From positions 1-30,547 of the IMG/VR virus record IMGVR_UViG_3300035419_000031: a stretch of 30,547 bases of DNA. One strand, written 5' to 3'. The DNA is from a virus (lineage: Duplodnaviria > Caudoviricetes). This document shows positions 1 to 30,547 of this stretch, piece by piece. Under the pieces are notes generated by a model. It worked only from the letters and a program-made list of their open reading frames with translations. It was not told where the DNA came from and did no database searches. Each line of letters begins with the position of its first letter. Positions within the stretch are counted from its first letter, which is position 1. Made by a program: the position numbers and the translations under genes.

Positions 1-1252
1 GGTCTGGTGAGCCTATGGACCCTAGAGGTTCCCACTGTACCATCTGATCTTCTAAATCATTAAGTCCCTTGACATGCTTAACTTTCTTCTGTTCGTATAA
101 GGCTGACACAGGCTCTGCCCTTGCCATCTTACCACGACTAGCATGTACTAATTTTATCGGGACGTTTTCATCTTCTGTTTGCAAGGTATGTCGGACCATA
201 TCACCACCTTGGTTACGTTCCGCAACAATACGGTCTGCCATGTGGGTGTGATATAGCTCTATGGCTTTTGAAGCCCATTCTTTAGGTGAATACTTACCTG
301 TGTGATCCTCTAAGACGTAAGCTACGCCATCCTCACTAATACCTGCAACGACAATACCTGTCATGTCACTGTCAGTCTTATTAGTAATAGCAGGGTCTAC
401 AGATACAACAATACGGGACAAGGCTGGAACCTCATCCCGATCTATCTCGCATTTGTGTAGGAGTTCCCTATTCCATAAAGCACCTGATGCTTCGTCAAGG
501 ATCTCTGCATATAATTCTTGCCTACCAAGGCGTGTACCCTCATAAGTCTTCTTGACCGCATCAATAAACGTATCAGCTAAGTTATCTGCGTTATCAAACG
601 TAGAACCCTTAGAAATATGCGTTTTGGGGTCAGAAATAATGTTACGGAGCAGTTTTGTCGTTTTTGGCGTAGTTGTGATAAAAACCTGCGGCTTTCGGCC
701 TAAACGGAGGCCAAACATCATCATATCCCAAGTTTCTTGTGCGTTTCGCCATGCACACAATTCGTCCGTCCAAGCTGAGTAGGCTTGTGGTCCACGTAGG
801 CGTTCTGGGTCCTCTGCGGAGAAGAACACGGCTTTCGATCCGTTTTCCCAAGTTAGCGTGTTGTTCGTGGGGGACCATACAGGGAAACCAATTTGTTTAC
901 CACGGTACGTCCTATCACCTTTCCAGCAGACATTAAGTAGCCCACTGTCACCTTCAACCATAACACGCCTAACATCTCCTTTAGTTGGTGCAACACAGTG
1001 GACAATCTTATCGCCCTTCTTGATCCTGTGTCGGACCCATTCGGCACCAGCACGGGTTTTACCCCAGCCACGACCAGCAAGTGCAAGCCAAGCATTCCAA
1101 TCACCTTTAGGTTCTAGTTGTTCGGGCCTAGCCCAAAACTCCCAGTTAAATCTAAGTTCTTCGTTTTTAGCTGGTCCTAAAGACTTTAGTATCTCAGCTA
1201 CTTCTGAGTCGGGTAACGTTCTCAGATCCTTCGCCGTTATTGGAAGAGTCAT
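1..1252 (-). CDS. terL: Terminase large subunit (GTA-like TerL), truncated at the window edge
   Basis: Not in the ORF track; translated by hand from the ATG at 1252 and open to the edge: MTLPITAKDLRTLP..., Walker A LAGRGWGKTRAGAEWV, EDPERLRGPQ...WTDELCAW (Walker B), ITTTPK, nuclease motif VVSVDPA, SRGKMARAEPVSALYEQ. Confidence 0.95.
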   Translation of the reverse strand, partial: MTLPITAKDLRTLPDSEVAEILKSLGPAKNEELRFNWEFWARPEQLEPKGDWNAWLALAGRGWGKTRAGAEWVRHRIKKGDKIVHCVAPTKGDVRRVMVEGDSGLLNVCWKGDRTYRGKQIGFPVWSPTNNTLTWENGSKAVFFSAEDPERLRGPQAYSAWTDELCAWRNAQETWDMMMFGLRLGRKPQVFITTTPKTTKLLRNIISDPKTHISKGSTFDNADNLADTFIDAVKKTYEGTRLGRQELYAEILDEASGALWNRELLHKCEIDRDEVPALSRIVVSVDPAITNKTDSDMTGIVVAGISEDGVAYVLEDHTGKYSPKEWASKAIELYHTHMADRIVAERNQGGDMVRHTLQTEDENVPIKLVHASRGKMARAEPVSALYEQKKVKHVKGLNDLEDQMVQWEPLGSIGSPD

Positions 1253-1622
1253 CTTTCTTGCCTAACAATGTCATCAAACTGTCAATAGCACTAACGTCTT
1301 CATCGGGATCACTACTGCTTTCAACTTCAACATTCGTTTGTGTTGGGGACCAACCACCCTTACTGCGTAAGAATAGCTCTGCTGCCTTAAAGTCACCGTC
1401 AAGGGCCTGTTGTATCACGACAGAACCAATCTGACCTACAATCTCTGCTCTCTCTGCTGCTATGTCATCACCATAGAGCTTATAGAAGGTTGCAGATGAG
1501 GAGGGTGCTTGTTGATACTTCTGGATAGAAGCCATAATGTCCTTAACAGCGACACCATTCCTGATACCGCTACGGACAGCTTTTGCGATGTTTTCGCTAT
1601 ACTTTATTTTGTCCATTACCAC
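1194..1622 (-). CDS. Probable terminase small subunit
   Basis: 142 aa directly upstream of and overlapping terL; N-terminal HTH-like segment (SSATFYKLY) and a QALDGDFKAAELFLRSKGGW segment typical of TerS. Confidence 0.75.
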   Translation of the reverse strand: MVMDKIKYSENIAKAVRSGIRNGVAVKDIMASIQKYQQAPSSSATFYKLYGDDIAAERAEIVGQIGSVVIQQALDGDFKAAELFLRSKGGWSPTQTNVEVESSSDPDEDVSAIDSLMTLLGKKDDSSNNGEGSENVTRLRSS

Positions 1623-1659
1623 GACACCTAAATAAATATACTGTTGGGGGGTTGTAGGG

Positions 1660-1752
1660 TACTATAGTATAACTTTAGTTTAAATCTATTTGTATAATGT
1701 GAGTAGTTATAACTTTAGTATACTATAGTATAGTACCTCTACACTATAGTAT
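1660..1752. repeat. AT-rich cluster of ACTATAGT palindromes and TATAACTTTAGT direct repeats
   Basis: TACTATAGTA 1660-1669, TATACTATAGTATA 1719-1732, ACTATAGT 1743-1750; TATAACTTTAGT at 1668 and 1708. Confidence 0.8.
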
Positions 1753-1778
1753 GGTACTTTTTTTAGCCACTGTAAACT
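1750..1778 (-). promoter_or_regulatory. Phage promoter motif, copy 1 (upstream of terS/terL)
   Basis: Minus strand reads AGTTTACAG-tggctaaaaa-AAGTACCATA; same blocks and spacing as at 7978 and 11866. Confidence 0.75.
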
Positions 1779-1798
1779 TTTATTTTGTCGCAAGCTGG

Positions 1799-1811
1799 TA
1801 ACTGGTTGAAA
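1799..1811 (-). promoter_or_regulatory. IHF-like site
   Basis: Minus strand TTTCAACCAGTTA, one mismatch to WATCAANNNNTTR. Confidence 0.4.
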
Positions 1812-2120
1812 ACAAAGGAAAGAAAGTTTAGTAGCTCAGGGACTACCGTGGGAACTAGTGTGACATATATGCAACACCTAAAGTATTTTTTTTTATTTTG
1901 GAGATAGGAGTGGATACGCACGGTGGTAAAAACGGGCCAGATTTTTCTGGGGGACCCTATGGGGTGGCCTAAAAATCACAGGTTTGAATAAAAACGCAAG
2001 TTTTCCCAAGTTTTTCTTGACACTCGGGGCGGGAGGGGCCAGCCCTTCACACTGTCGGACCATTGCCAAGCATTGGAAAAGCCGTTGTTCAATCTCATAT
2101 TATCCCCTTGTAAACTATGG

Positions 2121-2146
2121 AAAAAGGACGGGGCCTAAGCCCCGCC
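2121..2146 (-). terminator. Rho-independent terminator of the leftward module
   Basis: Minus strand GGCGGGGC-TTAG-GCCCCGTCC-TTTTT, about 20 bp after the stop of 2168..2779. Confidence 0.8.
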
Positions 2147-2167
2147 AGTTTGAGCCAACACAAGCCC

Positions 2168-2779
2168 TTAAACAATAACCGCATTTACACAAGTAACATG
2201 GTAAGCAGATACAGCGGCACCGGTGTCAAGCTTGCGGTTCGCTTTGTTACCGGCCACATATTTACACCATGAATTCCACCAATAGGCAGAGCCTTTTTGT
2301 TGTGTCATAGCAACATACGCTTGCACCTTGCGACGGGCTGTATCTGGTTTAACCTTGCCAAGCTTCACATGTTTTGCTTCCAGTCCTAAGCGTACAAGGT
2401 TATGACTATCAATACACGCCACGTTAAAGCCTAATTGCTGAGCAACAAAAGCCGCCTTGACCATGCCAAGATTAGGGATAGGTAGGAAAAGCTCAATAGC
2501 GGCAACGGCTGCATCTTGCGAGCGGGTGCCTAGGGTTTCCTTAATGTGGTTTACCTTGCCCCAAAGATAGGCGTCATGCGCTTGTGTATAGGCGTAACCT
2601 TTGCCCTTTTGTCCCCACATAAAGCGGCTGGAAGCGCCGTGCTTGTTGACGTCTGTTATTTGATCCAAGCATGTAGAAAGCCCCGCTTGTATGGTGCAGA
2701 GTGTAAAAGTTACAACGGGTAAAACCGACTGCTTGGCTTCACAAATATCTATTATTTGATTTACATGTTTTCTATACAT
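2168..2779 (-). CDS. Putative HhH-GPD superfamily DNA glycosylase-like protein
   Basis: LPIPNLGMVKAAFVAQQLGFNVACIDSHNLVRLG resembles the helix-hairpin-helix plus (V/I)DxH motif of EndoIII/OGG glycosylases; AGGGG RBS upstream. Confidence 0.55.
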   Translation of the reverse strand: MYRKHVNQIIDICEAKQSVLPVVTFTLCTIQAGLSTCLDQITDVNKHGASSRFMWGQKGKGYAYTQAHDAYLWGKVNHIKETLGTRSQDAAVAAIELFLPIPNLGMVKAAFVAQQLGFNVACIDSHNLVRLGLEAKHVKLGKVKPDTARRKVQAYVAMTQQKGSAYWWNSWCKYVAGNKANRKLDTGAAVSAYHVTCVNAVIV

Positions 2780-2783
2780 TGTC

Positions 2784-2837
2784 TCAGTCCCCTAAAATGA
2801 TAATTGCGGCGCTAATTAAAAAGATAACTTCAAACAT
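2784..2837 (-). CDS. Putative 17-aa hydrophobic peptide (MFEVIFLISAAIIILGD)
   Basis: ATG follows AAGGA and the repeated leader element; the stop lies 4 nt before the next ATG. Confidence 0.45.
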   Translation of the reverse strand: MFEVIFLISAAIIILGD

Positions 2838-2846
2838 TGTTTTGTG

Positions 2847-3158
2847 TCCTTGTGTTGGTGTGTTGGGGGCTTGTGCCCCCTTTTGTTTATACCCGAAAAA
2901 CTGCAATTTTGCGAGGGCTAGCGGCTTTGGGTGCGTGATTGCGAAAGCCTTGACCGAGCGGGGCAATCTCACCGTCTCTAATTGCCGCCTGTACAATATA
3001 GCGAGCTAGGTCACCATTTTGTCCAGTCATTTGCGCCATTTTTGAGGGGCTAATGATACCATGTGTTGCGATTAATGCGGCTTTGAATTGATTACGTGTC
3101 ATTTTGATTTATCCTTTTGTGTTGGTGTGTTGGGGCGCTGTGGCCCCTTTTAGGTTTA
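2847..3158 (-). repeat. Two copies of an intergenic hairpin plus leader element (about 2847-2889 and 3112-3158)
   Basis: Identical 19-mer TTGTGTTGGTGTGTTGGGG at 2850-2868 and 3117-3135, each joined to a GGGG..CCCC hairpin and the RBS; partial copy at 3350-3359. Confidence 0.85.
2887..3102 (-). CDS. Small hypothetical protein (possible wHTH DNA-binding protein)
   Basis: 71 aa, basic, AAGGA RBS, bounded by the repeated intergenic elements. Confidence 0.65.
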   Translation of the reverse strand: MTRNQFKAALIATHGIISPSKMAQMTGQNGDLARYIVQAAIRDGEIAPLGQGFRNHAPKAASPRKIAVFRV

Positions 3159-3350
3159 GATTAAGAACGATTTTATTTCTGACATGATACCGCTTTTCAT
3201 ATCTAAGCAGTCCTCGACTGTCGTGCCGTTGCGGTTTGGTTGACCGTCATCATTCAAGATATCTAACATGATGCTATCCCACGTTGCATAACGGCGCACC
3301 AGATTATCAATGTGGTCAAGTTTTTCTTGTGTTACGGTAGCATCTAACAT
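3156..3350 (-). CDS. Small hypothetical protein, first gene of the leftward module
   Basis: 64 aa, AAGGA RBS, downstream of a sigma70-like promoter. Confidence 0.7.
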   Translation of the reverse strand: MLDATVTQEKLDHIDNLVRRYATWDSIMLDILNDDGQPNRNGTTVEDCLDMKSGIMSEIKSFLI

Positions 3351-3389
3351 TGTGTTGGTTCCTTTTTTGTTTGTCGTTTCGATATAACT

Positions 3390-3418
3390 CTTATCGCTGA
3401 TTCGGGATTAGATGTAAA
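3390..3418 (-). promoter_or_regulatory. Sigma70-like leftward promoter
   Basis: TTTACA-17 bp-GATAAG on the minus strand, with an AT-rich upstream element, about 40 bp before the ATG at 3350. Confidence 0.6.
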
Positions 3419-3460
3419 CCCCAAAAATGCAAAAAATGCAGAAAAAGTGAATAAATCTTA

Positions 3461-3473
3461 TAAGCCCTTGATT
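3461..3473 (-). promoter_or_regulatory. IHF consensus site
   Basis: Minus strand AATCAAGGGCTTA matches WATCAANNNNTTR exactly. Confidence 0.55.
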
Positions 3474-3527
3474 TCAAACAATTCTTTTTTGATATGGGCA
3501 AAAAATCCTTATATACTATAATGAGTG

Positions 3528-3608
3528 GAACAAAAAAAGAACAAACCGTGAACAAACCATGAACGAACAAAACGTGAACAAAAGGTGAACAAACCATGAA
3601 CAGAGAAC
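3528..3608 (+). promoter_or_regulatory. Tandem array of alphaproteobacterial LexA (SOS) boxes, GAAC-N7-GAAC
   Basis: GAAC at 3528, 3539, 3550, 3561 and at 3565, 3576, 3587, 3598: two chains of 11-bp period giving six perfect boxes with A-rich spacers; extra GAAC at 3605. Confidence 0.75.
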
Positions 3609-3705
3609 AAATAGGGGGAACGCATGTCCCGTGTACCCTAGGCTGTCAAACCCGTTTCGGCATTCTGGGGCCGTTTCTGGGCCTCTGAGGGGTAACGGCG
3701 TGTAC

Positions 3706-3807
3706 TGCATAGCAGGTATGATCCAGACGCATGCCGTACATATTCATAAATTCATATATGTTTGTCCAGACAAATAAGCCATGCAAAAAATGCATAGCAG
3801 GTATGCA
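3706..3807. repeat. TGCATAGCAGGTATG direct repeat and ATGC-N7-GCAT elements (LysR-type operator-like)
   Basis: 15-mer at 3706 and 3791; ATGC-N7-GCAT-N7-ATGC at 3781-3806; ATGCAAAAAATGCA also at 3427. Confidence 0.65.
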
Positions 3808-3963
3808 AAAATAATTGTTGCACCGGTCCGTGGTTCTGCTATGCTGGTCGTAGAGGGTGAAAAGCCCCACATTGCCAACACACCCAAGGGCCAGATTTTT
3901 TAAATCGCAGTCGCAAAAGGTGGAAGGATGCGCAATCGAAATTGTGTTGCAAAAATGTCACAC

Positions 3964-4145
3964 TATCCCTTTGAGATATACCAAAAAGTCCTTGACTATC
4001 CTTTCGGGTAGGCAATCGGGGCAAAATAGTTCTTGACTATACCAAAGGATATAAAATGACTCAGAATAGTTCTTGACTATACTTTCGGATATAAAACCTA
4101 TCCTTTCGGATTGTCAAGAGATCATTGGGATATCTCATATGGATA
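3964..4145. repeat. Cluster of TATCC-N4-GGATA-type palindromes, several preceded by CTTGAC
   Basis: Copies at 3997, 4038, 4078, 4099; N5 variants at 3964 and 4131; AATAGTTCTTGACTATAC duplicated at 4025 and 4065. Confidence 0.75.
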
Positions 4146-4147
4146 GT

Positions 4148-4249
4148 GTTGCAAAAATGTCACAGTTGCATAAAAGTCACAGTTGCCAAAATGTCACTGT
4201 GGTAAAAAAGTCACTGTGTCATAAAAGTCACTGTTGCAAAAATGTCACA
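4148..4249 (+). repeat. Six tandem 17-bp repeats, consensus GTTGCAAAAAWGTCACW
   Basis: Units start at 4148, 4165, 4182, 4199, 4216, 4233; solo copies at 3945-3962 (+) and 1859-1876 (-). Confidence 0.9.
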
Positions 4250-4273
4250 AGGACGAAAATCGGGAAAATCAGA

Positions 4274-4436
4274 CCCCCCACCGTGGGAAATGACCCCCCG
4301 TGGAAATTAGCCACCCAAGCAAGGTTTTGCCGATATGCGTTGCCGATCTTGCCTCCCTACCGTGGGAATTAGCCCCCCGTGGAAATTAGTTGGGCAGAGG
4401 GTAAAAAAAGTACTTGACCCCCACCGTGGGAAATGA
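4274..4436 (+). repeat. Five copies of a C-run plus CGTGG(G)AA motif
   Basis: Copies near 4276, 4294, 4355, 4373 and 4419. Confidence 0.85.
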
Positions 4437-4442
4437 TTTAAG
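4414..4442 (+). promoter_or_regulatory. Sigma70-like rightward early promoter
   Basis: TTGACC-17 bp-TTTAAG, followed by AAGGAG RBS and the ATG at 4463. Confidence 0.6.
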
Positions 4443-4462
4443 GGTGTAAGAAAAGGAGAGAC

Positions 4463-4660
4463 ATGATGTCAGGAGCAACAGCAGAAGACTTTAACAAGTG
4501 GGAAGCCCACGCAAAGACTTTATCTAAGGAGTCACTAGAGTATGTGATTAGTGATTGTCGTGCAGCTAAAGAGGCAATGAGTGGGTGGAACCCCAATCGT
4601 GAGAACTACTACGCTGACCAATCTATGACATATAGCCAAGAGCTAAGGAGAAGAAAATGA
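4463..4660 (+). CDS. Hypothetical early protein
   Basis: 65 aa, strong RBS, first of a chain of overlapping ORFs. Confidence 0.75.
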   Translation: MMSGATAEDFNKWEAHAKTLSKESLEYVISDCRAAKEAMSGWNPNRENYYADQSMTYSQELRRRK

Positions 4661-5010
4661 GAGTTGAAGTTTACTGGAACCTGCGTAAGAGTTGTTATTC
4701 TGTTCGTGATTGTAGTACGGGCCGTGTAGTAGAACACACCAACAGCCTGTGGATCAGAAGACCTGAGTTTGTCGTGCGACAGGCTGGAAGGGAAAAGGTC
4801 CTACGTGACAAACAGAAGAATGTACACGCCTTTGTACGGGGCGAATTGGGAGAGGGTACACTGTTCCCAAATAAAGAGGGCAGCATAGCAACTTACAACC
4901 CATATAAATATTCTACCTTTGTAGATAAAAAAACTGAAAAAGTGCTTTACAATGCTAAGTATGCTATGTTAGAAACAGTTAATAACAAAGGAGTGATAGA
5001 ATATGTTTGA
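4657..5010 (+). CDS. Conserved phage hypothetical protein
   Basis: VYWNLRK..YSVR...GREKVLRDKQKNVHAFVRG...YNPYK, a pattern recognised from phage hypothetical proteins; ATGA overlap. Confidence 0.8.
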   Translation: MRVEVYWNLRKSCYSVRDCSTGRVVEHTNSLWIRRPEFVVRQAGREKVLRDKQKNVHAFVRGELGEGTLFPNKEGSIATYNPYKYSTFVDKKTEKVLYNAKYAMLETVNNKGVIEYV

Positions 5011-5206
5011 TAAAAGATCAGGTGGACCATTTGATTGTGGCGTAAGAGACTACTACTATGGACGTAACTCAAACCCACACTTCTACAGAGATGGGTGCAA
5101 CATGAAAGGAAAGTACACAGAGAACCTGACACAACAGGAAACCAAAGAGTTCCACGCTGGTTGGGATGATGCACAAGAGAGTGGATTTAGAAAGGAGTAT
5201 GACTAA
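5003..5206 (+). CDS. Phage hypothetical protein
   Basis: 67 aa, GGPFDCG..DYYYGR...PH pattern; AGGAG RBS. Confidence 0.75.
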   Translation: MFDKRSGGPFDCGVRDYYYGRNSNPHFYRDGCNMKGKYTENLTQQETKEFHAGWDDAQESGFRKEYD

Positions 5207-5343
5207 TGACTGTAGATAAATGGGATATTGAAGATGTTGTGCAAGAGTACGACTCTAATCTTAACATCACCCTGACCCAACTTGCCAAAAAGTCTGGTTG
5301 GGATTACCAAGATCTTATTGATCTTTTAATGACGGAGCAATAA
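5206..5343 (+). CDS. Small hypothetical protein (45 aa, HTH-like)
   Basis: Hand translation MTVDKWDIEDVVQEYDSNLNITLTQLAKKSGWDYQDLIDLLMTEQ; AAGGAG RBS, TAATG coupling. Confidence 0.7.
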   Translation: MTVDKWDIEDVVQEYDSNLNITLTQLAKKSGWDYQDLIDLLMTEQ

Positions 5344-5344
5344 A

Positions 5345-5497
5345 ATGTATTATGTAGAGGTTGTAGTAAAATATAGAGTTGAAGACAAACAAGCCGCACA
5401 CGAACCTTACTGGTTAAGAGAGGCGATAGAGGCTTACCTTGAGGGTGAGGAAGAAGTAGTATCAGTAAGCAAACCAACAGTGATAAACGAAGGTTGA
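5345..5497 (+). CDS. Small hypothetical protein (50 aa)
   Basis: Hand translation MYYVEVVVKYRVEDKQAAHEPYWLREAIEAYLEGEEEVVSVSKPTVINEG; GGAG RBS; fills the gap exactly. Confidence 0.65.
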   Translation: MYYVEVVVKYRVEDKQAAHEPYWLREAIEAYLEGEEEVVSVSKPTVINEG

Positions 5498-5499
5498 TA

Positions 5500-5757
5500 A
5501 TGGAGAATAAATTGCATAGTACATACACAATAGCAGCCGTACCTAACACAAAGAAGAAGGGACGCATTGGTCCAGTGGCACCCATACCTACTGCCAGCCC
5601 ATATACCCTAGATGATGCTAAGGTGTTGGCAGATATGTGGACCCGTAAACACTTTGATTTGATTAACAGTTGGGGGTTCAGTCATTTTGTCGCATTCAAC
5701 CTTGAAGCTTTGACTATGGACCCACCTCCTTGGTATCTGGACCGTGACGATGACTAG
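5500..5757 (+). CDS. Hypothetical protein
   Basis: Track ORF 5494..5757; the ATG at 5500 is the likelier start. Confidence 0.65.
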   Translation: MENKLHSTYTIAAVPNTKKKGRIGPVAPIPTASPYTLDDAKVLADMWTRKHFDLINSWGFSHFVAFNLEALTMDPPPWYLDRDDD

Positions 5758-5899
5758 GATACCGACAAAGGGTGGAGATGAGTTTGAGGCTTTCAGTAAG
5801 TACAGGAAGTATCTCAGGTGGAAACGTGGTGATCTAAAGAAGATCAAACGGGCTTACAATAAACGCCTGCGCAAGTATCTGAGGTTAAAGCATGATTGA
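5750..5899 (+). CDS. Small, highly basic hypothetical protein (49 aa)
   Basis: Hand translation MTRIPTKGGDEFEAFSKYRKYLRWKRGDLKKIKRAYNKRLRKYLRLKHD; overlaps both neighbours. Confidence 0.7.
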   Translation: MTRIPTKGGDEFEAFSKYRKYLRWKRGDLKKIKRAYNKRLRKYLRLKHD

Positions 5900-6281
5900 G
5901 TGTTTGATTGCAGTAGTATTCTTTGAGGCTAGAGATCAGCCCGTACAGGGCCAGTTTGCAGTCGCAGAGGTGGTAATGAACAGGGTAGAGAGTGACCGCT
6001 GGCCTAATGGGATATGTGAGGTAGTATTCCAGAACAAGCAGTTCTCTTTCACCCATGATGGTAAATCAGACAACCCTCTAAAGTACCTGCATAATGATAT
6101 AGAAAAAAGAGCGTATTTAATTGCAAAAAGTGTTGCCAGAGGGGTTGTAATCGGTGAAAAGATAGGTATATCTAGTACACACTATCATAGAACGGACGTA
6201 AGCCCATACTGGGCAAAACATTACAGGAAGGACGGACAAGTTGGAGAACACATATTCTATACCGCAGTGGATGGAAAATGA
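5892..6281 (+). CDS. SleB-like cell wall hydrolase (Hydrolase_2)
   Basis: CLIAVVFFEARDQ...GQFAVAEVVMNRV...PNGICEVVFQ..QFS...THYH...PYWA...GEHIFY. Confidence 0.9.
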   Translation: MIECLIAVVFFEARDQPVQGQFAVAEVVMNRVESDRWPNGICEVVFQNKQFSFTHDGKSDNPLKYLHNDIEKRAYLIAKSVARGVVIGEKIGISSTHYHRTDVSPYWAKHYRKDGQVGEHIFYTAVDGK

Positions 6282-6423
6282 GCTAGGGCTGCTTATGCCT
6301 AGCCAGATGGAAATATTGGAAGAGGTTATGGAAGGACCCTATGACCGTGAATACTACCAACAGGTATTCAGCAAGGGCTACTTCAATGACCCCCGTGACG
6401 AAAATGGAGAGGTGCCTTACTAA
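6271..6423 (+). CDS. Small acidic hypothetical protein
   Basis: Track ORF 6241..6423; the internal ATG at 6271 minimises overlap; ends DPRDENGEVPY. Confidence 0.6.
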   Translation: MENELGLLMPSQMEILEEVMEGPYDREYYQQVFSKGYFNDPRDENGEVPY

Positions 6424-6572
6424 TGGATTATGTACTGTTTAAAGATGGACAAGAGTTTGAGGTGTTCGATAATATGGAGAATGCCATAGAAGAGGCTACC
6501 CGCTGTTTAGACGATGACTTAGCAGAGGTGTACTCATATTTAGGTGACAAAGAAGTAGAGAAAGTTTACTAA
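6423..6572 (+). CDS. Small acidic hypothetical protein (49 aa)
   Basis: Hand translation MDYVLFKDGQEFEVFDNMENAIEEATRCLDDDLAEVYSYLGDKEVEKVY; TAATG coupling at both ends. Confidence 0.7.
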   Translation: MDYVLFKDGQEFEVFDNMENAIEEATRCLDDDLAEVYSYLGDKEVEKVY

Positions 6573-6703
6573 TGAAACGGAAGCGCAACCCTATGGCTAG
6601 GGATCTGTTACAGCCCAAGTACAGACCTAGGGTTGTGCCAGACAAGAAGAAACCTAAACCCCAGAGAAAACGCAAGCATAAAGGAAAATTAGATGCACAG
6701 TGA
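6572..6703 (+). CDS. Small basic protein resembling ArfA (alternative ribosome rescue factor A)
   Basis: Hand translation MKRKRNPMARDLLQPKYRPRVVPDKKKPKPQRKRKHKGKLDAQ; compare the ArfA core N...L..PLFRQRVEKNKK....RKGKH. Confidence 0.55.
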   Translation: MKRKRNPMARDLLQPKYRPRVVPDKKKPKPQRKRKHKGKLDAQ

Positions 6704-7358
6704 AATAGAAGTAGAGATGAATGGCTACATGGGAACTGACTTGATTGTATGTAATGCCGCCCGTGTGTCATTCAATAAAGAGACTGAGTGGGAATATGCT
6801 GACCCCTTTGGACCGCCAAACCTAAAAGAGAAGGATAGTAAACTAATCAAGTACCTAGCCAAGCACAAACACATGTCACCATTCGGACATTGCTTTGTGT
6901 CTTTTACAGTCAAGGCTCCTATCTTTGTTGCCCGTCAGTTGGTTAAGCATAAGTTCCTACGTTGGAATGAGGTAAGCCGTAGGTATGTTGACAGTGACCC
7001 TGAGTTCTATGAACCCATTTGGCGCAGCCGTGCAGATAATGTAAAGCAAGGGTCAGGTGGCCCAGTGGAAATTAGTCTGGATGCAGAGATGTTGTATCAC
7101 GCTACGATGCGCAATGCCCTGTCTACCTATGACAGTCTGCTAGAAGATGGTGTAGCCCCTGAGATGGCCCGTATGGTATTACCGCAAAACATGATGACTG
7201 AGTGGTGGTGGTCAGGTAGCCTAGATGCTTGGGCAGACATGTGCAAGCTACGTTGCTCTAGTGACACACAGGCTGAGACAAGAGAGGTAGCCAGTCAGAT
7301 TAGTGTCAAGATGTGGGAGTTATTCCCTGAGTCTTGGGAAGCGTTGAGGGCTAATTAG
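6693..7358 (+). CDS. thyX: Flavin-dependent thymidylate synthase ThyX
   Basis: NAARVSF, HKHMSPFGH, APIFVARQLVKH, WNEVSRRY, GVAPEMARMVLPQ, LRCSSDTQAETR. Confidence 0.95.
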   Translation: MHSEIEVEMNGYMGTDLIVCNAARVSFNKETEWEYADPFGPPNLKEKDSKLIKYLAKHKHMSPFGHCFVSFTVKAPIFVARQLVKHKFLRWNEVSRRYVDSDPEFYEPIWRSRADNVKQGSGGPVEISLDAEMLYHATMRNALSTYDSLLEDGVAPEMARMVLPQNMMTEWWWSGSLDAWADMCKLRCSSDTQAETREVASQISVKMWELFPESWEALRAN

Positions 7359-7492
7359 TGACCATAGGGGAGTTTATACCCTACATCATAGCCCAATCTG
7401 TCGTGCTAGGTAGTATAGCGTTTATACCGTGTTGGGTAATATTCTTAATAGTAATGCAAATAAGGAAAAGTAATGCAAGGAAACATAAATGA
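7358..7492 (+). CDS. Putative small membrane protein (44 aa)
   Basis: GTG start; MTIGEFIPYIIAQSVVLGSIAFIPCWVIFLIVMQIRKSNARKHK, one TM segment plus a basic tail; fills the thyX-sigma gap. Confidence 0.55.
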   Translation: MTIGEFIPYIIAQSVVLGSIAFIPCWVIFLIVMQIRKSNARKHK

Positions 7493-7998
7493 ACTATGAT
7501 ATGACAAACGAAGAGATGGCACACTACTTTGCTGCTAGGTATGGCAACCCTGAGAAGTACGAAGATTTGTACCAAGAGGCTTGGGTAGCCATCCTAGAGG
7601 CAGAGGGCAAGGGCTTAGATAGAAAGGGTGTGTACTGGCATGTGAAGCCCCATGTGAGCCGATATTATAACTACCGTGACCGTGTAGTGCCACTACCACC
7701 CAGAGGCGGCTCTAAGAGCTTGCTAGAGGGCCATGAGATTGAATACGACATCAAGGATTATATGTCTATCTCACCAGACCATGCGGAAGCCTACGAACTA
7801 AAAAGGGAAGTAGATTTTATGCTAAAAAACATGGCAGAGGGGCTTGCATGTCAAGACAGACAAGTGCTAGAAGATATACACTACAAAGGCAAGAGCTACA
7901 GAGATTTGGCAAAAGAACGTGGTTACAGTCACGTATGGTGGCAAAAATATCACACTCAGCTTTTAAATAAGCTAAAAAGTTTACAGGACCCAAATTAA
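7489..7998 (+). CDS. Phage-encoded sigma70-family (ECF-sized) sigma factor
   Basis: Region-2-like YEDLYQEAWVAILEA and region-4-like L..QDRQVLEDIHYKGKSYRDLAKERGYS HTH. Confidence 0.75.
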   Translation: MNYDMTNEEMAHYFAARYGNPEKYEDLYQEAWVAILEAEGKGLDRKGVYWHVKPHVSRYYNYRDRVVPLPPRGGSKSLLEGHEIEYDIKDYMSISPDHAEAYELKREVDFMLKNMAEGLACQDRQVLEDIHYKGKSYRDLAKERGYSHVWWQKYHTQLLNKLKSLQDPN

Positions 7999-8006
7999 GT
8001 ACCATA
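7978..8006 (+). promoter_or_regulatory. Phage promoter motif, copy 2 (upstream of primase-helicase)
   Basis: AGTTTACAG-gacccaaatt-AAGTACCATA. Confidence 0.75.
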
Positions 8007-8052
8007 TATAAAAGTAACCCCTTTACTACTACTACAAAAGGAAAACTAAAGT

Positions 8053-9630
8053 ATGTCAGAGAAAGCACATCAACCATGTCCATATGTAGATTGTGGATCG
8101 TCAGATGCCTTTAGTTATAATACTAATGGTTATGGGCGTTGTCATAGTTGTGAAAGGGGATACCCGTCAAAAGATGCTATGCAACCTTGGGCAAAGGAGA
8201 GATACCCCACCGTGGAAAAAGATGGATATAATGATCTTAGGTCTATGTTGTCTAATACAGCTACCCCTGTAGTGGAAACTAAAGGCACGTTTAAAGAGAT
8301 GCGAGGCATTCAGTCACGCACAATGGAAGAGTACGGTGTGTACACCTTCAACGACACACAAGAATACATCTACCCCTCTGGGGGAAAGAAAGTCAGAGTA
8401 GTATCTGACAAGAAGTTCTTTACTAAGGATGGCTTCAAGGGTGACGAACTGTTTGGTATGAACCTGTTTCCAGCAGGTAGTAGTAAATTTGTCACAATCA
8501 CTGAGGGTGAGCTAGATGCCATGTCAGTGTGGCAGATGATTAAATCTCAGTACACTACTCCTGTCGTGTCTCTACCATCAGCAACCCCGTCAAAGAAGCT
8601 GTGGGAGAATTGCAAAGAGTGGTTAGACAGCTTTGAGAAGATTATTCTGTCTGTCGATACAGATGACGCTGGCAACGCTATAGCTGACCGTATGGCTCGC
8701 TTGTTTCCTAACAAGGTCTACCGTGTAGATCATGGCAAATACAAGGACGCAAACGATTTCCTACAGGCTGGGGCAGCACAACAGTTTAAGAACGTCTGGT
8801 GGAAGCCTATCAAGCACACACCAGAGAATGTTATCAATACTGCTGACCAGTTTCTAAAGATGTATGACGAAACACCAGAGCATGTCTACGTGCCTACAGG
8901 CATACAGGCACTGGATGACAAGATCTTAGGGCTTATGCAGGGTCACTTTACTATGTTCAAGGCCCCCACAGGAATTGGTAAGACTGAGCTTATGCGTTAC
9001 CTAGAGTATCAGATGCTACAGAGAAATATTCCTATTGCTACTTGGCACCTAGAGGAAACAAAGTTGCGTTCACTCTTAGGTCTTGCGTCCTATGAGATGA
9101 ATGACAATGTAACAAGGCGTGACCTTATCGAAGAGAAGGGAGTAGACGCAGAGGTACGTGGTGCCATTGTAAAGCTAACCAAGGATGAAAACCTGTATCA
9201 ATTCTATTTACAGGACGGACAGGGTGCCGACGAATTATGCGATCAGATACGCTTTTTCAGTCAGGCATGTGATTGCAAGTTTGTCTTTTTCGAGCCAATT
9301 CAAGATGTTATCAGTGGTTCGAGTGAGGACAGCAAGGAGCAGCAGCTTGCAGACCTGTCCGTCCGTCTGTCAAAGTTGGCAGCGGAGCTTAACATTGGTA
9401 TTGTGTCAATCGGTCACACCAACGAAAACGGTGATTTTAAGTATTGTAAGATGATTGGTCAACGTGCTAGTGTTATCATAGATTTGTACCGTGACAAGGA
9501 GTCAGAAGATTTGGAAGAGAGAAACACAACGTATCTCAAGATTGAAAAGAACCGCCCATCATCAGAAGAGGGATCAGCAGGGCGCATGAGGTTCAACTAC
9601 GATACATTTACATTGAGGGAGATCCTGTAG
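8053..9630 (+). CDS. T7 gp4-like DNA primase-helicase
   Basis: Zn finger (CPYVDCGSSDA...CHSC), TOPRIM ITEGELDAMS and DTDDAG, KDANDFL, Walker A APTGIGKT, IEKNR. Confidence 0.95.
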   Translation: MSEKAHQPCPYVDCGSSDAFSYNTNGYGRCHSCERGYPSKDAMQPWAKERYPTVEKDGYNDLRSMLSNTATPVVETKGTFKEMRGIQSRTMEEYGVYTFNDTQEYIYPSGGKKVRVVSDKKFFTKDGFKGDELFGMNLFPAGSSKFVTITEGELDAMSVWQMIKSQYTTPVVSLPSATPSKKLWENCKEWLDSFEKIILSVDTDDAGNAIADRMARLFPNKVYRVDHGKYKDANDFLQAGAAQQFKNVWWKPIKHTPENVINTADQFLKMYDETPEHVYVPTGIQALDDKILGLMQGHFTMFKAPTGIGKTELMRYLEYQMLQRNIPIATWHLEETKLRSLLGLASYEMNDNVTRRDLIEEKGVDAEVRGAIVKLTKDENLYQFYLQDGQGADELCDQIRFFSQACDCKFVFFEPIQDVISGSSEDSKEQQLADLSVRLSKLAAELNIGIVSIGHTNENGDFKYCKMIGQRASVIIDLYRDKESEDLEERNTTYLKIEKNRPSSEEGSAGRMRFNYDTFTLREIL

Positions 9631-10028
9631 TGGAATATGACCTGTTTGGGAACCCTATAACAGCCATACGGAGTGATGGTCTTGGTAAAGAGTGCATAGT
9701 GTGTGGTGAGTACAAATTCAAAGAAGAGTTTGATATCCACACTGGACACAAAGATAATAGAGATGGCAGATGTAGGGCTTGCAAACGGGTGCAAGTTCAA
9801 ATAAGAAACGCAATAAGGAAAGGCGCACCACCAAAACCTGATGCTTGTGATTGTTGCGGTAAGGTGTATGAACCTAGGCTAATAGTGTTAGACCATGACC
9901 ACGACACTAATGAGTTTAGGGGATGGATATGTCACTACTGTAATGCTGGTATAGGTCAGCTTGGTGACACAATAGAGGGGCTTGAGAAAGCCATGACGTA
10001 TATGAGGAAACATTATGACAGTATTTGA
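9630..10028 (+). CDS. Endonuclease VII-like HNH endonuclease (possible homing endonuclease)
   Basis: CDCCG...VLDHDHDTNEFRGWICHYCNAGIGQLGD; extra N-terminal CxxC pair. Confidence 0.88.
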   Translation: MEYDLFGNPITAIRSDGLGKECIVCGEYKFKEEFDIHTGHKDNRDGRCRACKRVQVQIRNAIRKGAPPKPDACDCCGKVYEPRLIVLDHDHDTNEFRGWICHYCNAGIGQLGDTIEGLEKAMTYMRKHYDSI

Positions 10029-11847
10029 TATAGAAACAGATGGACTAAACCCAACAAAGATACACGTAATATCTTGGATGGATGACAATGGTGTGGTTCA
10101 GTATACACACGACTATATAGCTATGCGTATCTTGCTTGAGGAAGCGTCTATCCTGATTGGTCATAACATTGTGCGGTATGATATCCCCGCAGTGGAAAAG
10201 ATCTTGGGTGTACAGATTAGTGCAAAGCTGGTAGACACTCTGGCTCTGTCTTGGTATCTCAACTTTGACCGTGGCTCACATGGCCTTGAGGGTTACGGAG
10301 AGGACTATGGAGTGCCTAAGCCTAAGATCACTGACTGGTCAACCCTGACGCCAGAAGAGTACGCTCACAGGTGCAATGAGGATGTCAAGATCAACGCTAG
10401 ACTATGGCGTGACCTAGAGCTAAAACTAAAACGTCTATACCCTAACGAAGATGACAAGTGGCGTCTGATTGACTATCTCACATTCAAGTTACAATGTGCG
10501 GCAGAACAAGAGGCCCTGCAATGGAAACTAGACGTAGAGAAAGCCAAAGGTCATGTGGCAGAGTGGGAACAGTCTAAGCTAGAGAAGACAGAAGCTCTGG
10601 CAGATGTTATGCCACCAGTACAGAAGTATGTCATGCGTAACAGGCCAAAGGTTTACTTCAAGGCTGACGGTAGTATGTCTGCTAATGGGGCTAAGTGGGA
10701 ACAGTTGTGTAAAGACCACAAGGCACCTACCACTACTCAAAGCCTAAAGGTTAAGGTGGGCGAAGATCGTGCCAACCCTAGCTCAGTGCAGCAGGTAAAA
10801 GAGTGGTTATTCATGCTGGGATGGAAACCTAGAACATTTAAGTATATAAGGGAAGATGATGGCTCCACAAGGAAACTGGAACAAATACGGAAAGACGGAG
10901 AACTCTGTGAGTCCGTTAGAGAGTTGGCTGCTATCGAACCAGCTATTAGCTTGCTTGATGGCCTTACTGTTCTTAGCCATCGTATATCTGTCCTTAAAGG
11001 GATGGTTGACTCAGAGCATGATGGATACGTGCAAGCAAGTGTTGCAGGGTTCACTAACACTCTCAGGTTCCGACATGCAAGACCTCTTGTCAACTTGCCA
11101 TCAGTGGATAAGCCCTACGGAGAAGAGATAAGAGGGTGCCTAACTGCACCAGATGGATACACCCTATGTGGGGCAGATATGACTAGCTTAGAGGACACTA
11201 CAAAGCGTCACTACATGAAGCCACTAGACCCAGATTACGTTGCAGAAATGTCTAAGGATGGGTTTGACCCTCACCTTGACCTTGCCAAACATGCTGGTGT
11301 TGTAACACAAGAGGATATAGATAAACACAACACAGGAGAGCGTAGCCTAAAGTCCCTGCGTAAGAACTACAAGGTGGTCAACTACAGTGCTACATACGGC
11401 GTAGGTAAGCATACCCTATCCAGAAACACAGGCATGTCTGAGGACGAAGCACAGACGCTCCTAGACGCCTTCTGGTCACGTAACTGGTCTGTGGAGAAGG
11501 TGAGTAAAGATGCTAGAACTAGAACTCTGGGTGGGCATACTTGGCTGTACAATCCTGTTAGTAGGTTCTGGTATTCGTTAAGGTCAGATAAGGATAGGTT
11601 CAGTACCCTAAATCAAGGCACAGGTGTATTTTGTTTTGATAGTTGGGTTCAATATTGTCGTGGTTTCTTACTAAAGACTATCGGTCAATTCCACGACGAA
11701 ATTATCGTACTAGTACCAGAAGGAGAAGAGCAAAACACTGAAAATAAAATGAAAACTGCCATAGAACTTCTTAATGAAGAACTACAACTAAACGTACATC
11801 TAGGGATAGAAGCACAATTCGGAAGTACATACGCAGATATCCATTAG
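10015..11847 (+). CDS. polA: Family A DNA polymerase (T7-like) with 3'-5' exonuclease
   Basis: FDIETDG, GHNIVRYD; motif A GADMTSLE, motif B RKNYKVVNYSATYG, motif C QFHDEI. Confidence 0.95.
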   Translation: MTVFDIETDGLNPTKIHVISWMDDNGVVQYTHDYIAMRILLEEASILIGHNIVRYDIPAVEKILGVQISAKLVDTLALSWYLNFDRGSHGLEGYGEDYGVPKPKITDWSTLTPEEYAHRCNEDVKINARLWRDLELKLKRLYPNEDDKWRLIDYLTFKLQCAAEQEALQWKLDVEKAKGHVAEWEQSKLEKTEALADVMPPVQKYVMRNRPKVYFKADGSMSANGAKWEQLCKDHKAPTTTQSLKVKVGEDRANPSSVQQVKEWLFMLGWKPRTFKYIREDDGSTRKLEQIRKDGELCESVRELAAIEPAISLLDGLTVLSHRISVLKGMVDSEHDGYVQASVAGFTNTLRFRHARPLVNLPSVDKPYGEEIRGCLTAPDGYTLCGADMTSLEDTTKRHYMKPLDPDYVAEMSKDGFDPHLDLAKHAGVVTQEDIDKHNTGERSLKSLRKNYKVVNYSATYGVGKHTLSRNTGMSEDEAQTLLDAFWSRNWSVEKVSKDARTRTLGGHTWLYNPVSRFWYSLRSDKDRFSTLNQGTGVFCFDSWVQYCRGFLLKTIGQFHDEIIVLVPEGEEQNTENKMKTAIELLNEELQLNVHLGIEAQFGSTYADIH

Positions 11848-11865
11848 AAAAAAAGTTACTAATTT

Positions 11866-11894
11866 AGTTTACAGTAGCGAAAAAAAGTACCATA
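11866..11894 (+). promoter_or_regulatory. Phage promoter motif, copy 3 (upstream of the SSB operon)
   Basis: AGTTTACAG-tagcgaaaaa-AAGTACCATA. Confidence 0.75.
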
Positions 11895-11927
11895 CATATA
11901 TACCAGTCACAGAAAGGACTATACATA

Positions 11928-12473
11928 ATGGCAAAATATACACTCGACATGGTTCTGGAATATGCCAAAGTTTTTCCAGAGAACGCAGATATGGGCAACC
12001 CTGATGGACCTGCGTGGCAAAAAGCCATTGCTGACAAAGGTGGTCAGTATGTGGTAAATGCTTTCTTCACAGACGAAGAGCAAATCAACCGACTTATGGC
12101 AGATGGCTTCAAGGCTACCGTCATGGGAAATAACCGTATCCAAGAAGGTAAGGGTGAGTACGGTATCAACAAATACATGAAGATCAAACGTGGTGTCTCT
12201 GATGACATAAGGGATTGGATTGACCCTATGACGAAACAGCCTATCAATCTTGGTGGACCTGTTAAGGTTGTAGACTTACGACAAGGCCGTGAAAACGTCA
12301 AAAGGTGGCAGTTTGCGACCGATGGTGAGTTAGGCAACGGTACTAAGGCAAAGGTTCAGTTTGAAACCTACGCTGATGGTAACGGTGTCCGACTAAATGG
12401 CATTGCTGTAACTGAATTAGTAGAACGTACCAGTGAGCCTACGGAAGATGACCAGATCTTTATGGTGGCATAA
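11928..12473 (+). CDS. Probable ssDNA-binding protein (T7 gp2.5-like)
   Basis: Position between polymerase and exonuclease; ELGNGTKAKV...GVRLNGIAVTELV beta pattern; acidic C-terminus. Confidence 0.65.
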   Translation: MAKYTLDMVLEYAKVFPENADMGNPDGPAWQKAIADKGGQYVVNAFFTDEEQINRLMADGFKATVMGNNRIQEGKGEYGINKYMKIKRGVSDDIRDWIDPMTKQPINLGGPVKVVDLRQGRENVKRWQFATDGELGNGTKAKVQFETYADGNGVRLNGIAVTELVERTSEPTEDDQIFMVA

Positions 12474-12673
12474 TGAGAGCCAGCGTAAGTTTTTACTTCG
12501 ATAAAGAAGATGATGGTTACGAAGGTTCAGTAGACCTATCCCGTGATGAAGTAGAAGACCTAGATACTATGCTATACTTCCTGACCGAAGCTATTAGAGC
12601 ATCTGGGTTCAACTACGTTACAGCATTGGGCGCTCACAAAGAAGGCGGCGATATCGTCTGGTCTGAGTCATAA
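12473..12673 (+). CDS. Small acidic hypothetical protein
   Basis: 66 aa, TAATG-coupled on both sides. Confidence 0.75.
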   Translation: MRASVSFYFDKEDDGYEGSVDLSRDEVEDLDTMLYFLTEAIRASGFNYVTALGAHKEGGDIVWSES

Positions 12674-13380
12674 TGGACTATGGCAAGGCGCTGATAGACG
12701 GTGACGTATTCGCCTATCGTGCGGCCTTTGCTACCCAAGGTGGTTCTGAAACAGATGCCCGTGTTAAGATTGATAACCTACTACAGAACAGCATAGAGTT
12801 TGTATGTGATTGGCTGTATGACAGCGCAGACTATGAAATCTACCTGACCTGTAGTGGTTATCAGTTTAGGCACGACATTGCTAAGTCACATGTGTACAAG
12901 GGAAATAGGAAAGGTAAACCAAAGCCTACACACCTGTCGTACATACGTGACTATATGATATCAGACTGGAAAGCTATTACCAGTGTGGAACAAGAAGCGG
13001 ATGACTGTCTAGCTATACAAGCAACAGAATTAGATTATGATTGTACCATTGTATCAGTTGACAAGGATATGCTACAAGTACCGTGCTGGCACTACAATCC
13101 AGTAAAAGGTAGTATGGTAAGAGTGCAACCCTTTGAGGGAACTAAGTTCTTCTATACTCAAGTACTTACTGGTGACAGTGCTGATAACATACATGGCTTA
13201 TACAAAGTTGGACCTAAGAAGGCAGACAAGATCTTAGACGGTGCTGCCACAGAGGAAGAGCTTTGGGAAGCTGTAGTTAAGGCTTACGAGGGTGACGTAG
13301 ATCGTGTAATAGAAAATGCTAGGCTTCTTTGGCTTAGACGATATGAGGGAGAAATATGGCAACCACCAGACAGGCAATAA
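12673..13380 (+). CDS. 5'-3' exonuclease (T7 gp6/FEN-like)
   Basis: LIDGD, YKGNR, EADD, SVDKDMLQ, LTGDSADNIHGLYKVGPKKA. Confidence 0.93.
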   Translation: MDYGKALIDGDVFAYRAAFATQGGSETDARVKIDNLLQNSIEFVCDWLYDSADYEIYLTCSGYQFRHDIAKSHVYKGNRKGKPKPTHLSYIRDYMISDWKAITSVEQEADDCLAIQATELDYDCTIVSVDKDMLQVPCWHYNPVKGSMVRVQPFEGTKFFYTQVLTGDSADNIHGLYKVGPKKADKILDGAATEEELWEAVVKAYEGDVDRVIENARLLWLRRYEGEIWQPPDRQ

Positions 13381-13736
13381 AACATGGCTGGCGTTCTGGT
13401 TTGGAAGAGAGGGTAGCTAAGGAGCTATCGGAGTCTGGGATCAAGTATGAGTACGAAAGTATGAAGATCAAGTATGATGTTAGTGAGACACGTACTTATA
13501 CCCCAGACTTTATTCTCCCCAATGGGATTATCGTCGAGACAAAAGGTAGGTTTGTTGCAGCAGACAGAAAGAAGCACTTACTAATACAGAAGCAGTTTGA
13601 CTACTTTGACATTAGGTTTGTGTTTCAGAATGCTAGAGCTAAGTTATTCAAGGGGGCTAAGTCAACATACTCTCAGTGGTGTGATAAGCATGGTTTCCTA
13701 TGGGCGCAAGGCTCTATACCAGAGGAATGGCTATGA
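13356..13736 (+). CDS. Endonuclease I / Holliday junction resolvase (T7 gp3-like)
   Basis: RSGLEERVA, YTPDFILPNGIIVETKGRF, DIRFVFQ, TYSQWCDKHGF. Confidence 0.95.
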   Translation: MATTRQAIKHGWRSGLEERVAKELSESGIKYEYESMKIKYDVSETRTYTPDFILPNGIIVETKGRFVAADRKKHLLIQKQFDYFDIRFVFQNARAKLFKGAKSTYSQWCDKHGFLWAQGSIPEEWL

Positions 13737-13930
13737 TGATAGGCGAGTACATACAAGTGTACGATGTAATTGACGAAGAAGACGATTTAGAGAAACTAAG
13801 AAACATGGCAAAGTACCTACTAGTAGGGCGAGCCTTAAATGATAGAAATGTGTCAGAGGATGAAGCTATAGCATTAGCTGAGTATTCTTCCGTTGACATG
13901 GGAATGGCAGAGGAGATGACTATACATTGA
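13733..13930 (+). CDS. Hypothetical protein
   Basis: Track ORF 13700..13930; the ATGA overlap with the endonuclease stop favours a start at 13733. Confidence 0.65.
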   Translation: MMIGEYIQVYDVIDEEDDLEKLRNMAKYLLVGRALNDRNVSEDEAIALAEYSSVDMGMAEEMTIH

Positions 13931-14265
13931 TGTATTCAGCTAAGGACATGAAAGATATGATTGACATGTACTCACAGTTTGTAGAGGACAAGATGCTTAC
14001 CAAGGGGCGTGAGCGGTTAATTGAGAATGCACTAGGTCTTACTGGCGAAGCTGGTGAGGTATCAGAGAAGATCAAGAAATTGTTTCGTGATAAGCGAATT
14101 GATGACGATGCGGTCTTGAAAGAGCTAGGAGATGTACTATTTTATACGGTAGCACTATCCAACATCTTTGGTGGCAGTTTGATTAAGATTATCGAATTGA
14201 ACATGGAGAAGTTGAATAGTCGTGTAAAGAATGGTACACTACAAGGATCAGGAGATAATCGGTGA
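13927..14265 (+). CDS. mazG: MazG-like nucleotide pyrophosphohydrolase
   Basis: LGLTGEAGEVSEKIKK...KELGDVLFY...NMEKLNSR...GSGDNR. Confidence 0.9.
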   Translation: MMYSAKDMKDMIDMYSQFVEDKMLTKGRERLIENALGLTGEAGEVSEKIKKLFRDKRIDDDAVLKELGDVLFYTVALSNIFGGSLIKIIELNMEKLNSRVKNGTLQGSGDNR

Positions 14266-14471
14266 GTAAGAAGAAATCAGGCATGTCGTGGTTCTGGCGT
14301 TACATGAACTACCTTGCGACATGGCGAAGTCACCGAATAGCAATTAAACAGCTAAACCAGTTGACCGACAAAGAGCTATATGATATTGGAATAGCTAGGT
14401 CAGACATTGATCGAATGGTCTGGTTAGAAGAAGATAAAACTATGAGAGCGAGAGGAAAAGAACAAGAATGA
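14262..14471 (+). CDS. DUF1127 (YjiS-like) small protein
   Basis: WRSHRIAIKQLNQLTDKELYDIGIARSDI matches the R...L..L.D..L.DIG..R.DI signature. Confidence 0.85.
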   Translation: MSKKKSGMSWFWRYMNYLATWRSHRIAIKQLNQLTDKELYDIGIARSDIDRMVWLEEDKTMRARGKEQE

Positions 14472-16402
14472 ACAATATGCTCCCCACCCCATACCAAAAC
14501 TTTATTGCACTTTCACGTTATGCACGTTGGAAGGGTGATGCAAGAGAAACATGGTCAGAAACCGTAAGCCGTTACATAGACAGTGTGGTCAAGCCGAAAG
14601 CTGGTGATGACACGTACATCAAGAACATAGAACAGGCTATCTTAAACTTAGAGGTAATGCCTTCTATGAGAGCTATGATGACTGCTGGCAAGGCTTTAGA
14701 GCGTGACAATACAGCAGGGTATAATTGTTCTTACCTGCCTGTAGATGACCCTAAGAGCTTCGATGAAGCTATGTTTATTCTCTTGTGTGGTACAGGGGTG
14801 GGGTTCAGTGTTGAACGTCAGTTCATTTCTAAACTCCCAGAGGTTCCTGAGTTATTTGTTAGCGACACAATCATTCACGTTAAGGATAGTAAAGAGGGCT
14901 GGGCCAAAGGCTTCCGTCAACTACTAGCCTTGCTATGGGCAGGGGAAATCCCTAAGTGGGATGTCTCTAAGATCCGACCTGCTGGTGCAAGACTAAAAAC
15001 ATTTGGTGGTAGAGCTAGTGGTCCAGCGCCTCTGGTTGAGCTATTCAACTTTGCTGTACAGACATTTAAAGCTGCACAAGGACGTAAGCTGTCTAGTATT
15101 GAGTGCCATGATCTTATGTGCTTCATTGGTCAGATTGTTGTAGTAGGTGGTGTTCGTCGTAGTGCTATGATTAGTTTGTCTAACCTGTCTGATGACCGTA
15201 TGCGTCATGCTAAGTCAGGACAGTGGTGGGAAACTGCTGGTCATCGTGCCTTAGCTAACAACAGTGTAAGCTACACAGAGAAGCCTGACATGGAGACATT
15301 CATGCGTGAGTGGACTGCCCTTGTGGAATCTAAGTCTGGTGAACGTGGTGTGTTTAATCGACAAGCAAGTAAGATACAAGCAGCTAAGAATGGACGTAGG
15401 GATGCAAATTATGAGTTTGGAACTAACCCGTGCAGCGAAATAATTTTGCGCCCAAATCAGTTTTGCAACTTAACGGAGGTAGTTGTACGTGCTACAGACA
15501 CTATTGAGGATCTTGAGCGTAAGGTCCGTATGGCAACAATTCTGGGGACTATACAGTCAACCTTTACAAAGTTCCCCTACTTGCGAAAGGTGTGGACTAC
15601 CAACACAGAAGAGGAGCGGTTGCTTGGTGTGTCACTCACAGGGATAATGGACAATGTTCTTATGACAAGTAAGAATGCTGGCCTAGCTAAAACCTTAGAG
15701 CATCTAAAGAGTGTTGCAGTTGAGACAAACAAGGAATGGGCAGAACGCCTTGGTATTCCTGTAGCGGCTGCTATTACGTGCGTGAAACCATCGGGTACAG
15801 TTTCTCAGTTGGTAGATAGCGCTAGTGGTATTCATGCCCGTCACAGTCCATACTACATCCGTACAGTACGTGGTGACAACAAAGATCCACTTACTAACTT
15901 CCTAAAGGATCAGGGAGTTCCTAGTGAACCTTGTGCAATGAAGCCTGACACGACTACTGTGTTTAGCTTCCCTGTGCAGTCACCTTCTGGGTCTATTACA
16001 CGTAATGACATGACAGCTATTGAACAGCTAGAAATGTGGCTTATGTACCAAAGACATTGGTGTGAGCATAAACCAAGCGTGACTATCTCAGTGCGGGATA
16101 GTGAGTGGATGGAAGTAGGTGCATTTGTGTATAAGTACTTTGATGAGATGAGTGGTGTATCTTTCTTGCCACACTCAGATCACACGTACCAACAGGCACC
16201 ATACCAAGAGGTAGATAAGACTGATCCAGAGTATGATGTAGATGGTAACATATCTTTGCACAGTTATGAGTCTTTATCTAATATCATGCCGACAGACATT
16301 GACTGGACAAAGTTGTCAGACTACGAAAAAGAAGACAACACCTCTGGTATGCAGACAATGGCATGTACTGGTGATGTATGTGAGATGGTGGACATCACAT
16401 GA
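14468..16402 (+). CDS. nrdJ: Class II (B12-dependent) ribonucleotide reductase
   Basis: YNCSY, GTGVGFS, GGVRRSA, GTNPCSEI, TCVKPSGTVSQL, C-terminal cysteine pair CTGDVC; no beta-subunit gene nearby. Confidence 0.93.
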   Translation: MNNMLPTPYQNFIALSRYARWKGDARETWSETVSRYIDSVVKPKAGDDTYIKNIEQAILNLEVMPSMRAMMTAGKALERDNTAGYNCSYLPVDDPKSFDEAMFILLCGTGVGFSVERQFISKLPEVPELFVSDTIIHVKDSKEGWAKGFRQLLALLWAGEIPKWDVSKIRPAGARLKTFGGRASGPAPLVELFNFAVQTFKAAQGRKLSSIECHDLMCFIGQIVVVGGVRRSAMISLSNLSDDRMRHAKSGQWWETAGHRALANNSVSYTEKPDMETFMREWTALVESKSGERGVFNRQASKIQAAKNGRRDANYEFGTNPCSEIILRPNQFCNLTEVVVRATDTIEDLERKVRMATILGTIQSTFTKFPYLRKVWTTNTEEERLLGVSLTGIMDNVLMTSKNAGLAKTLEHLKSVAVETNKEWAERLGIPVAAAITCVKPSGTVSQLVDSASGIHARHSPYYIRTVRGDNKDPLTNFLKDQGVPSEPCAMKPDTTTVFSFPVQSPSGSITRNDMTAIEQLEMWLMYQRHWCEHKPSVTISVRDSEWMEVGAFVYKYFDEMSGVSFLPHSDHTYQQAPYQEVDKTDPEYDVDGNISLHSYESLSNIMPTDIDWTKLSDYEKEDNTSGMQTMACTGDVCEMVDIT

Positions 16403-16845
16403 CAGTAAGAAAGAAGTTTAGCAGGGCTTTGTACGAAGCCTATGATGGTCCTGCAAAAGAAGCACTTGTGTCCCTGCTGGAAAGCAGGGGCCACACTATA
16501 GTAAATACAGAAGAGAACTACTACGTTGATGTCGTTTCTCAGAAGGGTGGCTACACCTATTTTAATGAGGCAGAGGTTAAGGTAGCTTGGGATGGGGACT
16601 GGCCTGTTACTTGGAAGGATATACGCATTCCTGAGAGGAAACAGAGGCTGTTAGACAAGCATGGGTCTGAGAACGGCGTACTAAACTTCTACGTCTTCCG
16701 TAAAGACATGAAGCAAGCATGGCGTATCAAGGACACACTGCTTACCAAGGAAAGTTTAGGTGGAGCTAAGGGAAGATACATACGGAAGAATGAGTTGTTT
16801 TTTCATATACCATACACATCAGCGGAGCTAGTAAAGACCGACTGA
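16399..16845 (+). CDS. Hypothetical protein, possible PD-(D/E)xK nuclease fold
   Basis: VD...EAEVK spacing resembles a PD-(D/E)xK core. Confidence 0.6.
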   Translation: MTVRKKFSRALYEAYDGPAKEALVSLLESRGHTIVNTEENYYVDVVSQKGGYTYFNEAEVKVAWDGDWPVTWKDIRIPERKQRLLDKHGSENGVLNFYVFRKDMKQAWRIKDTLLTKESLGGAKGRYIRKNELFFHIPYTSAELVKTD

Positions 16846-16863
16846 CAGAAACAGGAGAAACCT

Positions 16864-17052
16864 ATGTGGGTTCTAGTAGTAATTCTAATGCACGAAGGGA
16901 ATATCAAGGTAAACTCTTTTAATGGAGTATTTATAGAGAGGGCATCTTGTGTCCAACTTGGTAGTAGAATGGAAAAAGAATTGATGAAAACTAGGCCCAC
17001 ACCCGAATCTATTGCAAAAAGCTATTGCTTTCAGATTCCAGAGCGAGTATAA
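16864..17052 (+). CDS. Small hypothetical protein
   Basis: AGGAG RBS; hydrophobic N-terminus and two Cys. Confidence 0.7.
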   Translation: MWVLVVILMHEGNIKVNSFNGVFIERASCVQLGSRMEKELMKTRPTPESIAKSYCFQIPERV

Positions 17053-17076
17053 TACGGTTTATGAAAGGAGAGCTAT

Positions 17077-17340
17077 ATGGCTAAGTGGGATTTAAGTAAG
17101 CTAAATCAGGTAGGGCATGACCCTGTTGAGAAGCCTGTACACTACAACCAAGCAGGTATAGAGTGTATTGACGCTATAGAGGCTATGACAGAAAATATGT
17201 CAGGCAGTATAGCACCACACGCAGCTAATGTGTTGAAATACATGTGGCGTTGTGAATACAAGAATGGACTAGAGGATATCGACAAAGCAATATGGTATCT
17301 TAACAGACTACGCAAACGATGGACGGAGACACATAAATAA
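17077..17340 (+). CDS. DUF3310 protein (T7 gp1.7-like nucleotide kinase)
   Basis: DPVEKPVHY...IECIDAI...NVLKYMWR...KNGLEDIDKAIWYL. Confidence 0.88.
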   Translation: MAKWDLSKLNQVGHDPVEKPVHYNQAGIECIDAIEAMTENMSGSIAPHAANVLKYMWRCEYKNGLEDIDKAIWYLNRLRKRWTETHK

Positions 17341-17513
17341 TGGAAGTAACCCTTTTTGAAGGCATTATACTCATAAACCTAGTTATATCAGCAGGGTTGG
17401 CATACAAGTTTGGACAGATCAAAGGAGAGATAGACACTCTGTACGAAGGTCTGGCTATGGTTATGACACACCTTGAACTAACACCACCAGATGCTACACC
17501 ACCAAAAGAATAA
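17340..17513 (+). CDS. Small membrane-anchored hypothetical protein (57 aa)
   Basis: Hand translation MEVTLFEGIILINLVISAGLAYKFGQIKGEIDTLYEGLAMVMTHLELTPPDATPPKE; TAATG coupling. Confidence 0.65.
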   Translation: MEVTLFEGIILINLVISAGLAYKFGQIKGEIDTLYEGLAMVMTHLELTPPDATPPKE

Positions 17514-17551
17514 AAAAAGCCCCCCTAGGAATTAACCTAGGGGGGTTCTTT
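17512..17551. terminator. Bidirectional terminator between the convergent arms
   Basis: A-run, CCCCCCTAGG-AATTAA-CCTAGGGGGG, then TTCTTT. Confidence 0.88.
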
Positions 17552-17577
17552 AGTTTTATAAGGTAGTCTTTTTATTA

Positions 17578-17928
17578 TTACTTGCCGAAGAATTTAGATA
17601 CTGACCTAATTCCTATGGATGCTGATACGATACCGCCAAGGCTATATTGATACCACGCTGGCATAGTGTCCAAAGCGGCAAATCCAGCTTGCACTATAGC
17701 ATTGCCCCAATCACCACAAAACGCTAAAATCAGGGGAATACTGAAAAGTAGGGTTATCCACTCATCTTTCCAGCTATTCTGTGTAGCCTGTATAGCAGCT
17801 AGATCCCAATCTATCTCACCTGTAAGCTGTTTCTTCTTAATCTCAGCCTCAGTTAGTTTGATCTGGGTTTTACTGTCAATCACGCTTGTCGCTAAACCAA
17901 CAACGCTACCTACTATTTGACCAATCAT
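17578..17928 (-). CDS. Holin (GTA 3TM holin-like)
   Basis: SWKDEWITLLFSIPLILAF...MPAWYQY...GIR..KFF pattern; lysis-module position. Confidence 0.7.
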   Translation of the reverse strand: MIGQIVGSVVGLATSVIDSKTQIKLTEAEIKKKQLTGEIDWDLAAIQATQNSWKDEWITLLFSIPLILAFCGDWGNAIVQAGFAALDTMPAWYQYSLGGIVSASIGIRSVSKFFGK

Positions 17929-18131
17929 TTCTCATTACCCAACCAAACGGCGAAAGCTCCTGTTAAAGCTCCCGTTACGGTTGCAGTGAGTGCAGTTGCT
18001 TGTGATGTCATTGCCTCTGGTGGTAGCGACATAAACCATTCGATTACTCTAATATACATGCCAGTCATAACTAACATCATCAATCGTGGTAGTAATTTCC
18101 ACGCTAAAATACGTTCCATTGCTACTGTCAT
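17925..18131 (-). CDS. Small two-TM membrane protein (holin or antiholin candidate)
   Basis: WKLLPRLMML..., two hydrophobic segments. Confidence 0.65.
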   Translation of the reverse strand: MTVAMERILAWKLLPRLMMLVMTGMYIRVIEWFMSLPPEAMTSQATALTATVTGALTGAFAVWLGNEK

Positions 18132-18132
18132 T

Positions 18133-18426
18133 TTATACCTCTACGTCTAGTATTTTGCCTACTTCTATTGGAGCTACAATCCTACCATTCGGGCTGTAAG
18201 CCAACTCAGCCATACTTCTTTGTCTATTTTGCAGTTCTTCTGCCTTCTCTTGCCAGTACTTGTCAAGCCTTATGGTAACTTCACTGCGTGTAGCTGGCTC
18301 CACAACCCTTGGTTTATCAGCCTCAGTCTTAACTGGCGCAGGGGCTGGTGGGGTTATTGTGGTGGCTATGAACTCTGGTATTTGGTACATTTGAAATGGG
18401 AAAGTTCCCTTAGCTTCTAAGCCCAT
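18133..18426 (-). CDS. Hypothetical protein (Pro-rich)
   Basis: 97 aa, coupled with its neighbours. Confidence 0.65.
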   Translation of the reverse strand: MGLEAKGTFPFQMYQIPEFIATTITPPAPAPVKTEADKPRVVEPATRSEVTIRLDKYWQEKAEELQNRQRSMAELAYSPNGRIVAPIEVGKILDVEV

Positions 18427-18869
18427 TATAGCATTCCCTTTGATGACATTACAATAAGTACAGCTATACCAGTTATAATAGACAACACAGTTACTGTACC
18501 TCCGATAACAACTACCTTCTCTACTATCTCTTGCTTACGAAGTTTAGCAGCAGCTTCTCTCTCTTTACGTTCTCTTCGTGTTCTAGCCCTTATCTCTTGT
18601 AGCTCACCCCAAGCGGAGTAACCTCTGGTGGCTATGACGATAGCTCTCAGTTCTTCCTCTGCATCCTTTGCTTTCTGCAACTGTACAAAAGTCTCCATAC
18701 TGTTTTCATCGTCACCTGAGAATATACTACCCTTCTTTTTGTTGTGATTATTGCGAAGTTCATCAACTCCATCAAAGAACTCACCAATCTGCTTAGTGAC
18801 TGACACAAGCTCCTTACCTGCACTCACAGCCGTTTTAACAGCCGCCAGAGCAGTAAATGGATCTACCAT
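18426..18869 (-). CDS. Hypothetical coiled-coil protein with a C-terminal TM segment
   Basis: MVDPFTALAA N-terminus, charged helix, hydrophobic C-terminus. Confidence 0.75.
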   Translation of the reverse strand: MVDPFTALAAVKTAVSAGKELVSVTKQIGEFFDGVDELRNNHNKKKGSIFSGDDENSMETFVQLQKAKDAEEELRAIVIATRGYSAWGELQEIRARTRRERKEREAAAKLRKQEIVEKVVVIGGTVTVLSIITGIAVLIVMSSKGML

Positions 18870-18893
18870 TCACCCATACCCCCTTAGTGGAAA

Positions 18894-19136
18894 TTAGTCT
18901 ATAGCCATCTTCTCTACGGCTTCTCTGATGGCTTTTATATTTTCGTCTATTCGGGCAATAGCTATAGCTTGTGCTTGGCTGGAATCTTCTAACCTACCAA
19001 TACGTTGTTGGGTTTCTATAATCTTCTCTCTGTTACTTTCTATGTCAGACATCATCATAGATACTGTCCACACGATTGCTGCACCTTGAGTGACTAACCC
19101 TATTACAAGGCCAATGGGGAACCTGTCAGACATCAC
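18894..19136 (-). CDS. Small membrane coiled-coil protein
   Basis: N-terminal TM segment then heptad-rich helix (IARIDENIKAIRE); follows the endolysin. Confidence 0.7.
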   Translation of the reverse strand: MMSDRFPIGLVIGLVTQGAAIVWTVSMMMSDIESNREKIIETQQRIGRLEDSSQAQAIAIARIDENIKAIREAVEKMAID

Positions 19137-19576
19137 GGGTCAGGGTATTCGTCAGAGTTAAGTTCAAAGTGTGGTAAGTCATAAAAACTACCGTCATAAG
19201 CATCAACTAACTCTTCTGCACTACCTTCCCATTCTCTCAGGTCACGTACTCTCCAATTACCACCCCAACGTAGAGGTATGTCCAAATCTTTACAGGCTTG
19301 TATTACTGCGTCACCTACAGGATAAAAATCTTCAAACTCCCACGACACAGGATAAGGTACTAGATCAATAGCAAAACCATGAATGTGTCGAGATTTAAGT
19401 GTCTTAGACTTGCCGTTTTTTACTAATTCTTTTTGTCTATCTAAAGACCTTAAACCTTCAATTATTGTAAAGTCTCTAGTAGAAACTGATAAAGCATGTT
19501 TCATTACATCTATCATGTTATGATTAACACCAGACAACTTCTGTAAACTTCTTTTTCCAAACTTATACTCAGGCAT
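19133..19576 (-). CDS. Endolysin, M15 family L-Ala-D-Glu peptidase
   Basis: EGLRSLDRQKEL...SRHIHGFAIDL...RWGGNW...DLPHFEL. Confidence 0.92.
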   Translation of the reverse strand: MPEYKFGKRSLQKLSGVNHNMIDVMKHALSVSTRDFTIIEGLRSLDRQKELVKNGKSKTLKSRHIHGFAIDLVPYPVSWEFEDFYPVGDAVIQACKDLDIPLRWGGNWRVRDLREWEGSAEELVDAYDGSFYDLPHFELNSDEYPDP

Positions 19577-19614
19577 TGCCTATTCTCCTTAACATATTAA
19601 ACCTACACTAACAC

Positions 19615-20325
19615 CTAGTCGTACCAAACTCCACAAACCCTAACAGACTGGCCTGTTAATAGAACATCTACACCTGTAGTTTTGTGGGCTGTATACATAT
19701 AAGTGTAGTATAGGTTTGTAGCGAAACCCATTTGCGTAGAATTACCCCAAACAGTTAAATGTCTATCGTCTTCATCTCTCTCATAAATATTGCCAATTTT
19801 AATACAGTCACCAACCGCATAACCATTCTGTGCAACAGTAATAATTACTTCCCCCCAAACAAAATCTGGCCTAGAGGACTGACCGTGATTGGCTACGTGA
19901 TACTTGGCAGTAGTGGCAGTCGATGTAGCTCCTCGCACGATAGTAACTTTATGCTGATCTATTGCAGCTTTTACTTTAGCTGGTGATACGAGGCTCTCAG
20001 TTGTACCTGTACCTGTTGTCCATGTGGACGTAGCTTGATCTCCCAGCACACCTATTTGAGTACCAGATGTATTTACAACTTGTGTGTTATCAAGTATTTC
20101 CCAGTTAGCCCCATCTAAGTAAGCTACACTAATCCAAGCATTGTCAGACTCATTTCTGATTTTTAGTAAGTTTGTGTCATTCTCATACCACCACATGTTA
20201 GCGTAGGTGGTAGAAGGTGCCGAATTGCCACTATTGTTAGACGCCAGAGCCTGTAACGCACTGTTTATGTCGGTCCTTGCGTTAGAGGCTGTTTGGTTGG
20301 CTATTGAAAAGTCATGTTGTGACAT
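19615..20325 (-). CDS. Tail fibre / receptor-binding protein (putative)
   Basis: MSQHDFSIANQ...RTDINSALQALASNNSG..APSTT...WW N-terminus typical of fibre anchors; follows the tail tip gene. Confidence 0.7.
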   Translation of the reverse strand: MSQHDFSIANQTASNARTDINSALQALASNNSGNSAPSTTYANMWWYENDTNLLKIRNESDNAWISVAYLDGANWEILDNTQVVNTSGTQIGVLGDQATSTWTTGTGTTESLVSPAKVKAAIDQHKVTIVRGATSTATTAKYHVANHGQSSRPDFVWGEVIITVAQNGYAVGDCIKIGNIYERDEDDRHLTVWGNSTQMGFATNLYYTYMYTAHKTTGVDVLLTGQSVRVCGVWYD

Positions 20326-20328
20326 TAA

Positions 20329-23091
20329 TTAATACTCCACTGTGGCACTTAGTGCCGTTATGTTCGGGGTTACGTTTACACCAGTATTAGATAAGATTGC
20401 TCTGAATTGTACATACCTTCCAGTTACCTCACCAGTAGCAGTAACATAAGATGCACTAGATAAACCACCAGTAGTTGTAGCAGACCTAGCTTGAATTAAT
20501 ACTGCAAAGTCATTAAAGTTTGCTGTTTCGTTTGTCCAAGTATCCCAATTATCAGGCCAAGTATCCCAGTTGTTAGGTATATCATCCCAGTTTACTTGAC
20601 CACCACTTGCATTAGCATGTTTTCTGGTAAATGTAACTGCACTAGACAGCCTTATGGTACGACTAGTTCCTACATCAAAGTAACCTGCGCCATTATGGTC
20701 AAAATTATAAGTCCCAGTTGCACCGTAAGATGAGGAATCCGTCATAAACAGGTTTCCAGAGGAAACTGTAAGATTTGTCTTACTTCCGCTAAACCCTGTG
20801 CTTTCAGTATGGGTGTCACTTTGACCTAATGCTGGCAACTCACTTGATAAAATAGTTGTAGTTGCAGCAGTTGTACTCTCATTACCAGTTTTATCTACAG
20901 AGGATACAAAGTATTTTCCAGCCAGTGCTGGTGCAGTAACAGACGTTGCAGGTCTGGCTATTCTGTCTACTTGTACTATATTAGACGCATCCTTAAAATT
21001 AGCACCTGTAGTTGAAGAGTAGTACAACTTATAGTGAGATAAATCTAAATCAGAAACGGGAGGCCAACTAAAGAAACTTGTACCACCAGATAATTGATGA
21101 GACAAGGAGCTAGGAGAGGATGGGGGTGTAGTATCTGCTGTTACGTTAAAGGTAGTAGATATAGTATCTCCTTTAAAGCCAAGTCCGTTTACAGGTGTTA
21201 CTGAAACAGTGTAGTTTATTGGGCCTTCATTAATTTGAGGTGCGTCTACACCAACAATTTCAAACCTACCAGCATTGTCGCCTTCATCTACTAAAATTGT
21301 TTGACCTACTGATTTAAACTCAAGGTCACTAGTCTTTCTGTATTTTAGTATTACAGAGTCAATCCTATCAATATCATTACTGGTAATTGACACAATCAAC
21401 GCATTAACTACATTTTCGTTTACTTCTCTATACTCTTGAGAAACTGTAACACCAATAGTAGGTACTTCATAGTATTTTAAAAGGGTACTATTATTTGAAA
21501 TTATAGTTTGTTCATCACTTAAATCAAATCCAAAGGCTGCTTGACTGCTTTCCCGAAGAGATAAATTTACTCTAATATCTCCGTCTGCATCAGGATTAAG
21601 TCTCCAACCTATAACCTCAAAGGTTTTTTCAGAACCAGTAGACCAACCGTATCTATCATTACGGAACTTTATAAAGTCTCCTACCTCAATGTCTAAGGCT
21701 TCTAGTCCAAAGTCGGCTGACAAAGAAATTTGCTCTCTGTTACGATAAAGCATTTGTTTTGCTAGTCTTTGCGCAGCTAAAACATTTGTAGTGTAAGGCA
21801 ACGGTAAGTCCATTGTTGCTTCTACATTATTGTCATCAGCCAAAAATACCGAAGACTCTATTGCTGGATAATCTGCACTGACCCAATCATTGTCCTTGTC
21901 AATAAAAGTACCAGAAACTCTGTTAAAGTTATCTCTCATAGATGCTTTAGTATTCAAAGTTATAGGACCACGTAAATCATCCATAGTTAAGGTTTTTGTA
22001 GGGGTAATGAAATCACCAGCATATAGCTTCCAGTAACCACCGCCCCAGAATAAAGACCCACCACAAGCAGCCACTAGCTGTGTTAATACGTCACCAACAT
22101 TCTGACTTAAATCTACAACACCATTAACTTGATATTGCTCAGACCCGTCAGATAAAACATCTGTCTCTGCGCAAATATCAGCCGCAGCCTCAAATGTTGC
22201 ATAGTCAATTTGATCGTCGTTAAGGCCGTATTCACTTGTCAGAAAATCTCTGATAACCCAAGCTGTGTTTGTTGTATATACAGCAGACTGCTCTGTGCCA
22301 CTAGATGTCTTTACAATCTTCTTGCCTTTAACTTTAGCGGTAACTGTTGGTAGTCCACCAACAAAGGCATCTTGATTGTACTCAAACCTACAATATAAAT
22401 AGGCAATATTCTTACCTACAAAATCACTTGTGGCAGAGGTTTCTGCGATAAGTGAGTTAGCCAAGTTATTGCTAGAGTTTGCAAAAGCACTTGTCGCACT
22501 AGTTTGATTTCCAGTATGCTTATACACCGTTGCTACATAGTGATTAGTGATTGTTTCTACGACAGGCGCATCTTCGTCTGCCTTAGTCCTTGTTGTAGTA
22601 GTGTAGGTATAACGTGAATCAGTAACAATTGGACCTGACATACTTACTACTTCATCATTAAAGTATATGTCACCAATCTCTTCAACTTCATGCCCAGCCA
22701 AAACAATAATCTGATGTAGTATCTTATTCTCTGTTCCACCCGTACTCTCAAGAAAAGTAATAGTGCCGCCCTTACGAACTTGACCATACACTAATTCTGA
22801 TGAGGTTGTAGCTCCTTTAGCGTTAGTAAGCAGACCATTGCTTCCAGCCGCACTACCCATGTCTGGCTTTGGGGATAAAGCAGATAACAATGCAGAAGTA
22901 ACAAGTGTAGTAGCAATATACCCTACAGCGTAATAGGTTAGGTAAGTTGTCATGGTCATTGCTGCTACAGCACTTGCAGAAACCCCTGCACCAGTGATAA
23001 TATAAGCACCAACAGTTACAGGATCACGGGGTACTCTATCCCAATCGTTCCAGTTCTTTATAGTGTAGTCACCTAGTTTGTATTTAGACAT
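20329..23091 (-). CDS. Tail tip attachment protein / central fibre (lambda J-like)
   Basis: 920 aa; LVYGQVRKGG, HEVEEIGDIYFND, GLPTVTAKVKGKK, FNRVSGTF, AQRLAK; fibronectin-III-like DTTPPSSPS...VDKTGNES. Confidence 0.85.
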   Translation of the reverse strand: MSKYKLGDYTIKNWNDWDRVPRDPVTVGAYIITGAGVSASAVAAMTMTTYLTYYAVGYIATTLVTSALLSALSPKPDMGSAAGSNGLLTNAKGATTSSELVYGQVRKGGTITFLESTGGTENKILHQIIVLAGHEVEEIGDIYFNDEVVSMSGPIVTDSRYTYTTTTRTKADEDAPVVETITNHYVATVYKHTGNQTSATSAFANSSNNLANSLIAETSATSDFVGKNIAYLYCRFEYNQDAFVGGLPTVTAKVKGKKIVKTSSGTEQSAVYTTNTAWVIRDFLTSEYGLNDDQIDYATFEAAADICAETDVLSDGSEQYQVNGVVDLSQNVGDVLTQLVAACGGSLFWGGGYWKLYAGDFITPTKTLTMDDLRGPITLNTKASMRDNFNRVSGTFIDKDNDWVSADYPAIESSVFLADDNNVEATMDLPLPYTTNVLAAQRLAKQMLYRNREQISLSADFGLEALDIEVGDFIKFRNDRYGWSTGSEKTFEVIGWRLNPDADGDIRVNLSLRESSQAAFGFDLSDEQTIISNNSTLLKYYEVPTIGVTVSQEYREVNENVVNALIVSITSNDIDRIDSVILKYRKTSDLEFKSVGQTILVDEGDNAGRFEIVGVDAPQINEGPINYTVSVTPVNGLGFKGDTISTTFNVTADTTPPSSPSSLSHQLSGGTSFFSWPPVSDLDLSHYKLYYSSTTGANFKDASNIVQVDRIARPATSVTAPALAGKYFVSSVDKTGNESTTAATTTILSSELPALGQSDTHTESTGFSGSKTNLTVSSGNLFMTDSSSYGATGTYNFDHNGAGYFDVGTSRTIRLSSAVTFTRKHANASGGQVNWDDIPNNWDTWPDNWDTWTNETANFNDFAVLIQARSATTTGGLSSASYVTATGEVTGRYVQFRAILSNTGVNVTPNITALSATVEY

Positions 23092-23497
23092 CTGGCACCC
23101 AACAACTTTCTATATCTTCTAAGTGTAATTTTATAAGACCATCTTTACTTAGGAACACACAACGTGACCCCAAGGATATGCCCATAGCATAGCCTGTCAT
23201 CCACCTTTGACATTTCTTTGTTGTCACTAAGCTACCAAAGATAGGTCTGTCACAAGGTCTAAGTCTGGAAATCAAGGCTTCATTTAGAAGAGAAAACTTA
23301 AATGTTTCTTTTAACTTCTTACGGCTCATTGGTTGGCCTTCTATCATGTATTTACCAACCCAATCATCTGCCCAACCTCTTCCATACATTGCTTTCCAAG
23401 CACCATTAGTAAAGGTAAAACAATCGTGGACACCCCACTCAAATGGGATATCTACAACCTCACTTAGATAGTTGTTTAACTCGACTTTCTTCCCCAT
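23084..23497 (-). CDS. NlpC/P60-like tail assembly protein
   Basis: PFEWGVHDCFTF motif; position just before the tip protein. Confidence 0.75.
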   Translation of the reverse strand: MGKKVELNNYLSEVVDIPFEWGVHDCFTFTNGAWKAMYGRGWADDWVGKYMIEGQPMSRKKLKETFKFSLLNEALISRLRPCDRPIFGSLVTTKKCQRWMTGYAMGISLGSRCVFLSKDGLIKLHLEDIESCWVPDV

Positions 23498-24027
23498 GCT
23501 ACTTGAACATCTTGTATGTCTTGAACATAAGAAAAGAATGTATCACCATCGTATCGGGATTGGTGGTTTTCATCGGTGTATCTCCAATTAGCTGCACGTT
23601 CTAGTTCTATTAGTTTGCTCTCTATGGTTAGTTGAACAGTAGCGCCTTCTGCTGAGTCCTCAATATTCATGGTGTTCATTTGACCACTAAATATTTGAAC
23701 CACATTAGATACACTTTGTTCGCCTAAATATATTTTAGCTTGACGCCTTTGATAAGGCTCTTGTAAAGCTAAGGATATTATAGAGCTATCTAGTCCAGTA
23801 AGTGTTATTGACATAGACTTAGCTGAAAGGTCACTTACTTCCTCAGAAGGTCCAACACTCAACAAAGAACCTGTACCAGTGTAAGTATTGCTGTCTATAG
23901 TTCTGTCACCTATGCCAGTCCAGAACCTTAGTGTACCGTTATCAAAGAATAACTCAACAGCATAGTAAGGCTCTACAAGATCACCAGTAAGGGCTGTAAG
24001 TAAACTTGCATTTATGGTACGGCTCAT
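23476..24027 (-). CDS. Minor tail / tail tip protein
   Basis: LRFWTGIGD...YTGTGSLL...RYTDENHQSRYDGDTFFSYV...WGR; synteny. Confidence 0.75.
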   Translation of the reverse strand: MSRTINASLLTALTGDLVEPYYAVELFFDNGTLRFWTGIGDRTIDSNTYTGTGSLLSVGPSEEVSDLSAKSMSITLTGLDSSIISLALQEPYQRRQAKIYLGEQSVSNVVQIFSGQMNTMNIEDSAEGATVQLTIESKLIELERAANWRYTDENHQSRYDGDTFFSYVQDIQDVQVAWGRKSS

Positions 24028-24611
24028 CCTACAACCTCCGTTGCACCGAATGAGATGCCATAGAAACTGGCATCATTTACTGACCAAGCAGTCTCATTAG
24101 AAGCAAGCCTAAACACACCAGATGCACTAGTTAAATCAGCAGACACAGAACTACGAGCTTTACGCAACTTAGGCCAAATCTCTAGGGTTCCACTACCTGA
24201 CTTGTCTACTAGAACCTTGTGCAGTGTAGAATCAGATGCAGTGCCTAGCTGTATGTAATCACCAGCCTTTAATGTACCTGACATTGTAACGGTAACACTA
24301 CTATCACCAGCAGACCCTGTGATGGTTGCAGAGGTGGCTGTACCTCTCACTGAGGTAGCAGAAGGGTCATTCAGTAGGAAAGTACCGTAACGACCTTTTA
24401 GGCTCATCAGGAAGGCTATCCAGCTTTCTGCATCATCCCTGTTCATTGGTGGTAGGGTAACATCCGCTTCCCATATTTGACCATCGTAGGCGTAGACAGT
24501 TTGTTTGTAAGTGAAGGGGCTAGAAGATACCGCAACAGTATTCTTAGCCCTTAACTCAATACTAGCCATACCAATATTAGTTGGCAGGTCTAAAGGATAC
24601 GATATAGCCAT
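24024..24611 (-). CDS. Distal tail protein (putative)
   Basis: Directly after the tape measure gene; SPFTYKQ...WEADVTLPPM...FLMSLKGRYGTF. Confidence 0.75.
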   Translation of the reverse strand: MAISYPLDLPTNIGMASIELRAKNTVAVSSSPFTYKQTVYAYDGQIWEADVTLPPMNRDDAESWIAFLMSLKGRYGTFLLNDPSATSVRGTATSATITGSAGDSSVTVTMSGTLKAGDYIQLGTASDSTLHKVLVDKSGSGTLEIWPKLRKARSSVSADLTSASGVFRLASNETAWSVNDASFYGISFGATEVVG

Positions 24612-26380
24612 TATGCAAATGCCTTTCCATAGTTACCGCCACGCCTCTTACTGTCAACTACAGCAGATTTGGCAGTCTCAGCAATTTGTGGCATAAGGTT
24701 ACGGATCTCTGCACGTACAGTCTGAGATACCCCAGTGGAAATGTTTAAGTTCTGTACTACAGTTACACCACCACCCATATTGTCGTTAGCTACGACACCA
24801 CCATTAGATGAAGGTACGAAGAGTTCTGGTCCCCTTTCCCCTACAAGGTAAGGCTGTCCAGCAGTAACAGGTCCACCATTAGCTCTAGGTTTAAACATAC
24901 CACCTAAGAAACCAGCTAAACCAGAACTTTTTTCTGGCTCTGCTGCATTGAAGCTACCAACCATCCGTTGTACGACAAGAACTCTATACAACTGCCTGAT
25001 AATGTCAGCAGCCATGTCCCTAAAGGCTTCTTCTACAGTCTTAGTTCTTTCAGCTATAGACATAAGACCACTCTCAACAGATCTTGAGATGTCATTAACA
25101 AGACCTTGGTACTGCTTGTACTTTTCTATAAGGTTTCTTAGATTCTCGGCGTCTTGTTTGTTTTTATCAGCAAGAGCTTTCTTAGCTTGCCTCTCCGCTT
25201 CCTCAGTAGCTTTGATTGTTTCTAGGCGTCTAAACTCTGTCAGTTCAAGTTGGTGAGCAGATTCCAACGCATCTATAGCTGCTTTAGCCTGACCCTTTGA
25301 AAGATCAAGGTTTTCATCTCTTAGTTTTCTTCTAAGGGCCTCTGCTTCATTAGATTGCTTGAGTATGAAAAGATCTTCTCTGCTGGCATTAGCAGACATC
25401 ATGGCAGTCATAGCACGATCTATGTTAGCTTCTTTTAAGTTAGTTGCTAACTCTAGTGCTTTTTCTCTATCTTCTTTGCCCGTTCCAAACCTTTCGTCAG
25501 CTTCTTCAAACTTTCTCTTGTTGGCATAGAAGTCCTCAAGGGCTTTCTTAGCGGCAGCTAATCTATCTTCTGTACCCTCTGTAAAACCAAAGCCAAAGCC
25601 AAGTCTAACGCCTTTGGTAAAATCATAGAGGCCAGTTGCTCCACGTATATCAGTTTGATTTTTTCTTCTTGCGTCAGCGTGTTCTTTTGTTTTTTCAGCT
25701 AGGTTTAACTTTAAGAGTGCTTCTGTCTGATCCTCAATGCCATTGACAAGCATGTAGGTTTGCAACCTAAAGTCTTTGACACTACTTTTAGCTGCATCCA
25801 TAGCTTCTTTATAAGTCGTAAGACCAGTAGTACCTTCTTCACCAGCTTTTCTAGCGGCAACAAAAGCACCAGCCAAACCAGTACCAATGGCAAGTATCAT
25901 ACCTGCAATAGCACCAGCAGGGCCAAAGATACCAAGTAACTGTGAACCTTGTTGACCAAGGGCAACTAACGCACTAGTACCGCCTTGTACCTGTACTGCG
26001 AAATCCTGTACCTGATAACCGACCTGCTGCATACCAACAGCGCCGAATTTCTTAACCTTACGTGTATTTACGTCTGCAACTTGACCAAATTGGTTTATTG
26101 TTACGCCAGCTTGTGCGGCTTGCTTTTGTATTTGAGCAAAGGTTTGTGAGTACTCTTTTTGAGTTATAGCACCAGTAGAAACAGCCTTTTGAGCAATCAG
26201 TACTTGTTCTTTAAATACCTTAGTAGCCCTGTATGCAGGGTCAATAGCCATTTTAAGTTGACTGAATGACTTTTTCGCTGTCTTAGCGGTCAAATCAATC
26301 TTATCTTCTGTAGTGTTTAGATAGTCGTTAAGGACCTTGAGATCCGTAACGTCTACACTAACTTTAATCGAACTAGCCAT
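24611..26380 (-). CDS. Tail tape measure protein
   Basis: QVGYQVQDFAVQVQGG...LGQQGSQLLG (lambda-type TMP), Ala/Lys-rich helices, C-terminal RANGGPV...YLVGERGPELFVP. Confidence 0.92.
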   Translation of the reverse strand: MASSIKVSVDVTDLKVLNDYLNTTEDKIDLTAKTAKKSFSQLKMAIDPAYRATKVFKEQVLIAQKAVSTGAITQKEYSQTFAQIQKQAAQAGVTINQFGQVADVNTRKVKKFGAVGMQQVGYQVQDFAVQVQGGTSALVALGQQGSQLLGIFGPAGAIAGMILAIGTGLAGAFVAARKAGEEGTTGLTTYKEAMDAAKSSVKDFRLQTYMLVNGIEDQTEALLKLNLAEKTKEHADARRKNQTDIRGATGLYDFTKGVRLGFGFGFTEGTEDRLAAAKKALEDFYANKRKFEEADERFGTGKEDREKALELATNLKEANIDRAMTAMMSANASREDLFILKQSNEAEALRRKLRDENLDLSKGQAKAAIDALESAHQLELTEFRRLETIKATEEAERQAKKALADKNKQDAENLRNLIEKYKQYQGLVNDISRSVESGLMSIAERTKTVEEAFRDMAADIIRQLYRVLVVQRMVGSFNAAEPEKSSGLAGFLGGMFKPRANGGPVTAGQPYLVGERGPELFVPSSNGGVVANDNMGGGVTVVQNLNISTGVSQTVRAEIRNLMPQIAETAKSAVVDSKRRGGNYGKAFA

Positions 26381-26729
26381 TTATTGCCCTCACGTAAAGT
26401 AGGTCTAATTTCTTTATGACATCTACTTCCCAACCTTCAAGGGTATTGTCAGTAGTCTCTTGCCACGCTTTTATCTCTGTGAATGTTAGAGGTTGTGGGC
26501 CACTGTAACCAAATTGCCTACCCCCACTGATGGAAAAGAAGGAAGACCAGACATGAGCCATAGGGAAAGGAAACTTAGGGGCTTCTAACTCTTTTGGCTT
26601 ACGTCCAGTCTGTTTGGCAACCTGTTCCAAGTGTGCCGATTCAGTTACGCCTTTACTGTCGGATCTCATTAGCTTGAAACTATGTTCAGCAAATGCCTCT
26701 AGCTGATCGACTAGGCGATTGAAAAATTT
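26373..26729 (-). CDS. Tail assembly chaperone, frameshift extension (gpT-like portion)
   Basis: Track ORF 26373..26669 stays open upstream to the slippery site in the -1 frame; PLTFTEIKAW motif. Confidence 0.8.
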   Translation of the reverse strand, partial: KFFNRLVDQLEAFAEHSFKLMRSDSKGVTESAHLEQVAKQTGRKPKELEAPKFPFPMAHVWSSFFSISGGRQFGYSGPQPLTFTEIKAWQETTDNTLEGWEVDVIKKLDLLYVRAING

Positions 26730-27109
26730 AAGAAGTCAGTCAGGGCTTGTTCAATCTGGGTCTTCATCCAGAAAACCTCTGTGTAAACCTCTTCGCATTT
26801 CTCAACCGTGCAGGGTGGTTTCTCACCATCAAATGTAATGTTCCACATCTTAGTTGTGTGGATTAGAGTTTGAAGTGTGCCTTCTTCTAGGTCTTCTGAT
26901 TTTAGCTCAAAGCTACCACCGTCAGAAACCTGTGTAAGACGTTTATTAGTCTGCTGATGCAGAACGTCCTTGTATGGCTTACTGTGAGGTGCCCACATGG
27001 TAATAGTCATAGGGGTATCATCAGGGTTCATAAGGGGTTCACTAGTGTTAGGGTGAACCAGCTTAACTTCAAATGTATCACTCTTAGGTGTTAAGTCTTT
27101 TAAATCCAT
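26711..27109 (-). CDS. Tail assembly chaperone (gpG-like)
   Basis: Between tail tube and tape measure genes; ends DFLNFSIA with heptamer A AAT TTT. Confidence 0.85.
   Translation of the reverse strand: MDLKDLTPKSDTFEVKLVHPNTSEPLMNPDDTPMTITMWAPHSKPYKDVLHQQTNKRLTQVSDGGSFELKSEDLEEGTLQTLIHTTKMWNITFDGEKPPCTVEKCEEVYTEVFWMKTQIEQALTDFLNFSIA
26723..26729 (-). other. Programmed -1 ribosomal frameshift site (A AAT TTT)
   Basis: X XXY YYZ in frame, 3 sense codons before the stop; the -1 frame reads FNRLVDQLEAFAEHSFKL into MRSDSKG. Confidence 0.8.
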
Positions 27110-27140
27110 TGTCGAGTCTCCTTCGGGATTAAGTCGGGTA

Positions 27141-27182
27141 AAATAAAGTGGGGGGCATCGGACCCGACACCAACACCCCCCG
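27141..27182 (-). terminator. Probable terminator or attenuator after the tail tube gene
   Basis: Minus strand GGTGTCGG-GT-CCGATGCC stem within G/C runs, followed by ACTTTATTTT. Confidence 0.6.
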
Positions 27183-27196
27183 TTCCTAGCTAGGAA

Positions 27197-28108
27197 TTAC
27201 GCTGCTCTTGTAATCTTAAAGCTGGTTGTATCTGTAGTGTTGTACAACGCTGTAAAGCTACATGAGATAATGCGACTTGTTGGGCCATCGACACCAACAT
27301 CTGCACTGTTAATTTTTACACGAGGGAAGAAGAACGTCATGTCCTTTGTACCATCCCCTACAGACACAGTAAGTTCTGATTCTGTTTCGTTTACAAATCT
27401 GTTAATGATAGCTGCATCTTCAAAGTACACTGACATAGTACCTTCTAACTCTGCACGACCAACCTCTAAGCTAGGGGCAATGTTATCACCTACAACATAA
27501 GTTGGGGCAAAACCGTTAGTCAAAGTAAAGTCAAAGCTAGTTACGATAGCAGCAGTTGCTGGCGTACCATCTGCATTACCTATGGTCACATTGCCTGAGT
27601 AGGAATCAAAGGGTGTAGTAGTTGAGTCTGAGTCAGTAGCTGCAATCTGGGTTGCTGTAACTTCCATGTCACGACCCACAACACCAAAGGTAGTTGTTAC
27701 CATCTGGTTTGGTGCAATAGATACCCCTAAAGTGTTTACGGCGCAACCTCTAAAGAAGCGAGCTTGGTCAATGTCAGCGGCATAGTCTTGTACAGTAAAA
27801 TACTTTGGTGTAGTTCCGATAGTAAGGTTATTAGTTGCCCAAGTACTTAACATGGCACTCTCTAGCCAATCGTCGTACTCTTCATCACGTAGGTCTACTA
27901 CAATATCCCCTGCGATTGATTTGTTGCCATGACGCTGTACCCGTGGCATACGATCTGCTTGAATGTCATTTCCGACAACAGCATCTTTAGTCATATTCAG
28001 TGAGTGTGTACTGAATGGTAAATTTACAAAGCCTGACGTTGCTGGTGTTACGAAATTTGATTGCGTAGCATACGAGAGGCTTGAACGTGAACCCTGTGCA
28101 AAGGCCAT
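27197..28108 (-). CDS. Major tail tube protein
   Basis: 303 aa; AQGSR..., DRMPRVQRHGNKSIAGDI, FRGCAVN, FPRVKI; synteny. Confidence 0.88.
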   Translation of the reverse strand: MAFAQGSRSSLSYATQSNFVTPATSGFVNLPFSTHSLNMTKDAVVGNDIQADRMPRVQRHGNKSIAGDIVVDLRDEEYDDWLESAMLSTWATNNLTIGTTPKYFTVQDYAADIDQARFFRGCAVNTLGVSIAPNQMVTTTFGVVGRDMEVTATQIAATDSDSTTTPFDSYSGNVTIGNADGTPATAAIVTSFDFTLTNGFAPTYVVGDNIAPSLEVGRAELEGTMSVYFEDAAIINRFVNETESELTVSVGDGTKDMTFFFPRVKINSADVGVDGPTSRIISCSFTALYNTTDTTSFKITRAA

Positions 28109-28122
28109 AGTTATCTCCTAGA

Positions 28123-28530
28123 TTATTTATAAGCGTACCAACGAATACTTACAGGAACAAAGTACCAAGGACTATCTACAAATCCTTGCTGCCTTTCTGC
28201 ATATTCTATTGTTACATCTTGACTATTGTGAGTGAGTTTTGTTGTAGCCTCAAATGTTTCCATAACATTCTTAGCCAGTGTGTCTGCTGCATTGGGTCCA
28301 GACCCCTCTGGTGCATAACAGTTTATTGCAAGTAGTCCATCGTACCTCTGTTGGGGACTACTGCCCCTTACTGCTGGTCTACGTGTAACGGGGATGTATT
28401 TTACCTCTAAGTAACTTTGTCCCGTAGTAGGTGAAAACGATACATTCTCATAAGCTATAGATGGTACACTTGGTATATCGGCTAACTTGCTTTCAAGTGC
28501 AGCCCTAATGTCTTTGTCAATGTTAGCCAT
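28123..28530 (-). CDS. Tail terminator protein
   Basis: Track ORF 28123..28602, likely start MANIDKDIRAALE at 28530; IAYENVSFSP, GLLAINCYAPEGSG, VPVSIRWY. Confidence 0.78.
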   Translation of the reverse strand: MANIDKDIRAALESKLADIPSVPSIAYENVSFSPTTGQSYLEVKYIPVTRRPAVRGSSPQQRYDGLLAINCYAPEGSGPNAADTLAKNVMETFEATTKLTHNSQDVTIEYAERQQGFVDSPWYFVPVSIRWYAYK

Positions 28531-28924
28531 ATTTAATCTCCAACCTTTCAAAGACCCTGTGGTTATGCTTTGTCTCAACCAAATAGGCATGAGGCGCACC
28601 ATTGTATAGGTCTATTGATGTTGTGTTGTACAAGTCAACCCTGCTAATATCTCTAGCTAAGTTGTAACTAGCCTCTGCACCAGCGGCAGTTGGACTTATA
28701 TTTCTGGGCTTTCTGTGAGAAGACTTACCCCTTGGTCTACCTGCACCAACTATAAAACCAAAGCTAGTTATGTACGCACCAGTGTCAACAAAAGGTATTG
28801 AGAACCTTACGGCATCATCAGCTATGTTCTCTAAAAGTTCCCTAGCTTCGATTTCAATGTCTTTCTTAACTTGCTCAATCTGAGATTTCAAGTCTGACTT
28901 GTTGACTTCAAAACTTATCCTCAT
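28523..28924 (-). CDS. Tail completion / neck protein (HK97 gp10-like)
   Basis: PFVDTGAY...NGAPHAYLVE motif; synteny. Confidence 0.72.
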   Translation of the reverse strand: MRISFEVNKSDLKSQIEQVKKDIEIEARELLENIADDAVRFSIPFVDTGAYITSFGFIVGAGRPRGKSSHRKPRNISPTAAGAEASYNLARDISRVDLYNTTSIDLYNGAPHAYLVETKHNHRVFERLEIKYG

Positions 28925-29271
28925 TACTCTCTAACCTCACAGGTGTACATTATAGCAATGCCATTAGAGAAATGAGTTGTTACATTAGTTATAACAACCT
29001 TATCACCAAGACCAGTAATTTCATCGCTGTCAAAAGGCTCTACAGTCAAACCCAAAGCAGGGATTGCCACTTTTTTGACACCCCTTCGTATCTCAGAGTT
29101 ACCCTCAACACCTACAAGAACGTCATACATATATCCAGTTATTTCATGTTCAGTGACACTTCCCCCTGTAAGCGAACCTGTCGCTGGGTTGTAAGTACCG
29201 TCTGAAACTTTACGCAGTACTAGGGTCAAACCATGACGCTGCACCAGTCTTAACAAGTTGTAGGGGTTCAT
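28924..29271 (-). CDS. Head closure (stopper) protein
   Basis: GTYNPATG motif, beta-rich, ends CEVRE; synteny. Confidence 0.7.
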   Translation of the reverse strand: MNPYNLLRLVQRHGLTLVLRKVSDGTYNPATGSLTGGSVTEHEITGYMYDVLVGVEGNSEIRRGVKKVAIPALGLTVEPFDSDEITGLGDKVVITNVTTHFSNGIAIMYTCEVRE

Positions 29272-29279
29272 TGCAGATC

Positions 29280-29729
29280 CTATTCGTAATCGTAGTACTG
29301 TTCGTCAACCTTAAATTGGTCCTTATTGAATGCGGGTCTTACACGGGTTGTGTTCTCTCTAACTGTCTCAACAGTTGTTTTATTAATTCCACCAGCCTTG
29401 ATACCAAGTAAACCGCCAGTCTTTTGAGCTTGATACTCTAGTGCCTCTGCCAGTTCTAAATAGTGGGCTTGTATTTGTGAACTACTCTCCTTGAGAGCGC
29501 CACTAATCTCTACGTCTACGTTACGTGCATATTTAGCAGCAATAGTCCTACATAGGAAAGCCCCTGCTAAGTAAGTATTGTCATTAGCCTGTGCAAGAGT
29601 AAATTTTATCTCTTCGTCTTGCACTTGCTCATCTAGCTCATTAGTATCCCCAATGAGGAACCTAGTAGCATTTAAACGACCAAGTTCTGTTGTCGTATTT
29701 AGGTTTCGTTCATCATAGGACCAAGCCAT
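29280..29729 (-). CDS. Head-tail adaptor protein
   Basis: RFLIGDT...QDEEI.F.L motif; synteny. Confidence 0.72.
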   Translation of the reverse strand: MAWSYDERNLNTTTELGRLNATRFLIGDTNELDEQVQDEEIKFTLAQANDNTYLAGAFLCRTIAAKYARNVDVEISGALKESSSQIQAHYLELAEALEYQAQKTGGLLGIKAGGINKTTVETVRENTTRVRPAFNKDQFKVDEQYYDYE

Positions 29730-29732
29730 GTA

Positions 29733-30116
29733 TTATACCTCTAATTCACCATAGTTTCTACGCCAAGACCGTATCAAGCCTCTTTGCTTATCTAATATCT
29801 TAGACTTCTTACACTTTTTCTTAGTAAACGCTTGTTCAGTAGATGTCTTGGCTTTTACTTTACGGTTAATTTCATCAACCAGAGCATTTAAGCCATCTGA
29901 GTCCAGTGACTCTAACCCATCCCCTACTTTCATGTTACTAGATAATTCTTCATTGTGGTATAAAAAGCCCATGTTATAAAGCTGCATCACTTTATCTGTG
30001 GCTACTCCCACTTCTTTCCAAGGGAAATGATCTTGTCGTGACCAGTTTCGACCATTAGCATTAAATTCCATCTTGACGAATACGGGCAGGTCAAATTGAA
30101 AAGGTAAGTTATACAT
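29733..30116 (-). CDS. Hypothetical protein downstream of the capsid gene
   Basis: 127 aa with AGGA RBS. Confidence 0.75.
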   Translation of the reverse strand: MYNLPFQFDLPVFVKMEFNANGRNWSRQDHFPWKEVGVATDKVMQLYNMGFLYHNEELSSNMKVGDGLESLDSDGLNALVDEINRKVKAKTSTEQAFTKKKCKKSKILDKQRGLIRSWRRNYGELEV

Positions 30117-30138
30117 TGTCAGATCCTATATATGAGTA

Positions 30139-30163
30139 GGGTGGGAACCTAAGCCCCCACCCC
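30139..30163 (-). terminator. Stem-loop after the major capsid gene
   Basis: Minus strand GGGTGGGGGC-TTAG-GTTCCCACCC; weak U-tract. Confidence 0.55.
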
Positions 30164-30170
30164 AGTAACA

Positions 30171-30547
30171 TTAAGCTACAGCGTTTACGAACAAGTAACC
30201 CAAGTCAGCGCCAGTGACTTTCATGTCATAGGCCATTTTAACTTGAATATGCTCTGCAACCTGCATACGCTTCAAGGCATCGTCTGAGTATGACTCAACA
30301 GTGATACCCAAGTTGTTTGCTGATGGAATGTTGTTCCATGCAAAGGTTCCACCCGCCATTGGCGTCATCAAGCCAGCGTTAGGTGCCTTGTGTACCAACA
30401 GGGCATTCTTACCGCCGATAAAGGCATTTGACTCAGCAACACCTTCAACAGAAGAGTTCTTAACAGCTTCCATGACATAGAATGATTCTACCTCAAAGAT
30501 TTCTGCCAGTTTAGCATCTGTAATCAAAGCTGGGTTTGATACAGTTG
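30171..30547 (-). CDS. Major capsid protein, C-terminal part (truncated at the window edge)
   Basis: Frame open to the edge (TVSNPALITDAKLAEIFEV...); PMAGGTFAW, YDMKVTGADLGYLFVNAVA; upstream of head-tail genes. Confidence 0.8.
   Translation of the reverse strand, partial: TVSNPALITDAKLAEIFEVESFYVMEAVKNSSVEGVAESNAFIGGKNALLVHKAPNAGLMTPMAGGTFAWNNIPSANNLGITVESYSDDALKRMQVAEHIQVKMAYDMKVTGADLGYLFVNAVA

Follow-up and report, generated by a model that had tools for sequence, protein, structure and literature searches.

The question raised by this locus is why a phage keeps a gene-free region in which unrelated families of operator-like repeats follow one another. The window, i.e., the whole stretch of DNA that was analysed (30,547 bp), is the whole of its own record and represents a tailed-phage fragment with two arms. 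Roseobacter phage CRP-6 is the top match for its TerS (71%), primase (75%) and TerL (85%), and the sole DNA match of region 3351-4462 among 50,697 phage records; the RNR of the window is nearer to other CRP phages. Its core genes and gene order place the window with the CRP-6-type roseophages, and since the core genes are closest to those of CRP-6, a host in the Roseobacter group, within the Rhodobacteraceae, is likely. The region 3351-4462 forms the common upstream region of both early arms, and its features, with related ones elsewhere in the window, are as follows.

3351-4462, unstranded: gene-free control region, with the leftward early mini-arm (2168-3350) on one side and the rightward early/replication arm (starting at 4463) on the other
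3388-3418, minus: putative leftward sigma-70 promoter by sequence (TTTACA, weak -10)
3461-3473, minus: IHF consensus match, present in 8 of 33 homologous regions
3489-3522, plus: sigma-70-like promoter TTGATA-17-TATACT with overlapping TATAAT, directly before the LexA chains
3528-3601, plus: six LexA boxes of alphaproteobacterial type (GAAC-N7-GAAC), in two chains of three with shared half-sites
3706-3722, minus: LsrB/VtlR-type LysR box by sequence match, one mismatch (mismatch copy at 3709)
3781-3807, minus: LysR-type operator ATGC-N7-GCAT-N7-ATGC, containing an exact GCAT-N3-TG-N3-T box
3875-3941, unstranded: conserved 67-bp block, 90% identity in the divergent relative L118
3944-3961, plus: single 18-bp C-box of porin-promoter type, likely for ChvI (sequence, host matrix)
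3963-4145, unstranded: degenerate TATMC-N4-GKATA palindromes, five or six in number, of which three immediately follow TTGAC
4147-4249, plus: six C-boxes with a 17-bp period (18-bp sites, one-base overlap)
4274-4436, plus: five polar copies of CCC-N-(A/C)GTGG(G)AA, the fifth of them within the promoter spacer that follows TTGACC (4414)
1859-1876, minus: extra C-box, in the non-coding sequence that precedes the small terminase gene
7061-7075, plus: polar motif inside thyX; more copies near 8207, 10187, 18882, 24730 and 26526, all plus
7489-7998, plus: phage sigma-like protein, with Atlas language-model neighbours carrying Sigma70_r4 at 0.97

The initial annotation had described the genome as otherwise packed with genes, but a second non-coding stretch lies at 1623-2167. 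Besides the extra C-box it holds ACTATAGTA repeats and, at 1845, a polar-like motif; a hairpin resembling a terminator lies at 2127-2146. The stretch is a candidate terminus or late-promoter region. The adjacent mini-arm gene (2168-2779, minus strand) encodes a 203-aa protein with at least 80 viral relatives and a weak Atlas lead toward an HhH/Ogg glycosylase-like fold (0.95; 21% of cluster members). A repeated TGTGTTGG-GC hairpin unit, also found in relatives, lies between the mini-arm genes (2851-2881 and 3118-3147). The tape-measure and tail-fibre-J genes (19615-28108, minus strand) suggest a long tail, whereas CRP-6 is described as short-tailed (PMC6918029); the main text of that paper does not contain the words 'non-coding', 'noncoding' or 'terminal repeat'.

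The repeats far exceed chance expectation. Using patterns derived from the observed repeats, none of 1000 dinucleotide shuffles of 3351-4462 reached the counts for the LexA boxes (6, shuffle mean 0.03), the 17-bp unit (7, mean 0.007), the TATCC-type palindromes (5, mean 0.045) or CGTGG(G)AA (10 overlapping matches from five copies, mean 0.02). Nor is the array an assembly artefact, because a single contig from the independent run X4 spans 2042-5200 with 2 differences. Rfam gave no match to a structured RNA in 1600-4700, and RNA run X20 covers the sequence in pieces only and is uninformative on transcription. Every block listed by the initial annotation was recovered, in the order given there, with some revision of detail. 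The IHF consensus match (3461-3473) is single and, by itself, does not reach significance (P 0.10). The LexA chains, previously drawn as 3528-3608, end at 3601, and the ATGC-N7-GCAT elements are exact only at 3781-3795; what recurs at 3706 and 3791 is GCAT-N7-ATG. The TATCC-N4-GGATA palindromes are present, but none is perfect. The six 17-bp repeats gain a seventh at 3944-3961 and the inverted one at 1859-1876, and the five CGTGG(G)AA motifs are not confined to this locus, as copies also lie inside genes.

Which proteins might read these sites was assessed in host genomes from the family of the Rhodobacterales MAG G001, taken as Rhodobacteraceae. The alphaproteobacterial LexA operator is the direct repeat GTTC-N7-GTTC (PMC8565304), of which the window has six exact boxes; these predicted sites match the host LexA operator type, as found before SOS genes. 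Such boxes gave 12 matches in five host genomes versus 5 for the control, and among ten annotated host loci four lie before imuB-type genes and one before tag. In the window the chains begin 6-11 bp past a -10-like hexamer; between relatives the LexA arrays are shifted by 105-790 bp.

The ATGC/GCAT block likewise matches an LsrB/VtlR-type host operator. The LsrB/VtlR box GCAT-N3-TG-N3-T (PMC7486931, PMC8844928) occurs exactly at 3794-3806 (minus strand), within the T-N11-A arrangement of LysR sites. The longer pattern of the block matches 38 times, in 33 host genomes out of 121, and never in the reversed control, which is probably biased low by TA dinucleotides; about 7 of the 38 look like one conserved coding stretch. 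Among 30 host loci (42 of 47 ORFs scanned), nine sites precede efp and two each precede aceE, purL and ruvC, a coherent gene set for a predicted operator. In Agrobacterium, LsrB/VtlR activates genes for small hypothetical proteins. The window itself encodes a DUF1127 small protein (14262-14471, plus strand). The small proteins activated in Agrobacterium are, we presume, DUF1127 proteins. NtrX, with the box motif GCA-N9-TGC (PMC7240162), was rejected for the GCA-N9-TGC element, which at host mraZ scores below shuffled matrices (28 genomes).

For the 17-bp unit, or C-box, a matrix was built from 43 phage sites and no host sites. In front of the DUF3576 gene it reaches 10 bits or more in 19 genomes out of 27, with 3 truncated loci left out, against a shuffled median of 0.7 bits; at the mraZ control promoter it is not significant. 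The conserved host form at these sites, TGRTGCA-N4-TGCCACA, used as a pattern derived from the same DUF3576 sites, has 66 matches in 59 of 101 genomes versus 1 in the control; in 30 of its loci (ORFs scanned for 28) a porin gene is flanked in 18, and a porin and/or DUF3576 gene in 24. An exact C-box scan of all genomes returned 120 loci, with a porin or DUF3576 gene flanked in 6 of 35 selected proteobacterial ones, and loose patterns gave noisy matches in hosts. The C-box matches a conserved host site at the major-porin promoter and is a predicted operator there. Across the sampled family, the divergent porin/DUF3576 promoter and the sequence before efp each have a conserved host operator (loci L502-L531; L408, L414, L418 and others).

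ChvI is the likely C-box binder, as predicted from the 11-bp half-site period, the envelope target and a related site in front of an OmpR-family gene that diverges from pckA. Host copies hold GCC in one half, but the C-box is an exact match to neither of the published ChvI motifs (GCC repeats 11 nt apart; TTGC-N3-GCAA). At the promoter between pckA and the divergent OmpR-family gene, named chvI by synteny, the phage-only matrix is not significant (p 0.10); a relaxed pattern, set after hits had been seen, occurs in 13 of 29 such promoters versus a shuffle mean of 0.8 and 1 of 26 at mraZ. Caulobacter ChvI-target promoters show a few C-box-like stretches by eye (PMC9731502, supplement 4). The name 'bamF' for the DUF3576 gene found no confirmation and was dropped, together with the ChvI link that it would have provided.

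The TATCC palindrome is only weakly tied to regulators of the NarL/FixJ family. Counts in 121 host genomes are not enriched (about 76 sites versus about 78 in the control); the hits are locally clustered, and among 30 loci four flank genes with REC and GerE domains, three FIST genes and three polysaccharide genes. The initial annotation had named a lack of the motifs at host promoters as a refutation; this does not hold for three blocks, which do occur at matching ones, with the TATCC block a weak fourth.

The sole leader CGAATC of the window (3399-3404) lies in the spacer of the putative leftward promoter. Of 20 TTGAC promoter variants in relatives, 17 have CGAATC at offset 13. GcrA has a YGAKTCK-type GANTC consensus and reaches DNA mainly via sigma-70 (PMC4647560). 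The relatives' CGAATC corresponds to a GcrA-type site at sigma-70 promoters, with methylation predicted. In four of six long genomes, including CRP-6, 12-20 CGAWTC sites are concentrated in one leader kb with about none beyond; this peak is absent from the window and from G155. GANTC is depleted in the window (37 versus about 115 expected). In CRP-6 (L406 42433-44882), G156, G157 and G158, GANTC is rare over the genome as a whole but dense across mini-arm and leader, also within GGAGTC ribosome-binding sites and promoter spacers. Promoter-like matches as such are not enriched over shuffles (7 versus 6.3), and the TTGACC of the window (4414) has no good -10. CRP-6 has no annotated RNA polymerase, and none was detected in the window ORFs that were scanned. 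The sigma-like product of 7489-7998, an ORF with no match in Pfam, PHROG or NCBIfam, is a candidate later transcription factor.

To see how constant the arrangement is, two scans yielded 159 viral loci and a pattern scan 3 more; regions with at least three polar copies plus 900 bp upstream were kept and deduplicated to 33. As many of these are close kin, the module counts are not independent: TATCC-type sites occur in 26, at least seven CGAWTC in 24, C-boxes in 23 (at least four in 11), LsrB-type sites in 21 (strict form in 16), LexA boxes in 16 and IHF matches in 8, with CtrA-like matches single and sporadic. Module order is similar across relatives, and content changes. Immediately ahead of the polar cluster the window has its six C-boxes; in L128, L147, L157 and G157 this slot is taken by LexA boxes whose spacers incorporate CGAATC, and in L090 by TATCC/CGAATC mixes. 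CRP-6 (MK613348), the nearest isolate, has the slot with C-boxes, CGAATC and the polar motif, and lacks the LexA chains of the window. The initial annotation had judged the array to be more than two promoters require, and the overlapping packing, drift in copy number and swapping of modules bear this out.

The fifth block behaves differently from the others and is probably a phage-specific oriented site rather than a host site. CCC-N0-6-TGGAAA is split between the strands 11:1 in the window and 12:3 in CRP-6; for 79 redundant terminase-anchored loci the split is 120:0. Outside the array, the polar motif exceeds a Markov null in the early arm (5 versus 0.1) and late arm (3 versus 0.05) of the window and in the early arm of CRP-6 (8 versus 0.12), whose late arm has none. 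Synonymous codon usage favours it in plus-strand genes (5/13 versus 0.38) and minus-strand genes (3/9 versus 0.45). A polar copy follows TTGAC in 16 sequence variants, 6 of which have a good -10 at 17 bp, the window not among them. The cobaviruses CRP-5, ICBM1 and ICBM2 have no dense array and, bar one match, no polar motif. A host Chi- or KOPS-like signal was rejected: five host genomes gave 5 matches versus 3 in the control, and 61 gave 120 versus 29, or about 2 per genome, far below the phage density; a host protein may still bind the motif. The nearest likeness is to the operators/stoperators of Cluster A mycobacteriophages, which are asymmetric, lie over the early promoter and genome-wide, and are largely oriented with transcription (PMC9283540). 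The likeness extends to the polar motif alone, which is similarly asymmetric, oriented and dispersed; unlike stoperators, its copies lie inside genes, and three window copies oppose late transcription. No HTH family match to a repressor was found among 30 small window ORFs, about one third of the genome being missing from the window.

As three kinds of site also lie before matching host genes, the array likely docks several host regulators. Our leading interpretation, to which we give somewhat less than an even chance, is that it serves the divergent early promoters as a docking platform of host regulators, titration being a side effect. Host regulators would gather on the array and would recruit and gate host RNA polymerase for the first phage genes. 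Activators of the ChvI, LsrB and NarL types may raise the local supply of sigma-70 holoenzyme, a role that GcrA on methylated CGAATC could play in most relatives. LexA would repress the promoter just before its chains, which would thus become more active when DNA is damaged. Later, a phage protein may occupy the polar copies at the main rightward promoter and throughout the early arm, stopping early transcription, and after tens of genome copies surplus sites would also titrate host regulators. That GcrA reaches DNA mainly via sigma-70 fits recruitment of polymerase better than free titration. Mapped terminal repeats of cobaviruses carry a few such sites, C-box-like in ICBM1 (L501 1-172) and LsrB-like in ICBM2 (L500 1-159), read by eye, which also speaks for docking. 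Against it, most sites lie 165-890 bp from the sole conserved rightward TTGAC, beyond the usual range of activators, and one slot is filled now by repressor sites (LexA), now by sites for a presumed activator (C-box). Resemblances to sites of PpsR, CRP, RegA, PhoB, DnaA, parS and MerR were set aside on spacing or context.

The same interchange of modules for unrelated signals in one slot would suit titration as the selected function, as proposed initially. In that case, for which the chances are distinctly lower, replicating phage DNA would sequester LexA along with GcrA and regulators of the ChvI and LsrB types; SOS repair would be turned on, and porin, envelope and cell-cycle genes turned down. 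The sites are very densely packed (29 of 44 C-box spacings in the homologous regions are 17 bp, LexA half-sites are shared, and CGAATC lies in LexA spacers of relatives), units are gained and lost within populations, and PhoB is perturbed by modest decoy numbers, the median factor-to-site ratio in E. coli being about 10 (PMC8599769). Per genome, however, only 2-7 sites are added for each regulator, so titration would come only after replication. Moreover, isolated GANTC sites bind GcrA weakly without sigma-70 (PMC4647560), several sites stand in promoter register, the conserved module order is unneeded by a pure sponge, and no more than 14 of the 33 regions have two LexA boxes or more. What stands of the initial proposal is the match of three blocks to host operators and the excess over the needs of two promoters; the fixed promoter register of several host-type sites and the probably phage-specific fifth block argue against it. 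In its broadest form, which we consider possible but doubtful, CRP-6-type roseophages would carry a protein-free modular sponge, its swappable SOS, porin, metabolism and cell-cycle operators draining factors during replication and the set being tuned to each host.

Activators and repressors would also be interchangeable if bound host proteins coated a DNA end, because a coat ignores regulatory sign; such proteins could ratchet the genome in, block nucleases or displace a xenogeneic silencer. The GANTC pattern of four of six genomes, rare overall and dense over 3-4 kb after the small terminase gene, and the C-boxes inside the mapped terminal repeat of ICBM1 are compatible with this. Nevertheless we regard it as unlikely: the array is 1-2 kb from the likeliest end, and contig ends, which in close relatives scatter from 1663 to 2861, are, like depth, uninformative on termini and on the end that enters first. 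Still less probable is a replication origin at which the IHF site, an AT-rich tract and iteron-like polar repeats would load the phage primase-helicase. The IHF match does lie beside an A/T-rich tract, the direct repeats share one orientation and skews turn nearby, but skew tracks gene direction, polar copies are dispersed in genes with a spacing of 8-62 bp, and three blocks are accounted for as host transcription operators. The origin and DNA-entry readings of the initial annotation gained no positive support. Neutral slippage from one or two functional operators would explain the tandem gains and losses, including those of 40-bp units of the TATCC block in other strains, but is very improbable, given that spacers diverge while half-sites stay and that modules expand independently across the 33 regions.

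Docking of host regulators has precedents with single factors. CtrA sites in control regions of alphaproteobacterial phages have been proposed as a readout of host state (Mascolo et al. 2022, PMC9437464), but these concern one factor in promoters, whereas the window stacks several; that phage set had no positional bias for GcrA, SciP or DnaA, in contrast to the sharp CGAATC peak in four of six genomes here. LexA boxes of GIL01 and Spo0A/Spo0J sites of phi29 are likewise host repressor sites on early promoters, with one or two factors, few sites and no swappable multi-factor array (PMC9437464). Synthetic PhoB decoy arrays demonstrate that extra response-regulator sites can titrate, but are engineered and plasmid-borne and speak to feasibility only (PMC8599769). 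A literature search, with most subscription papers outside its reach, turned up no description of a natural phage DNA sponge for several factors. While single-factor host sites on phage DNA are known, the sites for envelope and metabolism regulators, the family-wide swapping of modules and the polar motif are new.

If the sponge interpretation were true, the cell would be reprogrammed, with porin output possibly lowered against superinfection. If several regulators dock here, phages would be using not just single host factors but a stacked set of them that can be swapped; the marine phages concerned form a group reported as widespread (PMC6918029). As CRP-6, an isolate with a cultured host, carries the same slot, docking and titration can be directly tested against each other. 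The phage arrays also point to little-characterised operators of the Rhodobacteraceae, such as the porin-promoter box and the efp box, and from the modules of a phage it may be possible to predict the regulators of its host.

Follow-up and report, generated by a model that had tools for sequence, protein, structure and literature searches.

Gene content of the phage and its probable host

The window, i.e., the whole stretch of DNA analyzed (30,547 nucleotides, positions 1 to 30,547 of IMGVR_UViG_3300035419_000031), has a virus record completeness of 67%. A profile search of its ORFs revealed a T7-like replication arm on the + strand (ThyX, primase/helicase, polymerase A, exonuclease, endonucleases and ribonucleotide reductase), and the - strand arm carries long-tail morphogenesis genes. 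The probable small terminase subunit gene (terS), for which no PHROG or Pfam match was found, sits 1.9 kb from an array of LexA-type boxes (Table 1). Between them lies a gene for a 203-aa helix-hairpin-helix (HhH) protein, also without a Pfam or PHROG match. Its structure was modeled with a pLDDT of 95 from an alignment and of 35 from the single sequence, and Foldseek returned archaeal and Thermotoga Ogg structures as weak matches (probability 0.92-0.93, E 0.2-0.5). The protein is likely an Ogg2-type 8-oxoguanine glycosylase/AP lyase.

The nearest isolate is Roseobacter phage CRP-6 (69% in the polymerase, with a similar terminase region), whose host is given as an RCA roseobacter in the available part of its description (PMC6918029). 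GANTC is depleted over the window (37 sites vs. 91.5 expected, ∼1.2 per kb). Because of the kinship with CRP-6, the GANTC depletion and the presence of a host-type DUF1127 gene, the host is likely a roseobacter, and the alphaproteobacterial host assumed in a preliminary description of this DNA is supported indirectly by these features. A lexA gene was detected in 42 of 61 sampled genomes of the class to which this presumed host would belong.

That description had also called the phage apparently lytic, with no integrase or repressor. Tyrosine integrase, resolvase, S24 repressor and HTH_3 genes were found in none of four near-complete relatives (93-100% completeness), two of which carry box arrays, so that the claim stands for gene content only. 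In the accessible text of PMC8528129, an integrase is reported for 10 of 12 metagenomic genomes that combine the CRP-6 replication module with another head module.

A six-box array beside a predicted promoter

Six GAAC-N7-GAAC boxes were found on the + strand, with starts at 3528, 3539, 3550, 3565, 3576 and 3587 and the last base at 3601, exactly the boxes and spacers first described. The array had been drawn as extending to 3608; the boxes stop at 3601, and the GAAC at 3605-3608, the ninth, has a partner at N9. This GAAC-N9-GAAC is probably a relic box that has slipped out of register. An N7 version of it with an identical spacer start is present in relatives L855 and L845.

Table 1. Features of the control region and selected genes of the window
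Feature	Position	Strand	Remarks
Probable terminase small subunit (terS)	1194..1622	-	Directly upstream of terL; homology to CRP-6 gp65, which lies beside terL
HhH protein, 203 aa	2168..2779	-	Widespread in phages; K108 and D124 invariant; E 0.04
Predicted leftward promoter, TTTACA-17-GATAAG	3390..3418	-	For the small-gene/glycosylase operon; read by eye, absent from the promoter-scan calls
IHF-consensus site	3461..3473	-	Kept in 10/12 alleles
Predicted rightward sigma70-type promoter, -35 TTGATA, -10 TATACT/TATAAT	3489..3522	+	Start predicted at box 1 or immediately ahead of it
Chain 1, four GAAC half-sites at an 11-bp period, three overlapping LexA-type boxes	3528..3564	+	16.7-19.8 bits vs. 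host median 17.2
Chain 2, three boxes in the other copy of the 37-bp unit	3565..3601	+	More decayed than chain 1 in relatives
GAAC-N9-GAAC	3605..3621	+	GAAC at 3605-3608, 9-base spacer, GAAC at 3618-3621
ATGC-N7-GCAT-N7-ATGC block	3781..3806	.	Kept in all close alleles used as anchor
TTGACTATCC-N4-GGATA-type (TATCC-N4-GGATA) palindromic repeats	3981..4119	.	Slot holds a LexA-type array in L797
Six 17-bp TGTTGC-N6-GTCAC-type repeats	4148..4249	+
Family-wide CCGTGG(G)AAAT / CCAGTGGAAAT repeats and TTGACC -35-like hexamer (4414-4419)	4276..4453	+	Promoter read by eye
Sigma-factor-like ORF	7489-7998		Weak Sigma70_r2 and HTH matches; could read phage-specific promoters
DUF1127 small protein, host-type gene	14262-14471		Directly before ribonucleotide reductase

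The window contains nine GAAC-N7-GAAC sites vs. 0.69 expected (maximum of 4 in 100 shuffles), and base-shuffling of positions 3350-4462 never gave more than two boxes in 5000 trials. The two chains are copies of one 37-bp unit that are 86% alike, so the six boxes are not independent events. A contig of another run (X4, not flagged as the source of the window but belonging to one study with a possible source) spans 2042-5457 with two letters different. Among the contigs of RNA runs, which as contigs cannot show transcription starts, none from X17, X18, X19 or X20 lies over the array; the array is covered by a contig of X15, which is probably DNA. An Rfam search gave one sub-threshold match, outside the array. 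A CRISPR-like repeat was rejected because long spacers are absent, and a coding repeat was rejected because other alleles interrupt or delete the two ORFs that overlap the array (3391-3597 and 3516-3710), neither of which has a ribosome site.

The predicted rightward promoter consists of TTGATA-17-TATACT (3489-3517) and TATAAT (3517-3522), which ends 5 bases before box 1. The nearest -35 had been placed ∼110 bp from the array; this holds for the leftward -35 (3413-3418), but the rightward TATAAT adjoins box 1. A promoter scan of the window found 8 sites in total vs. 8.8 expected, i.e., no excess. Rightward of the array the nearest gene is ∼0.9 kb away, the first gene of the right arm starting at 4463, and the stretch from 3530 to 4460 gave no + strand terminator call.

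This intervening DNA is rich in repeats. The ATGC-N7-GCAT motif of the block at 3781-3806 is also present at 3706-3722, and both have LysR-like spacing; L864, otherwise unrelated, has LexA-type boxes next to the same motif. Further copies of the 17-bp repeat lie at 3945-3962 and 1859-1876, the motif is present in CRP-6, and only 2 of 81 sampled host genomes contain its pattern. One copy of the CCGTGG(G)AAAT / CCAGTGGAAAT repeat sits in the spacer of the predicted promoter there. The site at 3461-3473 fits the IHF consensus.

Fit of the boxes to host LexA sites

IMG/VR contains many four-GAAC chains, at N7 (at least about 1700) as well as at N6 (at least 870) and N8 (at least 9700); most N7 chains have other spacers, and many lie beside DnaC-like loader genes. 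Chain counts by spacing were discarded as a LexA test, as they did not single out N7. Since such chains abound in viruses and are in many cases replication iterons, the bare GAAC-N7 pattern is not diagnostic. A host reference matrix was therefore built from 123 regions, 90 upstream of recA and 33 upstream of lexA, taken from genomes in the same class as G001, which is titled Rhodospirillaceae. Genome G037 counts as one row in the host-genome tallies, and none of its sequence was used.

GAAC-N7-GAAC occurred in 61 of these 123 regions, and any other spacing from 3 to 12 in at most 7. When only the spacer positions were considered, the window boxes ranked between the 44th and 91st percentile of leave-one-out host sites, and four of the six (AAAAAAA, AAACCAT twice, AAAACGT) have spacers identical to those of host sites. 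A conservative shared-permutation test of the spacer fit gave a p of 0.023. The three remaining GAAC-N7-GAAC sites of the window had negative matrix scores, and the score of chain 1 was matched or exceeded by 4 of 123 generic viral chains and that of chain 2 by 1 of 123. Host boxes lie on the sense strand in 59 of 68 cases, and the hosts tolerate AAAC (19 regions) and GTAC (48 regions) as second half-sites. The published alphaproteobacterial SOS box, GTTC-N7-GTTC, agrees with these sites in the portions available of PMC8565304, PMC9578287 and PMC6473078, where the roseobacter sites are in silico.

An exact-box scan of GTDB genomes was rejected as a test because chance matches dominate: the 15-mer shared by boxes 3 and 6 gave about 2700 matches, near chance level. 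Among 80 titled rows, this 15-mer precedes ImuA-like genes in 4 of 9 matches titled Alphaproteobacteria; these calls came from scanning six ORFs, with matches under the curated cut-off.

The array thus combines features of a LexA operator, namely a GAAC-N7-GAAC/GTAC direct repeat, spacers that fit the host matrix and variation at tolerated positions. The variation has exceptions, as one of six core changes (GGAC) is not a tolerated form, and the tolerance of AAAC does not extend to the first half-site. We consider it highly probable, judging from these sequence features, that the array boxes bind host LexA. Their original identification as LexA boxes is supported by the host-matrix scan, the spacer percentiles and the occurrence of the 15-mer before host imuA.

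Variation among close alleles

Twelve distinct close alleles, the window included, were compared (L866, L867 and L869 are duplicates of L857, L859 and L858, and L864 was left out because its flanks do not align). Their box numbers are 6, 6, 6, 6, 6, 4, 3, 2, 1, 1, 0 and 0. Because two of the twelve have no box, the array is dispensable, as judged from assembled contigs. The TATAAT block is retained in 11 of 12 alleles, and in 9 of 12, including the two reduced to one box, a box begins 5 bases past it. The -35 of the rightward promoter shows little conservation, and in two alleles that have the array another sequence takes its place; the leftward -35 block is retained in 11 of 12.

Within the boxes, spacer positions 1-3 do not vary (0/18 columns) and positions 4-7 vary in 10 of 24 columns among eight full-length alleles. 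GAAC had been called invariant, which is so within the window, but among the eight aligned alleles 6 of 32 core half-site columns vary, and five of the six changes yield AAAC or GTAC. The boxes of the second chain decay among the aligned alleles.

Boxes in the wider family and in other viruses

Conservation of the N7 spacing in related phages had been suggested as a check. In non-coding DNA of the family, N7 is indeed preferred, with 35 contexts vs. 2-7 for N5, N6, N8 and N9. Boxes occur in the control region of 12 of 32 loci that span terS to the right arm, some contigs counting twice, and are lacking in 20; no box cluster was found in CRP-6. In L140, L154, L855 and L846, a single or double box lies 5-7 bases after a TATAAT-like hexamer with 5/6 identity (background 5%). 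All boxes of at least 16 bits in 24 primase-anchored loci are oriented toward the right arm.

L129, L158, L792 and L797 have a second type of array, with GAATCAG spacers, which sits in a different slot and has no adjacent -10. In L797 this array (2086-2187) lies ∼65 bases before the early -35, as read by eye, and replaces the TATCC repeats of the similar L091. The repeat blocks of the control region thus look like swappable cassettes. Array types are scattered among box-free lineages in a terS tree; origins were not counted from it because recombination occurs between terS and the control region (L008, L009).

A scan of viruses with a pattern of three chained LexA-like boxes, three by design, yielded 108 stretches, 87 of them distinct. 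Within 250 bases, 32 of the 87 hold five or more boxes (up to 15) of at least three spacer types. Some of these large arrays have boxes on both strands, N6 or N8 forms are almost absent from them, and the 25 with long flanks form 21 similarity clusters.

An accessory operator as the preferred reading

We tentatively favor, with a probability of roughly 0.4, the reading that these boxes form an accessory LexA operator array that gates rightward transcription from the predicted start; LexA occupancy, promoter activity and the transcription target we infer. LexA would cover the predicted start and would block or delay transcription through the repeat-rich 0.9 kb; if each dimer binds two half-sites, a chain could take two dimers and the whole array no more than four. 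The targets may be genes of the early/replication arm, reached by ∼0.9 kb of read-through, or a replication origin. Release would come from RecA-triggered LexA cleavage after host DNA damage or, alternatively, from self-titration as the phage DNA multiplies. Such a brake would be accessory, the 0- to 6-box alleles resembling natural operator-less variants.

The boxes, their fit to the host matrix, their position 5 bases after TATAAT and their sense-like orientation argue for this operator. The weak -35, the lack of a gene for 0.9 kb, the second array type without a -10 and the 20 of 32 control-region loci without a box argue against it. A TATAAT-like hexamer (5/6) is equally close in only 3 of 59 host sense boxes, so by this count the geometry is not the host norm, and six boxes exceed host practice, which is one or two.

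The preliminary description had proposed a LexA sponge, in which replicating phage DNA would soak up LexA and derepress host SOS genes without RecA activation, turning on genes for repair, recombination and division block. This is compatible with the operator reading, not exclusive of it, and as the account of the array here we regard it as possible but rather unlikely. It explains amplification best: a four-half-site chain was found in none of the 123 host regions (a three-half-site chain in 4), and two chained GAACAAA boxes in none of 201 genomes, so that the phage chains exceed any host promoter. The 32 large viral arrays, some on both strands, and the second array type in its other slot also speak for it. 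So does the reactivation of UV-damaged phage by SOS-induced hosts (Weigle reactivation; PMC9578287, available part). The sponge had been argued from the lack of an adjacent promoter and of a recombinase, but a -10 hexamer abuts the array and the phage has genes for an SSB-like protein, an exonuclease and two endonucleases. T7-type nuclease/SSB sets work without RecA, and with this one the phage need not borrow RecA. The at most four dimers per genome face a LexA pool of about a thousand monomers, an E. coli figure from which the host level may differ; because one incoming genome holds no more than these, a sponge can act only late and not at entry. Close alleles, moreover, keep the first box beside TATAAT, not the box number. 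That the array is not LexA-driven, and instead either consists of iterons bound by a phage protein or arose by slippage as a near-neutral repeat with an accidental match, is unlikely. GAAC chains are common at any spacing and many adjoin DnaC-like loader genes, the array is a 37-bp duplication in A-rich DNA, its core columns vary and its second chain decays, and the exact 15-mer is near chance over all GTDB genomes; the spacer fit, the substitution spectrum and the N7 specificity in the family count against this reading. An essential iteron could not be deleted, yet the array is missing from 2 of 12 alleles, and no initiator or loader gene was found among 48 ORFs scanned.

A structural role at the junction of packaging and early genes, where LexA and other repeat-binders would coat DNA near the genome end or pac to shield or organize it, seems improbable to us. 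A terminase gene lies next to 9 of 24 other large arrays (two ORFs on each side), or 4 of 24 by a nearest-ORF rule vs. 0 of 61 control chains, which were scanned one ORF per side at a stricter cut-off; the motif of the 17-bp repeat (TTGCA-N5-RTCAC) accompanies 10 of 25 large arrays vs. 1 of 62 controls, and repeat blocks swap in one slot (L091 vs. L797). Here, the array is 1.9 kb from terS, and box-free alleles exist. Because the terS/early junction also holds divergent promoters, an operator predicts the same location. It is very unlikely that array-bound LexA represses the leftward promoter through an IHF-bent loop and ties the glycosylase operon to host damage, an alternative raised at the outset. 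The IHF consensus does separate the array from the leftward -35, the 203-aa protein resembles Ogg2, and a box lies within 1.5 kb upstream in 13 of 64 Ogg-like loci. The other 51 have no such box, orientation and distance (246-872 bases) vary, L129 and L158 have arrays and no detected Ogg-like gene, and we know of no LexA repression by looping from 110 bp. The loop is weakened further because array and IHF site are lost independently: two of 12 alleles have the array without the IHF site, and two, both box-free alleles, the reverse.

Relation to known systems

The array shares with the alphaproteobacterial SOS box its core, spacing, A-rich spacer start, tolerated second half-sites and sense orientation; hosts have one or two boxes, whereas the phage array has two chains of four half-sites. 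According to the accessible parts of the papers, GIL01 is a non-integrating phage with host LexA as repressor (PMC4551915, PMC9700832), and CTXphi and coliphage 186 also use host LexA in this way (cited in PMC9437464). All three resemble the window phage in that host SOS boxes are grouped at a promoter of the phage, a predicted one in the window. They are temperate, with demonstrated binding and phage co-regulators; the window phage has a T7-like replication module and carries boxes that close relatives can do without. Temperate phages are known to place promoters under host LexA, and the array would resemble this kind of control.

CtrA sites in phages of Alphaproteobacteria and Spo0A in phi29 have been put forward as cases of lytic deferment by way of host regulators (available text of PMC9437464). 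There, likewise, a non-integrating phage reads the host state via sites for a host transcription factor; here the candidate regulator is LexA, and the sites are amplified into arrays. The CRP-6 group shares the replication module, terminase and control-region layout, including the 17-bp repeats (PMC6918029 and PMC8528129, in the parts available), but CRP-6 is a podovirus without a box cluster and the window phage has a long-tail module. PMC10149686 and PMC12629253, as far as their accessible text goes, concern other phage groups.

Outside phages of this kind, the SaPI terS operon is under LexA and colicin genes have tandem SOS boxes. SaPIs likewise have LexA boxes near packaging genes, and the colicin boxes, two vs. 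six here, overlap at the start site for tight repression; box sequence and hosts differ from those here in both.

Among the papers listed by a literature search that covered few subscription journals, none deals with arrays of LexA boxes in lytic phages of Alphaproteobacteria, or with amplified, polymorphic LexA-type arrays that recur across lineages of integrase-free phages. A broader proposal, which we hold to be doubtful, is that many unrelated integrase-free phages separately amplified LexA boxes into arrays of 5-15 boxes at the packaging/early junction. Such arrays, forming one of several exchangeable modules made of sites for host proteins, would be non-coding SOS devices, acting as a brake until the host is damaged and then as a decoy that drains LexA and turns SOS on without a phage protein. 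If host-LexA control extends to the window phage, then abundant marine phages that lack integrase and repressor would sense or deplete the DNA-damage signal of bacteria at the sunlit surface by means of DNA sites only, which would supply a mechanism for carrier-like or delayed infections. The natural 0-, 1-, 2-, 3-, 4- and 6-box alleles in one close clade let operator and sponge be tested directly.

Other features of related control regions

In L011, L015 and L018 two boxes 29 bases apart precede the early operon and an IHF-like site; L158, L792 and L797 show this 29-base box period too. GANTC sites (CcrM/GcrA-type) reach 9-20 per kb at 0.3-3.3 kb upstream of terS in L091, L106, L109, L121, L140, L145 and others, and ∼1 per kb in the same region of the window clade. 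In the second array type, GAATC is embedded within every box. Among the viral arrays, L916 (2250-2750) and L909 (800-1300) have divergent arrays of 7+8 and 6+8 boxes that point outward from a short central spacer, which in L916 is TATA-rich.
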